A stretch of DNA of 64,000 nucleotides, from positions 160,001 to 224,000 of the forward strand of contig CBFIBM010000001.1 in the NCBI GenBank assembly GCA_965660855.1, read 5' to 3'. The notes under the pieces are model-generated. The model made no database searches, had not been told where the DNA came from, and saw only the letters and a list, made by a program, of their open reading frames with translations. Shown here piece after piece: positions 1 to 64,000 of the stretch. The number at the start of each line of letters is the position of its first letter. The first letter of the stretch is position 1. The translations under genes were made by a program, and so were the position numbers. Source of the stretch: an uncultured bacterium (GTDB taxonomy: Bacteria > Fidelibacterota > Marinisomatia > Marinisomatales > UBA1611).

Positions 1-1
1 A

Positions 2-2953
2 AATAATAATTTTATTCCAATAACTAAATGGCTGTTACTAAATAGAATTTTATGGATAAGTATCGGATTTGTTTTTATAATAATAGGATTATGGAAATTT
101 GATTTTAAGCACCCAAATCCTGGGAAAGTGAAAAAAGAGAAAATCAATAAAAGTGTCCAAAAAGAACAAGCCAAATTAAAAACAATCTCCATTGCTTTTA
201 GTCCAGTATTTGACGGGAAAACTTTATGGATTCAGTTTATAACTCAAATCCGCATTGAGATTAAACGTGCTTTTCGTGATCCCTATTTTATAGCTATTGC
301 AGGTACTGCAGTAGGATTTTTAATCTTGAATGGTCAATCTATTGGACGTTGGAATGGCGTGAATACACTTCCTTTAACTAATGTAGTTGCAGGTTCATTA
401 AGTGCAGCATTTTCTTTATTTATGATTATTTTAATTACATTTTATGCAGGACAAATTATTTGGAGGGAACGTGAAATAAAGGCAAACCAAATTATGGATT
501 CTCTCCCTATACCGAACTGGATTCCAATGTTATCCAAACTAGTTGCTTTAATATTAATTCCTGGAATAATGCTATTTTTACTGATGCTTATCGGAATTGG
601 AATACAAACATGGAAAGGTTTTTATGATTATGAATTACATCTCTATATAAAAAAGTTATTTCTTCTCGATTGGACAAACTATGCTTTATTGTGCGTTTTA
701 GCATTTGCAATTCAGGTAATTGTAAATCATAAGTATTTAGGACATTTTGTGATGATACTTTATTTTTTATTTGGAATGTTTTCTGGCCAAATGGGACTTG
801 ATCATACTTTATATGATTATGGTTCTGGATCTGGAGCTCCTTATTCGGATATGAATGGATTCGAGCCTTATGTTTGGAAACTTTTATGGTACAAAGCATA
901 CTGGTTCTCTTTTGCAATATTACTAATTATAATAAGTAATCTATTTTGGAGTAGGGGCCTAACTGAAAGTTATAATACCCGTTGGAATCATAGTAAAAAA
1001 CGAGTTAATGGTTTGTTAAAAAATGGATTAATATTTTTTAGTTTTTTATTTTTAAGTATTGGAAGTTTTATTTTTTACAATACTAATATTTTAAATCAAT
1101 ATCATCAACCAAAATATTGGGATAATTTTTCTGCTGAATATGAAAAAAAGTACAAAAAATTTAATAATGTGTCTCAACCAAAAATAACAGGAGTAAGTGG
1201 AGAGGTTAACTTATTTCCCAAGGAGTCTAGATTAGAATTTTCTGGAAAATATCAGTTGAAAAATAAAACAGGAGATATTATTGATACCGTCCATTCTAAT
1301 TTTAATAGAAAGTTTCCATATGCAGTTTATTCCTGGTCAAGGAAAAATGAATTAGTAATTACTGATAGTTCCTACGGGTGGAACATGTTTGTTTTTGATC
1401 CCCCTATATTGCCAGGAGAAGAATTTTCTCTTGAATTCTCTGGATTTCAAAAACGTACTGGCTTTTCTAATAGTGGCGTCGACAGAACAGTTATTGAAAA
1501 TGGAACTATGATTTGGAGTAATCAATTATTTCCTTCGTTTGGATATAATCCTGATCGTGAATTAAGAAGTAAGCGAGTGAGAAAAAAATATGGTCTTTCA
1601 GAAAATCAGGATCCAATGTTAAAATTTGATGACATTAATGGTAATAAGGATGGTATACTGGGTAATGATGCGGACTGGGTAAATTTTGAGATGATTATTA
1701 GTACTGATTTAGATCAAATTGCTATGACCCCCGGCTATATTCAAAGAGAATGGGTCGAAAATGATAGACGTTATTTCCATTATAAAATGGATCAAAAAAT
1801 TCATAACCTTTTCGCATTTGTTTCTGCGAGGTATGAAATACTTCAAGAAACATGGAATGGTATCAGTTTAGAAGTGTATTACCATTATAAACATGATTAT
1901 AATATTGATAAAATGATGGAAGGTATGAAAAAATCATTAGAATACTATTCTGAGCTATATGGTCCATATCCTTACAAGCAATGTCGAATTCTGGAAATAC
2001 CTAGATATGCAAGTTATGCGGCCTCGTTCCCCAATACAATTCCATTTTCTGAATCAGTAGGTTTTGTTATGGACGTTGATCCTGAGGATCCAGAAGACTT
2101 AGATATGCCATTTTGGGTAACTGCACATGAAATGGGACATCAGTGGTGGCCTCATCAAGTTTCAGGAGGAAATGTGCAAGGTTCTGCTTTTTTAAGTGAA
2201 GGCTTATCTGAGTACTCTGCTGTTGCACTCTTAGCAAAAGAAAAAGGTGAAAAACAACTTAGAAAGTTTCTCAAATATGAACTGGATCAGTATTTAGAGG
2301 GACGGGCTTTTGAACAAAAGTATGAACCTTCAATTATCCAAGCGGAGGGACAGTCTTATATACATTATAACAAAGCAGGTTTAACTATGTATACATTGTC
2401 AGATTTTATTGGTAAAGATATTTTTAATAAAGCGCTGGGTAATTTTATTGAAAAATATAGATATAAATCAGATCCTTATCCGAATATTGGACAATTTATA
2501 AATAGTATTAGACGTGAGTCACCTGAGGATCTTCAGTATTTGATTACGGATACATTTGAAAAAATCACACTTTATGAAAATAAAGCGATAAGTGCTTCTG
2601 CTATTTTGAATAGTGACAGTACATATACCGTAGATGTTGAAGTGGAAGCAAAAAAAGTATATTCTGATAGTTTAGGAATTCAAACTAATGCAGGACTTAA
2701 TGATTGGCTAGAAATTGGTATTCTAGGAGAATTCTTAATAAATGGCAAAATAGAAGAACTCCCTATATACTTAGAAAAAGTTTTTATTACTGATTCTATC
2801 ACAGCATTTCAGGTAAATGTAAAAGAAAAGCCTGTTAAAGCAGGAATTGACCCAATGAATAAATTTGTGGATCGAGATTCAGATGATAACCTAATAAGGG
2901 TTAGTATTAATAAAACTGATTTTAATGAAAAAGAGGAAATTTTCGAAAATTAA
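2..2953 (+). CDS. ABC-2-type permease / M1 aminopeptidase fusion protein, 5'-truncated by the window edge
   Basis: Frame is open from position 2 (NNNFIPITKWLLLNRILWISIG...) into the 128..2953 ORF. Multi-TM N-terminal half; C-terminal HEMGH...E zinc motif (AHEMGHQWW...LSEGLSEY). Confidence 0.85.
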   Translation, partial: NNNFIPITKWLLLNRILWISIGFVFIIIGLWKFDFKHPNPGKVKKEKINKSVQKEQAKLKTISIAFSPVFDGKTLWIQFITQIRIEIKRAFRDPYFIAIAGTAVGFLILNGQSIGRWNGVNTLPLTNVVAGSLSAAFSLFMIILITFYAGQIIWREREIKANQIMDSLPIPNWIPMLSKLVALILIPGIMLFLLMLIGIGIQTWKGFYDYELHLYIKKLFLLDWTNYALLCVLAFAIQVIVNHKYLGHFVMILYFLFGMFSGQMGLDHTLYDYGSGSGAPYSDMNGFEPYVWKLLWYKAYWFSFAILLIIISNLFWSRGLTESYNTRWNHSKKRVNGLLKNGLIFFSFLFLSIGSFIFYNTNILNQYHQPKYWDNFSAEYEKKYKKFNNVSQPKITGVSGEVNLFPKESRLEFSGKYQLKNKTGDIIDTVHSNFNRKFPYAVYSWSRKNELVITDSSYGWNMFVFDPPILPGEEFSLEFSGFQKRTGFSNSGVDRTVIENGTMIWSNQLFPSFGYNPDRELRSKRVRKKYGLSENQDPMLKFDDINGNKDGILGNDADWVNFEMIISTDLDQIAMTPGYIQREWVENDRRYFHYKMDQKIHNLFAFVSARYEILQETWNGISLEVYYHYKHDYNIDKMMEGMKKSLEYYSELYGPYPYKQCRILEIPRYASYAASFPNTIPFSESVGFVMDVDPEDPEDLDMPFWVTAHEMGHQWWPHQVSGGNVQGSAFLSEGLSEYSAVALLAKEKGEKQLRKFLKYELDQYLEGRAFEQKYEPSIIQAEGQSYIHYNKAGLTMYTLSDFIGKDIFNKALGNFIEKYRYKSDPYPNIGQFINSIRRESPEDLQYLITDTFEKITLYENKAISASAILNSDSTYTVDVEVEAKKVYSDSLGIQTNAGLNDWLEIGILGEFLINGKIEELPIYLEKVFITDSITAFQVNVKEKPVKAGIDPMNKFVDRDSDDNLIRVSINKTDFNEKEEIFEN

Positions 2954-3127
2954 TTCGCCAAAGTCTTGAAAATGATGATATGATGTTAAATGTTCTAGAT
3001 GATACTGACCAAGGTCGAGGTCAGACAATTATAAAAAAAGAAATTGCAAAGAAATTTGGTGGTGATGTCCAAGAAAAAAACCATGAATATTGTCAATGGT
3101 GAATTTAAAAGAGAATGGCGCGGATGA
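2953..3127 (+). pseudogene. Possible 3' gene remnant with a frameshift in an A7 run
   Basis: Reads IRQSLENDDMMLNVLDDTDQGRGQTIIKKEIAKKFGGDVQEK, then in a shifted frame TMNIVNGEFKREWRG-stop. Coding-like composition; family not recognised. Confidence 0.3.
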
Positions 3128-3196
3128 TAATTTTATGTTTGTAATAACTAAAAAAGATAAAACTAAAAATTTCATAAACTATATTCGTTTTTAATC

Positions 3197-4054
3197 TTGA
3201 ATCTTCTTTTCATTTTTTTTCAATATATAGTACCTCAACACCTTCTGTCTCGTTTAGTTGGCAGAATTGCTAAGAGTAATAATGTAAAAATAAAGAATGC
3301 TTTGATATCATATTTTTTAAAAAATTATGATATCAATATGCAAGAAGCTGAAGTTGAGAACGCTTTTGAATTCAAGACTTTTAATCAATTTTTTACTAGA
3401 AAATTAAAAAAAGAAGTGCGTCCAATTTCTTCAGGAAACAGTGTGGTCGTTTCACCTGCAGATGGTGTAGTTAGTCAAATTGGATTTATTAAAAACGGTG
3501 AAGTCTTCCAGGCAAAAGGGAGACGTTTTAGCTTACATGATTTTCTTGGAGGAGATAAAAAAATATCTGAAATGTTCATAAATGGCTCCTTTTCAACAAT
3601 TTATTTATCACCAAAGGACTATCATCGTATTCATATGCCATTTCCAGGAACTCTTCGGAGTATGGATTATATACCTGGAAATTTATTTTCTGTTAACCCT
3701 GTTACTGTTGAAAGTGTCGATAATCTCTTTGCTCGTAATGAGCGATTATCCTGTGTTTTTGTAACAAAGGACGGTCCTATGGCAGTAGTATTAGTGGGAG
3801 CTATGATTGTTGCTGGTATTCGAGTGATTTGGGAGAAGAATCCTTTCATAAAAAATAAAAAAATACAGCATTTTAAATACCCATTAAAAGGTCAAGGGTC
3901 TGTTCACCTTAAAAAAGGTGATGAGCTAGGACGATTTATGTTAGGCTCAACCGTAGTAATTTGTTTCCCAAAAAATAAAGTTAATTGGATTGAAGACATA
4001 CATTCAAATTCTTCTTTAAAAATGGGAGAGCCAATTGCAAAATTTGAACATTAA
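3197..4054 (+). CDS. psd: Phosphatidylserine decarboxylase proenzyme
   Basis: FNQFFTRKLK, SPADG, YLSPKDYHRIHMP, NERL and the LGST autocleavage motif. Confidence 0.95.
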   Translation: MNLLFIFFQYIVPQHLLSRLVGRIAKSNNVKIKNALISYFLKNYDINMQEAEVENAFEFKTFNQFFTRKLKKEVRPISSGNSVVVSPADGVVSQIGFIKNGEVFQAKGRRFSLHDFLGGDKKISEMFINGSFSTIYLSPKDYHRIHMPFPGTLRSMDYIPGNLFSVNPVTVESVDNLFARNERLSCVFVTKDGPMAVVLVGAMIVAGIRVIWEKNPFIKNKKIQHFKYPLKGQGSVHLKKGDELGRFMLGSTVVICFPKNKVNWIEDIHSNSSLKMGEPIAKFEH

Positions 4055-4058
4055 CCTA

Positions 4059-4886
4059 TTAGCTTAGTTTTCCATTCTTATAGTCTTCGAAAGCTTGTAG
4101 AATTTCTGTTTTTGTGTTCATAACAAATGGGCCACCTCTTGCTACTGGCTCATTCAATGGTTCTCCTCCAACTAGAATAAATTTACTATCTTCGTTCGCT
4201 TTACAATAAAAGTCTCCAGTTGATCCAAGCACTGCAAGATACCCTTTTTTTATAGATCCATTACAATAAATTTCTCCATCATAAACATAAAAAAAACTAT
4301 TCCAATTTTTGTCAATAGAAAGTCTTAACGATGAATCTTTTTCTAAGAAAATATCATAAAAAAACATTGGTGAATGCGGTTTTCCAGGACCGACTTTTCC
4401 ATCAAATGCTCCAGCTATAATTTTAACAATTCCTCCTGATATTTTCTTTTTTGGTATATTAATTGCAGGTATGTCATGATATGCTGGGTTCATCATTTTA
4501 TTCTTTTTTGGGAGATTTAACCATAATTGGAACCCGTGGATAAGACCTTCAGTTTGTTCTGGCATTTCACTGTGGATTACACCTTTACCGGCTGTCATCC
4601 ATTGTACTGAACCATCTGTTAAAAAACCTTCATTTCCTGCTGTATCTTTATGCTTAAATTTTCCATTAATCATATAAGTAATCGTTTCAAAACCTCTATG
4701 TGGATGAGGGGGAAACCCTCCAATATAATCATCTGGATTTTCACTTCCAAACTCATCAAGAAGTAGAAATGGATCCAACATATCTAACTCAGGAGATGCG
4801 ATAATACGTTTAAGGTTTACTCCAGCACCATCGCTGGTTTCTACTCCTTTTACTAGCTTTTCTACTTTTCGCAAACCGAATTTCAT
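4059..4886 (-). CDS. Pirin family protein
   Basis: DPFLLLD, GFPPHPHRGFETITY, QWMTAGKGVIHSEMP, QLWLNLP, GPFVMN. Confidence 0.95.
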   Translation of the reverse strand: MKFGLRKVEKLVKGVETSDGAGVNLKRIIASPELDMLDPFLLLDEFGSENPDDYIGGFPPHPHRGFETITYMINGKFKHKDTAGNEGFLTDGSVQWMTAGKGVIHSEMPEQTEGLIHGFQLWLNLPKKNKMMNPAYHDIPAINIPKKKISGGIVKIIAGAFDGKVGPGKPHSPMFFYDIFLEKDSSLRLSIDKNWNSFFYVYDGEIYCNGSIKKGYLAVLGSTGDFYCKANEDSKFILVGGEPLNEPVARGGPFVMNTKTEILQAFEDYKNGKLS

Positions 4887-5001
4887 TATCTAAAATAAAC
4901 AATATTTATGGTTTTTTATAAATTGATTTTTATTAACTGTTGTTAATTTTTTTGAGGTGTAATTTCAACAGTACATATAAATTAAATATAAATCACTAAA
5001 T

Positions 5002-8000
5002 ATGAGAAAAACCTTAACTATAACTCTTGCTTCCCTTATCTCAATTTGTTTTTCACAAATTATTAATGTAGGTAGTGGAAGTTACACATTAAATTTTCCA
5101 GGAACTGATGAAGCGGGGAGAAATGGTTATCCATCTGGAGAACCACAAATAACTGGTCCAGCATCATCAAAGCATCCTCCGACTAATGACTGGTGGTCAG
5201 CTCTTATAAAAAATGATCATGTAAGTAACCTTTTCAATTACCCGATGGCATTAAAGACTACAAATCAAGGATTGGTAACAAGTTACATACCATGGGGTGT
5301 GTATGATGATCAAGAGCCCATTATAGTTGGTGTTTCTGGGTTGAATTCCAGCAGGTCTAATATTTATGATTTTACAGATTGGACGGTAACCATGCAATGG
5401 AGTAATAACGGTCATAATTTTAGAGCTACTTCAGGGATTGGTATGCCATTTGTATATTATACTAAAGGGAATAGTGATGTAGCTGAGATAACTATTAATC
5501 TAGGTGATATTGTGGTTGATGATGAAAAAATTCTGGTATCTAATGCAAGAAATGATGCAGATTTTATAATTTTTGCTCCTATCGGAAGTAGTTGGGATCA
5601 GAATGGAACAAAATTTACATCAGATTTAAATGGAGAAAATTATTGGTCGCTTGTTATGATTCCTCAATCAGAAGATAATTTAAATTATTTTGCTCAAGAA
5701 TATCAAAAATATGCTTATGTATTTCCAACCAATACGATTACAAATTGGTCTTACAATCAAAGTACGTCAGAATTAATAACAGAATATTCAATTGAAGTCG
5801 ATATAAAAGAAGGATCTTTTAATCATGTTCTTCAAGGATTACTACCACATCAATGGAATAATTTAGACTCTGATTCACCAACTCCTAATGAAATAAGTTA
5901 TTCATCAGTGAGGGGAGAGTTGAAAATGCTTGATGGTAATTTTTTTAAAACAAAAAATATTTTCAAAGGAATACTACCAACTTTACCTTATTTAGCTAAT
6001 TACAGTTCTGGATTTAATCCTGCAGAGTTAGATAATAAAATTTCACAAATTCAGAATGATCAATTAGCAACTTGGACGGATTCCTATAATGAAGGACAGG
6101 TGATGAATAGATTAGTTCAAACTGCTAGGATTGCTGATCAATCTGGTGATTTTGAAGCTCGCGATATAATGGTAGAGACCATAAAAGATAGGCTAGAAGA
6201 TTGGCTTACTGCTAGTAATTCAGAGGTCGCATTCTTATTCTATTACAACTCAACATGGTCAACTTTGATTGGATATCCTGCTGGACACGGACAAGATAAC
6301 AATATAAATGATCATCATTTTCACTGGGGATATTTTATTCATGCCGCCTCTTTCATAGAGCAAATGCAACCAGGTTGGGCCCTTGAATGGGGTGATATGG
6401 TAAATGAATTGGTCTGGGATGCTGCATCTCCTTTTAGAGAGGATCCAAAATATCCCTATCTTAGAAGTTTTAGTCCATATTCTGGTCATTGTTGGGCCAA
6501 TGGGTTTGCAACATTTCCTCAAGGTAATGATCAAGAATCTACCTCTGAAAGCATGCAATTTAATTCCGCTTTAATACATTGGGGGTCATTAACTGAAAAT
6601 AATATAATTCGAGATTTAGGAATATATCTTTACGTAACTGAACAGACTGCAGTTGAGGAATATTGGTTTGATATGTATGAAAGAAATCTAAGTCCATCAC
6701 ATCCATACAGCTTAGTATCCAGAGTTTGGGGAAACTCATACGATAATGGTACATTTTGGACTAATGATATTGCAGCTTCGTACGGCATCGAATTATATCC
6801 CATTCATGGCGGTTCTCTCTATTTAGCTCACAACAGCTCATATGTAGAAACTTTGTGGGAAGAAATTTCAACCAATACTGGTATTTTAAACAATGAAGTA
6901 AATCCTAATTTATGGCATGATGTATACTGGAAGTATCTATCATTTATTGATCCAGAGACTGCAATAGAATTATACAACTCAAACCCTGATAGAGAATTGA
7001 AATTTGGTATATCAGATGCGCAGACGTATTACTGGTTACATGGGATGAATGCAGTTGGAGCATTGAGACCTGAAATTTATTCTAACTATCCAATTTCGGC
7101 TTCTTTTGATAAAGAAGGTGTATTCACCTATGTTGCTCATAATTATTCTGATGAAGAGATAACGGTTACTTTTTCTGATGGATTTCAATTAGATGTTCCA
7201 CCAAACCAAATGTCTACAAATCGTGGATCTGATATTTCTGGAATTATATCATCAGATTTCTCCCAAGCTTATGTAAATGGATCAATTAATGTAACTATTG
7301 TGTCTGATTATGAAAATATTTCAAGAGTTGAAATTTATGATGGTGAAAACCTAGCTGGAGAAACTGGAAGTTATCCATTTGAATACCGTGTTTCAAACCT
7401 ATCTCCGGGTCTACATAATATCTATGCAAAAATATTTAGTGGAAATGATTTTGGACTTACGAACATTATTAATATTCAGGTTGGTGAACAAAGTTCTTAC
7501 ACAAATGATTTTAATATAATACCAGGAATCATTGAAGCAGGGAAATATGATACTTTTGAGGGTAGTGTTGGGCAGGGTGTTACATATTTAGATATGTCTC
7601 AAGAAAATTATGGAGGATTTAGACCTCAAGAATATATAGATAGTGAGTATCGTAATAATGAAGGTGCTACTCTAGGATGGATTGATGGTGGAGAGTGGTC
7701 AGAATATAGCATTAAAGTAGAAAATGCTGGATTTTATGATATTGCATTCAGACTAGCCTCTGGAAATCCCAATGGTGGTGGTCCTTTTCATTTAGAAGTT
7801 AATAGTGAAAGATTACATGACGATATCTACATAGAATCAACTGGTGATTGGTATAACTGGATAACATACAATATAGGAGATATTCCTCTAAACCAAGGGG
7901 AGCATACACTAAGATTGGTTATGTCAAATGGTGAATTTAATATTGGTAAAATGCAATTCAGTTTTAGCGATTCTTTAAATTTTTCACCACCTGTAGCTAA

Positions 8001-9147
8001 TGCAGGTGAAGACATTGTTGTTATACTTCCAAATCAAAATGCATTTTTAGACGGATCACTTTCTTTTGATAATGATAATGATAATCTTATTTATAACTGG
8101 GCTCAAATTTACGGACCTTCGTTGGTAGCTTTTTCTAATAATTCATCAATGGATACAGATATTTCTAATTTGGAAGAGGGAGTGTATAAAATTAAGTTGA
8201 CAGTAACAGATGGCTCTTATGATTCAAGTGATTTTTTATTAGTTTTTGTTTCTGCGACATCTAATCTTGCTCCAACTGTGGTACTCGAATCTCCAAGTTC
8301 AAATTCATCATTTTATTTCGGATCAACAATATCCTTAATCGCATCAGCTTCAGATATTGATGGTGAAATTACATTGGTCGAATTTTTTAATTTTGAAAAT
8401 AAAATAGGTGAAGATTATACTCCTCCTTATCAATATGATTGGCTAGATGCAAATATTGGTGTTCAAAATATTACTGCTCATGCAACTGATGATGGTGGTC
8501 TTACTTCAATATCATCTACTATAAATATAGAAGTTTTAGAAGCACCTTTATGTACTGGTGGCCCTGATAACGGGCATTATACATATGAATTTTCGGATGA
8601 TTCTGATAATCCGACAATTACATTTATTCCTAGTGCACCGCATGTTGGTAATCCAACATGTATATTATATTATTCAACTGGTGGTACCCCACCAGGATAC
8701 AATGTTACGCCAAATGTCCCCTATCAAATTAATGCAGCAGAAGGAGATCAAATCCAATTTTATTATACATATTCTTATAATGGTTTAGATCAAAATACTT
8801 CACAAAATATGCATTCCTACATTGTCGGAAGTTGTAACACTCTTGAAAATGAACATGAAAATAATATCCCAGATCAATTTTCAATAAAAGCTTATCCAAA
8901 TCCCTTCAATCCTTCTATTAACATTGATTATTCATTAAATGAATTAACCTTTATTGACATATCCATTTATGATATAAAAGGACAATTAATTAAAAATTTA
9001 GTAAATGAAACTAAATCACCCGGTTTTTATCATTGTTCTTGGGATTCAAAAAATAATATTGGCAATAGAGTTTCGGCAGGGCTTTATCTAATAAATACTA
9101 GGACTAAACACACCTTGGAAACAAAAAAGATAATTTTAGTAAAATAA
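5002..9147 (+). CDS. Secreted GH81 endo-beta-1,3-glucanase with Ig-like, CBM6-like and PKD modules and a C-terminal sorting domain
   Basis: Signal peptide; PTNDWW, NDHHFHWGY and QESTSES GH81 motifs; GWIDGGEWSEY...TGDW (CBM6-like); PVANAGED (PKD); C-terminal AYPNPFNP...SAGLY...KKIILVK. Confidence 0.88.
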   Translation: MRKTLTITLASLISICFSQIINVGSGSYTLNFPGTDEAGRNGYPSGEPQITGPASSKHPPTNDWWSALIKNDHVSNLFNYPMALKTTNQGLVTSYIPWGVYDDQEPIIVGVSGLNSSRSNIYDFTDWTVTMQWSNNGHNFRATSGIGMPFVYYTKGNSDVAEITINLGDIVVDDEKILVSNARNDADFIIFAPIGSSWDQNGTKFTSDLNGENYWSLVMIPQSEDNLNYFAQEYQKYAYVFPTNTITNWSYNQSTSELITEYSIEVDIKEGSFNHVLQGLLPHQWNNLDSDSPTPNEISYSSVRGELKMLDGNFFKTKNIFKGILPTLPYLANYSSGFNPAELDNKISQIQNDQLATWTDSYNEGQVMNRLVQTARIADQSGDFEARDIMVETIKDRLEDWLTASNSEVAFLFYYNSTWSTLIGYPAGHGQDNNINDHHFHWGYFIHAASFIEQMQPGWALEWGDMVNELVWDAASPFREDPKYPYLRSFSPYSGHCWANGFATFPQGNDQESTSESMQFNSALIHWGSLTENNIIRDLGIYLYVTEQTAVEEYWFDMYERNLSPSHPYSLVSRVWGNSYDNGTFWTNDIAASYGIELYPIHGGSLYLAHNSSYVETLWEEISTNTGILNNEVNPNLWHDVYWKYLSFIDPETAIELYNSNPDRELKFGISDAQTYYWLHGMNAVGALRPEIYSNYPISASFDKEGVFTYVAHNYSDEEITVTFSDGFQLDVPPNQMSTNRGSDISGIISSDFSQAYVNGSINVTIVSDYENISRVEIYDGENLAGETGSYPFEYRVSNLSPGLHNIYAKIFSGNDFGLTNIINIQVGEQSSYTNDFNIIPGIIEAGKYDTFEGSVGQGVTYLDMSQENYGGFRPQEYIDSEYRNNEGATLGWIDGGEWSEYSIKVENAGFYDIAFRLASGNPNGGGPFHLEVNSERLHDDIYIESTGDWYNWITYNIGDIPLNQGEHTLRLVMSNGEFNIGKMQFSFSDSLNFSPPVANAGEDIVVILPNQNAFLDGSLSFDNDNDNLIYNWAQIYGPSLVAFSNNSSMDTDISNLEEGVYKIKLTVTDGSYDSSDFLLVFVSATSNLAPTVVLESPSSNSSFYFGSTISLIASASDIDGEITLVEFFNFENKIGEDYTPPYQYDWLDANIGVQNITAHATDDGGLTSISSTINIEVLEAPLCTGGPDNGHYTYEFSDDSDNPTITFIPSAPHVGNPTCILYYSTGGTPPGYNVTPNVPYQINAAEGDQIQFYYTYSYNGLDQNTSQNMHSYIVGSCNTLENEHENNIPDQFSIKAYPNPFNPSINIDYSLNELTFIDISIYDIKGQLIKNLVNETKSPGFYHCSWDSKNNIGNRVSAGLYLINTRTKHTLETKKIILVK

Positions 9148-9244
9148 TATATAACTTATTATCAATTTTTTCGAATTTCATCAATCCTTAAGTTTAGATA
9201 CTTTTCAATGGGCTCAGGTTGCTTTTTGCGCAATCGGTATTGGT

Positions 9245-9931
9245 ATGGCAAAAACAGGGCTAGGAGGAATTGGACTTTTAGTTGTACCTATTATGGCTTC
9301 AATTTTTGGAGCTAAGTCTTCCACTGGAATTTTACTTATTATTTTAATAATTGCTGATTTTTTTGGAGTAACATATTATCATCAACATGCTGATCTTAAA
9401 AAATTAATAAAACTAATTCCAAGTACCATATTAGGTATCATATTTGCTGTTTTTATGGGTAATTATATAAATGAAAATCAATTTAAAATATTTTTAGCAT
9501 TAATTGTTTTGTTGGGAATAATTTTAATGTTTTTTAATAGTGAAAATGAAAAAAAAAATCCAAAAGAAAAGAATATATTCATAACAAGTTTTTTTGGAAT
9601 ATTAGGTGGTTTATCTACCATGATAGGGAATGCCGCTGGACCAGTAATGACAATTTATTTTTTATCAATGGGTTTTCAAAAAAATAAATTTATAGGCACA
9701 GCAGCATGGTTTTTTTTAATAGTAAATTTATTTAAAGTGCCTTTTCATTTTATATTCTGGAATACGATAAACTTTCAAATATTATTTTTTGGAATTTCGT
9801 GTCTACCTCTAATAGTGATTGGTGCTTACTCTGGAATATTTATTGTAAAGAGAATACCTGAAAACCCATACAGGTTATTTTTAATAGTATCAGTTGTATT
9901 ATCTGCTTTGAAATTAATATTTATATTTTAA
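9245..9931 (+). CDS. Sulfite exporter TauE/SafE family membrane protein; true start probably upstream near 9158
   Basis: AKTGLGG, GGLSTMIGNAAGP, FIGTAAWFFLIVNLFKVPF; highly hydrophobic. Confidence 0.85.
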   Translation: MAKTGLGGIGLLVVPIMASIFGAKSSTGILLIILIIADFFGVTYYHQHADLKKLIKLIPSTILGIIFAVFMGNYINENQFKIFLALIVLLGIILMFFNSENEKKNPKEKNIFITSFFGILGGLSTMIGNAAGPVMTIYFLSMGFQKNKFIGTAAWFFLIVNLFKVPFHFIFWNTINFQILFFGISCLPLIVIGAYSGIFIVKRIPENPYRLFLIVSVVLSALKLIFIF

Positions 9932-9992
9932 TTATTACTTTATTCAAAATGTGAAGTGAAATATTTAATTATATTTAAAAAATGAAAGAACA

Positions 9993-10226
9993 ATGAAAAT
10001 TAAACTAGGATATATTTGTATAGGAATTAGCGCATTATTATATATAGTATTATTTGCAGTACCATTTATAGGTTTATTTTCAAACTTTAAAATTATAGCT
10101 GGAACAATATTTTATGTGATGAGTTATATTTTCATGTTTTTAGGCTTTTGGTTATTAGGAAAAGATTTAGCTCGTAAAATCAAAGATAAATTTTTGAATA
10201 TTTTTAGGAAAAAGAAGGAAGAGTGA
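9993..10226 (+). CDS. Small two-TM membrane protein
   Basis: Two hydrophobic helices and a basic tail; fills the gap between co-oriented genes. Confidence 0.7.
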   Translation: MKIKLGYICIGISALLYIVLFAVPFIGLFSNFKIIAGTIFYVMSYIFMFLGFWLLGKDLARKIKDKFLNIFRKKKEE

Positions 10227-10287
10227 GTTTTAGTTATCTTATTCAAAAACTAGAGAATTTCATTCAAAATATTAAGATATTATTTAA

Positions 10288-11397
10288 ATGGCAAAAAAAA
10301 TTATAATATCAATTATAGGTTTATTAAGTACCTTAATAGTTCTTATTATTGTATTTATTAGTTGTGCTCCTCAATTTGGATCAAATCCAGATAAAATGCA
10401 AAAAGAGTACTTTTCTTTATTTAGCAATTATATGAATGGTGAATTTGTAAACTTAGAAGAAACAGAAATGATGACAGGTGATATGCCTATGTCAGAATTT
10501 TTTAAAAAGGATAGTCTGAGATCACCTTTGTTTGAGTTGCAGACTCAAGAAATAGATCTAAATTCTTTTAAAAGTAAATCTGAAAAATCCATTTCCAAAA
10601 TAGCATGGTTAGGTCATTCTGCATTTATTTTGAACTTGGAGGGTAAAATAATATTATTAGACCCCATGCTTGGGGAATATGCGGCTCCTTTTCCAATACC
10701 ATCCTTAAAAAGATATAGCGAAAAAACACCATTTAAAATAGATGATTTAGGTTCTGTCGATGCTGTTTTAATATCACACGATCATTATGATCACTTAGAC
10801 TATACCACGGTAAAAAATATCAAAAATAATGTTGGTATGTTTTATGTCCCTTTAGGAATTGGTAATCATCTTCAAAAGTGGGGAGTCTCAAAAGAAAAAA
10901 TTATTGAAATGAATTGGGGTGAATCCACGTTATTAAATGATATTGAATTAATTTGTTTACCGGCCAGACATTTTTCTGGAAGAGGACCTTTAAATAGAAA
11001 TTCCACATTATGGTGTTCTTGGGCAATTAAATCTAATACCAGTAAAATTTATTTTAGTGGAGATTCGGGTTTTGGATTTCATCTTTATGAAATTGGTAAA
11101 AAGCATGGTCCATTTGATTTAGCCTTGATTGATTGTGGTCAGTATAATGACGCGTGGAAGTTCTCACACATGTTCCCCGAACAAGGTGTCGAAGCCGCTC
11201 GAGTTTTAAATTCAAAATATTTAATGCCCATTCATTGGGGTGCCTTTACATTAGCGACACACCCATGGAATGAACCAGTTGAGAGGGCACTTATAGAATC
11301 AAATAAGAAAAAACAAAAAATAATTACACCTCAAATTGGACAGGTAATTCATTTAAACAACTTAGATTTAAAATATGAAAATTGGTGGAATTATTAG
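10288..11397 (+). CDS. Metallo-beta-lactamase-fold hydrolase (NAPE-PLD/RomA-like), membrane anchored
   Basis: WLGHS, ISHDHYDHLD, PARHFSGR, FSGDSG, PIHWGAF. Confidence 0.9.
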   Translation: MAKKIIISIIGLLSTLIVLIIVFISCAPQFGSNPDKMQKEYFSLFSNYMNGEFVNLEETEMMTGDMPMSEFFKKDSLRSPLFELQTQEIDLNSFKSKSEKSISKIAWLGHSAFILNLEGKIILLDPMLGEYAAPFPIPSLKRYSEKTPFKIDDLGSVDAVLISHDHYDHLDYTTVKNIKNNVGMFYVPLGIGNHLQKWGVSKEKIIEMNWGESTLLNDIELICLPARHFSGRGPLNRNSTLWCSWAIKSNTSKIYFSGDSGFGFHLYEIGKKHGPFDLALIDCGQYNDAWKFSHMFPEQGVEAARVLNSKYLMPIHWGAFTLATHPWNEPVERALIESNKKKQKIITPQIGQVIHLNNLDLKYENWWNY

Positions 11398-11426
11398 TAT
11401 CTTTAATTAAATTGCCTATTATTACA

Positions 11427-11451
11427 GAGCAGATCCTAAATAGACTGCTAC
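11427..11451 (+). promoter_or_regulatory. Candidate pan-type cis-regulatory RNA hairpin in the leader of the pan/coa operon
   Basis: G-AGCAG-(A)-UC-loop CUAAAUA-GA-CUGCU-(A)-C: a stem with one bulged A on each side, no U-tract, ending 33 nt before the first gene. Confidence 0.4.
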
Positions 11452-11484
11452 TAACGAGAAAAAAGAAAGTTGAGGACTTGATTC

Positions 11485-12183
11485 ATGGAACAGGTACCTA
11501 CAAAGAAAAAACCTTATCTAATTATTGGAGGTGGGAGGCTAGCAAAACACCTAGCTTACTATTTGCAATTATTAGACATTCCATTTAATCAATGGAAGCG
11601 TAAAGATAGATCTAAACTAGAAAAGTTATCTAGCAATTCTAATAAGATCTTACTAGCCATATCTGATGATTCTATCATTCCAGTTGCAAAAAAATTCCCT
11701 GATAAATTGGTTATTCATTTTTCTGGTGTATTAACAACAAAATTTGCAGAAAGCGCTCATCCTCTTTTTACCTTTTCAAATAATTTATACCAGTTAAAAG
11801 AATATCAAAATATTCCATTCATTACTGAAAGAAAAAGAATGAACTTTAAAGAATTATTTCCTGAGTTAATAAATTTATCATATGTGATAGAACAAAGAGA
11901 AAAAGAGCATTATCATGCTTGGGCATCTATGGTCGGAAATTTTTCTTCTTTTCTTATCTCAGAATATAAAAAAGTAATCGCAGGTCTTGACCTTCCTAAA
12001 GAGATACTTGAACCATATCTTTATCAAATTGTTAAAAATTCAATTAATGAAACAGATGCATTAACTGGACCTATTATAAGGGGTGATCAAGAAACTATTG
12101 ATAAGCATTTACAAATTATTGAGATGGATTTTATTCCGATATATAATTCTTTTTTAAAATGTATAAATAATAGAAGAAAATGA
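11485..12183 (+). CDS. DUF2520 / Rossmann-like protein, probable PanG-type ketopantoate reductase
   Basis: IIGGGRLA, LAISDDSI, HFSG, HPLFTF, YHA, ALTGPIIRGD; first gene of the panB-panC operon. Confidence 0.8.
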   Translation: MEQVPTKKKPYLIIGGGRLAKHLAYYLQLLDIPFNQWKRKDRSKLEKLSSNSNKILLAISDDSIIPVAKKFPDKLVIHFSGVLTTKFAESAHPLFTFSNNLYQLKEYQNIPFITERKRMNFKELFPELINLSYVIEQREKEHYHAWASMVGNFSSFLISEYKKVIAGLDLPKEILEPYLYQIVKNSINETDALTGPIIRGDQETIDKHLQIIEMDFIPIYNSFLKCINNRRK

Positions 12184-12971
12184 AAAGTATTCAAAGTTTT
12201 AAAAAAATAAAATTAAAAGATTCTAAGCTGACTATGATAACTTGTTATGATTACAGCTTTGCAAAAATTATTGCCGACTCCAATATAGATATGGTTTTGG
12301 TAGGAGATAGTGCAGCTATGGTAATGGCTGGATTTAAGAATACAATTCCTGCTACAATCGAAATGATGGAATACCATATTAGCTCTGTTGCTCGTGCTTT
12401 AAAAGGAAAATTTTTAGTTGGTGATATGCCATTTTTAGAGCATCGTAAAAATAAAAAACAAACAATGAATTCAATTGATATTTTGATGAAAGCAGGTGCG
12501 AACGCAATTAAAATTGAGGGAGGTCAAAATCATACCAAAATTATAAAATATATTGTGGATTCTGGCGTCCCCATAATGGGGCACCTTGGTCTGACTCCTC
12601 AATCAGTTAATGCTCTAGGTGGATGGAAATTACAAGGAAATTCAAAAATAGAAGCTGAAAAAATATATGAAGACGCTTTGCAATTAGAAAGATCAGGAGT
12701 CTTTGCAATTGTTTTAGAAATGATTCCTGAAAAACTTGCGAAAAAGATAACAGATGATCTTCAAATCCCAACAATTGGTATCGGTGCAGGTGCATATACT
12801 TCTGGACAAGTGTTAGTTCTTCAAGATTTATTAGGAATGAGTAATAAATTTAATCCATCATTTGTTAGAAAATACTTTAATGGATATGATGTGATAAGAA
12901 AAGCTCTTAATAGCTTTGATGATGATGTGAAAAAAGGTTCTTTTCCAGGAAATGAGGAAATTATCAAATGA
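12180..12971 (+). CDS. panB: 3-methyl-2-oxobutanoate hydroxymethyltransferase
   Basis: TCYD, LVGDS, DMPF, KIEGG, GHLGLTPQ, PTIGIGAG, GQVLV. Confidence 0.97.
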   Translation: MKSIQSFKKIKLKDSKLTMITCYDYSFAKIIADSNIDMVLVGDSAAMVMAGFKNTIPATIEMMEYHISSVARALKGKFLVGDMPFLEHRKNKKQTMNSIDILMKAGANAIKIEGGQNHTKIIKYIVDSGVPIMGHLGLTPQSVNALGGWKLQGNSKIEAEKIYEDALQLERSGVFAIVLEMIPEKLAKKITDDLQIPTIGIGAGAYTSGQVLVLQDLLGMSNKFNPSFVRKYFNGYDVIRKALNSFDDDVKKGSFPGNEEIIK

Positions 12972-13726
12972 GATTATTCAAAAATCTCAAAGATTGGGTA
13001 GACTTTAGAAGTCAAATTAATGGTTCTTTATATATTGGTTTTGTTCCAACAATGGGTTCCCTACATAAAGGACATATTTCTTTAATTAAAAGATCTACAA
13101 AGGAGAATAGGTATACAGTTGTTAGTATATTTATTAATCCCACTCAGTTTGATAATAAGAATGATTTAAAAAAATATCCAAGTAATATCAAAAATGATCT
13201 TAAAATTTTAGAATCAATTGGTGTTGAATATGTAATCCTTCCAACAGAAAAAGAAATGTATAAAAATGGTTATAATTATCGTATTTCTGAACATAGTTAC
13301 AGTTTACAAATGGAAGGACTATCAAGAGAGGGCCATTTTGAAGGGGTTTTGACTGTTGTGATGAAACTATTGAATATTGTTCAACCTCATAGAACTTATT
13401 TTGGAGAAAAAGATTATCAGCAATTCGAACTTATTGAAAGCATGTGTAAGTCTTTTTTTATGAATATTAATATAATTTCCTGTAAAACTATCAGAGAAAA
13501 GGATGGTCTTGCATTTTCTTCAAGAAACTTATTATTGAATGATAATGAAAGAGATATTGCACCAAATTTTTATAAAACATTAGTTTCAAAAAAGAGCGTT
13601 GAAGAAATGACACAAGATTTAGAAAATTTTGGGTTCATTGTAGAATATATTGAGAAAAAAAATAATAGAATTTTTGGTGCAGTAAAACTAGGAAAAGTAA
13701 GATTGATTGATAATGAAACACTCTAA
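12968..13726 (+). CDS. panC: Pantoate--beta-alanine ligase
   Basis: GFVPTMGSLHKGH, SIFINPTQF, FGEKDYQQ, REKDGLAFSSRN, RLIDN. Confidence 0.97.
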   Translation: MRLFKNLKDWVDFRSQINGSLYIGFVPTMGSLHKGHISLIKRSTKENRYTVVSIFINPTQFDNKNDLKKYPSNIKNDLKILESIGVEYVILPTEKEMYKNGYNYRISEHSYSLQMEGLSREGHFEGVLTVVMKLLNIVQPHRTYFGEKDYQQFELIESMCKSFFMNINIISCKTIREKDGLAFSSRNLLLNDNERDIAPNFYKTLVSKKSVEEMTQDLENFGFIVEYIEKKNNRIFGAVKLGKVRLIDNETL

Positions 13727-14903
13727 ATTATTATTTTCTATCAGTGGATCAATTGCTTCTTATAAAGCAGCAGATACAATTTCTAAGTTAGTTCAAAAAG
13801 GGTATGAAATTCAGGTTGTTGCAACAAAATCTGCTTTGAAATTTATTGGTTCAGCTACTTTAGAAGGACTAACTGGTAAAAAAGTGATGACAGATATTTT
13901 TAAAAATGGTAAAATGATGTCACACATTGATTTAGTTAAATGGGCTGATATTATGATATTAGCTCCTGCAACAGCATCAACAATTAATTCCATGCGTAGC
14001 GGTTTAGGAGATAACTTAGTATTATCGCTGTTCCTAGCACATGACTGGGGAAAACCGTATATAATTGCTCCTGCAATGAATACAAAAATGTGGATGCATC
14101 CTGCAACACAAAGTTCATTAAGAAAATTAATTGAATGGGGTGTGAATGTCTTAGAACCAAATACTGGCGATCTTGCTTGTGGTGATTATGGTCCTGGTAG
14201 AATGGTTGAACCAGTACAAATTATTCATTTTCTAGAAAACAATGTTAAAATGAAAAATAAGATCTCAGTACTTGTAACATCTGGAGGAACAAAAGAACCT
14301 ATTGATGGCGTTCGTTATATATCAAATATTAGTACGGGTAATACTGCATCATCTATAGCTAACTACTTTATAAGCTCCGGGCACAATCTTACATATTTGG
14401 CATCAGATGATGCCAAAGTTCCTAAAGGAAAATTTAAAAAAGTAATTTTTAATTCGTATTATGATTTGGAAGAAAAATTATTTTCATCAGTTGTTGAACA
14501 GAAATTTGATATTTTAATTCATGCAGCAGCAGTGAGTGATTATATTCCAAAAAATATAGACAAGAGTATAAAGATAGACTCACAAAAACAAAACATTTCG
14601 ATTGATTTTAAGAAAACACCTAAAATGGTTAATAGTATAAAAGCGAAAAGCAAAAATAAAAATATCAAATTAGTAGCATTTAAACTGACAGCAGATCAAG
14701 ATGAAGAAAAAAGGATAAAAAAAATAAAAAACTTGTTTCAACAATCAAATGCTGATTTAATCGTACAAAATGACATATCAAAGAGAATTGGAAATGTTCA
14801 AACTGGTTATAATATTTACAATTTAAAATCTAAAGTCTTCAGCACCTCAAATTCTAAAGAATTAGGTGAGAAAATATTAAATGAAATAAAAAGTGTTTTG
14901 TAA
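13707..14903 (+). CDS. coaBC: Bifunctional phosphopantothenoylcysteine decarboxylase / phosphopantothenate--cysteine ligase
   Basis: SGSIASYKA, APATA, APAMNTKMW, LACGDYGPGR, TSGGTKEPIDGVRYISNISTG, AAAVSDY. Confidence 0.95.
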   Translation: MIMKHSKLLFSISGSIASYKAADTISKLVQKGYEIQVVATKSALKFIGSATLEGLTGKKVMTDIFKNGKMMSHIDLVKWADIMILAPATASTINSMRSGLGDNLVLSLFLAHDWGKPYIIAPAMNTKMWMHPATQSSLRKLIEWGVNVLEPNTGDLACGDYGPGRMVEPVQIIHFLENNVKMKNKISVLVTSGGTKEPIDGVRYISNISTGNTASSIANYFISSGHNLTYLASDDAKVPKGKFKKVIFNSYYDLEEKLFSSVVEQKFDILIHAAAVSDYIPKNIDKSIKIDSQKQNISIDFKKTPKMVNSIKAKSKNKNIKLVAFKLTADQDEEKRIKKIKNLFQQSNADLIVQNDISKRIGNVQTGYNIYNLKSKVFSTSNSKELGEKILNEIKSVL

Positions 14904-15670
14904 TGATATTGTGTATTGACATTGGTAATACATCTATTCATGGAGGTGTTTTTCATGATGGAAAACTGATTTTACAATTTAGAAAAACATCAGCTTTTAG
15001 AGGCTCTTCAGATGAAATAGGAATATTTTTAAGGTCAGTTTTAAAAGAAAATAAAATTGAACATAAAAATATCAGACAGGTCAGTCTATGCTCTGTTGTA
15101 CCCGATGCAATTCATTCACTACGAAATGCTTGTTTAAAATATTTCAATACAGCTCCTTTCGAATTAGGACCAGGTTCAAAAACAGGGTTACAAATCAATT
15201 ATAGAAACCCATCTGAAGTTGGGGCTGATCGAATTGCAAATGCCCTAGCCGCAATGAAACGATTTCCAGGTAAAAATTTAATAATAATTGATTTTGGAAC
15301 CGCTACAACTTTTGATGTGGTGTCAAAAAACAAGGTCTATAAAGGTGGTACTATTTTCCCAGGTATACAAATATCTATGGAAGCACTAGAACAAAAAGCA
15401 GCTAAGCTACAACCAGTTGAAATCATTAAAAGGCATAAGGCTGTTGGGAGATCAACAATCGGTAGTATTCAATCTGGTTTGTATTACGGACAAATGGGAA
15501 TGGTAAAAGAATTGATTAAGCATATAACTAAAGAAGAATTTTTAAATATTAGGCCTACTGTTGTTGCAACTGGAGGATTCTCAAATCTTTACAGGGATGA
15601 TAACCTTTTTGATATAATTGTTCCAGAACTTGTTTTGGAGGGAATTCACATTGCAATAAATATGAATTAA
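14903..15670 (+). CDS. coaX: Type III pantothenate kinase
   Basis: IDIGNT, SVVP, VGADR, IDFGTATTFD, GGTIFPG, ATGG. Confidence 0.96.
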   Translation: MILCIDIGNTSIHGGVFHDGKLILQFRKTSAFRGSSDEIGIFLRSVLKENKIEHKNIRQVSLCSVVPDAIHSLRNACLKYFNTAPFELGPGSKTGLQINYRNPSEVGADRIANALAAMKRFPGKNLIIIDFGTATTFDVVSKNKVYKGGTIFPGIQISMEALEQKAAKLQPVEIIKRHKAVGRSTIGSIQSGLYYGQMGMVKELIKHITKEEFLNIRPTVVATGGFSNLYRDDNLFDIIVPELVLEGIHIAINMN

Positions 15671-15788
15671 AAATAAAAATAATTGTTTTTCAATATGGAT
15701 TTATAATACTGTTTTTTTTATTTTCCCAGGCTGTATTTATTTACATATCAATAAACTAAGATTAAAACTATTATACTAGGAGTAAAAA

Positions 15789-17654
15789 TTGTCTCAACAG
15801 CCATTTCAAACTGAAGTTAGTCAGCTTTTAAAGTTAATAATCCATTCCCTATATTCTCATAAAGAGATTTATTTGAGAGAATTAATCTCAAACTCATCAG
15901 ATGCTATAGATAAACTTCGTTACTTAACCTTAACAAAAGATGATTACAAACAGATTTCATTTGAGCCAAAAATTAGTATTGAATTCGTAGAAGGCGATGA
16001 ACCAACTATGACAATCACAGATACTGGAATTGGTATGTCAAAAAAAGATTTAGAGGATAATCTAGGAACAATAGCTAAATCAGGAACAAAAAATTTCTTA
16101 TCAAAACTTTCCGGTGATGCTAAAAAAGATTCTCAATTAATTGGTCAATTTGGAGTTGGTTTTTACTCAAGTTTCATGGTTGCAAAAAAAGTCGATGTAA
16201 CTAGTTTAAAGGCAGGAAATAAAGAAGCGTGGATGTGGACAAGTGATGGTGAAACTGGGTTTGAAATTAAAAAGGCAGTTAAAAAAGATTTTGGAACTTC
16301 GATTAAATTGTATTTAAATGATGAAGGAAAAGAGTTTGCTAGTAGATGGAGATTAGAAGGTCTAGTTAAAAAATATTCAGATCATATTGATGCCCCAATT
16401 ATGCTTACCTATGAGGATACTGAATATGATGATGAGGGCAAAGAAAAAAGCAAAGAAACAAAGACAACACAAATAAATGATGCCAAAGCTTTCTGGACTC
16501 GATCTAAAAATGAATTAAAGAAAAAAGATTACAATGAATTTTACAAATCGTTATCAAATGATGTTTCAGATCCGCTTGACTATGTACACTTTAGAGCGGA
16601 AGGTAATTTGGAGTTTACTATTTTATTTTTCATTCCTAAAAATGCATCTCCTGACATTTATAGGGCAGATTATAAATCTGGGGTGAAATTATATGTAAAT
16701 AGAGTTTTTATAACTGAAGATGATAAAGAACTCTTACCTAGTTGGTTGCGTTTTGTGAAAGGTATTATCGACTCTTCTGACTTGCCATTAAATGTAAGCA
16801 GGGAAATCCTTCAACAAAATCGAGTAATGGCAAAAATTCGATCTAATTCTGTAAAAAAGATTCTTGATAAACTAAAAACAGTTTCTACAAAAAAAGAAAA
16901 ATACGCCGAGTTTTTTGAACAGTATGGAAGATTGATTAAAGAGGGTGTTTATCAAGATTTTGAACATAAGGACGCACTTACTGAATTATTGAGATTTAAA
17001 TCGACGAAAGAAGATGGTCTTACCTCATTACGTGAATATGTAGGAAGAATGAGAGAGGATCAGAAATCAATCTATTATATAACTGGACAAAATGAGATTT
17101 CGCTTAAAAACTCTCCATTACTAGAAATTTATAAACAGAAAGATATAGAAGTCCTAATTCTAGATGATGAAATCGATGAAATTATTATAACATCTGTTCC
17201 AAAATATGATGAAAAAGATTTGAAGTCTGTTAAAAGAAGTGGTGCAGCTGAAGACTTTTCTGAAAATAAGGATGCTGATAATGGAAAAGAATTATCATCA
17301 GTAGTTAAAAAATTAAAGAAAGTTTTAGGAGATAATGTTAAAGATGTTAAAATATCAAACAGATTAAGCGATTCTCCATCTTGCGTTGTTGCAGATGAGA
17401 ACGATCCTACGGCACAAATGCAAGAGATAATGCGATCTATGGGGCAAGCCGATATGCCACAGGTTAAACCAATTCTTGAAATCAACCCTGAGCACATAAT
17501 TGTTAAAAAATTAAAAGATATGACAAAAAAGAAAGCTTTTGATGATATCGCTTTTCTGCTTTTTGAACAAGCTTTGATACAAGAAGGTGTTAAATTAGAA
17601 GATCCTTCTGGCTTTGTGGAAAGGTTAAATAAGGCAATTTCAGGTAAGCTATAA
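15789..17654 (+). CDS. htpG: Molecular chaperone HtpG (Hsp90)
   Basis: FQTEV, LRELISN, DTGIGM, NLGTIAKSGT, IGQFGVGFYS, LPLNVSREILQ; TTG start with GGAG RBS. Confidence 0.97.
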   Translation: MSQQPFQTEVSQLLKLIIHSLYSHKEIYLRELISNSSDAIDKLRYLTLTKDDYKQISFEPKISIEFVEGDEPTMTITDTGIGMSKKDLEDNLGTIAKSGTKNFLSKLSGDAKKDSQLIGQFGVGFYSSFMVAKKVDVTSLKAGNKEAWMWTSDGETGFEIKKAVKKDFGTSIKLYLNDEGKEFASRWRLEGLVKKYSDHIDAPIMLTYEDTEYDDEGKEKSKETKTTQINDAKAFWTRSKNELKKKDYNEFYKSLSNDVSDPLDYVHFRAEGNLEFTILFFIPKNASPDIYRADYKSGVKLYVNRVFITEDDKELLPSWLRFVKGIIDSSDLPLNVSREILQQNRVMAKIRSNSVKKILDKLKTVSTKKEKYAEFFEQYGRLIKEGVYQDFEHKDALTELLRFKSTKEDGLTSLREYVGRMREDQKSIYYITGQNEISLKNSPLLEIYKQKDIEVLILDDEIDEIIITSVPKYDEKDLKSVKRSGAAEDFSENKDADNGKELSSVVKKLKKVLGDNVKDVKISNRLSDSPSCVVADENDPTAQMQEIMRSMGQADMPQVKPILEINPEHIIVKKLKDMTKKKAFDDIAFLLFEQALIQEGVKLEDPSGFVERLNKAISGKL

Positions 17655-17681
17655 ATTATTGATCTAACTTAGGTACATATT

Positions 17682-18455
17682 ATGATAACAATTTTATCTC
17701 CAGCAAAAAAAATATCTAAAGATTGCTCTGCAGTTACCAAAAGTTATCATGTACCTGAGTTTTTAGATAATTCTAAGGTTTTAGTAGATAGTCTAAAAAC
17801 CTTAGATCCGTTAGATTATATGTCATTGATGAGTATTAGTGAGCCATTAGCAAAATTAAACTGGGAACGTATGCAGCAATGGACTTCCAATTTTAATTCA
17901 CATAATTCAAGAGAAGCAATCTACTCATTTAACGGAGACACATATTCTGGATTTGATGTTGATTCATTAAGTAATAAAGATATACAATTTGCAGATTCAA
18001 ATGTTAGAATATTATCTGGGCTTTATGGTCTTTTAAAGCCTCTAGATCTGATAATGCCATATAGATTAGAGATGGGAACAAAATTTGAAAATATTAAAGG
18101 TGAAAATTTATATGAATATTGGGGAAGTTTATTAGGAGAAAAAATTTGTAAAGAGTTAGAATCTCATAAATCTCAAATTATAATAAACTGTGCTTCTATT
18201 GAATATTTTAAATCTGTGAAATTAGAAGCAGATAGAATAAAAGTAATTACTCCTCAATTTAAAGATTGGAAAAATGGTAAATTAAAAATAATATCTTTTT
18301 ATGCAAAAAAAGCAAGAGGGATGATGGCAAGATTTATCGTTAAAAATAAAATTGAAAATAAAAATGATATTTTAAAATTCAATTTAGGAGGTTACAAATA
18401 TCAACCTTCTTTGTCATCACCATTAGACCCTGTTTTTACCAGAAACCAAGCCTAA
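17682..18455 (+). CDS. yaaA: Peroxide stress protein YaaA
   Basis: LSPAK, ILSGLYGLLKPLDLIMPYRLEMGT, NCASIEY, ISFYAKKARGMMAR. Confidence 0.95.
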   Translation: MITILSPAKKISKDCSAVTKSYHVPEFLDNSKVLVDSLKTLDPLDYMSLMSISEPLAKLNWERMQQWTSNFNSHNSREAIYSFNGDTYSGFDVDSLSNKDIQFADSNVRILSGLYGLLKPLDLIMPYRLEMGTKFENIKGENLYEYWGSLLGEKICKELESHKSQIIINCASIEYFKSVKLEADRIKVITPQFKDWKNGKLKIISFYAKKARGMMARFIVKNKIENKNDILKFNLGGYKYQPSLSSPLDPVFTRNQA

Positions 18456-18465
18456 AATTATAGTA

Positions 18466-18984
18466 TTGAAAAACATACTTTTAATTTTTTTCATATTTTT
18501 ATCACTGATAAATGCAGAATCGACATTCGATAAATTTAAGCATGAGGAAATTATTAAAGTAATTTTAACTGATTATTTTAAGAATGTGGATGAAAAGAAT
18601 ATTGAAGGTATACTAGATCATTTAACGTCTGAGCTTATCATGAATTTTGGTTCAGATGGAGTTACTCGTATTAAATCGAAAACAGAATTTTACCCTATTT
18701 TTGAATCCTGGAGCAAATCTAGTAAGGGTCAATTTAGTTTTACAAGGATTGATTCTATTAACATTCAAGAAACTCATATTGTAAAAAATTATACTGCTGT
18801 AGCAGATGTTACATATACTAGAATGGATAAAAATGGAAATCCTATCCGAACAGAAAGGTCTTTATATCACTTTGTGCGTGGTACAGGCTATTACGGTAAG
18901 CCATTGAAATTCATTTGGGAAGTGATGATAAAATGGCTAAGGCCTTGGAAGATTTATATGATTTCCAATATAGCATTAGATTGA
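18466..18984 (+). CDS. Exported NTF2/SnoaL-like fold protein, copy A
   Basis: Signal peptide; DYFKNVDEKN...ADVTYTR...SLYHFV...WKIYM; clear paralog of 19644..20114. Fold assignment is by pattern only. Confidence 0.75.
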   Translation: MKNILLIFFIFLSLINAESTFDKFKHEEIIKVILTDYFKNVDEKNIEGILDHLTSELIMNFGSDGVTRIKSKTEFYPIFESWSKSSKGQFSFTRIDSINIQETHIVKNYTAVADVTYTRMDKNGNPIRTERSLYHFVRGTGYYGKPLKFIWEVMIKWLRPWKIYMISNIALD

Positions 18985-18991
18985 AAACATT

Positions 18992-19567
18992 TTAAAAATC
19001 TATTTTAAGAGCCCTATCTTCATTATTAATGTTATCTTTTTTAATATATGAAAAAGATTTATGCTTGATTTGTTCCTTATCAAAATATTCTGTTAATTTT
19101 CTTAAATATAAGTCCTCCATTCCTTCTTCGTATCCAGATTCTTTGTGAATTATTTTACCTTGTTTATCTATTAATAAAAAAGTTGGGTAACCTATAACTT
19201 TAAACTGTTTTGCAATTTTTGAAGAAGGGTCAACAGCAACATCAAACTTATATTTTCTCTTTTTTATATATGGCCTGACTTGATTAATGATATTAGGTTT
19301 ATTAACATTTACAGCAAGAACTGTTAATCCTGCATCTTTAAATTCTTTATTTAGCTGATTTAAATAGCCTAACTGGCGTTCACAATATGTTCACCATGTA
19401 GTCCAAAAATTAATAATCATCGGACCATCTGAATGAAAATCAGAAAGCTTTGCGTACTCTCCATCTACCATTCGAATTCTGGAGTTTCCAATCTTTTTTC
19501 CTTGAAGGATTATTGGTGAGAGGAGGTAGGATAGAAGTAGTATGGGTATAAATAACTTATTTTTCAT
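18992..19567 (-). CDS. Predicted selenoprotein: TlpA/ResA-like thioredoxin-fold oxidoreductase with a U-T-Y-C motif, 191 aa, copy A
   Basis: Manual translation: MKNKLFIPILLLSYLLSPIILQGKKIGNSRIRMVDGEYAKLSDFHSDGPMIINFWTTW-TGA-TYCERQLGYLNQLNKEFKDAGLTVLAVNVN...FDVAVDPSSKIAKQFKVIGYPTFLLIDKQGKIIHKESGY...KIDF-TAA. Single in-frame TGA at 19391-19393 (codon 59). Confidence 0.9.
19361..19393 (-). promoter_or_regulatory. UGA plus candidate bacterial SECIS element, copy A
   Basis: mRNA UGA-ACAUAUUG-UGAA-C-GCC-AGUUA-GGC-UA-UUUA. The apical loop starts 16 nt after the UGA and has GU at loop positions 2-3. Confidence 0.7.
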
Positions 19568-19643
19568 GTACCTAATTTTATGATAATCAAATGTAAATAT
19601 TAAATAAAATTTTCCAAATTTTTTTCTTAAATTGGATTAAAAA

Positions 19644-20114
19644 TTGAACCTTATGAAAACTCATATTATATTATTTTTAACTTTTTGCATTAATCATAAT
19701 TTTATTTTTGGAATTGATAAACCGAAGGATGATAAAAAAATTATCAGTTCATCCCTTATAGATTATTTTTCTAAAGTTGACGAAAAAAATCTTGAAAGCA
19801 TGTTAAATTATATTGAATTACCTTTTATTTTAAACTTTGAATCAAAAGAACCACTCCATCTAAAAAATGAAGACGAATTCTTTGAGGTATTTGAACTTTG
19901 GAGCAAGTCTGAGAAAGCAAATTTCTTAAAAACTGTATTAGATTCTGTATCTTACACTGAAATTCATAAGGATTTTATGTGGGTTGGGGATGTTACCTAC
20001 TCTAGAGTAAATATAAAAAGTGGGATTAAAGAGACAAATAGATCACTTTATTATTTTGTGAAGAAGAAACATGACTGGAAGATTTATATGGTAAGCAGTG
20101 TTGATTTTGATTAA
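19644..20114 (+). CDS. Exported NTF2/SnoaL-like fold protein, copy B (likely start ATG 19653)
   Basis: Signal peptide; DYFSKVDEKN...GDVTYSR...SLYYFV...WKIYM; paralog of 18466..18984. Confidence 0.75.
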   Translation: MNLMKTHIILFLTFCINHNFIFGIDKPKDDKKIISSSLIDYFSKVDEKNLESMLNYIELPFILNFESKEPLHLKNEDEFFEVFELWSKSEKANFLKTVLDSVSYTEIHKDFMWVGDVTYSRVNIKSGIKETNRSLYYFVKKKHDWKIYMVSSVDFD

Positions 20115-20133
20115 AAAATAATTAGTAGTGTTT

Positions 20134-20700
20134 TTAAAAGTCTATATTAATTGCTTCTTTTTTGTTATCATTCTTTCTCTCATATTCAAAAGCTTCATAT
20201 TCGATATTCTCATTGGTAAAGTAAGATTTGAGAGCTTCTAAATATTCTTCTTCCGTACCATCTCCATAACCTGCACTTTTATGTATTACTTCGCCATTTT
20301 TGTCTATAAGATAAAATGTAGGGTAACCTTTTACATCAAATTGTTTGGCTAATTTAGAAGTTGGATCCAAGGATACATCAAATTTATACTTTCTTTTATT
20401 TATGTATGGCCTTACTTGATTTACTATTTGAGGTTTATTTGAATTGATGGTAAGAACTTTTAAACCAGTCTTACTAAATTTTGAATTAATTTGATCTAAA
20501 TAGCCTAACTGGCGTTCACAATTTGGTCACCACGTTGTCCAGAAATTAATGATCATTGGCCCATCTTGGTTAAAGTCAGACAACTTTGCATATTCTCCGT
20601 TTAACATTTTGATCCTTGCAGTGGGAATTTTATTGTCCTTAAGTGCAAGGCCAACAAAAAAAGACAGGAATACTAATGAAGAAAGAATATGTTTTTTCAT
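20134..20700 (-). CDS. Predicted selenoprotein: TlpA/ResA-like thioredoxin-fold oxidoreductase with a U-P-N-C motif, 188 aa, copy B
   Basis: Manual translation: MKKHILSSLVFLSFFVGLALKDNKIPTARIKMLNGEYAKLSDFNQDGPMIINFWTTW-TGA-PNCERQLGYLDQINSKFSKTGLKVLTINSN...LDPTSKLAKQFDVKGYPTFYLIDKNG...NIDF-TAA. TGA at 20527-20529 (codon 58). The ORF track shows only the last 78 aa. Confidence 0.9.
20497..20529 (-). promoter_or_regulatory. UGA plus candidate bacterial SECIS element, copy B
   Basis: mRNA UGA-CCAAAUUG-UGAA-C-GCC-AGUUA-GGC-UA-UUUA. Positions 20497-20522 are identical to 19361-19386. Confidence 0.7.
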
Positions 20701-20820
20701 AATTAATGTTAAAATTATAATTTTAATCTTTAAAAATTACTATAAAATCATTTTAAATATAACTTTATTTCTTGTAAATAAATAATGGAAGAGAATACTT
20801 TTTAATCATTAATATTATAG

Positions 20821-22029
20821 ATGGATTTGTGTATCAGTCTAATCAGAAATATTGTAAAGCATAATATACTAGCTTTACTGTTTATTATAATGCACGATCA
20901 AACCTTTGGATGTCGTTTATGGTCAATTTGTACTAAAAATAATAAAAGTATTTCTCAATTGCCATATGAAGAAAAAGACTTGGTTTATAATCAATTAAAC
21001 TCATTTTTTTTACAATCAAATATGATGAATAATGGATGGTCGTTATTAGACTATCCTGATAGTACATCTAATTTTATAACACCGATAATTAGATCTGAAA
21101 CCAAAGCTTATATTGATTCAGTACGATATTGGGCAGTAGTAGACTCTTTATTACTCAATGGTTCTGGTAAAATTGGAATGGGGCATTTACGACTTGCCTC
21201 TTCTGGAATTAATAGTATCCCAAATCCACATCCTTGGATGTTTTATAGAAACCAAAAATCTTACGCAATGATGCATAATGGAACTATTGATAAAAACGTA
21301 TTATACAATCTTATTACAAACAATGGCTCCGATATCACTTGGTTGCAAAATCACGAGCCGGAAACTTTTGATGGTTCTGATTGGCAGAGTGATGGTTGGG
21401 TTCAGGTGGTTGATTCAGAATTACTAATGCTTTTTATCATGCAGCAAGTTGAAAATGAAAATGATATATATTTAGGACTACAATTAGCACTTTCAAATTT
21501 GATGTCTCAAGGGGTTGTGGCTCATCAATTAAATTTAATTCTTTCCGATGGGAGCTTTCTTTACTGTTTTGGTGGTAGCAATGGTCTCTCTTATGCGGAA
21601 TCTTCTGATCATTATGCTGTTATGACGCAGCCTGAAAACAGTGGTCTATTAACTTGGACTGGATTAAATAATGGTGAGTTAGTAGTTATCAGTGATAATG
21701 GTTTAGAAAAATATCCAGATTTTATACAATTAGCCAATCAAGATGGTGTCCTCATACCTCGAAATCCTATTATTATGACACCAGCATTTCCTAATCCATT
21801 TAATAGTTCTTTACAGTTCTCATTTGAAAATATTCAAGATACCCCAATTATAAATATATCTATATACAATATACTTGGAAATCTTGTTGATACCATATCT
21901 AAAGAAAATATTAGAGAAAATGATTTCATTAGATGGAGTCCGCCCTTGGGAACAGCATCTGGAACCTATTATATACATGCAAAAATTAAGAATTCTAAAT
22001 TAAATCAGAAGATTTTGTTTATAAAATGA
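20821..22029 (+). CDS. Class II glutamine amidotransferase-like (EgtC/YafJ-type Ntn hydrolase) with N-terminal leader and C-terminal sorting domain
   Basis: CRLW, NGW, GHLRLASSG, NPHPW, MHNGTI, DSE; C-terminal AFPNPFN...ASGTYY...QKILFIK. Confidence 0.8.
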   Translation: MDLCISLIRNIVKHNILALLFIIMHDQTFGCRLWSICTKNNKSISQLPYEEKDLVYNQLNSFFLQSNMMNNGWSLLDYPDSTSNFITPIIRSETKAYIDSVRYWAVVDSLLLNGSGKIGMGHLRLASSGINSIPNPHPWMFYRNQKSYAMMHNGTIDKNVLYNLITNNGSDITWLQNHEPETFDGSDWQSDGWVQVVDSELLMLFIMQQVENENDIYLGLQLALSNLMSQGVVAHQLNLILSDGSFLYCFGGSNGLSYAESSDHYAVMTQPENSGLLTWTGLNNGELVVISDNGLEKYPDFIQLANQDGVLIPRNPIIMTPAFPNPFNSSLQFSFENIQDTPIINISIYNILGNLVDTISKENIRENDFIRWSPPLGTASGTYYIHAKIKNSKLNQKILFIK

Positions 22030-22088
22030 TTTATTTTTCTTAAATTTGTAGGCTTTACCCTAAAAAATAAATTCAATAACACCGAATA

Positions 22089-23063
22089 TTGGAGACCATT
22101 AAATTGGCAAAAAAAGATACAGAAACGAAAGATATAGAGAAGAAAAAAATAGAAGCAGCTGAAAATGCAGCAGCTGAAAAAGCTGCTCTTGAACTTGAAG
22201 CCGCCCAGAAAAAGAAAAAGGGAAAACCGAGTAAAGTATCAAGTGGTAGTATAAGTATGTACCTTGCTGAAATTGGAAAGTTTAATCCACTTCCTCCTGA
22301 AAGAGAAGTCGAACTTGCTATTCGTATACAAAATAATGATGAAAAAGCAATGAAAGAACTTGTGGAAGCAAATTTGAGGTTTGTAGTCTCCGTTGCAAAA
22401 AAGTACCAAGGAAATGGACTTTCTCTTGCGGATATTATTAATGAAGGGAATATGGGGTTGATTAAGGCTGCTAAACGATTTGACCATACGAGAGGTTTTA
22501 AGTTTATCTCCTATGCTGTGTGGTGGATCAGACAATCAATTCTACAGGCATTAGCAGAACAATCACGTCTCATCAGATTGCCACTTAATAGAGTCGGTAC
22601 TATTACTAAAATTACAAGAGCCGCGGAAAAATTAGAAGCAGAAGTCGAACGCCAACCCAAAGGTGATGAGATTGGTGCTCAATTAGAAATGAGTGGAGAT
22701 GAAGTACTAATGGCTATGCAATATTCACGTAGACATAGTTCTTTGAATTCTCCATTTCAAGAAGGCGAAAATAGTAGCTTGCTAGATATTATTGAAGATT
22801 CAGAAGCTGAAGAACCTGAAGCAAAGATAATGATGGAGTCCATGAGTGAGGAGGTCACTGGAGCACTGGATACCCTATCTGAAAGAGAACGAATTGTTCT
22901 TGAGATGTATTTTGGCATCAATAGAGATAGTGCTATGACTTTAAATGAAATTGGTGAAGAATTTGATCTTACCAGGGAAAGGGTTAGGCAAATTAAAGAA
23001 AAAGCAATTCAAAGATTACGCCATAGATCTAGAAGTAAAAATCTTCGAAGATATTTAGGCTAG
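22089..23063 (+). CDS. rpoD: RNA polymerase sigma-70 factor, RpoD/SigA family, short form (likely start TTG 22104)
   Basis: YLAEIG, ANLRFVVSVAKKY, DIINEGNMGL, KFISYAVWWIRQ, TLNEIGEEFDLTRERVRQIKEKA; GGAG at 22091. Confidence 0.85.
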   Translation: METIKLAKKDTETKDIEKKKIEAAENAAAEKAALELEAAQKKKKGKPSKVSSGSISMYLAEIGKFNPLPPEREVELAIRIQNNDEKAMKELVEANLRFVVSVAKKYQGNGLSLADIINEGNMGLIKAAKRFDHTRGFKFISYAVWWIRQSILQALAEQSRLIRLPLNRVGTITKITRAAEKLEAEVERQPKGDEIGAQLEMSGDEVLMAMQYSRRHSSLNSPFQEGENSSLLDIIEDSEAEEPEAKIMMESMSEEVTGALDTLSERERIVLEMYFGINRDSAMTLNEIGEEFDLTRERVRQIKEKAIQRLRHRSRSKNLRRYLG

Positions 23064-23068
23064 ATTAG

Positions 23069-23098
23069 AAAAAAGGGCTTTTAAGCCCTTTTTTTTTT
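23069..23098 (+). terminator. Intrinsic terminator
   Basis: AAAAAAGGGCT-TTTA-AGCCC followed by T10. Confidence 0.9.
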
Positions 23099-23129
23099 AT
23101 AAAAACTACAAAGTTAAGGTTCCCATATA

Positions 23130-24572
23130 ATGAGCATGCGAAAAAAAATAGGATTGATACTTGGGCCTGTTATTTTTATTTTTTTTCTCTTAATCCCTGC
23201 TCCTGAAGGAATGAACCCACTTGGAATGAGGGCTGTTGCCGTTGCTTTCTTAATGGCAATTTTTTGGGTTACCGAAGCCATCTCGATTTTTGCAACATCG
23301 TTTTTACCTCTAGCATTATACCCATTACTTGGGATACTTGATTCCAAGCAATTAGCCGCTAGTTACGGACACCATATTGTAATCTTAATTCTTGGTGCAT
23401 TTTTCGTAGCAAAGGCTATCGAATCAAATAATTTGCATAAGCGAATAGCCCTTTTTACAATTAAACTAATTGGCACCAGTCGATCTAGTATAATTTTTAG
23501 TTTTATGATTGCTACAGGGTTTTTATCCATGTGGACATCCAATAATTCAACAACATTAATGATGTTACCTATCGGGCTTGCAATCATATATAGAGAAAGA
23601 GACCTTGGAGCTGATATATCTGGTTTTGCACCAGCATTAATGCTAGGAATTGCCTATTCGGCTAGTATTGGTGGCACCGGTACCCTAGTTGGAACACCAC
23701 CAAATTTAATTTTTGTTAGCACCGTCCAAGAAATTTTTCCTGAGTCACCGCCAATTTTATTTACTGACTGGTTAAAAATTGGTATTCCATTTGTGATTGT
23801 ATTCTTACCTATTGCTTGCTTATATCTGGTGAAAATATTTAAGGTGAGTGGGAGTCTATATGGTGATTCTAATGTGATTGATATGGAATACAATAAGCTG
23901 GGGCTCATGTCCTCTGCAGAAAAAAAAGTTACGGTAATTGTGCTTTTCTATGCTTTAGGTTTTATCTTCAGAAATCAATGGTCTGAATTTATTGGAGTTG
24001 GTAATTATGTTAAAGATTCCACCGTTGCTATTTTAGCAGCTGTAATTCTGTTTTCTTTTCCCAGTGGTAAGCAAAATGAAATTGGAAAAAAATTACGCCT
24101 TTTAGAATGGGAAGATGCAAAAACAATACCTTGGGGTATCGGAATGTTAATTGGAGGAGGATTGGCAATTGCGTCCTCATTTAAAGCCTCCGGGTTAATT
24201 TTTTGGATTGGAAATAATCTTAATTTAGAGGGTATTCCTTCCCTTATAATTTTATTTTTAATTGTCACCTTCATGGTTTTTCTAACAGAAATAAATTCAA
24301 ATGCTGCTTCAACTGCAATTTTTTTACCTATTTTAGCTGGAATATCAAAAGCAGGTGGATATCATCCCTTCCTTTTAATGGTACCAGCTACGATTGCTGC
24401 ATCTTGCGCATTTATGCTCCCTTCTGGTACAGGACCAAATGCAAGTATCTTAGCAAGTGGTCAATTGAAGATACCTCAAATGGCAAAAGCTGGATTCGGG
24501 TTAAACCTAATAGCAATTCTTCTGATAATAATTTTGACCTATACGGTTATAATGCCTTCCCTTGATATTTAA
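23130..24572 (+). CDS. SLC13/DASS sodium:dicarboxylate or sulfate symporter
   Basis: WVTEAI, LHKRIAL, SMWTSN, IGGTGTLVGTPPN, LTEINSN, AFMLPSGTGPN. Confidence 0.92.
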   Translation: MSMRKKIGLILGPVIFIFFLLIPAPEGMNPLGMRAVAVAFLMAIFWVTEAISIFATSFLPLALYPLLGILDSKQLAASYGHHIVILILGAFFVAKAIESNNLHKRIALFTIKLIGTSRSSIIFSFMIATGFLSMWTSNNSTTLMMLPIGLAIIYRERDLGADISGFAPALMLGIAYSASIGGTGTLVGTPPNLIFVSTVQEIFPESPPILFTDWLKIGIPFVIVFLPIACLYLVKIFKVSGSLYGDSNVIDMEYNKLGLMSSAEKKVTVIVLFYALGFIFRNQWSEFIGVGNYVKDSTVAILAAVILFSFPSGKQNEIGKKLRLLEWEDAKTIPWGIGMLIGGGLAIASSFKASGLIFWIGNNLNLEGIPSLIILFLIVTFMVFLTEINSNAASTAIFLPILAGISKAGGYHPFLLMVPATIAASCAFMLPSGTGPNASILASGQLKIPQMAKAGFGLNLIAILLIIILTYTVIMPSLDI

Positions 24573-24615
24573 ATGATGATTTAATGTGTTTTTTATCACG
24601 TTGTAACATTATTAC

Positions 24616-24644
24616 TTGTTCTGCATAATTTTGCTCTTTATATT
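24616..24644 (+). promoter_or_regulatory. Candidate sigma-70 promoter for the 2074-aa gene
   Basis: TTGTTC-17 nt-TATATT; strong RBS GGAGG before ATG 24755. Confidence 0.35.
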
Positions 24645-24754
24645 GAGGGGCATCCATTACAAAGCTTTTTTTTTTATTTTGTAACAGTGCATCCACATAC
24701 CTACCGCAGTAAAATAAAAGTAGTACAAAAAATAAACTAAACTTGGAGGTTTAG

Positions 24755-27700
24755 ATGCAAAGAGCGATAATAACATTGCTCATGTTGTCTTTTGGCGTAA
24801 GTTTGTATGCAAATGATACAGCACCTCGTCAAAAGGGCGATTCTTTTCAGTATGGATTACCTACTTACAAAAGTCCTGAGAATAGAACGGAAGAATATGA
24901 GCTATACATGGTTGATACCTATGGTGATGGTTGGGACGGTTCCACCTTAGATCTTAACATGAATGGAGTGTCAGTTGCGACTGGATTGACTGTTGATGGA
25001 GAATCTAACAGTTTTTACTTTAATGCTGACGATTATGATTATTTAACCACTGGATTTACCATCAGTACTAGCTGGGCTAGTGAGTTATACTATGGTATCT
25101 ACGATTCAGAAGGCTACCTTCTTTATGATGGTTATGGAAATAGTGCTGAAGTTGATATCAGCTCTCATCCAGACATGACCACGCAATGGACAATAGATTC
25201 CAGTGAAGAAAATGTATTTCATAATCCTAGTTTTGAAGCAGGCATTGCAACCTGGGATAGACATCCTGACTATGATTGGGCAATTGCAACTACAGGAGAG
25301 GGAATTTATAACTCTGATGCAACATTTACTGCGTACAGTGGGGATAATTCTTTTAAAATGTGGGCTTCATGGACCGGGCTTGAAAATAATGTTTTCAAAG
25401 TTTTTGAAGGAGATATTGCAGCTCAATTAGCGGGTGAAACTTTCACTATTTCAGCTCACATGATGAGTCATGCTGATGATTTGTTAGGTGAAGGAACTCA
25501 CGCTAAATTAGTTGCAAAATATTTTGGACCTGGACCAAATGGCGATGGATCGAACTGGTGGGAGACATTTATGTTCATGGATGAGTCCGAATATTTAGTG
25601 GGTTCATTAGCTACAGCAACAGAGTGGACAGAATACTCTCTAACAACCACTATACCTGAAGGGGCATATCACATTGAAATTGGCTTTACTCTTAAAAAAG
25701 ATGCTGATGGAGGTGGCTCTGTGTATGTGGATAACCTCATTGGAGATTGGGTAGAACCAGTTGAGGTTATTGAAAATGTTTATTTTTCAGAATATGCTGA
25801 AGGTTCAAGTAATAATAAATATTTAGAAATTTTTAACGGTACCGGAGCGGCGATTGATTTAGCAGATTTCGTTGTTTTAGGTAACTACAATGGTAACGGA
25901 TGGTCAGAAACAATTCCATTTGCAGTTGGTACAATCGTAGAAGCAGGTGATGTTTATGTTATCGCAAATAGCTCAGCAGATGAAGCTATTTTAGCGGAAG
26001 CAGACGTCGCATTTGGTTATGGAGCCTACGATCCAGAAGCTGGCACGGCATATGTCACCTCATTTAATGGTGATGATGTAAGAGCACTAGCGATGGCAGG
26101 AGATCCTTCTCTTATTGTGGATCAAATTGGTACTCTAGATTTTGATGGAGATGGTATTGAAGGTGAAGGAAATGAAGATGATCCAGGCAGTGGTTTTGAT
26201 GCTGCAGGTGTTTCTGATGCAACAAAAGATCATACATTAACTAGAAAGCCAGGTATGCTTGGTGGAAATATGGGCAACTGGAGTCAGTCTGCCGGAACCG
26301 ATGCTGAAACCAGTGAATATGTCGTCCTAGATCAAAATGATTGGACTAGCTTAGGTTCTCACAGCAATGAGGTTGTAGAAGTTTGTGATTTCACGGAAGT
26401 AACACTTAATATCGCAGATTCTTACGGTGATGGTTGGAATGGAAACATCCTCACTGTTGGTGATCTTAACTTTACATTGGATGGAGTTGCCGATGATGGT
26501 TCTTCTGCCAGTTTTGATTTGTGTCTAGAAGATGGTGCTTACGCAGTAACCTGTGGAGGTGGAAGCTATCTATCAGAAGTAAGCTGGGAAATGTTAGCCG
26601 CAGATGGCACGGTTCTTCTTGCTGGTGGTGCGCCATATGAAGGATTCCTTCAAATTGGTGAAGTAGTAGATGTGCTAGGTTGTACAGATCCAGAAGCATT
26701 AAATTATGATGAAACAGCAACACTCGACGATGGTACTTGTGTTTATGCAGGTGAGGATTGTGCAACGGCATTAGTCGCTGCAGCCGGTTCAAATGAAGCA
26801 CCAAGTGCTCCATTCTGGTATACTTATACTGCAACGTTAACTGGAACTGCAACAATTTCTTCTGTTGGTGGTGGAGTTGATACTCAAGTTTACGGTTATA
26901 CTGGGGCATGTGATGCACTTGTAGAAGTTGGATTTGGTGATGATGAGGGTGGGGGACCTGAGTGGTCATCCATCATGGTCCTTGATGTAGTAGAGGGTGA
27001 ATCTTACTATATAAATTGGACTGATTATTGGTCACCATCTGGTTTTGTATGGACCTTAGAGGAAGCACTTTATCCTGTAACTCCACAAAACCTTACAGCT
27101 GAAGCTGGAATGGATAACGTATATCTAGCCTGGGATGCTGCTGAACCTGTTGGACGATCATTCGTTGAGATACAAAATGATAGACAAGCAAGAGCTGAAT
27201 ATCAAGCTGAGAAAAAAGCGAGTCTTTATCCAAATAGATCAACAGAAGTACATCTTAATAGATATAGCATTAATCCAGATTATGATCCTGAATTCAATAA
27301 CACCAGAACTAATAATGTAGTGATTAATTTAGGTGGTGGAACTTGGGATTCAGAGATTTCATGGAATATCACCAATTCAGAGGGAACTGTGGTTGCCGAA
27401 GGTGGTGCCCCAATAGAGAACTTAGAATTGGTCCTTGAAGATGGTACATATAACTTTAATGGTTTTGATTCCTATGGTGATGGATGGAATGGAAGTGCTG
27501 TGACTGCGACAAATGCAACACAAGTATTTCTTTTCTGGTGGTTAGATACCGGCTCAGAGGGCACTGCAGAGTTTGCAGTTAACGATGGTGCTGCAAATTT
27601 ATATCTTTCCAATATAAATTATGATCAAGATACTCAAATGATGAGTGTTGATGTGAACAACGATGGTACACTATGGGCCTATGGTGGCGACGTAGCTCCG

Positions 27701-30700
27701 TTTATTGGATCTGTTCCAAATGGAGATTGTCAAGAACCTGGTTCAATTGGACAATCTGTTCCACAGCCACTTGCGCCTGGGTCGTCTTATAATTTTGCAT
27801 TTGATATCGATTTAGTAGATATTCTTGGATATGGTGTGCATCCAGTAGGTGCTATGGTTGATTGGTCTTGTGCAGTCCCAGAACTGGATGAGAATGATAA
27901 CACTATTGGGGGAGAGATAACTCTTGTTGATCCATTAGATGGTATTACCTTCTCAGTTTACAGAGAGGATGCTGCTTCCGGTACATATGCTTTAGTTGTA
28001 TCAGGTCTTGAATCTGAAATGTTTTTGGATGAATCAGTAGTCGGCGGTACGGGTTATTGTTATTATGTGACTCAAACAGCTGCAGAAGTTGAATCTGGTG
28101 CATCTAATATTGCATGTGCAACTCCATATGGTTCAGATGCTTTTCCAGCTCCTACAGCATTAGCAGGTGAAGCGGATGGATATGATGTGATGCTTTCTTG
28201 GACAGCTCCTGATTTAACAGGCTGGGAGCCTCCTAGGCACAATTCACGATTTGCTCCTTCCATGAACAAACCGATGACTCATACCCCTTCCAATACAGAA
28301 CATACAACACCTCCAGCTACAAGACAGGGTGGAGATACTTTTGAAACTGCTACAGTAATAGATGCACTACCTTACGTAGATAATGGATCTACAGTAGGAC
28401 TTGCTGCAGACTATGGACCATATGCAGACTTAACCACTTTAGTTTGTGAGTTTGGAGATACTTACTATAGTGCAACCTCGACTGCAGCAGGTCCGGATGC
28501 AGTGTATTCTATAGACCTCGCGGAAGATGCATTCGTAAATATTTCCCTGTGTGGGTCAGGTTACGACACTGGTCTTGGAGTGTTTAGCTCCGATGGAGTT
28601 CTTGTTGCAGCAAATGATGATTTCTGTTCATTTCAATCAGAGGTTACATGTTCTATGCCTGCTGGAATGTATTATATTGTTGTCAGTGGTTGGGGAACGG
28701 ATGCAGGAGATTATGTGCTTAACGTAGGTACTGTTGACCCTCCATCACCAGTTGCTGGATATAATGTATACAGAGATGGAGAGATGGTTGGTTATGTGGA
28801 AGGTGTAGATGAAACATCTTTTTCAGAATTTGTATACAGCCCTGAGATGCCTGAAGGTGGAACATATACATACGCAGTTTCTGCTTATTATGATGTTCAA
28901 GATGCTTCTTCAGTGCTTTCTGACCCTGTGGATGTAACAACTACTGCTCCACCATTTGAGTGTGTTGCACCAACAAATCTAACAGCTGAAAATCAAGGCA
29001 ACGATGTTATGTTGAGTTGGGATGGACCAGCAGGTGGGCCTACATGGTTTACTCACTTTGATGGAACTGTAAACAGCGGAGTTGGTACAGCGACAGGATT
29101 GTTTAGCTTAGAAGCTGCTGTAAAGTTTGGTCCAGAAACGACCTTAGACTTAATGGGTCTCTCATTAACACAGGTTGCTTTTATGACAAGCGATGTAACA
29201 GCTTTATTTAAAGTCATGATTTATGACCCAGTTTCAATGTTACCGGTTGATTCAACTGATGTTATTGATCCATCAACCTTAATTGTTGGTGATTGGAATA
29301 TTGTTGATTTACCTAATCCAATAGCCTTAGATGGTTCTGAGGTGATGTTTGGTTACAAGGTAACTGTGACTGCAGAGGGAACATATCCTGCTTCAATGGA
29401 TTTACAGTCTGATCATAATGGTATGGATAACTTAATTGCGGGTTTTGGATCACCAATGCAAAGTATGCTTGATGCATACGCTATTGATGGAGGTTGGGCA
29501 ATTGCTGGTTATGCAGATTATGGTCAAGGTCAATCCATTGTTTCATTAGATCCTCCAGTTTTTGACAATGTCATTAACCCTGGAGATTTTGATGTTAGGC
29601 ATCTAGCGAATCCGTTAGAAGTCTCGTTACCTGTTGAACAGATGAATCGTGCTTTATTGGGTTATCATGTTTACAGAAATGATACCACTATTGCAACTGT
29701 ACCACCTTCAGAAACATCATATGATGACTACGATGCTCCATGGGGAACTGTAGAGTATTATGTTACTGCAGAGTATGATGATACGGAAGATTGTGGTGAG
29801 TCTGATCCTTCAAATGTTGTTTCTATCGATCTAGCAAATAACCCACCTTCTGCGGTGAATTTAATTGCGCCACCAAATGGTGCAACCTTCACTATTAATG
29901 AAGGTAATATGGATCAGGGCAATATGTTTGTATGGTCACCTTCTAGTGATGCAGATAATGATCCTATCGAGTATTACCTAGGTGTAGAGACTGAAGTTTT
30001 GGGAGATACCTTGGATGAGTGGTTTCCAGAAAACGCACTGCAAAACGGTGACTTTGAAGATGGAACAGATCATTGGTTCTTCTACCCTCCTGAAGCAACA
30101 AACACCTCATATGATGAGGATATGGAAATGCTCATGATTGGTGGACTGAATAGTGGAGATAATACTGAAAATAATGTGTACCAAGAATGGCCAGGAGATG
30201 CCTTACCTGTAGGTACTCACTTTGAAGTATATGGTGAGGTTATGTCCCCAGCTGATGATTTCATTGCTGGAGATAACCACTTTGTATTGTTTGCTAAGTA
30301 TTTTGATTCTAACTGGGGAATGATTCATATGGATCATTCTGAACCAATGAGCGCACAAAATGCAACAGCAGATATGTATCATGAACTGGAATTTGAATCT
30401 ATAGTTCCAGAAGGTGTTGCTGTAATGCAAGTCGGTGCCATGTTTGTACAAGCTACACCGGATCACGGTGGTATGGTAGGAATAGATGAAATATACATGC
30501 ATGTTCCAATGACTGTTACTGGCTTTGAAATATCAAACAGTATGTTTGGTGAATTGATGCTAGAAACTCAAGTTACTAACTTGACTGTGGAATGGGACGT
30601 ATGGGCATTTGATGGTTATGATCCAACTCCATCAACGGGTTCACGTACATTCACGGTGGATGCTAGTGATCTTCTGTCTGTGAATAACATTGCGTTACCA

Positions 30701-30979
30701 ACATCATACGCATTGCATAACAACTACCCTAACCCATTTAACCCAGTGACAAATATCTTGTATGATATTCCTGAGTTAACTGATGTTAAGTTAGAAATCT
30801 TTAATGTCATGGGACAGCGTGTCAGAACTCTTGCAGAGGGTAAGCACGAAGCCGGACGTTATCAGATTGTTTGGAATGCAACCAATGATATTGGTGAAAG
30901 TCTATCTTCTGGTATGTATATATATCGTATACAAGCCGGAGACTTTGTAAGTGTGAAAAAACTTGTCTTAATGAAGTAA
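24755..30979 (+). CDS. Large acidic secreted multidomain protein (lamin-tail-like, CBM-like, FN3-like and CARDB-like modules; C-terminal sorting domain)
   Basis: Signal peptide; FSEYAEGSSNNKYLEIFNGTG (lamin tail); three D(S/T)YGDGW(N/D)G motifs; GCTDPEALNYD; PxNLTAE...LxWxxP repeats; C-terminal NYPNPFNP...SSGMYIYR...KKLVLMK. Confidence 0.85.
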   Translation: MQRAIITLLMLSFGVSLYANDTAPRQKGDSFQYGLPTYKSPENRTEEYELYMVDTYGDGWDGSTLDLNMNGVSVATGLTVDGESNSFYFNADDYDYLTTGFTISTSWASELYYGIYDSEGYLLYDGYGNSAEVDISSHPDMTTQWTIDSSEENVFHNPSFEAGIATWDRHPDYDWAIATTGEGIYNSDATFTAYSGDNSFKMWASWTGLENNVFKVFEGDIAAQLAGETFTISAHMMSHADDLLGEGTHAKLVAKYFGPGPNGDGSNWWETFMFMDESEYLVGSLATATEWTEYSLTTTIPEGAYHIEIGFTLKKDADGGGSVYVDNLIGDWVEPVEVIENVYFSEYAEGSSNNKYLEIFNGTGAAIDLADFVVLGNYNGNGWSETIPFAVGTIVEAGDVYVIANSSADEAILAEADVAFGYGAYDPEAGTAYVTSFNGDDVRALAMAGDPSLIVDQIGTLDFDGDGIEGEGNEDDPGSGFDAAGVSDATKDHTLTRKPGMLGGNMGNWSQSAGTDAETSEYVVLDQNDWTSLGSHSNEVVEVCDFTEVTLNIADSYGDGWNGNILTVGDLNFTLDGVADDGSSASFDLCLEDGAYAVTCGGGSYLSEVSWEMLAADGTVLLAGGAPYEGFLQIGEVVDVLGCTDPEALNYDETATLDDGTCVYAGEDCATALVAAAGSNEAPSAPFWYTYTATLTGTATISSVGGGVDTQVYGYTGACDALVEVGFGDDEGGGPEWSSIMVLDVVEGESYYINWTDYWSPSGFVWTLEEALYPVTPQNLTAEAGMDNVYLAWDAAEPVGRSFVEIQNDRQARAEYQAEKKASLYPNRSTEVHLNRYSINPDYDPEFNNTRTNNVVINLGGGTWDSEISWNITNSEGTVVAEGGAPIENLELVLEDGTYNFNGFDSYGDGWNGSAVTATNATQVFLFWWLDTGSEGTAEFAVNDGAANLYLSNINYDQDTQMMSVDVNNDGTLWAYGGDVAPFIGSVPNGDCQEPGSIGQSVPQPLAPGSSYNFAFDIDLVDILGYGVHPVGAMVDWSCAVPELDENDNTIGGEITLVDPLDGITFSVYREDAASGTYALVVSGLESEMFLDESVVGGTGYCYYVTQTAAEVESGASNIACATPYGSDAFPAPTALAGEADGYDVMLSWTAPDLTGWEPPRHNSRFAPSMNKPMTHTPSNTEHTTPPATRQGGDTFETATVIDALPYVDNGSTVGLAADYGPYADLTTLVCEFGDTYYSATSTAAGPDAVYSIDLAEDAFVNISLCGSGYDTGLGVFSSDGVLVAANDDFCSFQSEVTCSMPAGMYYIVVSGWGTDAGDYVLNVGTVDPPSPVAGYNVYRDGEMVGYVEGVDETSFSEFVYSPEMPEGGTYTYAVSAYYDVQDASSVLSDPVDVTTTAPPFECVAPTNLTAENQGNDVMLSWDGPAGGPTWFTHFDGTVNSGVGTATGLFSLEAAVKFGPETTLDLMGLSLTQVAFMTSDVTALFKVMIYDPVSMLPVDSTDVIDPSTLIVGDWNIVDLPNPIALDGSEVMFGYKVTVTAEGTYPASMDLQSDHNGMDNLIAGFGSPMQSMLDAYAIDGGWAIAGYADYGQGQSIVSLDPPVFDNVINPGDFDVRHLANPLEVSLPVEQMNRALLGYHVYRNDTTIATVPPSETSYDDYDAPWGTVEYYVTAEYDDTEDCGESDPSNVVSIDLANNPPSAVNLIAPPNGATFTINEGNMDQGNMFVWSPSSDADNDPIEYYLGVETEVLGDTLDEWFPENALQNGDFEDGTDHWFFYPPEATNTSYDEDMEMLMIGGLNSGDNTENNVYQEWPGDALPVGTHFEVYGEVMSPADDFIAGDNHFVLFAKYFDSNWGMIHMDHSEPMSAQNATADMYHELEFESIVPEGVAVMQVGAMFVQATPDHGGMVGIDEIYMHVPMTVTGFEISNSMFGELMLETQVTNLTVEWDVWAFDGYDPTPSTGSRTFTVDASDLLSVNNIALPTSYALHNNYPNPFNPVTNILYDIPELTDVKLEIFNVMGQRVRTLAEGKHEAGRYQIVWNATNDIGESLSSGMYIYRIQAGDFVSVKKLVLMK

Positions 30980-31001
30980 GTTTTCATACGAACAATACTT
31001 G

Positions 31002-31035
31002 AAAAGGGGCTCGGTTTATCGAGCCCCTTTTTTTT
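31002..31035 (+). terminator. Intrinsic terminator
   Basis: AAAAGGGGCTCG-GTTTAT-CGAGCCCC followed by T8. Confidence 0.92.
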
Positions 31036-31066
31036 CTATTACACCAATGTATAAAGGCTATTTTTA

Positions 31067-33529
31067 ATGAAATATTTACCATTATTCTTTTTTACCGTAT
31101 TATTTGGATTGGAAGATTTACCTCCAGAACAAAGAACAAGAGATCGTGAGATCGATGTGCATCATATTAGAATTAATGCGACTGTTAACCTGTTATCTGA
31201 AACTGTTTACGGAAATGTCATACATACCTTTAGCCCTTTAAGTTCCTCATTAGAAATGTTTGAGCTAGATGCCAGTGATATGAATATTAATAGAGTAAGA
31301 ATAAAAGATAGAGATATCTCATTCAATCATATTGCAGATAAATTGATTATTTCTTTGAAACGGCCCATCTCATGGAATGATACGATAGATGTTAAGATTG
31401 ATTATACCGCTAAACCAAAAAAAGGTGTTTATTTCGTAAAGCCAGATGATGTATACCCAAATAAGCCTTACCAAGCTTGGACTCAAGGAGAAGATCAGGA
31501 TAATCATCACTGGGTACCAATATATGATTACCCAAATGAAAGATCTACATTTGAAACTATCTTAACAGTAGATCAAAAATATAAAGCAGTTTCAAATGGT
31601 GAATTAGTTTCTAAAACTAACAATGATAATGGTACTCATACATGGCATTGGAGAGAAAATTTTCCAATGGTACCATACCTGATCTCTTTTGTTGTGGGAG
31701 AATATGTAAAAGTTGAGGATAAATATAAGGATATTCCCATTAATTATTGGGTCTACCCAAACAATAAAAGAGAAACAAATAGGTCTTTTGGTCTAACAAC
31801 AGATATGATGTCATTTTTTGAACAAGAAACAGCGATGGATTACCCGTATGAGAAATATGATCAAATAATTATTGATGATTTTATGTTTGGTGGAATGGAA
31901 AATATAACTTTAACTCACAATACAGATCGAACTATGTATGACGAATTTGCATCTCCAGATGTTAGTAGTGAAGGTCTTGTCGCACATGAACTTGCACATC
32001 ATTGGTTTGGGAATATGATTACCACAAGAAATTGGGCCAATGCTTGGCTTAATGAGGGTTTTGCTACCTATTATTCAAGAAAATATTTTGAACATAAATT
32101 TGGCTATGATGAGGGAGAATATATTCGTTATTCTGAAATGGGAAGTTATTTTTATTCAGATAAGAAATGGAATAGAGCAACTGTCCAACATCACTTTCAT
32201 GAATCTATGGATCTTTTTGATGGTCATATTTACGCAAAAGGTAGTTTGATTCTCAACATGATTTATGATGTCCTTGGTGAAGAGGCTTTTAAAAGAGGTG
32301 TACAACATTATGTTAAAGAAAATAAGCATAAAAATGTTGAAACCAGTGATTTGAAGAAAGCGTTTGAAGAGGTTACTGGTAAAAATTTAGATTGGTTTTT
32401 TAAGCAGTGGGTATATAACCCAGGATACCCAGAATATGATGTAAGTTATTCCTATAATCAAAGAAATAGGACGATCAAATTCATAATAAATCAAACTCAA
32501 GATTTAAAAAAGGTCGGTCTTTTTAAAATGCCAATTGACATACAAGTAGACGGTGAAATGCATACCATTTGGGTTGAAGATAAAAACCTTGTTTATGAAA
32601 TACCTGTTTCTAAGAGACCTAAATTGGTTATTTTTAATTCTGGAATGAAAATACCTTGTAAAATAAAATTTGATAAGCCACTAGCAGAATGGATATTACA
32701 GTTACAAACTGCACCTCATATTTTAGATAGAATAGAAGCAGTGAATGTATTAAAAAATAAAAAAGGACGTAGGAAAGTTGAAAAAGCTCTATTAGAGTGT
32801 TTAGAAAAGGATAAGTTTTGGGGGGTAAGAAGAGAAGCAGTAAAAGGTTTCTCAAAGCTTAAATCAAAATTATATTCTCAAGAGCTAATGGGATTATCGA
32901 ATGGACAAGACAATCGTGTGAAACGCGAAATTTGGAAAGCATTAAAAATATATAAAAATCATGATGAAGTAAGCTCTTTCTTACAAAATGTAATTATTAC
33001 TGATACAAAATATTATAGCATTAGCGATGCGTTTTTAGCCTTAGTTGAAGTAGATACTTCTGCTGCAAAAAACAGAGTTCTGACGATGCTGCAAACAAAT
33101 TCTCATAACGATATCATAAGAAAATCAGCAATGTCTTATTACGGTAAGGTAAAAAATGATCAAAATTATGATAAGTTAAAAAACTTAGCTTCCTATGGAG
33201 GAACTACATGGGATGCCAGACCCGAGGCGATAAATCAACTAACTAAATATTTAAAAACAAAACCTAAAACAATAGAATTATTTTTAGATTTTTTAAATGA
33301 TCCATCACGAAATGTACGTAAGAATTGTATTCGGGCATTAGGTAAATATGGTACAAAAGATCATATAGATCACTTAGATGAGGTTTTAATCAAAGACCCA
33401 ATATTAAGTAGAGATATTAGATTTGCAAAAAATATGATAAATAAAAATTCTCTAAAAGGTCAAAAAAATAATGAAGAGATGAACCTATTAAATCAGAAAA
33501 TAGAGGATATCAGAAAAATTATTAATTAA
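31067..33529 (+). CDS. M1 family aminopeptidase with C-terminal HEAT repeats
   Basis: GGMEN, AHELAHHWFG, WLNEGFATY, YAKG; HEAT-like VRREAV and VRKNCIRALG. Confidence 0.93.
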   Translation: MKYLPLFFFTVLFGLEDLPPEQRTRDREIDVHHIRINATVNLLSETVYGNVIHTFSPLSSSLEMFELDASDMNINRVRIKDRDISFNHIADKLIISLKRPISWNDTIDVKIDYTAKPKKGVYFVKPDDVYPNKPYQAWTQGEDQDNHHWVPIYDYPNERSTFETILTVDQKYKAVSNGELVSKTNNDNGTHTWHWRENFPMVPYLISFVVGEYVKVEDKYKDIPINYWVYPNNKRETNRSFGLTTDMMSFFEQETAMDYPYEKYDQIIIDDFMFGGMENITLTHNTDRTMYDEFASPDVSSEGLVAHELAHHWFGNMITTRNWANAWLNEGFATYYSRKYFEHKFGYDEGEYIRYSEMGSYFYSDKKWNRATVQHHFHESMDLFDGHIYAKGSLILNMIYDVLGEEAFKRGVQHYVKENKHKNVETSDLKKAFEEVTGKNLDWFFKQWVYNPGYPEYDVSYSYNQRNRTIKFIINQTQDLKKVGLFKMPIDIQVDGEMHTIWVEDKNLVYEIPVSKRPKLVIFNSGMKIPCKIKFDKPLAEWILQLQTAPHILDRIEAVNVLKNKKGRRKVEKALLECLEKDKFWGVRREAVKGFSKLKSKLYSQELMGLSNGQDNRVKREIWKALKIYKNHDEVSSFLQNVIITDTKYYSISDAFLALVEVDTSAAKNRVLTMLQTNSHNDIIRKSAMSYYGKVKNDQNYDKLKNLASYGGTTWDARPEAINQLTKYLKTKPKTIELFLDFLNDPSRNVRKNCIRALGKYGTKDHIDHLDEVLIKDPILSRDIRFAKNMINKNSLKGQKNNEEMNLLNQKIEDIRKIIN

Positions 33530-33628
33530 ATCTTTTTTATTTTAGCACATTTTATTTTTTTACTCAAAGTTCTAATGTTATAAAACTGATTAAAATTGTA
33601 AATTTAAATACAAATAAAGGATAGTATC

Positions 33629-33964
33629 ATGAGAGTCTTAAATGTAATCTTTTTGGGAATTTTTATTTTAGGTTGTAACGGAGAAATATCTGATGTCTCC
33701 ATAAACACGCCAACCATTCAATGTGGCATGTGTCAAAAAAATATCGAATTAGGTTTAACAAAAATTAAAGGTATAAGTTCATCTAAAGTTGACTTAGGAG
33801 CGAAAATAACAGAAGTTAAATATTATAAAGATGTAGTTAATGTATCTCAAATTGAGAAAGCAATCTCTAATATTGGTTACCAGGCAAATAATATTTTAGC
33901 TAACTCAGAGAAGTATGAATTATTACCTGCCTGTTGTAAAATTGGTGGTATGGATAAAATGTAA
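33629..33964 (+). CDS. Heavy-metal-associated (HMA) domain lipoprotein
   Basis: Lipobox ILGC, TIQCGMC metal motif, IEKAISNIGY, C-terminal YELLPACC. Confidence 0.88.
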   Translation: MRVLNVIFLGIFILGCNGEISDVSINTPTIQCGMCQKNIELGLTKIKGISSSKVDLGAKITEVKYYKDVVNVSQIEKAISNIGYQANNILANSEKYELLPACCKIGGMDKM

Positions 33965-34069
33965 TTGAGCATTTACTTCCATTTAATTCAACTTTAACTA
34001 TTTTAAATAAAATGCTTTCAAAATCTATTTATTTGCGTAATTTTGTTTATTATTCAATAGTGTGAGTAT

Positions 34070-35662
34070 ATGAGATTCTTAACCATTTTTATAATTATTT
34101 TGATGTTATCATCCTCTGTTCCATATGTAGGATCAAGTTTGCTTATTGCAGAATCCTCAGAGGAACAGACTTCCAGAAAAAAGAAAAAAAGAAAATCATC
34201 AAAAAAGAAATCATCAAAAAAGAAATCATCAAAAAAGAAATCATCAAAAAAGAAATCATCAAAAAAGAAAAAATCTAGTAAAAAAAGAAAAAAGAAGCCT
34301 ACTGAAAAAAAACAAGAAGAAGTTATCTCTGAACCTATTGAAAGTTCATCTGAGGAAAAAAAGAAGAATAAATTTAATTCAGCAGCTTATGCAGATGAAC
34401 TTTTTAATTTGACAGGTGAGTTAGAGGCGTCCAATAAAGAGCTTGCCAAAGCAACCCAATACTTTTACAATGAAGACCCCATTAAAAAACCAGTTTCTAT
34501 TGAATCCAAGCCTTATTTTTCAAGAAAAGATTTTGAAAATGAGGCAAGGCTAAATCCGGATAATCTCTATATCCAACGGCAGCTTGGTTTGTATTATGAA
34601 GCAAATGGTGATTTTAGTGGTGCAAAAGAAGTGTATCTTAGAGAAGTTAGTAAAAACCCTCAAAACCCTGATGCTCACTATTTTCTAGGTTCTTTATATG
34701 CTAATTCAGGTGAGTATTTAAAAGCTAAAAATTCATTTGAAGAAGCTCTATATTTAGAACCAAATCATAATGCTACTATTGAAGCAATGTCCATGTTTGT
34801 ACAAACAGATGAACAGAAAAAACTTAGCAGAGATATCTTGAGCTATTCATCAAAAAAAGTTCCAGATGGTCCAGCTCAAAAAGTATCATTAATTCGTGAA
34901 AAAATGTCTTCTGAAAATTTTGTTGAAGCCTTGAATCTTGCGGAAGAAGCTTATGAAAAGCATCCAAATCATACGGGCTTTATACAGCTTATTGGTGAAA
35001 ACCATCTAAAACTAGGACGCCCTGAAGAAGCAAAGAGGTCTTTTCAAAGAGCAATCAGACTTAACCCGAAAGATATTCAACCTCATCTATCTCTGGCAGA
35101 TCTTTATTTTGAACAAGGAAAATATGTTTATGCTGCACTTAGTTATAGCGATGCTGTCTATCTTGACCCTGACAATAGTGATTATCGATACATGCAAGGT
35201 TTAAGTTACTTCAATGGTCAAGAATGGGGTCGGACAGCCGCATCATGGGAAGATTTGCTACAATATAGGCCTAATGATGCTATCGTTAGAAACTTGCTTC
35301 CGCAGGTGTATTATGTTATGGCGGTAGAATATAATAGAATTGGAAATCCCACTATGGGAAGGCAAGCGTTTAAAAATGCACTATCTGTTAATAATAATAC
35401 CTCTTCTTGGCTTTCTGGAGCACTAAATGTTTTGGGTAAATTTTATCGTGAAAAAAATATGTTTAATGAATCTCTAGTTGCTTTTCAAGAAGTCCTAGAG
35501 CTCAGTCCTTCAGATGCTGGGGCATATATGGGTATTGGAATAACTTATTGGAAGATGGATGAAAAACAACTTGCAAGGGCTTCATGGGAGAAAAGTTTAG
35601 AGATTAAACCTGAGAATAATGAATCGAGAGGTTGGCTTATTTTATCATCTCAGGGATCCTAG
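34070..35662 (+). CDS. Exported tetratricopeptide-repeat protein with a Lys/Ser-rich N-terminal tract
   Basis: Signal peptide, (KKKSS)n tract, many TPRs (NPDAHYFLG, A...F..AL.L.P). Confidence 0.88.
   Translation: MRFLTIFIIILMLSSSVPYVGSSLLIAESSEEQTSRKKKKRKSSKKKSSKKKSSKKKSSKKKSSKKKKSSKKRKKKPTEKKQEEVISEPIESSSEEKKKNKFNSAAYADELFNLTGELEASNKELAKATQYFYNEDPIKKPVSIESKPYFSRKDFENEARLNPDNLYIQRQLGLYYEANGDFSGAKEVYLREVSKNPQNPDAHYFLGSLYANSGEYLKAKNSFEEALYLEPNHNATIEAMSMFVQTDEQKKLSRDILSYSSKKVPDGPAQKVSLIREKMSSENFVEALNLAEEAYEKHPNHTGFIQLIGENHLKLGRPEEAKRSFQRAIRLNPKDIQPHLSLADLYFEQGKYVYAALSYSDAVYLDPDNSDYRYMQGLSYFNGQEWGRTAASWEDLLQYRPNDAIVRNLLPQVYYVMAVEYNRIGNPTMGRQAFKNALSVNNNTSSWLSGALNVLGKFYREKNMFNESLVAFQEVLELSPSDAGAYMGIGITYWKMDEKQLARASWEKSLEIKPENNESRGWLILSSQGS
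34193..34270 (+). repeat. 15-bp tandem repeat AAAAAAGAAATCATC, about 5.2 units, encoding KKKSS
   Basis: Four perfect copies at 34201-34260 plus partial copies on both sides. Confidence 0.95.
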
Positions 35663-35699
35663 ATCTCAATATTAAATATTATTTAAGATACTACGAATA

Positions 35700-36827
35700 G
35701 TGTTCCGTTTAATATGTGTTTCCGTTCTATTTTTTTCTTCATTACTATTTTCTAATGATTTTTATGAAGGAGACAGTTTAGTAAAAAAAGGTGTTTATTC
35801 TTTTTATAACTATGAATTTGATGAAGCTGTCTCAATATTATCTAAAGCGAGAAAAGATTTCCCAGATCATCCAGGAGTGCATCTAATTTGGGCTGCTTCC
35901 CGATGGGTAAAAGCTCAGTCTACTTTAACTGTACCTGAAACGTATAATCTTTTAGAATCAGATTTAAATGATATTGAATCAGTTTATCTTGATCTAACTA
36001 AGAAATATCCATATAATCCTACCTATAAACTCTACAAGGGTTCTGCAATAGGGTTAAAAGCCAGAGTTACCTTAGGGAGAAAGCAATGGCTAAGAACTCT
36101 CTCAAATGCATATAAAGGATTTGTAATAATTGATGATGTTGCAAAAAATGATCCTCAAATTATCGACGCTTTACTTCCGATTGGAATTATAGAATACTAT
36201 GCAGGAATTAGTAATTCCTTATTAAAATATGCGATTAAGATTTATGGACTTAACGCATCAAGAGAGTTAGGATTACAAAAAATGAATCTTGCTGCAGATG
36301 AAGGGAGCTGGTCATGGATTGAGGCGAAATCAATTCTTAGTAATATTTACTTATGGGTTGAAGATGAACCAATACTTGCTTTGGAGCATTCGAAAGACCT
36401 TGCTGAAAATTTTCCTAATAATTTTTATTTTAATCTTTTGTATCTAGAATCAAATATTCGTACCAATAATTTAGATCTATCTAATGCAATAATAAGAGAT
36501 ATGGATTTTAAAATAAGTAGCTTATCAAGTATGCAAAGAACATGGTATGAGCCATATTTAATGTATGAAAAAGCTTTGTATTCTTTTTATAAAAAAGACT
36601 ATAGAGCTTCATTGTCCTTAGTCAATGAAGCAATTAATGATTACGCAGCTGAGCTTGACATTGTTCTTGCAAATGCTTTTTTATTGCAGGGGAAATGTTA
36701 TGATAAATTGGGTAAGCGTAGAGAAGCAAAGGAAAGCTATCGTATGTGTATTGATTTAAAAAATTTATCAGATGCAGTTTCCAAATCTAAAAATTATTTA
36801 CAAATGCCTTATGAAGGTCGCCAATGA
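35700..36827 (+). CDS. Exported TPR-like protein
   Basis: Signal peptide; helical repeats, C-terminal LLQGKCYDKLGKRREAKESY. Confidence 0.75.
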   Translation: MFRLICVSVLFFSSLLFSNDFYEGDSLVKKGVYSFYNYEFDEAVSILSKARKDFPDHPGVHLIWAASRWVKAQSTLTVPETYNLLESDLNDIESVYLDLTKKYPYNPTYKLYKGSAIGLKARVTLGRKQWLRTLSNAYKGFVIIDDVAKNDPQIIDALLPIGIIEYYAGISNSLLKYAIKIYGLNASRELGLQKMNLAADEGSWSWIEAKSILSNIYLWVEDEPILALEHSKDLAENFPNNFYFNLLYLESNIRTNNLDLSNAIIRDMDFKISSLSSMQRTWYEPYLMYEKALYSFYKKDYRASLSLVNEAINDYAAELDIVLANAFLLQGKCYDKLGKRREAKESYRMCIDLKNLSDAVSKSKNYLQMPYEGRQ

Positions 36828-38716
36828 AATTTTATTGCAATAGTTTAATAAATTATAAAAGATGGAATACAAGGATTGTACAAGTCGGAGAGATAGGTAT
36901 TGGAGGTAATAATCCAATACGCATACAATCTATGACCACAACAGATACTATGGATACTGAAGGTACTATTGAGCAATCCATTCGTATGATTAAAGCGGGT
37001 TGTGAAATTGTGAGAATCACAGCACCGAGTAAAAAAGATGCTGAAAACTTGAGAAATATCAAAGAAGGACTTTCAAAGAGAGGGTATAGTACTCCGATCG
37101 TGGCAGATATTCACTTTACTCCAATTGCTGCTGAAATTGCTGCTGGAATTGTAGAAAAAGTAAGAATAAACCCAGGAAATTATGCTGATAGGAAAAAATT
37201 TAAAAAATATGATTTTTCAGATGAATCTTATCGATTAGAAATAAAACGAATCAGAGATCGGTTTATTCCACTCTTGGAAATATGTAAATCCAATAATACT
37301 GCTTTAAGAATTGGAACAAATCATGGATCCTTATCAGATCGTATTATGAGCCATTATGGAGATACGCCATTGGGAATGGTTGAATCTGCTATGGAATTTT
37401 TACGAATCGCAGAAGAAGTCAATTTTCATGATATTATCTTATCCATGAAAGCTAGTAATACTCAAGTAATGGTTCAAGCATATAGACTACTAGTAAAAAC
37501 AATGGTTAAAGAAAATATGAATTATCCTTTGCATCTTGGTGTAACTGAAGCAGGAGAAGCGGAAGATGGTAGAATCAAATCTGCTGTTGGTATTGGGACC
37601 TTACTTGCAGATGGTTTAGGTGATACAATAAGAGTTTCATTAACAGAAGAGCCGGAGTTTGAGATTCCTGTTTGTAAAACTCTTTTAAAACCTTATACCA
37701 ACATGAATAAGTCTCAACATCTCCAATCAGAGATAAATAATATTGACTATGATCCATACTTTTATAAAAAAAGAGAAACAAAAAGTTTATTAAGAATTGG
37801 TGGAGAAAATGTTCCCGTGGTCATTGGTGATTTATCAAGCTTTAGAAATATTCGACCATCAGATTTAGGTCAGTTTGGTTATTTGTATTCAATAAAAAAT
37901 GATAAATGGCATATTTCGGATTTAGCGATCGACTATTTATATGTAGGGAAAAGTGAAATAAAATTTGAAATTCCAGGCACACTAGAAATTATTCGTGATT
38001 ATGATTTTTTAAGATCTGATTTTCATAAAAAACTATATCACTATGAAAACATTAAAAACATGAAATATAATGAAATTTCATTTTTACATTGTAACCTGAA
38101 TGATAATATTTTTGATGAAATAATAAAATATCCAAATTGTATCGTAATTTTAAACTCTTATGAAAATGAAACGATGCCAATGATAAGGAAATTTTTTATT
38201 GATTGTTTAAAATATAAAATTAAAAACCCAATAATAATTAAACGCAACTACGTGAAAATAAAGGAAGATGATTTTCTTCTTCAAGCTTCGGTTGATATAG
38301 GAGGTCTTCAAATTGACGGATTTGGAGATGGAATTATGTTAAATAGTCCAAATGGAAAAAGTTTTATGACTGAAACCTCATTTGGTATTTTACAAGCTAG
38401 TAGAACCCGTATTTCAAAAACAGAATATATTTCATGTCCTTCATGTGGTAGAACGTTGTTTGATTTGCAGGAAACAACTGCTAAAATTAGAAAAGAGACC
38501 TCCCACCTTAAAGGAATAAAAATTGGTGTAATGGGCTGTATTGTAAATGGTCCAGGTGAAATGGCAGATGCTGATTATGGTTATGTAGGGACTGCACCTG
38601 GTAAAATTTCATTATATAAAGGTCAAGATGTTGTAAAAAAACATGTCAAATCAGAAGAAGCGGTTGAGGCTTTAGTCACCCTAATAAAAAATAACAATGA
38701 TTGGATAGAACCTTGA
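36824..38716 (+). CDS. ispG: (E)-4-hydroxy-3-methylbut-2-enyl-diphosphate synthase, long form with insertion domain
   Basis: IQSMTTTDT, VADIHF, RINPGN, RIGTNHGSLS, PLHLGVTEAG, GDTIRVSLT, SCPSCGRT, MGCIVNGPGE. Confidence 0.97.
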   Translation: MKFYCNSLINYKRWNTRIVQVGEIGIGGNNPIRIQSMTTTDTMDTEGTIEQSIRMIKAGCEIVRITAPSKKDAENLRNIKEGLSKRGYSTPIVADIHFTPIAAEIAAGIVEKVRINPGNYADRKKFKKYDFSDESYRLEIKRIRDRFIPLLEICKSNNTALRIGTNHGSLSDRIMSHYGDTPLGMVESAMEFLRIAEEVNFHDIILSMKASNTQVMVQAYRLLVKTMVKENMNYPLHLGVTEAGEAEDGRIKSAVGIGTLLADGLGDTIRVSLTEEPEFEIPVCKTLLKPYTNMNKSQHLQSEINNIDYDPYFYKKRETKSLLRIGGENVPVVIGDLSSFRNIRPSDLGQFGYLYSIKNDKWHISDLAIDYLYVGKSEIKFEIPGTLEIIRDYDFLRSDFHKKLYHYENIKNMKYNEISFLHCNLNDNIFDEIIKYPNCIVILNSYENETMPMIRKFFIDCLKYKIKNPIIIKRNYVKIKEDDFLLQASVDIGGLQIDGFGDGIMLNSPNGKSFMTETSFGILQASRTRISKTEYISCPSCGRTLFDLQETTAKIRKETSHLKGIKIGVMGCIVNGPGEMADADYGYVGTAPGKISLYKGQDVVKKHVKSEEAVEALVTLIKNNNDWIEP

Positions 38717-38799
38717 AATCTTTAATATTGATAGGTAGTAATATAATATTGTATCTTTAGGTAAGTTATTTTTGCCAAGAGTCCTCTAATGAGAAAACT

Positions 38800-39234
38800 A
38801 TGAGAAGAATTATTCCAGTATTGATATTTGCTTTTTTAGCTGCACAGACTGATTCTGGATCTCTTTCTCCAGTTGTCACATATTGGAAAACTCTAACTCA
38901 AGAGGAAAAAGAGACCTTCCTATTTTCATATATAACTCAAGTTTATGAAACCCATACAGAGTTAAAGAATACTGTAGGATATGGAGGTATTACAGAATGG
39001 TACTACAATAATAGAGCAGAGATGGTCTATGGTATATTTGATCAATTAGAGAAAATAAGAATATCAGAAATGGTAAAATGGGTTGATGAATTTTACTCTC
39101 ATGGGGAATATGCGAATAAACCATTTTATGAAGCTCTTGAATTTTCTTACCGGTTCGCTGAAGCCTCTGGATCCAATATGTGGGAAAAATATGAAAATTT
39201 AAGGTTTGACAAAATTAAACCTGGGAAAGATTGA
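38800..39234 (+). CDS. Exported hypothetical protein
   Basis: Signal-peptide-like N-terminus, 144 aa, coding-like composition. Confidence 0.75.
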   Translation: MRRIIPVLIFAFLAAQTDSGSLSPVVTYWKTLTQEEKETFLFSYITQVYETHTELKNTVGYGGITEWYYNNRAEMVYGIFDQLEKIRISEMVKWVDEFYSHGEYANKPFYEALEFSYRFAEASGSNMWEKYENLRFDKIKPGKD

Positions 39235-39335
39235 TTCATCTAAATTTTTCTACTTATCCTAAATTATTTTCTCCGTAGAACTCGAATGAGAATTCAATTT
39301 ATTTATATTAGTGAGATAGTTTGATCTTCTAACGC

Positions 39336-41279
39336 ATGCAGAAATTAATTATATCATTAATCGTTTCAATTTCTTTTATTCTTTCTCAAAATAGTGATAA
39401 AGTTGTAAATACATGTGGGAAAATATCTTCTCAATTTGAATGGCTTTCTTTTGAATCAACATTAACTGAGGAGCAAGAAAAAATTGATATAGTGTATTAT
39501 GATATCGATCTTAATATAGATCTTGATTCTGAACAAATTTTTGGGAATGTTTTAATTAGAGGAAAAACTGGGTTCAATCAACCTGATTCTATTGAACTAG
39601 ATTTTTCTAACTCAATGGTAATAGACTCAATATTACTTAATAATGATTTTTCGGTTTTTAATCACAGAAATAACAAAATTAAAATTCCTAAACCACAAGC
39701 AACATTACCTGAGGGCTTTATATTTGACCTTATTGTCTATTATCATGGACATCCTACTTCAACTGGTTTTGGTTCTTTTAATTTTGACACGCATAATGAG
39801 GTTCCTCATATCTGGACTCTCTCAGAACCATATGGTGCAAGAGATTGGTGGCCATGTAAAGATGACCCCTCAGATAAAGCTGATTCATTAAAGATATCTG
39901 TTACCACTCATGAAGATCAAATTGTAGTCTCGAATGGTTTGTTAATTGAGGAAATATATGTAAATGATAACCAGAAAAAATATACATGGTTTGAGAGTTA
40001 CCCTATTTGTACTTATTTAGTCTCTATAGCCTCATATCCTTACACAGTATGGTATGATCAATATATATCCTCAAGTGGAGATACTCTACCTTTAGAATTT
40101 TATGTTTATCCTGATAATTACGAAACTGTTCGAGAAAACTATTTATTGACTAAGGATATGATGTCAGTATTCTCAGAAAAATTTGGAGAATATCCATTTA
40201 TGAATGAGAAATATGGACACGCAGATTTTGGGCGAGGTGGAGGAATGGAACATCAAACAATTTCAAGTATGGGAGGATATTCAGAATGGCTAATCGCACA
40301 TGAGCTTGGACATCAGTGGTGGGGTGATTTGGTTACATGTGCTGACTTTCACCACATATGGCTGAATGAAGGTTTTGCACGATTTTCAGAATCAATTTGG
40401 GAAGAGGCAAAAGGAGGAGTAGATGCTTATAAAAATTATTGGAGTAACCATACCTTTTATGGTCCGGGTACCATTTATGTAGAAAATCCAACATCAACAG
40501 GTCAAATTTTTAATAGTAATCTTACTTATAATAAAGCGGGATGGGTTGTCCATATGCTGAGAGGTGTGTTAGGTGATTCTCTTTTCTTTGAAAGTTTACA
40601 ATCATATGCCTATAATGATTCTCTTAAGTATAACGCTGTAACAACAGAAAATTTTAAACTTGTATGCGAAGATGTTTCAGGAATCTCATTGGACTCTTTT
40701 TTTGAACAATGGATTTATGGAGAGTTTTACCCAAAGTACTCTTTGTCATGGAGCATGATCAATACTAACTTAATTTCCATTAGGGTAGAGCAAATTCAAA
40801 ATTGGCAAAATTTTGAAATGCCCATTGATTTGTTAATTTATACTGACCTTGACACATTCAAAGTAAGAGTGAATAATAATACTTCAGATCAAGAATATCA
40901 AATCAACATAAGTAGTGGAGTTGTTCAAAGAATTGAATTAGACCCAGATAATTGGATATTGAAAGAAGTGCAATATCTTGGTCTTAATAATAACTTTCCA
41001 GATAATTATAACATAATAATGTATCCAGCATTTCCCAATCCTTTTAATCCTAAAGTAAATGTTAATTTTTTTATCCCAGAGGAATTTGGAGAGTTCCAAT
41101 CTAGAATTTTTATTTATAATTTAAATGGTTCACTTGTGGAAGAATTAAATCCAATACAATCTTATCCAGGTCTTAATAGAATCTCTTGGAATGCAGATAA
41201 TAAAGCCTCTGGAACATACTTTTTAAGTATTAAGGCAGATAATAAATTCCACACACAAAAAATACAGTTAGTTAAATAA
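39336..41279 (+). CDS. Secreted M1 aminopeptidase with C-terminal sorting domain
   Basis: SEPYGARDWWPCKD, GGMEHQT, AHELGHQWWG, WLNEGFA, YNKA; C-terminal AFPNPFNP...ASGTYF...QKIQLVK. Confidence 0.93.
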   Translation: MQKLIISLIVSISFILSQNSDKVVNTCGKISSQFEWLSFESTLTEEQEKIDIVYYDIDLNIDLDSEQIFGNVLIRGKTGFNQPDSIELDFSNSMVIDSILLNNDFSVFNHRNNKIKIPKPQATLPEGFIFDLIVYYHGHPTSTGFGSFNFDTHNEVPHIWTLSEPYGARDWWPCKDDPSDKADSLKISVTTHEDQIVVSNGLLIEEIYVNDNQKKYTWFESYPICTYLVSIASYPYTVWYDQYISSSGDTLPLEFYVYPDNYETVRENYLLTKDMMSVFSEKFGEYPFMNEKYGHADFGRGGGMEHQTISSMGGYSEWLIAHELGHQWWGDLVTCADFHHIWLNEGFARFSESIWEEAKGGVDAYKNYWSNHTFYGPGTIYVENPTSTGQIFNSNLTYNKAGWVVHMLRGVLGDSLFFESLQSYAYNDSLKYNAVTTENFKLVCEDVSGISLDSFFEQWIYGEFYPKYSLSWSMINTNLISIRVEQIQNWQNFEMPIDLLIYTDLDTFKVRVNNNTSDQEYQINISSGVVQRIELDPDNWILKEVQYLGLNNNFPDNYNIIMYPAFPNPFNPKVNVNFFIPEEFGEFQSRIFIYNLNGSLVEELNPIQSYPGLNRISWNADNKASGTYFLSIKADNKFHTQKIQLVK

Positions 41280-41639
41280 ATGGATATAATTAGAATTAAA
41301 AATCTAAAAATTCCTGCTACGCATGGAGCTTATGAATTTGAAAAAGATAAAGAAGGTCTTTTTGAATTGGATATTGAAATGTATATGGATCTAAAAACAC
41401 CTGCTCGGACTGATGATCTAAATGATACTGTTAATTACGATGAAGCTGTTTCTATAATTACATCTATTTTTACTCAAAAATCATATAACTTAATTGAATC
41501 AGTTGCTGAAAAAATTTGCGATAAACTGTTAGATCAATATCCTATTAAAAAAGTTCTGGCTAGAATACGTAAACCTCATGCTCCAATTTTAGCAAACCTG
41601 GATACTGTAGAAGTTGAACTTTTGAGAGAGAAAAAATAA
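41280..41639 (+). CDS. folB: Dihydroneopterin aldolase
   Basis: HGAYEFEK, DDLNDTVNY, NLIESVAE, KPHAP. Confidence 0.95.
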   Translation: MDIIRIKNLKIPATHGAYEFEKDKEGLFELDIEMYMDLKTPARTDDLNDTVNYDEAVSIITSIFTQKSYNLIESVAEKICDKLLDQYPIKKVLARIRKPHAPILANLDTVEVELLREKK

Positions 41640-41640
41640 G

Positions 41641-42150
41641 ATGAACTTTGTTGATTTATTTCTTAGTTTAGGTTCAAATATTGGAGATCGCGAGTCGAAC
41701 TTAGCTCAAGCAACAATGGCTTTATCGATTAATCTTAAAATTTCAGATATTAAAAGCTCTTCTTATTATGATTCTGAACCATTATATAACACAAAACAGC
41801 CAAATTTTCTCAATTCTGTTGTTAAATGTAAAACATCATTAAAACCATTTGAGGTACTAGATGTTATCCAAAAAGTTGAAAAGATGTTAGGAAGGAAAAA
41901 TAAGAAAGAGAAAAATAGTCCAAGAATAATAGATATTGATATTCTTTTCCATGGGGATGCGGTAATTGAGACTGAAGATTTAAGTATCCCTCATCCAATG
42001 CTGAGTTTAAGGAAATTTGTTTTGGTTCCTTTCGAGGAATTAGATCCAAATTTTATAGTCCCACATTCGAAAATAACAATTAAAGATTTAATTAAACATT
42101 GCCCGGATAAAACAAATGTTTTTTTACATCAAATGGATATACAAGCTTGA
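41641..42150 (+). CDS. folK: 2-amino-4-hydroxy-6-hydroxymethyldihydropteridine diphosphokinase
   Basis: LSLGSNIGDR, FLNSV, PRIIDIDIL, IPHP, RKFVLVP. Confidence 0.96.
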   Translation: MNFVDLFLSLGSNIGDRESNLAQATMALSINLKISDIKSSSYYDSEPLYNTKQPNFLNSVVKCKTSLKPFEVLDVIQKVEKMLGRKNKKEKNSPRIIDIDILFHGDAVIETEDLSIPHPMLSLRKFVLVPFEELDPNFIVPHSKITIKDLIKHCPDKTNVFLHQMDIQA

Positions 42151-42791
42151 AAAATTTATACTATATAGCAATAGAAGGACCAATTGGCGTAGGTAAGACT
42201 AGTTTATCAAAGCTAATGTCTAAAAAATTAGGTGCAAGGTTAGTTTTGGAGGAATTTGAAGATAATCCATTTTTACCGGACTTTTATAAAGATCCAGAGC
42301 GATATTCTTTTCAAACTCAATTATTTTTTCTACTGCAGAGATATAGGCAACAACAAGAATTAAGGCAAGTAGATATGTTTCAAAAATTACTAGTAACAGA
42401 TTATATGTTTGTTAAAGATAGACTTTTTGCTTCTTTGAACTTAAATGAAAAAGAAATGCAATTATATGATACTGTTGCAAACCTATTAGAACGTAACATC
42501 ATAAAACCTGACCTAGTTATATACCTTCAAGCGGATACAGATACCCTTATGGGGAATATCTCGAAGCGTGGACGTGAAATGGAAAATGATATTACCTATG
42601 AGTATATTGACGCTTTAAGTCAAGTATACACTGAATATTTTTTCAGATACCAAGATACTCCTCTTGTAATAATCAATACTAATAATATTGATTTTGTAAA
42701 TAATGAAAACGATTTGAATGAGGTAATACAATATATTAGGCAGCCAGTTTCTGGAACAAAATTTTTCAACCCAGTTTCAGGTTTAAAATGA
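42147..42791 (+). CDS. Deoxynucleoside kinase
   Basis: IAIEGPIGVGKTSL, NPFLPDFY, QLFFLLQR, PDLVIYLQA, RGR. Confidence 0.93.
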   Translation: MKNLYYIAIEGPIGVGKTSLSKLMSKKLGARLVLEEFEDNPFLPDFYKDPERYSFQTQLFFLLQRYRQQQELRQVDMFQKLLVTDYMFVKDRLFASLNLNEKEMQLYDTVANLLERNIIKPDLVIYLQADTDTLMGNISKRGREMENDITYEYIDALSQVYTEYFFRYQDTPLVIINTNNIDFVNNENDLNEVIQYIRQPVSGTKFFNPVSGLK

Positions 42792-42964
42792 TAAAATGGT
42801 TATTTCTATTAATAATTTTATATTATTCAGGAAAATTGATAATGTTTTTTTTACCTGTTTTCAAGTTTAAAAAAAATATTGATGATTTAGACAAGAAAAA
42901 ACAATTTCGCTCTAAAATCGATAAAATGGATATTTTAGATGCTGAGTTTGAAGAGAACTCTTAA
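42788..42964 (+). CDS. Small single-TM protein (58 aa) below the ORF-track cutoff
   Basis: MIKWLFLLIILYYSGKLIMFFLPVFKFKKNIDDLDKKKQFRSKIDKMDILDAEFEENS; ATGA overlap with the kinase stop; ends 9 nt before the next gene. Confidence 0.75.
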   Translation: MIKWLFLLIILYYSGKLIMFFLPVFKFKKNIDDLDKKKQFRSKIDKMDILDAEFEENS

Positions 42965-42973
42965 TTAAATCAT

Positions 42974-43570
42974 ATGAAAAATAAAGGTCTGATTCATTTA
43001 TTACTTTACGCACTACCTTTTTTTGTATATGGTCAGTTTACGAACTCTTACAAAGGATTTGGATTAGATATTGGAACCAGTGGAAGTGGTTTTTTCCTAA
43101 CAGTTTCTTCATTACATGATACCGAAAAAATTTCACTAAATGGAGAGGTTAGGTTTTACGACATAAAAGCTAAAGATGAAACAGTGGTGTATGATTACTA
43201 TTCCGGGAGATATCAAGATGTAGGCGGAATAAGTCTAGTAATGCTCCCAGTATACTTTGGAACAAATTATTATCCATTTGCAGGAAAAATTGAAAATAAC
43301 TTTTCACCATTTATTGGTATCAAACTAGGTTCAATTCTTACCATAGATGGTAATGAATTTGGACGTTTTATGGATAGGTGGAGAAGAGCAAAAACTCAAA
43401 TAATACCTGGATTTTTTCTAGGGTTTGGTATTGATTTTAAACTTGTTGGGCAAACTTTAGTATCTGCAATGGTTGGAAAAGAAATTATCAAATTAAAATA
43501 TAAAGCTGATGGAAATGATGATTACTCAGGATTTCTGATACATATCGCTTTTAAAAGACGATCAAAATGA
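42974..43570 (+). CDS. Hypothetical protein, probable outer-membrane beta-barrel
   Basis: Signal peptide; alternating hydrophobic beta-strands (FSPFIGIKLG, FFLGFGIDF). Confidence 0.65.
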   Translation: MKNKGLIHLLLYALPFFVYGQFTNSYKGFGLDIGTSGSGFFLTVSSLHDTEKISLNGEVRFYDIKAKDETVVYDYYSGRYQDVGGISLVMLPVYFGTNYYPFAGKIENNFSPFIGIKLGSILTIDGNEFGRFMDRWRRAKTQIIPGFFLGFGIDFKLVGQTLVSAMVGKEIIKLKYKADGNDDYSGFLIHIAFKRRSK

Positions 43571-44277
43571 TACCAGACAAGGCTTTCTATGTTCATCCAA
43601 ATCAAATAAAAAATAACATATTTATATTAGATGAATTTGAATCTAATCACTTAATTAATGTACTTCGATTAAAAATAAATGATCAAATACTTATTATTGA
43701 TGGGGTGGGTTGTGCATATGTTTCATTAATAAAAAATATATCAAAAAAAAATGTATCAGGAGAAATACAAAAAAAGTATAAACATTTAGGTGAGAATCAA
43801 TTAAATATAACCATTGCACCAGGTCTAATTAAACGTAACAGATTTGAAAATATGATGGAAAAAGCAGTCGAACTAGGAGTGAGAGAAATTCAACCATTAA
43901 TTTTAGATCACTGCCAAATAAAACACATGAATTTTGATAGAATAAAAAAAATTATAATTTCATCTTCAAAGCAGTGTAAACGGAGTTTCTTTCCAATTTT
44001 AAAAAGTCCTATTTCTCTAGAAGAATACCTGAATAAGCAATCCAACTTAATAATTGCAGGTAGTCAAAAATCAGAAGTTCATCTAAGAGAAGCATTATCA
44101 AAAATATCTAGAGATATTAATGTAATAATCGGTCCTGAGGGTGATTTTAGTGATGATGAGTATGCATTATTAGAAAACAAAGATATATTACTTTATAGTT
44201 TGGGTTCAAGACGCTTGAGATCTGAAACTGCATGTATAGCATCCATATCTATTCTAAATGAGTTTTTTAATGATTGA
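43567..44277 (+). CDS. rsmE: 16S rRNA m3U1498 methyltransferase
   Basis: HLINVLRL, EKAVELGV, KQCKR, IIGPEGDFS, LGSRRLRSETA. Confidence 0.95.
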   Translation: MIPDKAFYVHPNQIKNNIFILDEFESNHLINVLRLKINDQILIIDGVGCAYVSLIKNISKKNVSGEIQKKYKHLGENQLNITIAPGLIKRNRFENMMEKAVELGVREIQPLILDHCQIKHMNFDRIKKIIISSSKQCKRSFFPILKSPISLEEYLNKQSNLIIAGSQKSEVHLREALSKISRDINVIIGPEGDFSDDEYALLENKDILLYSLGSRRLRSETACIASISILNEFFND

Positions 44278-44620
44278 TAAGAGCTGTTTGTTCTGTAAAA
44301 TAATTATCAAGGAACTTCCTACAAATTTTATTTACGAAAATGATTTAGTTGTGGCATTTAATGATATATCTCCTCAAGCTCCTAAACATATTCTTATCAT
44401 TCCTAAAGTACATATTGCTACATTAAATGACCTTAAAGATCATCAAACAATAATTCTGGGTGAAATGGTTAAAGCTTCAAAGGAAATAGCAAAAAATCAA
44501 AATTTTGACCAAACTGGATATAGAACAGTTTTTAATTGTAATAAAGATGCCGGTCAAACAGTTTTTCATATTCATCTTCATTTGCTAGCAGGAAGATCTT
44601 TTCAATGGCCACCCGGATAA
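44258..44620 (+). CDS. Histidine triad nucleotide-binding (HIT) protein
   Basis: CLFCKII, DISPQAPKHILIIPK, GQTVFHIHLHLL, WPPG. Confidence 0.95.
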   Translation: MSFLMIDKSCLFCKIIIKELPTNFIYENDLVVAFNDISPQAPKHILIIPKVHIATLNDLKDHQTIILGEMVKASKEIAKNQNFDQTGYRTVFNCNKDAGQTVFHIHLHLLAGRSFQWPPG

Positions 44621-44632
44621 TTTAGGATTAAA

Positions 44633-45622
44633 ATGGGGGGAAAATTTAACTGGGGTATTATTGGAACGGGTGGAATAGCAAATGCTTTTGCTAATGATCT
44701 AAAGGTGTTAGATGATCATGAAATAAAGGCAGTTGCATCACGAACTAGAAAAAAAGCCTTAGAATTTTCATTAAAATTTAAAAAATGTGTTCCCTATCAT
44801 AATTATAATGATTTTGTATCGGATTCTTCTCTGGATGCCGTTTATATTGCAACCCCGAATCATTTGCATATGGAGCATGCACTTCTTGCAATAAATGCAG
44901 GGCTTCCAGTTCTATGTGAAAAACCTTTTGCATTAAATTCAAAAGAAGTTCAAACGATGATGGATGCAGCTAAATTTAAAAATGTTTTATTAGTTGAAGC
45001 TATGTGGTCAAGATTTTTACCCCACATGATCGAGGTTAAAAAAATTATTAACAGTGGTATATTAGGAAAAATATTTACTCTACATGCCGATCATGGTCAA
45101 GATTTAACTGATATTAAAAATCCAAGGTTATGGAAAGCAGAATTTGGAGGAGGGGCACTTTTGGATTTAGGAATATACGTAGTCTCATTTGCGCATTTAA
45201 TTTTAGGAAAACCAAATGAAATTGTTGCAAATACAATGCTTAATGAGGATGGAATTGATTTACAAACATCTGTAATATTAAAATACAAAACTGGAGCTCA
45301 AGCTATTCTTAATTCTACAATGATTAATAGCACTCCTTGTAGAGCCGTTATCTCTGGAGAAAATGGAAGGATCGAGATAAAACCAGTATTCTATGCTCCA
45401 TCATCTTTTAAGGTTATTTTAAAAAATGGTGAAATTAAAGATTATCCAAATAAATACCAGGGGCATGGTTTAAGAGAGCAAGCTGTAGAATTCGTAAAAT
45501 GTATAAATATGAAATTATTAGAAACCCCAAGGATGAAACATTTAGATAGCCTTACTGTTATGAGAACAATAGATAAAATACGAGAAGAGATTGGTTTAAT
45601 TTTTCCAAATGATTCTCTATGA
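44633..45622 (+). CDS. Gfo/Idh/MocA family oxidoreductase
   Basis: WGIIGTGGIA, YIATPN, LCEKP, EAMW, GGGALLDLGIY. Confidence 0.93.
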   Translation: MGGKFNWGIIGTGGIANAFANDLKVLDDHEIKAVASRTRKKALEFSLKFKKCVPYHNYNDFVSDSSLDAVYIATPNHLHMEHALLAINAGLPVLCEKPFALNSKEVQTMMDAAKFKNVLLVEAMWSRFLPHMIEVKKIINSGILGKIFTLHADHGQDLTDIKNPRLWKAEFGGGALLDLGIYVVSFAHLILGKPNEIVANTMLNEDGIDLQTSVILKYKTGAQAILNSTMINSTPCRAVISGENGRIEIKPVFYAPSSFKVILKNGEIKDYPNKYQGHGLREQAVEFVKCINMKLLETPRMKHLDSLTVMRTIDKIREEIGLIFPNDSL

Positions 45623-45672
45623 TAACTTGAATTCTATTGTAACTTTTATTATTAAAATAAAGGAAAAATTAA

Positions 45673-46263
45673 ATGAAAAATATACTATATCCATCTTTAA
45701 TTCTGTTTTTAATTTTTGGTTGTGAGGATACTGATGAGGCTATGAACACGTCACTTTTGGGTTCATGGAATTATAGTGTTTATTTACTAGAAAATAATTG
45801 TGATGGGACTGGAGAGGTTGAAGATATGGGAACATTAGAAATTACGGATACCGAATTTATAATAAACGAAACTGAAACCTTATCAGATTGGTGTGATGAA
45901 GATTTAGTAAATGATACGCTATGTGTTGAGTATGGTGATTCTACAAGTTTAAATGATTTTCAAGAAATTTGTGTAGATGAAGGCGGAACATTTGATTCTA
46001 TTACTGGAATTTGTGATAATCCTTTTGCTAGTACTTACACTTTGTCTGACTCACTTTATTTAACATTCCAGGATACAATACACATACCTGAATCCTATTC
46101 GTCTATTTGTGCTGAGGAAGGTGGTGTATATGCAGATGGAGTTTGCACAATTACATATAATTCAACTCATGCGTTGAACTTAGATGATGTTACTGCAACA
46201 TTGACGAGGACTTTTACAGAAAATGATACTTTATATTGTGAGAAATTTGTTTTAACAAAATAG
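45673..46263 (+). CDS. Acidic Cys-rich lipoprotein, function unknown
   Basis: Lipobox LIFGC, LLGSW; AAGGA RBS; followed by a strong terminator. Confidence 0.8.
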   Translation: MKNILYPSLILFLIFGCEDTDEAMNTSLLGSWNYSVYLLENNCDGTGEVEDMGTLEITDTEFIINETETLSDWCDEDLVNDTLCVEYGDSTSLNDFQEICVDEGGTFDSITGICDNPFASTYTLSDSLYLTFQDTIHIPESYSSICAEEGGVYADGVCTITYNSTHALNLDDVTATLTRTFTENDTLYCEKFVLTK

Positions 46264-46280
46264 ATTTATTACCCTAGAGT

Positions 46281-46330
46281 TTTTCAAAATAAAAAACCCC
46301 ACTTTTTTGTGGGGTTTTTTATTTTGAAAA
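46281..46330. terminator. Long perfect inverted repeat, probably a bidirectional intrinsic terminator
   Basis: 22-bp arms TTTTCAAAATAAAAAACCCCAC / GTGGGGTTTTTTATTTTGAAAA with a T6 loop. Confidence 0.88.
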
Positions 46331-46403
46331 GTACCTTAAATTTTACAATAACTTGAAGTTTAATATTTTATAAGTTTAACATAGATCATTAAAAATGTAG
46401 CGT

Positions 46404-46715
46404 ATGTATCAAATAATAAATAATAAAAAATTTAAAATTTTAATAATCGTTTTTATTGGATATTCCTTATCCTACGCAGATATGCCTGGTACATTAAAAA
46501 ATCAGACTAATATACCTAAGTCGGAATTTTTTCGAGAATATAAAGATATTAAAAAATCTAAAGTTGAATACATCTATGATGTAAATGGAAAAACAGTTAT
46601 ATCAAAAAATTATTTAAAAAACGAGAAATTGGCATCTAAAACAACTTATAGAAACTCCAAAAAACAAGATGTTTTTATATATTATACAAATTGTTATAAT
46701 GAAGATTGTTATTAA
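46404..46715 (+). CDS. Hypothetical exported protein, possibly a truncated remnant
   Basis: Signal-like SLSYA; EYIYDVNGK is reminiscent of YD/MORN-type strands. Confidence 0.5.
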   Translation: MYQIINNKKFKILIIVFIGYSLSYADMPGTLKNQTNIPKSEFFREYKDIKKSKVEYIYDVNGKTVISKNYLKNEKLASKTTYRNSKKQDVFIYYTNCYNEDCY

Positions 46716-46798
46716 ATAAATTATAATTCATATGCAATGAGGGGTGGATAACTGATTTAAGTCCTCGTAAATTTATCGATTATAACCAAAAGGCTTTT

Positions 46799-49700
46799 GT
46801 GTATATATCTGAAATAAAAATGCATGGTTTCAAATCTTTTGCTAACAAAGAAGTCATGAAACTTGGACAAGGAATTACAACTGTAGTTGGACCAAATGGT
46901 TGTGGAAAAACAAATATTGTGGATGCAATTAGGTGGGTTTTAGGCGAGCAAAAGTACAGCGTTTTAAGAAGTGGTAAAATGGAGGATGTAATTTTTAACG
47001 GTGCCGAGGGTTTTAAAGCTCTTGGAGTTTGTGAAGTTTCTATGACTGTCCATAATAACTCAGGGAAACTTCCTATTGAATATAATGATATTGAAATTGC
47101 AAGGAGAGTTTACCGTAATGGGGATTCTGAATATTATTTAAATAAAACACAATGCCGACTGAAAGATATAATGGATCTATTTTTAGATACAGGTATGGGT
47201 GCTGATGCATATTCAGTTATTGAGCTGAAAATGATAGAACAAATCCTATCAGAGACTGCAGATGATAGAAGAAATATGTTTGAGGAGGCAGCAGGAATAC
47301 ATAAATACAGATCGCAAAGAAAATCTACAATTAGAAAGTTTGATGCTACAAGATTGGACCTAGAAAGAATTAATGATATAATATTAGAGGTAGAACAAAA
47401 AGTTAATGGACTACTTCTTCAATTAAAGCGGTATAAAAGACATTCAAACTTAACAGAAGAACTAAAAACTAACGAAATAAGTTTAGCTTACTTAAAAACT
47501 TTTAGGCTGCAATCTGAAATGCTTCCAGTTAAAGAAAAAATAAAAGAATTTAAATATCTCAGAGAATCAAAATCCTCTGAAACATCTTCATATCAAAAAG
47601 AATTGAATGAATTGCAAGAAAATTATAAAAAACAAGAAAATGAATTAAATGAAATGCAAAATTTTATGTCTTCACTTCATAAAAAGAGAGAAGAAATAAG
47701 AAATAACATTATTGTTTTATCCGAAAAAGGTAAAGGTGCCCTTTTAACAATAGATAGACTCGAAAGAGAGAAAACTAATAATAAAGGAAAAATAGATAAT
47801 TTGAGGCAATTAAAGCTAGAATTTGATAAAGAAATTCTTACTTTAGAACCATCTATTGATGAATTACTAGGAAAATTTAAATTAGATAAAATTAAATTTG
47901 ATGATATTGATATTCTATATAAAGATAAAGAGAAATCTCTTGATAATCTTCAATCTGAAAGATGGGAGTTACAACGAAAATTAGTTAATGATAGATCTTT
48001 TTATGATAGAACAAATGCAAGTATGAATGAGAAGAATAACAGTTTAGAAGGATATAAAGAAATAATATCTAATTCAAAAAAAGAACAAGAGACTCAACTA
48101 AAAAATATAAAAATATTATCTACAAATCAGTCTGAAGTGAATGATAAACTAAAAAAGGTTAATTCTAAGATTGCCACCCTAGAGGAAAAACAAAAGGATC
48201 TCATAATTAAAAGACAGGATATTGTTAAAGAAAAATATTCTGTTACTGCAATGATGGACTCACTAAGGGGTCAACATCTCTTTTATAAAAATTTAGTTGA
48301 ATCAAAAGAAGGATTCCCGGAAGGTACCAGATATGTACTTGAAAACCCAAATTTATTTGAGGGTATTCTTGGTACCGTGGCTGATATGTTTGAAATCAAA
48401 GAAGAATTTCGTGATGCGCTTGAATCTGGCTTGGGTGATTTATCTCACTGTTTAATTGCAGATAATAAAGAAAATGCAATGAAAATATTAAAAATTGCCT
48501 CTGAAAAAAAAATTGGTGATCTCTCAATAATACCTTTAAAAGAATCTTCAAAGATTAAGGTTAATGTTATCCCAAACCCTAAAGTTGGATTAAGGATTGT
48601 TAGAGCTATTGAAGTAGTTAAAACCAGCAAAAATCTGATCCCTTTGGCTAATTACTTACTAGGGTCACTCATTATAGTAGATGATCTAAATATTGCATTA
48701 AAAAATGAAGATCTTCAAAATTGGAGCTTAGTAGATAGAAATGGTACTTTGTCTGGTAAGGATTTAGTCCTGAAAAGCAGACAAGTTTCAGAATTTGGAA
48801 ATTTAATGGGAAGAGAAGAAAAGCTTAAGGAAATATTATTGGAATTAGAGTATCTTAAGAAAAATGAGTCCCAACTAAATGATAAGTTTGAAAAATTAGA
48901 CAAATTCATAAATGAAAATAAATTAACTATTAAAAAATCAATTGAAGAAAAACAACATTTTAAAAGTAAACTTTTGCAAATTGACTCGGATCTATTAAGG
49001 GAAAAGCTTATTGATGAACAATCAATGAAAACACTTAAAATTTCTCAAATTGAAATTTTTCAATTGCAAAAGGATATTAAAAACCTAAAATTATCAATCG
49101 AAACTTTAAAACCAAAAATTAAAAAATTTGAAGAAAAAATAGACTCTTATCAAAAGAAAATAAATACTGCAGACCAAGAGATGCTAAAATATAGATCTAT
49201 GAGAGATGACGCTCAATCACTTCTACAAGAGAGCAGAATTCAGCTTATTGAATTGGAATCAAGACGAGATCAAGTTAGCTTTAAAAAAAAATCAGGCGAA
49301 GAATCAAGAGATGAATTAAAACAAAGAATAGAAAAACTGGTTAAAGAAATTTTTGAATTAAAAGAACAAAAAGAAAAGTTAGATAAAGATATAAACTTAA
49401 AAGAAAAAGAATTAAACCTCTCAAATGCTGAAATTCAAAAGCAAAGGTCAATCCTTGAACTAAAACAAGAAGTATTTAGAGAAACATTTTTAGAACTTGA
49501 ACAGATACAATCTAAAATAGCATCAGATCAAAAAAATAAAGAGCAAATTTTAGAGGATTTAAAAAATTTAGAACTAGATTTATCTAGAAATGAGCAAACA
49601 GTTATAGCTATCAAAGAAAAAATATCAGAAAAGTATTATACAATTTTACCCGATCATCTTGTCGTAGATGAAACTGAGGAACAATTGGAAATCATAATTA

Positions 49701-50320
49701 ATAAAATTCAAAGGAGTCTTGAAAATATTGGACCTGTTAATATGGCTGTGCAGGACGAGCATAGAGAGGAAGATGAAAGGCTACAGGAGCTATGTAATCA
49801 GAGAAATGATTTAATTAAAGCAGAGGAACATCTTCGAGAAACGATTCGGAAAATTGATAAAGTTGCAAGGAAACGTTTTCAGGAAACGTTTGTAATGATA
49901 AAATTAAATTTCGAAAAACTTTTTAATCTATTTTTTGAAGGAGGTAATGCCACATTGAAACTAATTGGAGATCCAGATCCTCTTGAGGCTGATATAGGAA
50001 TTGAAGCTCAGCCACCAGGTAAAAAGAATACTTCTTTAAGACTTCTTTCTAGTGGAGAAAAAGCACTCACTGCTATATCACTACTATTTGCTATATATCA
50101 GGTTAAGCCTAGTCCTTATTGTATCTTAGATGAAGTTGATGCTCCATTAGATGATATTAATGTTCGTAAGTTTACGAAAGTTCTAAGTAAATTTTGTGAT
50201 AAAACACAATTCATTATTGTTACTCATAATAAGTTAACAATGGAAACTGCTGATTTTATGTATGGAGTAACACAAGAAAAGAAAGGTGTTTCAAAATTAG
50301 TATCCGTAAAGTTTGATTAA
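46799..50320 (+). CDS. smc: Chromosome partition protein Smc
   Basis: GFKSF, VGPNGCGKTN, FEEAAGI, hinge and coiled coils, GPVN, LSSGEK, ILDEVDAPLD, VTHNK. Confidence 0.97.
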   Translation: MYISEIKMHGFKSFANKEVMKLGQGITTVVGPNGCGKTNIVDAIRWVLGEQKYSVLRSGKMEDVIFNGAEGFKALGVCEVSMTVHNNSGKLPIEYNDIEIARRVYRNGDSEYYLNKTQCRLKDIMDLFLDTGMGADAYSVIELKMIEQILSETADDRRNMFEEAAGIHKYRSQRKSTIRKFDATRLDLERINDIILEVEQKVNGLLLQLKRYKRHSNLTEELKTNEISLAYLKTFRLQSEMLPVKEKIKEFKYLRESKSSETSSYQKELNELQENYKKQENELNEMQNFMSSLHKKREEIRNNIIVLSEKGKGALLTIDRLEREKTNNKGKIDNLRQLKLEFDKEILTLEPSIDELLGKFKLDKIKFDDIDILYKDKEKSLDNLQSERWELQRKLVNDRSFYDRTNASMNEKNNSLEGYKEIISNSKKEQETQLKNIKILSTNQSEVNDKLKKVNSKIATLEEKQKDLIIKRQDIVKEKYSVTAMMDSLRGQHLFYKNLVESKEGFPEGTRYVLENPNLFEGILGTVADMFEIKEEFRDALESGLGDLSHCLIADNKENAMKILKIASEKKIGDLSIIPLKESSKIKVNVIPNPKVGLRIVRAIEVVKTSKNLIPLANYLLGSLIIVDDLNIALKNEDLQNWSLVDRNGTLSGKDLVLKSRQVSEFGNLMGREEKLKEILLELEYLKKNESQLNDKFEKLDKFINENKLTIKKSIEEKQHFKSKLLQIDSDLLREKLIDEQSMKTLKISQIEIFQLQKDIKNLKLSIETLKPKIKKFEEKIDSYQKKINTADQEMLKYRSMRDDAQSLLQESRIQLIELESRRDQVSFKKKSGEESRDELKQRIEKLVKEIFELKEQKEKLDKDINLKEKELNLSNAEIQKQRSILELKQEVFRETFLELEQIQSKIASDQKNKEQILEDLKNLELDLSRNEQTVIAIKEKISEKYYTILPDHLVVDETEEQLEIIINKIQRSLENIGPVNMAVQDEHREEDERLQELCNQRNDLIKAEEHLRETIRKIDKVARKRFQETFVMIKLNFEKLFNLFFEGGNATLKLIGDPDPLEADIGIEAQPPGKKNTSLRLLSSGEKALTAISLLFAIYQVKPSPYCILDEVDAPLDDINVRKFTKVLSKFCDKTQFIIVTHNKLTMETADFMYGVTQEKKGVSKLVSVKFD

Positions 50321-51368
50321 AACGAATGTCATGTATAAAATAATTAATTCAACAACTCTTCTTGAAATATGGTTATCTCCTTTACTGATAATATTTGCAG
50401 CAATACTTTTCGGTTTAATTTTTAAAAAATTCATTCATTCTAAATTAAAAAGATTTACGGAACTCTCTGATTGGGAAGGGGATGATATTCTACTTGAGTC
50501 AGTGGAATCTCAAATTGTACTTTGGTCTTTTTTATTTTCACTTTTTTTAGTTTTTAAGGACTTGTCCATAAATCCGGAATATTCAAAATATATTTTAATT
50601 ATTATTAAAATTATTCTCATCGCTTCTATAACCCACTCAATGGCAAAATTAATTTTAGGCTTATTTAATTTGTGGTCAAATAAACAGTCAGGAGGGTTTC
50701 CATCAACAACAATATTTACAAATATTGTAAAAATTACAATTTATGTAATAGGATTATTGATTATTTTAGATTCTGTAGATATATCAATTGCCCCAATGCT
50801 TACAGCTTTAGGTGTTGGTGGTTTGGCTGTTTCACTAGCTTTGAAAGATACTTTATCAGATGTTTTTGCTGGACTACATATTCTACTAAGTAAAAAAGTT
50901 CAACCTGGTGATTTTGTAAGCTTAGATTCAGGTGAAATGGGTTATATTCAAAACATCACTTGGCGTAACACAAAAATGTTAGAAAGAACCAATAATATAT
51001 TGCATATCCCCAATACGAAATTGTCCTCTGCTATTGTCAAAAACTATGATAGTGGTGATCCAAGTTTTTCTGTAAAAGTATTTATGGGCGTTGATTATAA
51101 CTCTGATTTAGAACATGTTGAAAAAATAACTATGGATGTAGCTAATGAGTTACATCAAACACTGGAAGAAACAAATAAACTATCTAAACCCAGTTTTAAA
51201 TTCAGAGGATTTGGTGAATCAAGTATTGATTTTGCGATATATTTTAGAGGAAATAAATATGGAGACCAGAACCCAATTATTCACCAATTTATAAAAAAAA
51301 TTCATAAACGTTTTAAAGAAGAGAGTATCCAAATACCATATCCTATAAGAACTATCATCAAAAAATAA
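50313..51368 (+). CDS. mscS: Small-conductance mechanosensitive channel family protein
   Basis: LGVGGLAVSLALKDTLSDVFAG, GDFV, IPNTKL, FGESSIDF, IPYP. Confidence 0.92.
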   Translation: MIKTNVMYKIINSTTLLEIWLSPLLIIFAAILFGLIFKKFIHSKLKRFTELSDWEGDDILLESVESQIVLWSFLFSLFLVFKDLSINPEYSKYILIIIKIILIASITHSMAKLILGLFNLWSNKQSGGFPSTTIFTNIVKITIYVIGLLIILDSVDISIAPMLTALGVGGLAVSLALKDTLSDVFAGLHILLSKKVQPGDFVSLDSGEMGYIQNITWRNTKMLERTNNILHIPNTKLSSAIVKNYDSGDPSFSVKVFMGVDYNSDLEHVEKITMDVANELHQTLEETNKLSKPSFKFRGFGESSIDFAIYFRGNKYGDQNPIIHQFIKKIHKRFKEESIQIPYPIRTIIKK

Positions 51369-51378
51369 TTTTAACTAA

Positions 51379-51744
51379 ATGAAAACTTGGATAATAATTG
51401 GCTCAATTTTTAATGGTTTAGGTATTGTTTTAGGTGCATTTGCTTCACATTCTTTAAAAGAACAATTACCTGCACAGGATTTAAATATTTTTGAAATAGG
51501 TGTTAGATACCAAATATATCATTCATTTGGGTTAATATTTTTAGGTATTTTGGGATTTCACTTCCCAAACATAGTAATTGATGCGTCAGCAAAGTTATTT
51601 ATTATTGGTATAATATTGTTTTCAGGGAGCCTTTATTTATTAGTTTTGACAAATCAGAGGTGGTTAGGAGCTATTACCCCTCTTGGAGGGTTTTGTTATA
51701 TTTTCGGCTGGTTTTTACTAGCTTTTAAAATATACAAAGTATAA
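51379..51744 (+). CDS. DUF423 (YgdD/TMEM256) membrane protein
   Basis: LGAFASH, RYQIYH, GIILFSGSLY, LGAITPLGG. Confidence 0.93.
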   Translation: MKTWIIIGSIFNGLGIVLGAFASHSLKEQLPAQDLNIFEIGVRYQIYHSFGLIFLGILGFHFPNIVIDASAKLFIIGIILFSGSLYLLVLTNQRWLGAITPLGGFCYIFGWFLLAFKIYKV

Positions 51745-51757
51745 AAAGAAATTTTCC

Positions 51758-53065
51758 ATGCTAGATGACCAAAACAAGCATATAACATTCTGGACATCTT
51801 CCTCATTTATTATTGCATCTATGGTTGGAACAGGTGTTTTTACTAGCCTAGGTTATCAATTATTAAATATTGATTCAATTTTTCCTTTACTATTTCTATG
51901 GATAATTGGTGGATTTTTAGCTTTGTGTGGAGCTCTCACTTATGGAGAGTTAGCAACTCTTTATCCTAGGTCCGGTGGTGAGTATTCATTATTAAGTAAA
52001 ATTATTCATCCCTCAGTTGGATTCTGTGCGGGGCTAATTTCTGCAACTATTGGTTTTGCTGCACCATCAGTTTTGGCATCAATTGCATTTTCAAATTATA
52101 TATCAACAATTTTTGATTTTATTAATATAAAATTAATAGCAGTAATTATTATATTTTCCTTTCATGTCATCCATATTTCTAGCATAAAAGTAGGCACATC
52201 TTTTCAAAATATTTCTACACTTATAAAAATTTTATTTATAATAATTTTTATTGGAATTGGTTTTAAAGTTGACAACCCGCAAAAGTTGGCGCTCATTCCA
52301 ACAATTAAAGATTTTAATATTATTTTTAGTTCATTTTTTGCTGTTAATCTTATTTGGGTATCTTATGCATATACTGGATGGAATTCGGTAATATATATTG
52401 CTAGCGAAGTAAAAAAACCGTACGAGAATATTTCTAAATCAATGTTTTTTTCAACATTATCAGTAATGTTCCTCTATGTATTATTAAACTATATATTTCT
52501 TTACACTGCTCCAATAAGTAGTCTGATTGGTGAGGTTGAAGTTGCTCATATATCGGCAAGATATATTTTTGGAGAAAGTGGTGGGAAAATTATTTCTATC
52601 GGGATATCTCTTTTACTTTTATCTACGGTAAGTAGCTATGTATATATTGGACCTCGAGTTATGGAAGTAATGGGAAATGATTACGCTATATTAAGTATTT
52701 TTAAAAAAACGGATTCGAAAAAAATACCTAGGAATGCATTTTTATTACAATTTTTTATATCTATCCTTTTTATTCTAACCTCATCTTTTGAACAAGTCTT
52801 AATGTATACAGGGATTTCTTTAATCCTTACATCAAGTCTCACGGTTTTTGCACTTTTTATTTCAAGAGTCAAAGATAAAAATTTAAAAAGACCGTATAAA
52901 ACCTGGGGCTTTCCGATAACACCTATCTTTTATCTTTTATTAAATACCTGGATATTGTACCACTCATTTTTAGAATCAACTATTGAATCTCTAATAGGCT
53001 TTTTTATCTTCGTTTTCATTATTTTATTCCACTCTCATTATATTTCCCGAACTGATAATGCATAA
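51758..53065 (+). CDS. APC-family amino acid permease
   Basis: MVGTGVF, GALTYGEL, PRSGGEY, YAYTGWN, RPYKTWGFP. Confidence 0.93.
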   Translation: MLDDQNKHITFWTSSSFIIASMVGTGVFTSLGYQLLNIDSIFPLLFLWIIGGFLALCGALTYGELATLYPRSGGEYSLLSKIIHPSVGFCAGLISATIGFAAPSVLASIAFSNYISTIFDFINIKLIAVIIIFSFHVIHISSIKVGTSFQNISTLIKILFIIIFIGIGFKVDNPQKLALIPTIKDFNIIFSSFFAVNLIWVSYAYTGWNSVIYIASEVKKPYENISKSMFFSTLSVMFLYVLLNYIFLYTAPISSLIGEVEVAHISARYIFGESGGKIISIGISLLLLSTVSSYVYIGPRVMEVMGNDYAILSIFKKTDSKKIPRNAFLLQFFISILFILTSSFEQVLMYTGISLILTSSLTVFALFISRVKDKNLKRPYKTWGFPITPIFYLLLNTWILYHSFLESTIESLIGFFIFVFIILFHSHYISRTDNA

Positions 53066-53918
53066 AATATTGATTTTAGATGGTGCTGTTGGTACTCAAT
53101 TAGACTTATATAACATAAGTTTAAAATTACCTATTTGGTCTGCAAATGCAAATATAGATTATCCCAAAGTTGTTACTAAAATTCATAATGAGTATGTTTT
53201 AGCAGGAGCAGATATAATAACAACAAATACCTTTAGGTCAACTCCTTACACCTATAAAAAAGCAGGCCTATCTAGTGTTAAGGCCTTTGATTATGCTAAG
53301 CATAGTTTTTTTAAAGCTGTTGACTGTGCGTATGATGCTATTGGAGAAAATACAAAAATTGCAGGTTCGATTACATCGGTTGAAGATTGCTACAGGCCAG
53401 AAAAATTTCCAGGTAAGATGGCAACTCAAGATACATATGGACAATTATTAGAATGGTTTAATCAATGTGAGGTTGATATAATTATATTTGAAACCATGGG
53501 TAATATACATGAAATAAATATCGCATTAGATTTAGTAACAGATTTAGATAAGCCTGTTTGGATGAGTTTAATTATGAAAAATAAGGATACTTTACTAGAT
53601 GGTACTTCAATTCTAGAAACACTAAAATTAATAGATAATTATAATATTAAATTATTATTGATTAATTGTAATAATATAGATTTAACAATTAAAATTTCTA
53701 ATAATATTCAAAATATCCGTAAACTAGACTTTGGTTTATATCCTAATTTAGGAATTGAGGAATATAATAATAGCTTTAATAAAATTATTGATGAGTCAAA
53801 TCTGAAAAGATACATGGAGTCTCTTTTAAATTTAAAGCCATCTGTCATTGGATTATGTTGTGGATCAAATCCATCACATATAAAACTATTAAAATCTTTA
53901 ATAAGGGAGTGTAAATGA
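53058..53918 (+). CDS. Homocysteine S-methyltransferase family protein (MmuM/BHMT-like)
   Basis: ILDGAVGTQL, AGADIITTNTF, FETM, INC, YPN, GLCCG zinc ligands. Confidence 0.9.
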   Translation: MHKILILDGAVGTQLDLYNISLKLPIWSANANIDYPKVVTKIHNEYVLAGADIITTNTFRSTPYTYKKAGLSSVKAFDYAKHSFFKAVDCAYDAIGENTKIAGSITSVEDCYRPEKFPGKMATQDTYGQLLEWFNQCEVDIIIFETMGNIHEINIALDLVTDLDKPVWMSLIMKNKDTLLDGTSILETLKLIDNYNIKLLLINCNNIDLTIKISNNIQNIRKLDFGLYPNLGIEEYNNSFNKIIDESNLKRYMESLLNLKPSVIGLCCGSNPSHIKLLKSLIRECK

Positions 53919-54352
53919 AACTTTTAATTAAACCATTTAATGAAAAAATTAAACTTTTTTATTCCAATCATGGCCACTTCCATGAAGGTGATGCTGGACT
54001 TGACCTGTATGCAATCAAAGAACAAGTAATTAAGAAAAAAAGTACAAATAAGATTCATTTTGGCATAGCATGTGAAAATTTTGATTCTAGACCCTATCTT
54101 TTAATGCCCAGATCTAGTATTTCAAAAACACCCCTCAGAATGTCAAATTCAATAGGACTCATCGATGGAGGCTACAGGGGTGAAATAATGGCCTCAGTTG
54201 ATAATATAAGTGATGAAGATTATACAATCAAAAAAAAGCAAAGGTTGTTTCAAATTGTCTCAATGCAAGGAGAGCAAATCCAAATTTTGTTAGTAGACAA
54301 TTTGACTGATACTGGAAGAGGTTTTGGTGGATTTGGTTCAACAGGAAAATGA
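53915..54352 (+). CDS. dut: Trimeric dUTP diphosphatase
   Basis: Motifs AGLDL, PRSS, GLIDGGYRGEI, RLFQ, RGFGGFGSTG. Confidence 0.95.
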   Translation: MKLLIKPFNEKIKLFYSNHGHFHEGDAGLDLYAIKEQVIKKKSTNKIHFGIACENFDSRPYLLMPRSSISKTPLRMSNSIGLIDGGYRGEIMASVDNISDEDYTIKKKQRLFQIVSMQGEQIQILLVDNLTDTGRGFGGFGSTGK

Positions 54353-54414
54353 GGTTTATTGCCAATTTGTCGTATTTATTTGTTTTATGATACAAAATGA
54401 AATAAAAAGTGTAT

Positions 54415-54430
54415 TGGTATAAACTTTGCA
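54415..54430 (+). promoter_or_regulatory. Candidate sigma-54 (-24/-12) promoter upstream of groES
   Basis: TGGTATAAACTTTGCA: GG-N10-GC spacing and TTGCA match the TGGCAC-N5-TTGCW consensus. Confidence 0.55.
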
Positions 54431-54521
54431 TTACGTATTAACGTGAGCATACTATGTAAAATGAGTATCTTGCATTATAATACTATTTAATAAACATACA
54501 ACGCATATAAGGAGTTAAAAT

Positions 54522-56463
<1,942 letters not shown>

Positions 56464-56488
56464 ACTCAAAACACCAGTTAGATGTTTT

Positions 56489-56520
56489 AAAAGCCTCTGC
56501 CAAGCAGAGGCTTTTTTTTT
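56489..56520 (+). terminator. Intrinsic terminator of groESL
   Basis: AAAAGCCTCTGC-CAA-GCAGAGGC followed by T9. Confidence 0.93.
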
Positions 56521-56567
56521 ACTTAAATGTATCTAGCTGACAAGTTTCTGTTTATGTAATTTTATGT

Positions 56568-59288
56568 ATGGAAAATGTTAATTCTAAAAGAGAACGAATA
56601 TTCATTATTGATGGATATGCCATATTATACAGAGCACATTATGCTTTAATCAGGAATCCTTTAATAACTTCTTATGGTTTACATACTAGTGCACTTTATG
56701 GTTTTATTAATCAAATTTTTAAACTGATTAAATCAGAATCTCCTGAATTCATGGTTTGTGCATTTGATTCAAAAGAGAAAACTTTTCGTCATGAAATATA
56801 TATAGATTATAAAGCTAATAGACCTCCAATGCCTGAAGAATTACAAAATCAATTACCTCATCTATGGAAAATTTTAGAGTTAATGAATATTCCTGTAATA
56901 AAAAAATCAGGGTTTGAGGCTGATGATATAATTGGTACAATTGCTCAAAATGCTGAAAAAAACGGTTTAGACTCTTTTATTGTAAGTGGAGATAAAGACT
57001 TCATGCAATTAATTAATAATCACATTTTTATGTATTCACCAGGAACAAGAAAAACTCCTTATCCTGTGATATTTACATCTGATAAAGTTGAAGAGAAATG
57101 GGGAATCCCACCAAGTAAAATTATTGATTTACTTGCCCTTATGGGTGATTCTGCTGATAATATACCTGGCGTTTCTGGTGTGGGTGAGAAAACTGCTGTC
57201 AAACTTATCAAACAGTTTGGTTCGTTAGAATCTGCATTAGAAAATGCTGAGAAAATACCAAATAAAAGAGTTAATAAAGGTTTAAAAGAAGATGTTGAAA
57301 AAGCAAAACTCAGTAAAAAACTGGCTACAATACACACCAATGTAGAACTAGATTTAGATATGGAAGATTTTAAAGTCAAAAGATTACAGTCTAAACAAAC
57401 GATAGAAAAATTCAAAGAATTAGAATTTCATGCATTTGTTAAACAATTACAAACAATTGAACAAAAAAATATAAAAAACCAAAAATCTAAATTTTCTTAT
57501 AAAATTATAAAAGATGATAAAACATTTGAGATTTTAATTCAAAAAATAATTAATTCGAATATTATTTCTTTTGATTTTTTAACCGATAATTTATCTCCAA
57601 TGGACACCAATATCATTGGAATCAGCTTCTGTATAAATGTTAATGAAAATTATTATATACCAATTACATATGAAGAAAAAATAAAAAATAATTTTTCGGA
57701 TAATGATCTAATTTTTATTTTGAACAAATTAAAAATTATTTTTGAAAATGAAAATATTTTAAAAGTAGCTCATAATTCAAAATATTATTCAGTTGTATTA
57801 AAAAAATATGAAATTCAGTTAAAAGGTTTAGTTTTTGATACTATGGTAGCCTCCCATTTATTGAACCCATCTACAAAATCAAACACACTAGACTCAGTTA
57901 GTTTAGAATATTTGAATTTTGAACTAATTTCAATTGATGAATTAATTGGTATTGGTAGGAAAAAGATTAGAATAGAAATGGTTAAATTAGAAAAACTTGC
58001 TATGTATTCTTGCCAAGATGTAAATCTTACTTTTCAATTGCATTCTATATTAGAAAAAAAACTAATTGAAAATGGCTTAAATGATTATTTAAAAAATATA
58101 GAAATTCCGTTAATTGAAGTTTTAGCAGATATGGAGTTTTATGGTGTCTTTGTCGAAAAAAATATATTAAAAAATATTTCAGATAGAATCAATATTATTT
58201 TGGAGGACCTTAAAGAGAAGATTCATGCTTTTTCAAATGAAAATTTTAACATTAACTCTACACAGCAATTAGCTAAAATATTATTTGACGACTTAGGGTT
58301 ACCTCAAATTAAAAAACGTAGTACTGCAGAGGAAGTTCTGAAACAATTAAGTTCCCAACACGAATTGCCAGATTATATATTGGGATACAGAAAATATAAC
58401 AAATTGAAAAATACTTACCTTGACTCATTACCCTTATTAATAAACTCAAAAACAAATCGTATTCATTCTACATTTAATCAAACTATTGCTGCAACTGGAC
58501 GCTTGTCCAGTACTAATCCAAATTTTCAAAATATACCTATCAGAACCGAAGAAGGACGCGAGTTAAGGAAAGCTTTTGTTGGACAAAGGGAGGGATGGAA
58601 AATATTATCAGCTGATTATTCACAGATTGAGTTAAGAGTAATGGCACATTTTAGTAAAGACAATGAGTTAATTAAATCATTTAATAGCGGTGAAGATATT
58701 CATACTAGGACAGCAAGTAAAGTTTTCAATGTCAAATTAGTGGATGTAATTCCAGAAATGCGAAGGACAGCAAAGATTGTTAATTTTGGAATTATGTATG
58801 GTGCAGGTCCTTTTAGAATGAGTCAAGAATTAGGAATACCAAGAAAGGAGTCAGTTTCAATAATTGAATCTTATTTCGATGAGTATCCTGGAATAAAAAG
58901 CTATATTAACTCCACTATAGAATATGCAAAAGAGCATAAATTTATAGAAACAATTAATGGTAGAAAAAGACCTGTATGGGATGCTGACTCTGATAATGGG
59001 TTAAGAAGGAAAGCAGCTGAAAGGATGGCAATAAATATGCCTATTCAAGGATCTGCAGCAGAGATGATAAAAATTGCTATGATAAATATTTATAAAGATA
59101 TTAAAATTAATAAAATGGAGTCAAAAATGTTTCTTCAAATCCATGATGAATTATTATTTGAATTCCCCGATGAAGAGAAATCAAAACTTATTGAAATTGT
59201 TGTTTCAAGGATGGAAAAGGCTATGAAACTACTTGTTCCATTAAAAGTTGATTATGGAATAGGAAATAATTGGTATGAAGCTCACTAG
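56568..59288 (+). CDS. polA: DNA polymerase I
   Basis: 5' nuclease IDG, EADD, GDSADNIPGV; polymerase TGRLSSTNPNFQNIP, ADYSQIELR, AKIVNFGIMYG, QIHDEL. Confidence 0.97.
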   Translation: MENVNSKRERIFIIDGYAILYRAHYALIRNPLITSYGLHTSALYGFINQIFKLIKSESPEFMVCAFDSKEKTFRHEIYIDYKANRPPMPEELQNQLPHLWKILELMNIPVIKKSGFEADDIIGTIAQNAEKNGLDSFIVSGDKDFMQLINNHIFMYSPGTRKTPYPVIFTSDKVEEKWGIPPSKIIDLLALMGDSADNIPGVSGVGEKTAVKLIKQFGSLESALENAEKIPNKRVNKGLKEDVEKAKLSKKLATIHTNVELDLDMEDFKVKRLQSKQTIEKFKELEFHAFVKQLQTIEQKNIKNQKSKFSYKIIKDDKTFEILIQKIINSNIISFDFLTDNLSPMDTNIIGISFCINVNENYYIPITYEEKIKNNFSDNDLIFILNKLKIIFENENILKVAHNSKYYSVVLKKYEIQLKGLVFDTMVASHLLNPSTKSNTLDSVSLEYLNFELISIDELIGIGRKKIRIEMVKLEKLAMYSCQDVNLTFQLHSILEKKLIENGLNDYLKNIEIPLIEVLADMEFYGVFVEKNILKNISDRINIILEDLKEKIHAFSNENFNINSTQQLAKILFDDLGLPQIKKRSTAEEVLKQLSSQHELPDYILGYRKYNKLKNTYLDSLPLLINSKTNRIHSTFNQTIAATGRLSSTNPNFQNIPIRTEEGRELRKAFVGQREGWKILSADYSQIELRVMAHFSKDNELIKSFNSGEDIHTRTASKVFNVKLVDVIPEMRRTAKIVNFGIMYGAGPFRMSQELGIPRKESVSIIESYFDEYPGIKSYINSTIEYAKEHKFIETINGRKRPVWDADSDNGLRRKAAERMAINMPIQGSAAEMIKIAMINIYKDIKINKMESKMFLQIHDELLFEFPDEEKSKLIEIVVSRMEKAMKLLVPLKVDYGIGNNWYEAH

Positions 59289-59298
59289 AGAAAATTAA

Positions 59299-60225
59299 AT
59301 GGAAGCTAGTATAACTTTAAAAAAAGTTGGTAAGTTAATTAGAGATAAAACAATTCTTGCAGGACTTTCTTTTGGTGTTGAAAAAGGAAGTCTTGTTGCA
59401 ATTGTAGGTGAAAATGATTCGGGTAAATCAGTTCTATTAAAATTACTCTCAGGTTTTGAAAATCCAAATTATGGACAAGTATTCATTCATGGGTTGGATA
59501 TGGATAAGCGTAGACAAGAAACTCAAAAATTAATTGGTTATGTTCCTTATGAAACTAATTTGGATCCGTGGCTTACATTAAAACAAAATATTATTTTCAA
59601 TGCAGAATTATATAATATTAAATATTCTGATTATTCGAAGAAAATAGAGTATTTATCATCAAAATTAAATCTAAATCCAAATTTAAATGAATACGCATAT
59701 AGGGTCTCTGGTGGTGAACAAAAAAAAGCAATGCTTATTCGTGCGTTAATTCATGACCCAGATGTGTTAATTATGGATGAACCTACTGGATTTATGGATG
59801 CTGAATCAATTAGACTTACTTGGGATCTAATCAAAGATCTCAAGGGAGAAAAATCAATAATTTATGTGAGTAACTCATTAGCAGAAATTGAACAAGCACA
59901 CGATCGAATTCTTGTTTTTAATGAGGGAAGAATATTGATGGATGGACATTTAGATAAATTACTAGAAAGCACATTAGATTATCATCAGTTTCAAATTGAA
60001 TTCACTGAATTAACTGATGACTTATACAATAAACTAAAAAAAATACCTACAGTAGTTTCTCCAAATAGATTAGATAATACTTTCCATTTCTATGGTAGAA
60101 AAAGATCAGTTTTTTTTGATGTAATAAATGGAGCTTCAGGGCATATAATGATTAATTTGGATGTGAAAAATTTAGGTCTGCGAGATTTATTAGATTCAGA
60201 ATTTGCAGGTAAAGGTTTAGATTGA
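59299..60225 (+). CDS. ABC transporter ATP-binding protein (ABC-2/DrrA-like)
   Basis: GENDSGKS, VSGGE, IMDEPT. Confidence 0.88.
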   Translation: MEASITLKKVGKLIRDKTILAGLSFGVEKGSLVAIVGENDSGKSVLLKLLSGFENPNYGQVFIHGLDMDKRRQETQKLIGYVPYETNLDPWLTLKQNIIFNAELYNIKYSDYSKKIEYLSSKLNLNPNLNEYAYRVSGGEQKKAMLIRALIHDPDVLIMDEPTGFMDAESIRLTWDLIKDLKGEKSIIYVSNSLAEIEQAHDRILVFNEGRILMDGHLDKLLESTLDYHQFQIEFTELTDDLYNKLKKIPTVVSPNRLDNTFHFYGRKRSVFFDVINGASGHIMINLDVKNLGLRDLLDSEFAGKGLD

Positions 60226-60971
60226 TAAAAGCATTACTCATAAGGAGGCTATGGCTTTTTAGAAATAGGTTAATACCAAATCTCTTTATCTATTTTTTAT
60301 TATCCTTTACTATTTTTACGTTGATTGGTACACCATTAAAAAATGTAATAAGATTTAGCATAGCCGAAGTCCCTTATGATGTCTGGGTTTTTCCTGGTCT
60401 GATCTTCATTCTAAGCTCGATCTTAATTTCGCCCTCATTATATAGAGAATTTTTTGCTTTACGTATTCATGGTAACGTTCTCGCGAACATTACCTTAAGT
60501 CCTCATAATAAGATAAATATAATTTTTTCAAACCTAATTGTTTCTATTATAGAATCAGTTATCATTTCTGTTATTATAGGTTTTATATATTTATATGTTA
60601 CAAAGGTAGTATTTAATCTTTTAAATATATTTTTTTTATTGGTATGCTTAATAATTTTTCTTTTTTTGATTGGTAATCTATTTATTACTATTTTTCTTAT
60701 TTTAGATACTTTAAGTATAGTTTTATTATCATTGGGAATAATTTATTTGTATATAATCTTCGGAAATGGTTTTATCATTGAAACTTCTTTTTTCCCATAC
60801 GGAATAAGCGTATTTTTAGAAAAAATCCCATCAGCACTTGTATTTAAGCAATTTCAAATTTTCAATTCTATTGGAATTATAAATTTTCAAATATTTTTAA
60901 TTTTATTACCAATTATTTATTTTTGGATATTAGGAAATGCTTATCTTTTAAAAAGTAAAATGAGTCAATGA
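60222..60971 (+). CDS. ABC-2 type permease
   Basis: About six TM helices; overlaps the ATPase stop codon. Confidence 0.75.
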   Translation: MIKALLIRRLWLFRNRLIPNLFIYFLLSFTIFTLIGTPLKNVIRFSIAEVPYDVWVFPGLIFILSSILISPSLYREFFALRIHGNVLANITLSPHNKINIIFSNLIVSIIESVIISVIIGFIYLYVTKVVFNLLNIFFLLVCLIIFLFLIGNLFITIFLILDTLSIVLLSLGIIYLYIIFGNGFIIETSFFPYGISVFLEKIPSALVFKQFQIFNSIGIINFQIFLILLPIIYFWILGNAYLLKSKMSQ

Positions 60972-62086
60972 CAATTAAAAATATAATTGGTCCTAAAGCT
61001 TATATCCATGTTGATAGATTGAAAACTAATTTATCCTTAATTAAAGATGAAATTGGAGACAAGGCATTGATGCTTGTTGTTAAAGCTAATGGCTATGGAC
61101 ACGGAGCTTTAAATATTACTGATTCTCTTAAAGAAGAAAATAATATTATTTTTTGTGTATTCACCATAGAAGAGGCTTTAGAATTAAGAAATAATAATAT
61201 AAAAAATAATATTTTTATTTTCTCAAAAATGCAATCTTCTTGGCTTCAAATTGCTCATGAAAATAATTTTTGGATTAATCTAACCTGTTTTGAAGATTTA
61301 GATGATATTCTTGAATATTATAAAAAGTTTAATGGTGCTCCAAAAATACATATAAAGTTTGATACGGGAATGACTCGCTTAGGGTTTGACTTAAAGGATG
61401 CTGGGTCTCTTTTTAATATCTTAAACCAGAATAAATTTCTACCTATTGAAGGGATCTATTCTCACCTTTCAACAGCTGATGAAGGGGATTTAACATATGC
61501 TTTTCATCAACTAAATAAGTTTAATGAGATAGTAGAATTGGGTGTAAAAACTGGATTATATTTCAAATATATTCATTGTTCCAATAGTGGTGCTATTTTA
61601 AACCTACCCAATTCATATTTTAATACTGTAAGAGTTGGAATGTTACTTTATGGTGTTGCACCTTCAAATGAAGTTAAAATGAAGCAGAATTATCTGCCTG
61701 TTATGAGTTTTTGTGGACCAATTATTCATATCCGAAGAGTACCGTCAAATACTCCTGTTAGTTATGGTGGAAAATATATAACATCTGAAGAAACATATAT
61801 TGGGATTATACAAACTGGATTTGCTGATGGTTTTCCTAGACCATGGTATGAGGATGGATATGTAAGTTATAAAGGAAGTAATTACAAAATTGCTGGAAGA
61901 GTTTGTATGGATCAATTAATGGTTGATTTTGGAGATGTTAAACCGCGTGTAGGTGAAGAAGTCTTATTTTTTGGTGAAAAAGGTGATGACAAAATTCTCA
62001 TCGAAGATATTGCAGAGAAGATTTTCACAACTACCTACGTATTATTAGTGGGAATTCAAGGTAGAACGTTGAGAATTAATATTTAA
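60968..62086 (+). CDS. alr: Alanine racemase
   Basis: VVKANGYGHG, HIKFDTGMTRLG, YSHL, HCSNS, VSYGG, GFADG, GRVCMDQ. Confidence 0.96.
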   Translation: MTIKNIIGPKAYIHVDRLKTNLSLIKDEIGDKALMLVVKANGYGHGALNITDSLKEENNIIFCVFTIEEALELRNNNIKNNIFIFSKMQSSWLQIAHENNFWINLTCFEDLDDILEYYKKFNGAPKIHIKFDTGMTRLGFDLKDAGSLFNILNQNKFLPIEGIYSHLSTADEGDLTYAFHQLNKFNEIVELGVKTGLYFKYIHCSNSGAILNLPNSYFNTVRVGMLLYGVAPSNEVKMKQNYLPVMSFCGPIIHIRRVPSNTPVSYGGKYITSEETYIGIIQTGFADGFPRPWYEDGYVSYKGSNYKIAGRVCMDQLMVDFGDVKPRVGEEVLFFGEKGDDKILIEDIAEKIFTTTYVLLVGIQGRTLRINI

Positions 62087-62514
62087 TCTCTATGGTAATT
62101 GCTTCCATTATTAATTGATATTGCCCTAAATATTTGTTCCATAAGCACTAAGAAAGCGAGTTCATGGGGTAGGGTAAATTTCGATAAAGATAAATTATAA
62201 TCACACTTTTCAATAACTTCTTCATTTAATCCATCTGGAGCTCCAATAATAAATAAAAGTTCCTCATTTTTTTTTGTAATTAAATTTGAAAAATCAAAAG
62301 AACTTATTTGATTTCCACTTTCTGATAAGCAGATTGAAAAATTTCTTTTATTAATATGGAAGATTTGACTTTGAGATAGTTTTTTTGAATTATTATGTTT
62401 TAGATATATGATATCAAACTTTGAAAAATTAGATATCCAATTTTTATACTTATTTATTTTATTTAAATAAGCTTTTTCCTTAGTTCTGCCAGCTACTAAT
62501 ATTTTAATTTTCAC
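62083..62514 (-). CDS. rlmH: 23S rRNA m3-pseudouridine-1915 methyltransferase
   Basis: FIIGAPDGL, LSLSKFTLPHEL, EQIFRA, YHR. Confidence 0.94.
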   Translation of the reverse strand: MKIKILVAGRTKEKAYLNKINKYKNWISNFSKFDIIYLKHNNSKKLSQSQIFHINKRNFSICLSESGNQISSFDFSNLITKKNEELLFIIGAPDGLNEEVIEKCDYNLSLSKFTLPHELAFLVLMEQIFRAISINNGSNYHRD

Positions 62515-62548
62515 ATTTTTGTAACTATAAAATATGAATCAAATAATA

Positions 62549-62878
62549 CTATTTTTTTTCAGGAGTAGCACGCACCCAAGAACGACGATTTTGAAAGGCT
62601 TCAATTTTTAGATTAGCCCAATCTTCAATGATCTCTTTAAGTTGGTCTGATTCTTCTGGATGTTGATTAAGGTTTTCTTCTATTACAGTAAATAATTGTT
62701 TTTTACGTTCTTGGACTTGCCCATATGTCGCGACCTCTTCATTAGAGATTTCATCTTTAACAGCTAGATTTTTTTTTCTGGCCTCTTCGGCGTCTGAGTT
62801 TTTCTCTTTCCAATGTTCAGATAATGCATATACCATTATAACTAAAATAATGATTAAGACTATTGTATTTAAATCCAT
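62549..62878 (-). CDS. Single-TM hypothetical protein (109 aa) downstream of the DASS transporter
   Basis: ATG at 62878 preceded by AAGGAG; MDLNTIVLIIILVIMVYAL followed by a charged helical domain. Confidence 0.78.
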   Translation of the reverse strand: MDLNTIVLIIILVIMVYALSEHWKEKNSDAEEARKKNLAVKDEISNEEVATYGQVQERKKQLFTVIEENLNQHPEESDQLKEIIEDWANLKIEAFQNRRSWVRATPEKK

Positions 62879-62888
62879 AATTCTCTCC

Positions 62889-64000
62889 TTAAAAGCCCAT
62901 TCCTGAAGGTGCAATCCCCAGAACACCAACCCACCAGAAAATGATTATTGCTGAAAGAGCAACTAATGCTGCAGGCCAACCCAAAGTAGCCATTCTAATA
63001 AAATCTTTTGATTCTAATTGGCCACTGGCATATACAATTGAACTTGCAGGTGTACCAATGACAAGCCAATAAGCCATTGATGTTGCTATAGCTAACCCAA
63101 CACCAACCAGAACTGGATTAGTTCCAGAGCTAACAGCCATATCAAGCACTACAGGACCAATGACAGCAACAGTTGCTCCTGCACTCATTAAATTTGTTAA
63201 TACAGCACCTATTACACACATAAGTATAACCAAGCCTACACCTGAGTTTAAACCCAATGGTGAAACGATCATCATAATTTGATCAGCAAACCAACTAGAG
63301 GCTCCAGTAGCTTTAAATACTGAACCCAAACTGATGCAGCCAGCATACAACACAATAACTCCCCAACTTACTTTATCTTCATAATCTTTCCATGAGGTAA
63401 GACCAAATAACATGTATAAAACAGCTCCTGTAATAGCAATTCCACCAAGACCCAATGAGAATCCAAATAAATCTTTAACTAAAGATTTATCGGTTATCCA
63501 CAAAAAAACAACTAATGCCATAATACCTGCAACTAATTTTTGTTTATTTGTCATTGCTCCATGTTTCTGCAGATCTTTTTTTAGAAGATTTACAGCTTCG
63601 CTTAGATCATCAACTTCAGGTTTAAATAACATTGGTAATAAAAATGCCATGACCACAGACATAACAATTGTGTACATAACGCCCATTGAGATCCACTGCA
63701 TAAATGATACATCAACACCATAATCTGAGAGAAAACCAATCATTAAAGCATTTCTAGCACCACCGGTTGGACTCATTGGACCTCCAATCATACAACCAAC
63801 TGCAATTGTCACCATCAGTAAGGTTCCAAGTCTTGGGGAAGGAGTAGATTTATTAGTTAAAGTATAAAGTGCGAGTGCTATTGGAACATACATTGCAGCT
63901 ACTGCATGTTCCCCAACAAATGCAGTTGGAATGGCAGTACCAAGTAGAATTCCAATTATAATTGATCTTGTTTTTGTTCCTGCAAGGTTTACAACGAGCA
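62889..64000 (-). CDS. SLC13/DASS family transporter, 5'-truncated by the window edge
   Basis: Frame is open to the window end (LVVNLAGTKTR...FVGEHAVAAM); GGPMSPTGGARNA, VSWGVIVLY, LTNLMS, IGTPAS. Confidence 0.88.
   Translation of the reverse strand, partial: LVVNLAGTKTRSIIIGILLGTAIPTAFVGEHAVAAMYVPIALALYTLTNKSTPSPRLGTLLMVTIAVGCMIGGPMSPTGGARNALMIGFLSDYGVDVSFMQWISMGVMYTIVMSVVMAFLLPMLFKPEVDDLSEAVNLLKKDLQKHGAMTNKQKLVAGIMALVVFLWITDKSLVKDLFGFSLGLGGIAITGAVLYMLFGLTSWKDYEDKVSWGVIVLYAGCISLGSVFKATGASSWFADQIMMIVSPLGLNSGVGLVILMCVIGAVLTNLMSAGATVAVIGPVVLDMAVSSGTNPVLVGVGLAIATSMAYWLVIGTPASSIVYASGQLESKDFIRMATLGWPAALVALSAIIIFWWVGVLGIAPSGMGF

Follow-up and report, generated by a model that had tools for sequence, protein, structure and literature searches.

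Two UGA-containing genes of a SAR406 bacterium probably encode exported selenoproteins of the ResA/TlpA type

In a 64,000-nucleotide stretch of genomic DNA (the window), two gaps on the minus strand of the open reading frame map each conceal what looks like a thioredoxin-fold gene interrupted by a single TGA. The host is a marine Marinimicrobia (SAR406) bacterium. The locus raises the question of how these TGA codons are read: as selenocysteine (Sec), as a reassigned amino acid, or as the terminators of two decayed genes.

Results

Two full-length genes each carry one in-frame TGA

Read through their TGA, both gaps yield full-length genes for paralogous thioredoxin-fold proteins, U1 and U2, with the lengths given in the original prediction (Table 1). 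Each contains one in-frame TGA, which in both cases occupies the codon of the first cysteine of a CxxC motif, giving the products ...FWTTWUTYCERQLGYL... (U1) and ...FWTTWUPNCERQLGYL... (U2). Both proteins match the Pfam families AhpC-TSA (U1, 85.8 bits and U2, 80.5 bits; cut-off 26), Thioredoxin_8 (PF13905; 49.2 and 54.4 bits, cut-off 27) and Redoxin (74.8 bits for U1). The continuation of protein similarity on both sides of the TGA is confirmed by these matches, which cross it (residues 34–141 and 23–140), and by the GYPTF cis-Pro loop further downstream, the proline of which (P128) does not vary across the 35 sequences aligned.

Table 1. Positions of the selenoprotein genes, their Sec codons and hairpins, and the neighbouring genes in the window
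Feature	Position	Strand	Remarks
Selenoprotein gene U1: ResA/TlpA-like thioredoxin-fold protein, predicted exported, 191 aa, active site W-U-T-Y-C	18992..19567	-	ORF with TGA read through
Sec codon (UGA) of U1, codon 59	19391..19393	-	TCA on the + strand; TGA column shared by the clade
Proposed SECIS hairpin of U1	19363..19381	-	Spans +10 to +28 past the UGA; alignment columns 19-37
Selenoprotein gene U2: paralogue of U1, 57% identical, 188 aa, active site W-U-P-N-C	20134..20700	-	
Sec codon (UGA) of U2, codon 58	20527..20529	-	TCA on the + strand
Proposed SECIS hairpin of U2	20499..20517	-	25 nt TTGTGAACGCCAGTTAGGCTATTTA same as in U1
Neighbour gene A1: 170 aa, hydrophobic N terminus, weakly SnoaL/NTF2-like	18466..18978	+	Convergent with U1, 13-nt gap
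Neighbour gene A2: 156 aa, paralogue of A1 (35% identity)	19644..20114	+	Convergent with U2, 19-nt gap

The proteins have a ResA/TlpA-type fold

The AlphaFold2 model of U1 (mean pLDDT 86.4) has a ResA/TlpA-type thioredoxin fold with a cis-Pro loop, in which the redox motif opens helix 1 (residues 60–75), the helix starting directly after U59. Profile searches match ResA, DsbE, TlpA and CcmG, the closest solved structures being 4nmu (ResA, 1e-29), 3gl3 (DsbE, 3e-26), 1st9 (2.5e-25) and 1jfu (7e-16). Foldseek ranks ResA (6e-14) and DsbE (3gl3, target TM-score 0.89) highest for the U1 model, with target TM-scores of 0.83–0.89 for these top hits and of 0.81–0.89 over ResA, DsbE, CcmG and TlpA, at a probability of 1.00. 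The 'TlpA-like' label of the original prediction therefore stands at the level of fold and superfamily, but not at that of the NCBIfam equivalogs, whose cut-offs are unreached for ResA (NF002854, 95.7 against 170), TlpA (NF047696, 50.4 against 230) and DsbE (TIGR00385, 45.2 against 123). By these profile scores U1 and U2 are relatives of the named ResA, TlpA and DsbE enzymes rather than members. The NCBIfam selenoprotein models WAxxUGC_long (38.9 against 300), redoxin_TUGYCR (24.7 against 100) and SelL_rel_redox (20 against 120) also score below cut-off.

Both proteins and most of the 35 aligned homologues have a hydrophobic N terminus, the Sec form of genome G032 starting without one. Together with the extracytoplasmic location of their relatives, these N termini suggest that U1 and U2 are exported, the U1 N terminus having no clear cleavage site. 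The genome also encodes a DsbD_TM protein (C2:60707-61384, 79.2 bits). No cytochrome c or copper-assembly genes were seen around U1 and U2.

Might U1 and U2 be real Sec proteins that act as peroxidases, or as other selenol-based enzymes, rather than as disulfide reductases of the ResA/TlpA type? AhpC-TSA is their best Pfam family, and yaaA, encoding a peroxide stress protein (336 bits), lies just upstream of the Sec genes in 8 of 10 related loci, a synteny limited to close relatives. The peroxiredoxin motif is PxxxTxxC. Sec forms have T-x-x-U (FWTTWU) where Cys forms have FWATWC, recalling the TxxU of Sec peroxiredoxins in PMC2398784. The threonine at -3 is not, however, accompanied by a proline at -7 (I-N-F-W-T-T-W-U), the U-x-x-C spacing and cis-Pro loop are thioredoxin-like, and the best matches in sequence and fold are ResA, DsbE, TlpA and CcmG, not peroxiredoxins. 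We consider the peroxidase alternative unlikely.

The TGA column is conserved and its downstream region is under selection

The first homologue set, of 34 open reading frames, had TGA at the active-site column in 13 and TGT or TGC in 17, the motif column of the other four not being parsed and these being left out of the count. With the family search included, the total is 42: TGA occupies the same column in 15/15 Sec-clade genes, and TGT or TGC occupies it in 27 homologues, the alternation expected of a Sec/Cys family. Within the family, 13 of 54 genomes have a Sec form, representing 6 of 15 genera; genome G024 also carries a tandem Sec pair. Since the TGA column recurs, beyond U1 and U2, in 13 genes from 12 other genomes, its presence is, on the evidence of the alignment, more than chance. 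In the phylogenetic tree, Sec forms make up one side of a branch with 100/100 support, the order of branching inside the Sec clade not being firm. A related-locus search with the protein as query brought up nothing closer than distant Cys homologues (at most 37% identity).

Relative to Cys forms, the Sec clade has changed A to T at -3 and x-P to P-x within the motif, and has acquired a new GYPT cis-Pro loop. Its C-terminal tail is disordered and ends in an outer-membrane-protein-like Phi-x-Phi-D-F sequence.

Selection downstream of the UGA is purifying. In the pair G004/G030, the only unsaturated one, dS is 0.35 and dN 0.023 (omega 0.065), the other, saturated pairs having pN/pS of 0.08 to 0.51, and strain differences past the UGA comprise seven synonymous and three non-synonymous changes. 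Moreover, the site is TGA, not TGT or TGC, in independent assemblies and in contigs from three metatranscriptome libraries, the latter leaving 19604–19667, the gap between U1 and A2, uncovered.

These observations bear directly on whether U1 and U2 are two pseudogenes, each with a nonsense mutation at its active-site Cys codon. TGT or TGC becomes TGA in a single-base step, and public gene calls do break the genes into pieces of ~58 and ~116–126 aa. A pair of decaying genes is nonetheless very improbable, given that 15 Sec-clade genes, from 13 genomes in six genera, keep the TGA and are otherwise free of stops and frameshifts, that the region past the TGA is under purifying selection, and that the genome has the Sec machinery described below.

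UGA is an ordinary stop codon in a genome with Sec machinery

TGA terminates 11 of the 35 open reading frames of at least 200 aa in the window and 221 of 1,252 genome-wide, and beyond a terminal TGA the next in-frame TAA or TAG follows at a median of six codons. The TGA-ended genes panB, ispG and rsmE run to the ends of their NCBIfam profiles (265/267, 612/613 and 239/240), bearing out the prediction that TGA is a normal stop elsewhere, and release factor RF2 is encoded (512 bits).

All four genes for which a search had been proposed, selA, selB, selC and selD, are present, each exceeding its curated cut-off. The tRNA-Sec lies at C25:5796-5888 (Rfam 63.3 bits, cut-off 47) and is typed by ARAGORN as SeC with anticodon tca, the sole tRNA with that anticodon found in the genome. 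SelA scores 422.9 bits, the adjoining SelB 303.4 bits (cut-off 242) and SelD, with one in-frame TGA of its own, 388.9 bits. Because SelA occurs in 58 of the 61 genomes of the order sample, its co-occurrence with the Sec form is uninformative. Among Sec-form carriers, SelA was not found in G030, a genome that is 77% complete, and is present in G018 as fragments only.

Decoding of UGA as Trp or Gly (codes 4 or 25), whether genome-wide or context-dependent, would give W-W-x-x-C or W-G-x-x-C proteins. It would agree with 14 of the 17 database proteins fetched, which metagenome gene callers rendered full-length with W at the site (the other three are shorter calls that start past it), but it is extremely improbable given RF2, the TGA-ended genes, a UCA anticodon confined to tRNA-Sec, the Cys in all 27 TGY homologues, and the origin of the W calls in contigs of at most 6.2 kb, where they are best read as table-4 miscalls.

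A small covarying hairpin follows each UGA

According to PMC1088965, bacterial SECIS elements are stem-loops that directly follow the UGA on its 3' side and have a small, G-containing apical loop. In U1 a candidate starts 13 nt past the UGA, its core GCC-AGUUA-GGC at +14 to +24 being followed by a 2x2 internal loop and then by lower G-U and A-U pairs. The apical loop is AGUUR across Sec forms, in keeping with the small, G-containing loop of a SECIS. The hairpins of U1 and U2 are very small, with three G-C pairs and a C.U mismatch at position 22–34 in both.

Support for the helix comes from comparison across genomes, through which alone it is apparent. In the hairpin columns 91% of 78 cells are paired, against 22–53% with slid partners, and three of six pairs show double (compensatory) changes, from G-C to C-G, G-C to U-A and A-U to G-C, corresponding to about three independent events among related sequences. 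The covariation score was reached by 0 of 500 shuffles, and RNAalifold recovers the same helix. Of the TGA trinucleotides in the whole genome, 0.23% have a hairpin of this type after them, by a criterion set post hoc. The covariation sample is small because the 4-kb flanks of 74 htpG loci held only three Sec forms and the family search added just two new Sec genes.

The glutamine codon providing the closing C together with the A-G of the loop is CAG in 15/15 Sec forms and variable in Cys forms; this codon, at +6, was the only one to stand out in the synonymous-suppression test. Over codons +3 to +10, synonymous variation in Sec forms (0.43) shows no reduction relative to the Cys-form control (0.45). 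In single-sequence folding, the 60 nt following each UGA showed no more stability than shuffled versions (z 0.39 and 0.32), and an Rfam scan of 18800–20900 with E up to 10 returned three chance snoRNA-like matches and no SECIS family. With two mismatches, the genes of G032 and G067 do not conform to the consensus helix; a 7-bp hairpin at a shifted position seems to serve them instead.

Sec forms are accompanied by a weakly NTF2-like gene

Each Sec gene of the window is paired with a convergent neighbour, A1 or A2. A1 matches SnoaL_3 below cut-off (E 0.058), and the nearest ESM Atlas clusters of A2 are DUF6841 (score 0.95), which we treat as a lead only. An A-like gene adjoins the Sec form in 10/10 related loci and the Cys form in 0/21. 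The Sec clade could conceivably go beyond a Sec-for-Cys exchange in a housekeeping ResA/TlpA, its sequence changes being coordinated, and form with its exported NTF2-like (DUF6841-like) neighbour a SAR406-specific envelope selenoenzyme module, engaged for example in peroxide or selenenic-acid chemistry and docked at the outer membrane by the tail, a speculation to which we assign little probability.

Discussion

The proposal that U1 and U2 are Sec enzymes rather than pseudogenes has held up. The Sec reading is strongly supported by the genes themselves, the conserved UGA column, the Sec machinery, the covarying hairpin, purifying selection and the fold. Taken as a whole, it is very probable that U1 and U2 are genuine bacterial selenoproteins, predicted disulfide reductases of the extracytoplasmic ResA/TlpA type with a UxxC active site, and that within this Marinimicrobia family a Cys ancestor gave rise to the Sec form a single time, the form being present here as a tandem pair.

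How would such proteins be made and work? The short hairpin past the UGA, with its G+C core and AGUUA loop, would recruit SelB with GTP and Sec-tRNA(Sec), so that Sec is inserted in place of termination. The full-length products would combine a hydrophobic N-terminal signal or anchor with a ResA/TlpA/DsbE-type thioredoxin fold, whose U-x-x-C redox centre would have Sec in place of the attacking N-terminal cysteine. Their most likely role would be that of thiol-disulfide (selenenylsulfide) reductases outside the cytoplasm, with the DsbD/CcdA-type membrane electron carrier of the genome keeping them reduced. We infer both the actual insertion of Sec at the UGA and the direction of electron flow.

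In public databases such proteins appear in fragments or with W in the active site, and the entries examined for U1/U2-like proteins are all unnamed. Standard annotation splits these genes or applies the wrong code, and the redox capacity of SAR406 is therefore under-counted. The genome appears to encode several further exported UxxC selenoproteins, which together with U1 and U2 fit the surface-ocean picture of PMC2398784, in which bacteria rely heavily on Sec in proteins of the thioredoxin fold. As an example the pair is clean and well supported, its proposed SECIS hairpin being very small, and it changes no concept.

Like ResA, DsbE, CcmG and TlpA, U1 and U2 have an N-terminal hydrophobic segment, a W-C/U-x-x-C motif and a cis-Pro loop. 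They differ from the CxxC enzymes ResA, DsbE and TlpA in the replacement of the first Cys by Sec, in a P-x or T-Y dipeptide in place of x-P, and in an extra tail of ~40 residues. Another protein of the same genome, L230 ('Prx-like 2'), shares with them the thioredoxin fold and a TGA at the first Cys of CxxC, but belongs to another family, with GHFYUGTC, 406 aa, and Lamin-tail and T9SS sorting domains.

Predictions of UxxC selenoproteins with this fold, made from marine metagenomes, date from 2005 and 2008 (PMC1088965, PMC2398784), and such proteins also appear in PMC9312934. The GOS 'Prx-like 1' family (pfam00578, UxxC) has 225 Sec and 2,740 Cys sequences in Table 2 of PMC2398784, and a 'Prx-like thiol:disulfide oxidoreductase' family is found in the tables of PMC9312934 and PMC13188914. 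Compared by description, these families resemble U1 and U2 in being AhpC-TSA proteins from marine bacteria that have a UxxC motif with Sec first and many Cys homologues. The 'thiol-disulfide isomerase-like protein' of the Sargasso Sea, with four sequences in Table 3 of PMC1088965 and pfam13905 / cd02966 TlpA-like domains in the tables of PMC9312934 and PMC13188914, is by its description alike in Thioredoxin_8 (PF13905), UxxC motif and marine origin. The U1/U2 clade is marked by FWTTWUPxC, by [IV]DF at the end of the C-terminal tail, and by a tandem pair beside an NTF2-like gene. The two genes are real, unannotated and ordinary for their lineage, and ocean metagenomes had already led to the prediction of selenoproteins of this kind.

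Two thioredoxin-fold genes with an in-frame TGA

Re-reading of U1 and U2, two paralogous open reading frames (ORFs) on the minus strand, returned the same coordinates, lengths, motifs and GYPTF loop as the original prediction. The two proteins are 57% identical, and both match Pfam AhpC-TSA, Redoxin and Thioredoxin_8 above gathering cut-offs, with alignments that cross the TGA. The sequence data support U1 and U2 as real, unannotated selenoprotein genes, as originally predicted, through the Sec machinery of the genome, alternation of Sec and Cys, covariation in a hairpin 3' of the UGA and selection after it.

Features of the window and, where a contig (C) is given, of the source genome
Feature	Location	Strand	Description
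YaaA	17682-18455		Peroxide stress protein, 336 bits; immediately upstream of the A1/U1 pair
A1	18466-18978	+	Hydrophobic N-terminus; NTF2/SnoaL-like, DUF6841-like character; convergent with U1
U1	18992-19567	-	191 aa, full-length ORF with TGA translated; FWTTWUTYC
U1 tail	18992-19120	-	C-terminal ~40 residues
TGA of U1	19391-19393	-	Single in-frame TGA, first Cys position of W-C-x-x-C
A2	19644-20114	+	Paralogue of A1, same character; convergent with U2
U2	20134-20700	-	188 aa, full-length ORF with TGA translated; FWTTWUPNC
U2 tail	20134-20260	-	C-terminal ~40 residues
TGA of U2	20527-20529	-	Single in-frame TGA, first Cys position of W-C-x-x-C
402-aa protein	20821-22029		Weak glutamine-amidotransferase/EgtC-like region; ends at TGA; T9SS type A sorting domain (TIGR04183, 35.7 bits, cut-off 23)
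prfB (RF2) match, L056	C1:80274-81317		Single frame, one TAA inside
L227	C1:123926-124756		FATWUGGC; Pfam thioredoxin-fold match across TGA
L228	C1:258098-259228		LLUPYC; only an Omp28 match, downstream of TGA, below cut-off
L229	C1:269016-269906		FTSWUPSC; Pfam thioredoxin-fold match across TGA
L231	C5:42298-43326		ETDWUTWC; Pfam thioredoxin-fold match across TGA
L232	C5:19659-20849		DPCGUKK (CxU); no Pfam match

TGA as stop codon and the Sec machinery

That TGA is an ordinary stop elsewhere was borne out by panB, ispG and counts of ORF ends. TGA terminates 11 of 35 ORFs of at least 200 aa in the window and 221 of 1,252 in the genome, the next in-frame TAA or TAG lying a median of 6 codons beyond. 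Profile matches of the TGA-ended panB, ispG and rsmE extend to the final positions of the NCBIfam models. RF2 was found in the genome, and tRNA-Sec is its only tRNA with anticodon UCA. The prfB match lacks the +1 frameshift that usually occurs at an in-frame UGA.

The assembly (2.09 Mb, 81 contigs, 84% complete, 31% G+C) holds all of selA, selB, selC and selD, for which a search had been proposed with the prediction. The tRNA-Sec scores 63.3 bits (cut-off 47) and is also called by ARAGORN, SelA and SelB adjoin on contig 16, and SelD has one in-frame TGA itself. Of 61 genomes sampled from the order, 58 have SelA, so that Sec use is the norm for the lineage.

Alternation of Sec and Cys forms

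Six-frame search of 60 relatives recovered another 11 genes with a single internal TGA, at 47–63% identity and spread over 10 genomes. Among 34 homologous ORFs extracted, the predicted TGA/TGY alternation was seen at the first-Cys column, with 13 TGA (Sec forms) and 17 TGT or TGC (Cys forms), the remaining 4 being left out of the count because the motif parser missed the site. All 54 genomes of the family together yielded 15 Sec genes, spread over 13 genomes and 6 of the 15 genera. In a maximum-likelihood tree of 41 of the 42 rows (one was lost), a branch with 100/100 support separates these 15 from the rest, so that one Cys/Sec change suffices; branching within the Sec clade lacks resolution. 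Sec forms read FWTTWU-P-x-C with GYPT in the cis-Pro loop, whereas their nearest Cys forms read FWATWC-x-P-C with LMPT.

Some family entries in public protein databases are full-length with W at the site, all from contigs of 6.2 kb or less, and we infer that these are table-4 miscalls. Other entries are fragments of ~58 and ~116–126 aa, and none of the entries examined carries a name.

Selection and independent sequences

Selection downstream of the TGA, a further check proposed with the prediction, was read from the sole unsaturated pair of related genomes (G004/G030), where dS is 0.35, dN 0.023 and omega 0.065; the remaining, saturated pairs give pN/pS of 0.08–0.51. At least 14 public runs hold the stretch. 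In three metatranscriptome libraries, from three studies, contigs reach across both UGA codons and show them unchanged, with no TGT or TGC at either site, although the presence of contigs in RNA libraries is not proof of transcription. These contigs depart from the window sequence at 14 further positions in U1 and U2 (10 synonymous, 4 non-synonymous); past the UGA the differences are 7 synonymous and 3 non-synonymous.

A hairpin downstream of the UGA

Folded singly, the 60 nt after the UGA of U1 and of U2 are no more stable than shuffles. Alignment of 13 Sec genes reveals a hairpin, the proposed SECIS, at columns 19–25 and 31–37 (nt +10 to +28 past the UGA) with an AGUUR loop. Pairing holds in 91% of 78 cells, compared with 22–53% after a shift of the 3' partners by 1–3 columns. 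Double changes retain pairing in three of six pairs: one G-C pair is replaced by C-G in both window genes, another by U-A in G024b and G018, and an A-U pair by G-C in G004 and G030. The covariation score was reached by none of 500 shuffles, and RNAalifold gives the same helix. Support from covariation is real but modest, as it amounts to about three independent events among kin. Two genomes, G032 and G067, depart from the consensus helix and apparently have a 7-bp hairpin in a shifted position instead.

U1 and U2 themselves have a minimal helix of three G-C pairs (GCC/GGC), followed by a 2x2 internal loop and by one A-U and one G-U pair. Over this helix, 25 nt (19369-19393 and 20505-20529) are identical in the two genes, whereas flanking codons differ at synonymous sites and the genes are otherwise synonymously saturated. 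Common constraint by SelB, or gene conversion over a short tract, could account for this identity. Sec forms show no reduction in synonymous variation across codons +3 to +10 relative to the Cys-form control; the sole invariant codon there is the Gln codon giving the closing C and loop A-G, CAG in all 15 Sec forms.

Five more candidate selenoprotein genes in the genome (L227, L228, L229, L231 and L232) have one in-frame TGA each, and in all five a small hairpin lies 16–18 nt from the UGA. The genome also encodes another secreted Sec redoxin, L230. Across the nine candidate Sec codons of the genome, a G+C-rich mini-hairpin begins 16–18 nt from the U of the UGA. A strict form of this pattern, chosen after the sequences were seen, fits six of the nine, U1 and U2 included, compared with 194 of all 85,856 TGA trinucleotides in the genome (0.23%).

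Fold and C-terminal tail

A profile of 35 sequences matches ResA (4nmu, 1e-29), Chlorobium DsbE (3gl3), TlpA (1jfu) and CcmG. The AlphaFold2 model (mean pLDDT 86.4) exceeds 90 over core residues 30–170 and is low over the last ~20 residues; Foldseek matches it to ResA, DsbE, CcmG, Etrx and TlpA at target TM-scores between 0.6 and 0.89. NCBIfam scores reach neither any equivalog cut-off nor the cut-offs of dedicated selenoprotein models. Hence, U1 and U2 are ResA/TlpA-like by fold and superfamily and lie outside the named equivalogs; the earlier description 'TlpA-like' stands in the first sense and not in the second. Since the genome has a DsbD/CcdA-type membrane module, a role as extracytoplasmic reductases is plausible. 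Hydrophobic N-termini and the location of relatives predict export.

The tail, with pLDDT below 50 at residues 179–190, closes with a conserved Phi-x-Phi-D-F motif at the carboxy terminus. This ending is common to all 15 Sec forms and their nearest Cys counterparts but is absent from more distant homologues. Only three other ORFs of at least 100 aa in the genome share it, all large, with signal-like N-termini and an outer-membrane-barrel-like look.

Gene neighbourhood

Close relatives keep the order htpG, yaaA, A, U, with yaaA in synteny at 8 of the 10 related loci. HtpG shares up to 82% identity with Marinimicrobia (Candidatus Neomarinimicrobiota) sequences, which places the organism in the marine SAR406 group. 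All 10 related loci with the Sec form have an A-like gene next to it, compared with 0 of 21 Cys-form loci. The SnoaL likeness of A1 and A2 is weak and below cut-off, and their nearest ESM Atlas clusters, DUF6841, are a lead only. Neither protein has a cysteine outside its hydrophobic N-terminal segment.

Comparison with known selenoproteins

A text search of the literature on selenoproteins with Marinimicrobia or SAR406 listed no paper on the U1 and U2 genes; PMC5029168 does no more than tabulate SAR406 single-cell genomes. In Table 3 of the Sargasso Sea study, a UxxC 'Prx-like protein' has 21 sequences and a 'Thiol-disulfide isomerase-like protein' 4 (PMC1088965), and Table 2 of the GOS study gives 225 sequences for 'Prx-like 1' (pfam00578, UxxC) and also has 'Trx-like 1' (PMC2398784). 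Both kinds appear in recent reviews (PMC9312934, PMC13188914). As far as these tables and reviews describe them, such proteins are like U1 and U2, a likeness of description rather than of compared sequence. UxxC selenoproteins of this fold are thus already in print, and U1 and U2 would add members in a lineage with wide Sec use.

Follow-up and report, generated by a model that had tools for sequence, protein, structure and literature searches.

A short hairpin as a probable SECIS element downstream of in-frame UGAs in twin ResA/TlpA-like redox genes of SAR406

The window, i.e. the whole 64,000-nt stretch of DNA analysed here, contains two related redox genes on the minus strand. Paralogue A (18992..19567; 191 aa) encodes a ResA/TlpA-like thiol:disulfide oxidoreductase that is predicted to be exported based on a hydrophobic N-terminus, judged by eye, and paralogue B (20134..20700; 188 aa) encodes a ResA/TlpA-like protein of the same family. 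Both open reading frames are obtained with TGA translated as selenocysteine (U), and each contains a single in-frame TGA, inside the motif F-W-T-T-W-U-x-x-C. The TGA at 19391-19393 gives the active site W-U-T-Y-C with U59 in paralogue A, and the TGA at 20527-20529 gives W-U-P-N-C with U58 in paralogue B (both minus strand). In the homologue alignment, their counterpart in 17 Cys homologues is the first Cys of W-C-x-x-C. Each redox gene adjoins a small gene on the plus strand. The gene at 18466..18984, divergent from paralogue A, encodes a small signal-peptide protein that is weakly SnoaL-like (Pfam SnoaL_3, E 0.06, under the cut-off), and the gene at 19644..20114, next to paralogue B, encodes a second small SnoaL-like protein that is its paralogue (36% identical). 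The gene at 18466..18984 is part of a duplicated two-gene unit consisting of a small protein gene and a redox gene.

Matches to the Pfam families AhpC-TSA, Redoxin and Thioredoxin_8 all exceed their cut-offs and span U59/U58 (AhpC-TSA: 85.8 bits, residues 34-141 in paralogue A, and 80.5 bits, residues 23-140 in paralogue B; Redoxin: 74.8 bits in paralogue A). The best NCBIfam matches of both proteins are ResA, TlpA and DsbE, every one under its cut-off (for paralogue A, the best is ResA NF002854 with 95.7 bits vs a cut-off of 170), and the WAxxUGC_long model scores 38.9 vs a cut-off of 300. As in thioredoxin-fold UxxC selenoproteins, the domain spans U, and U is at the position of the first Cys of CxxC. 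UxxC selenoproteins of the Prx-like/TlpA-like type (cd02966, PF00578) are described for the Sargasso Sea and GOS metagenomes in the text of PMC1088965, PMC2398784 and PMC13188914. According to these descriptions, they share with the twin genes the thioredoxin fold, UxxC, PF00578/Redoxin and the marine origin as well as the G in the loop of the predicted SECIS; this comparison is by description and not by sequence, and the F-W-T-T-W-U-x-x-C subfamily is not placed in the Sargasso/GOS lists.

The two paralogues are otherwise divergent. The proteins are 57% identical, 377 of the 576 columns in the nucleotide alignment are identical, and the sole identical run of at least 10 nt is the 26-nt stretch ATTGTGAACGCCAGTTAGGCTATTTA. 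By exact string search, this stretch is present, as the sequence-only reading had it, in exactly two copies in the window, both on the minus strand (copy A, 19361-19386; copy B, 20497-20522). Each begins 5 nt past the in-frame TGA of its paralogue. No further copies with up to three mismatches were found in the window (0 expected from 100 shuffles). An identical run of at least 26 nt arose by chance in 620 of 100,000 shuffles of the codon columns and, with shuffling confined to codons 30-150, in 2,410 of 100,000. The stretch includes codons that had been singled out as unusually GC-ending, and genome-wide codon usage in long ORFs bears this out, with shares of 3.2% for CGC among the Arg codons, 8.9% for GGC among the Gly codons and 21.1% for CAG among the Gln codons. 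By contrast, the idea that all 26 nt form the element has to be narrowed: only ~16 nt, GAACGCCAGUUAGGCU (19366..19381 in paralogue A, minus strand; from nucleotide listings), are constrained. These are invariant in 12/12 sequences of the CGC/GGC type, while the flanking nucleotides vary in close relatives and correspond to codons preferred in the genome (TGT 76%, TAT 81%, TTA 49%).

In both copies, the UGA is followed by 13 nt, GCC, the loop AGUUA and GGC, and the loop begins 16 nt past the UGA; this geometry had been read off the sequence correctly. The putative SECIS core hairpin GCC-AGUUA-GGC lies at 19367..19377 in paralogue A (minus strand; RNAalifold consensus of 45 sequences and pair counts) and at 20503..20513 in paralogue B (minus strand; pair counts, RNAalifold and the covariance model R1, see below). 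The 3-bp hairpin alone has an energy of -3.9 kcal/mol, and the 63 nt downstream of the paralogue A UGA fold at -4.4 kcal/mol. RNA folding, which had been proposed as a check, gave energies for the window copies that were no better than those of shuffled sequences (z = -0.32 and +0.49 for 61 nt; z = -0.32 and +0.51 for 41 nt). A minimum-free-energy fold in which GGUG, including the UGA, pairs with CGCC was rejected because this pairing is impossible in AGG-type relatives. Rfam covariance models run over 18900-20800 had no match on the hairpin, and gave three chance-level snoRNA matches (E 0.47-1.5) below the gathering score.

In the bSECIS model (Zhang and Gladyshev 2005, in the summary given in PMC13188914), the loop has 3-9 nt, the UGA-loop spacing is 16-37 nt, the upper stem has 4-16 bp and the MFE is -7.5 kcal/mol or lower. 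Compared with that summary, the twin-gene hairpin is alike in its coding-region site directly 3' of the Sec-UGA, in its loop of 5 nt with G at position 2 followed by U, and in its spacing, 16 nt being the lower limit. By contrast, it has only 3 contiguous bp vs 4-16 and an energy of -3.9 kcal/mol (63 nt of paralogue A: -4.4) vs -7.5, and therefore falls outside the model in two respects.

We analysed conservation in 51 unique Sec-clade sequences, among the matches listed, which come from many genomes as well as metagenomes; 45 of them are distinct and were used for structure tests. In a sample of 401 genomes of the phylum, members of the F-W-T-T-W-U-x-x-C clade were found in only one SAR406 family. 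TGA is present at the Sec position of paralogue A in 51/51 sequences, and the codons at +5 and +8 combine as AGG/GCC in 26, CGC/GGC in 12, ATG/GCA in 10, CAC/GTC in 2 and TTG/GCA in 1 of them, both counts being among the matches listed. All types except CAC/GTC keep the pairs between columns 29-39 and 30-38. Pair 29-39 is formed by G-C in 33 and by U-A in 10 of the 45 distinct rows, and pair 30-38 by G-C in 33 and by C-G in 10; each of these two is unpaired in 2 rows. Pair 31-37 is C-G in all 45. Thus, the stem is kept by exact compensatory changes, with GGC/GCC and UGC/GCA as alternatives to GCC/GGC, and the covariation check proposed for the hairpin turned out in its favour, all three pairs being covarying or invariant. 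The three compensatory changes correspond to about three independent evolutionary events, each inherited by many rows. Because several of the changes are synonymous on one side of the stem (AGG to CGC, GCC to GCA), they are not explained by protein coupling. Moreover, 91% of the cells in the stem are paired vs 19-49% with the partners slid by 1-3 columns (45 rows), and the observed covariation score was reached by 0/500 shuffles (45 Sec rows).

RNAalifold, without a given structure, predicted exactly the 3-bp hairpin from the 45 rows in the region from -12 to +57 around the UGA. The same hairpin was obtained with alignment A2, which comprises 14 of 15 Sec sequences, L023 having been left out (it contains N). 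A 5' helix over the UGA, also obtained with the 14 rows, was gone with 45 rows. The 16-nt spacing between UGA and loop is present in 43/45 distinct rows, the two CAC/GTC rows being in another register. The contiguous stem has 3 bp in both window copies and in 10/45 rows, and 4 bp (AGGC/GCCU) in 22/45; a simple hairpin at -7.5 kcal/mol or lower was found in 0/45 family members. For 6 rows of the ATG/GCA subclade, the better score is that of a competing hairpin at +10 (CUGCG-AGA-UGCAG).

The loop AGUUA of the sequence-only reading has G and then U at positions 2-3, and this G is fixed at a synonymous site. Specifically, loop positions 1-2 come from a Gln codon that is CAG in 51/51 sequences and that alone, out of 138 codons open to comparison, lacks any synonymous variation (median 0.50), both among the matches listed. 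Two other Gln codons of the Sec-clade genes are mixed (CAA 35/CAG 16 and CAG 29/CAA 12). The loop variants AGUUG and AGGCU occur within the family.

The concern that Cys-encoding homologues might keep the same codons equally well was not borne out: in the 17 Cys homologues (16 distinct), the codons and the pairing are unconserved, 33% of the cells are paired, which is no better than in slid controls, and neither covariation nor a predicted hairpin was found. Because these homologues form a separate clade in which the protein is divergent here (K-K-Q-M where the Sec clade has E-R-Q-L-A), the contrast is not one between close Sec/Cys pairs. In the Trx_2 family, 11 distinct Sec sequences form a hairpin at +16 that shows compensatory changes and has 3-6 contiguous pairs, and the Cys orthologues (5 distinct) have 0-2 pairs at this site. 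In the Prx family in the lineage of the window genome, four distinct close Cys orthologues retain the hairpin of that family, and, therefore, retention or loss in Cys forms is no clean test.

In total, these alignments show RNA-level selection on the predicted hairpin in the Sec genes only. We conclude that, very probably, the post-UGA hairpin is a SECIS and both UGAs of the twin genes are read as selenocysteine. Judged from sequence comparison, and not from folding energy, this interpretation is well supported: the core of the sequence-only reading, a SECIS hairpin just 3' of the Sec-UGA, agrees with the stem covariation, the fixed loop G, the contrast to the Cys homologues and the presence of the Sec machinery described below.

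The sequence-only reading also included a UGAA/UUUA lower stem, which did not hold up since its pairs are formed in only 16/45 (columns 24-45) and 13/45 (columns 26-43) sequences. Columns 25-43, 26-42 and 28-40 are paired in 45, 38 and 32 of the 45 rows, respectively, with one compensatory A-U to G-C change, and could belong to a functional SECIS that is larger or different, i.e. one to which a lower stem, a bulged base or sequence located downstream also belongs, and of which the 3-bp hairpin would be the tip or not the SelB site. However, pair 28-40 is C.U in the type to which the window genes belong, lower pairs add no stability in the window sequences (-1.7 and -3.0 vs -3.9 kcal/mol without them; the full structure of the earlier reading, with the lower stem, has -3.0), and RNAalifold with 45 rows over -12 to +57 keeps only the 3-bp stem. 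The shortfall in stem length and energy relative to the bSECIS model would also fit a larger element, as would a bulged-C register giving 6 pairs in some CGC/GGC-type rows (TTC variants) and a 6-7 bp hairpin moved 4-5 nt downstream in two divergent TlpA homologues; by contrast, the longer fold of paralogue B (-10.4 kcal/mol) breaks the hairpin and is missing in paralogue A. Altogether, we consider a larger or different element unlikely.

It is even less likely that the hairpin lacks an RNA function and that the identity reflects the conserved protein sequence C-E-R-Q-L-G-Y-L together with common descent, or gene conversion over a short tract between the tandem paralogues. Gene conversion would account for the identity between A and B but not for the family-wide covariation, in which some of the compensatory changes are synonymous. 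The residues are indeed conserved, and the preferred codons in the flanks as well as a fold no better than shuffles would be expected without an RNA function; however, CGC, GGC and CAG are rare (3.2%, 8.9% and 21%) and nevertheless invariant in both paralogues over 12 sequences, with proteins that are just 57% identical, and the loop CAG is found in 51/51 sequences among the matches listed. A tree of 51 rows (among the matches listed), from which SECIS columns 37-47 were removed, cannot tell one from two origins of the CGC/GGC type, the A and B clades being in a polytomy; an AU test of A+B as one clade gave p = 0.143 and, therefore, a single origin is not rejected.

The genome (2.09 Mb, 84% complete) has the Sec-decoding trait. 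Profile searches identified selA (494 bits vs a cut-off of 268), selB (303 bits vs 242) and selD (TIGR00476, 395 bits), which is itself a Sec gene, and tRNA-Sec scores 63.3 bits vs a cut-off of 47 and is also found by ARAGORN. SelB has a C-terminal SelB-wing_3 domain (63.5 bits), and its closest PDB relative is E. coli SelB (5lzb), with which it shares the domain order including the C-terminal winged-helix domain. It is hardly conceivable that the two TGAs are true stops or inactivating mutations and the genes truncated or each split in two, as standard gene calling, which ends there, and the use of TGA to end other ORFs of this genome might indicate, since TGA is exactly at the Cys position in 51/51 unique sequences (among the matches listed), coding conservation runs ~130 codons past it, the Pfam domain spans it and the full Sec machinery is encoded. 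Since gene callers cut the two genes at residue 58/59, annotation is wrong for two redox enzymes, predicted to be exported, from an ocean phylum that is abundant and uncultured.

In E. coli fdhF and fdnG, the SECIS is a hairpin after the UGA with a loop G-U that contacts SelB; it has about 40 nt and a bulged U, its stem is longer than here, and the part required is only the upper stem-loop, at a fixed distance. The twin genes share the hairpin after the UGA and the loop G-U; however, their element has 11 nt constrained as structure and shows no conserved bulge. In both SAR406 (Marinimicrobia) proteins, the first active-site Cys would be replaced by a UGA-encoded selenocysteine, and three G:C pairs (GCC/GGC) closing a five-base AGUUA loop 16 nt past the UGA would constitute a very small SECIS. 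From the established E. coli paradigm, we infer that SelB binds, that the 11-nt hairpin suffices and how tethering is arranged in space, as follows: the C-terminal winged-helix domain of SelB, together with GTP and Sec-tRNA(Sec), would bind the loop, with its G followed by U, as well as the upper end of the stem; with the UGA in the A site, the hairpin, 13 nt downstream, would still be just outside the mRNA channel of the ribosome; and the tethered Sec-tRNA would outcompete release factor 2.

The protein class and the mechanism are both already known, and the twin genes are an ordinary example that leaves the known mechanism unchanged. A literature search identified no paper specifically on SECIS elements in SAR406/Marinimicrobia; the GOS supplements may list these genes. 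The family amounts to a natural experiment of a clean kind, in which stems are swapped exactly within coding sequence and the loop G stays fixed at a synonymous position, and illustrates that an element too small and weak for folding-energy filters is still identifiable by comparison. More tentatively, SAR406 may use a minimal SECIS of 11 nt with three G:C pairs and an N-G-[G/U]-N-N loop locked 16 nt past the UGA, which would place it below the size and strength that the consensus bacterial model permits. In that case, predictors that look for the SECIS first would call too few genes in this phylum, and the loop and three pairs would be all that SelB recognises; if the minimal hairpin is sufficient, SECIS finders would have to relax their thresholds (4 bp or more, -7.5 kcal/mol or lower) when applied to A+T-rich marine lineages.

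The hairpin had also been suggested as a probe for further selenoproteins, and the outcome depends on the kind of probe. At the level of sequence and structure, it is family-specific. The covariance model R1 was built from 43/45 rows, the CAC/GTC rows L026 and L027 being left out because their hairpin is in another register, and over the whole genome (2.09 Mb) it matched only the two paralogues (E 1e-8, 48.9 bits, for hairpin B, and 2.7e-8); the next match had E 0.8 and the Omp28-type UGA E 7. A loose geometry descriptor, D1, recovered 8/12 known selenoprotein UGAs, a sensitivity that is circular because D1 was written after all 12 hairpins had been seen; the only independent figure is its background of 73 matches in 85,830 TGAs. 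Nine D1 matches have an ORF context, eight of which are known genes, and no new selenoprotein was found among all 85,830 TGAs scanned.

At least 12 selenoprotein UGAs/genes were found in the genome. Among the 10 others, six have a G+C-rich stem and a 5-nt N-G-[G/U] loop that starts 16 nt past the UGA in the redoxin/dockerin-like L232, L234 and L235, the Trx_2 gene L238 and the SelD gene L244, and 18 nt past it in the Omp28-related L233. These hairpins resemble that of the twin genes in the short G+C-rich stem and the 5-nt N-G-[G/U]-N-N loop but differ in stem and loop sequences (AGGCU, UGGAU, CGGGU). The stem has 6 bp and is at +21 in the Prx genes, and it has 7 bp and is at +18 in the UshA-like gene. 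Elements seem to turn over inside gene families, as in the register shift in TlpA and the two positions in SelD. In SelD, a proximal hairpin at +16 and a distal one at +33 seem to be used in a complementary manner.

Paralogue A (18992-19567) and paralogue B (20134-20700), both on the minus strand, encode proteins of 191 and 188 residues when UGA is read as selenocysteine (Sec, U). Both proteins have a hydrophobic N terminus and the motif F-W-T-T-W-U-x-x-C; the Pfam models AhpC-TSA, Redoxin and Thioredoxin_8 match both above cut-off, spanning U, and the closest NCBIfam models are ResA, TlpA and DsbE, each under its own cut-off. Each of these TlpA-like genes adjoins a small divergent gene that is weakly SnoaL-like (18466-18984 and 19644-20114). 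These small proteins share 36% identity, so what was duplicated is a cassette of two genes. A tandem pair of TlpA-like Sec genes is also present in several relatives (L016 in genome G038, and the metagenome loci L153-L158, L163-L167, L169 and L170).

The sequence-only reading had proposed that an identical 26-nt string 3' of both UGA codons is a SECIS hairpin, with a GCC/GGC stem, an AGUUA loop starting 16 nt after the UGA, and a UGAA/UUUA lower stem. Exactly two copies of the string are indeed present in the window; both are on the minus strand (19361-19386 and 20497-20522), and no other copy with up to three mismatches was found in the window, with none expected by chance. Our search of 54 genomes of the family yielded 15 homologues containing the TGA and many with Cys in its place (Cys homologues; W-C-x-x-C forms). 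Sampling 401 genomes of the phylum brought no further Sec form from outside the family. With metagenome contigs, the Sec set comprised at least 55 genes, and 51 among the matches listed were unique and free of N.

In these 51 sequences, the codons at +5 and +8 after the UGA occur only in matched combinations, i.e. AGG/GCC (26), CGC/GGC (12), ATG/GCA (10), CAC/GTC (2) and TTG/GCA (1), and all except CAC/GTC preserve the three pairs of the hairpin. Relative to the majority type, the window's type has its middle pair swapped exactly, from G-C to C-G. Some of the partner changes are synonymous (AGG to CGC for Arg, GCC to GCA for Ala), which coupling at the protein level cannot account for. Across 45 distinct 72-nt rows, 91% of cells were paired compared with 19-49% when the partners were slid; the covariation score, whose compensatory changes represent about three events, was reached by none of 500 shuffles, and the RNAalifold consensus consisted of precisely the three pairs. 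The Gln codon supplying the first two loop bases is CAG in 51/51 Sec sequences, the sole codon without synonymous variation among 138 comparable ones. The possibility had been raised that Cys homologues conserve the same codons; instead, the 17 examined have A-rich Lys codons at the hairpin site with 33% pairing and no predicted hairpin, these homologues forming a separate clade in which the protein sequence at the site also differs.

By contrast, the proposed UGAA/UUUA lower stem was not borne out, as two of its four pairs are formed in just 16/45 and 13/45 rows. A different lower stem (alignment columns 25-43, 26-42 and 28-40) is paired in 45/45, 38/45 and 32/45 rows and shows a single compensatory change, A-U to G-C; the window's own type, however, has a C.U mismatch at columns 28-40, and there the lower-stem pairs bring no stability. 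For the window's own sequences, the 3-bp stem with its AGUUA loop gave -3.9 kcal/mol, the full structure with the UGAA/UUUA stem -3.0 kcal/mol, and the alternative lower stem -1.7 kcal/mol. Folds of 41-61 nt were no better than those of shuffled sequence (z -0.32 to +0.51). Of the checks that had been suggested, folding by itself does not support the structure, whereas covariation does, and the 11-nt hairpin is the only part that is firmly supported. In total, the comparative sequence data suggest that the SECIS interpretation is very probably right, with a smaller constrained core, no support for the lower stem as drawn, and value as a probe in geometry only.

The bacterial SECIS model, as PMC13188914 sets it out, has a loop of 3-9 nt with a G within its first two nucleotides (mostly G[G/U]), an upper stem of 4-16 bp, a spacing of 16-37 nt and an MFE no higher than -7.5 kcal/mol. 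The TlpA hairpin agrees with this outline in loop, G-U and spacing, the latter at the minimum, but its stem is too short and its energy too weak for the model; across the 45 family rows, no simple hairpin reaches -7.5. Marine-metagenome catalogues from 2005-2008 onwards already contain Prx-like and TlpA-like UxxC thioredoxin-fold selenoproteins having predicted SECIS hairpins with a loop G (PMC1088965, PMC2398784). In the literature searched, nothing specifically on SAR406 SECIS elements was found. Only the smallness and weakness of the element relative to the consensus model are mildly novel.

Two divergent TlpA-like Sec genes, those with CAC/GTC (L026:1591-1662 in G027 and L027:1825-1896 in G025), are without the 3-bp hairpin and instead have CCAGAU(G)-G(G)UC(U)-(U)AUCUGG, with 6-7 bp, a loop start 20-21 nt after the UGA and -7.2 kcal/mol, meaning that the element has shifted register inside the family. 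In the ATG/GCA subclade (L016:3109-3180 and other rows), a CUGCG-AGA-UGCAG hairpin beginning 10 nt after the UGA overlaps the in-register AUGCA-GGC-UGCAU, and this competitor scores better in six rows.

The two paralogues are identical in 377/576 aligned columns, with no identical stretch of 10 or more besides the 26-nt run. A run this long arose in 620/100,000 trials when codon columns were shuffled, and in 2,410/100,000 when shuffling was confined to the conserved core. As had been pointed out, its codons are unusual for this AT-rich DNA: in a genome of 31% G+C, CGC is 3.2% of Arg, CAG 21.1% of Gln and GGC 8.9% of Gly codons, while TGT, TAT and TTA, which flank them, are preferred codons. 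The same two paralogues occur in close metagenomic relatives, and in 12/12 sequences of the window's type GAACGCCAGTTAGGCT alone is invariant. As the flanks vary (TGC, CTC, TTC, TTG), constraint covers about 16 of the 26 nt. Gene conversion between A and B would also give a shared run. In a tree of 51 rows with SECIS columns removed, the window-type A and B copies form two well-supported clades in a polytomy, and an AU test holding A+B as one clade gave no rejection (p = 0.143); therefore, it suffices that the stem swap was followed by a lineage-specific duplication, and gene conversion, which may also have occurred, is not needed.

The window's genome (2.09 Mb, 81 contigs, 84% complete) encodes tRNA-Sec, and selA (494 bits) and selB (303 bits) lie side by side, both past cut-off; SelB has a C-terminal SelB winged-helix domain, with E. 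coli SelB as nearest solved structure, and SelD is itself a selenoprotein. In-frame TGAs flanked on either side by coding potential were collected from the genome, and the candidates were compared with Pfam and NCBIfam. At least 12 genes for selenoproteins resulted, comprising the TlpA-like pair and ten outside the window with family support (contig:position): three redoxins with dockerin-like tails (C1:124118, C1:261992, C1:269226), an Omp28-related selenoprotein (C1:258254; NF045500, 563 bits), a Prx-like protein (C1:355800), a Trx_2/DsbH-like protein (C5:43173), a UshA-like C-G-U protein (C5:20714; 211 bits, under the cut-off of 275), two PrxQ/BCP peroxiredoxins (C6:59769, C17:11572) and SelD (C19:7457). 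Exported thioredoxin-fold proteins predominate, with dockerin/thrombospondin-like tails in three.

In the best hairpins of the 12 genes, the loop starts 15-21 nt past the UGA (at 16 nt in 7/12) and bears G as its first or second base. Simple-hairpin energies range from -1.6 to -7.8 kcal/mol, and in 7/12 the 63-nt stretch following the UGA has an MFE weaker than -7.5. A descriptor composed after viewing these 12 genes (three Watson-Crick pairs with at least two G:C, a 5-nt N-G-[G/U] loop, offset 15-18) matched 73/85,830 TGAs, among them 8/12 Sec genes, while a covariance model from the TlpA hairpins alone matched only the two paralogues in the genome. Therefore, of the suggestion that this is a lineage SECIS usable as a probe, the geometry generalises and the sequence does not.

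Trx_2 and SelD give the hairpin support at the family level. Across 11 distinct Sec sequences of Trx_2, the +16 hairpin (UGGAU loop) forms 3-6 contiguous pairs, with its stem varying in several compensatory ways; in five distinct Cys orthologues it forms 0-2. The SelD genes (L246-L275; the genome's own copy at C19:7406-8440) have two alternative hairpins, a proximal GGUC-[CGGGU]-GACY at +16 and a distal CCCAG-GUU-CUGGG at +33 that covaries to CCCAA/UUGGG. Among 29, 18 have only the distal, five only the proximal (N-G-[G/U] loop; the window's genome included), five both and one (L273) neither, such that 5/6 lacking the distal hairpin have the proximal one with loop CGGGU. This looks like SECIS replacement inside one gene family.

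The peroxiredoxin +21 hairpin is retained in four distinct close Cys orthologues, which counts against a simple Sec/Cys rule. These PrxQ/BCP Cys forms (L281, L288, L290 and L293, among L276-L305) keep a 6-bp CUC-CGGGAU-GAG hairpin and rare codons, which may be the relic of a SECIS left when Sec was recently converted to Cys, or may reflect constraint on the peptide L-R-D-E-F. The genome's own two PrxQ/BCP genes share the +21 hairpin, with stems one compensatory pair apart (GGAUUC/GAAUUC and GGACUC/GAGUUC).
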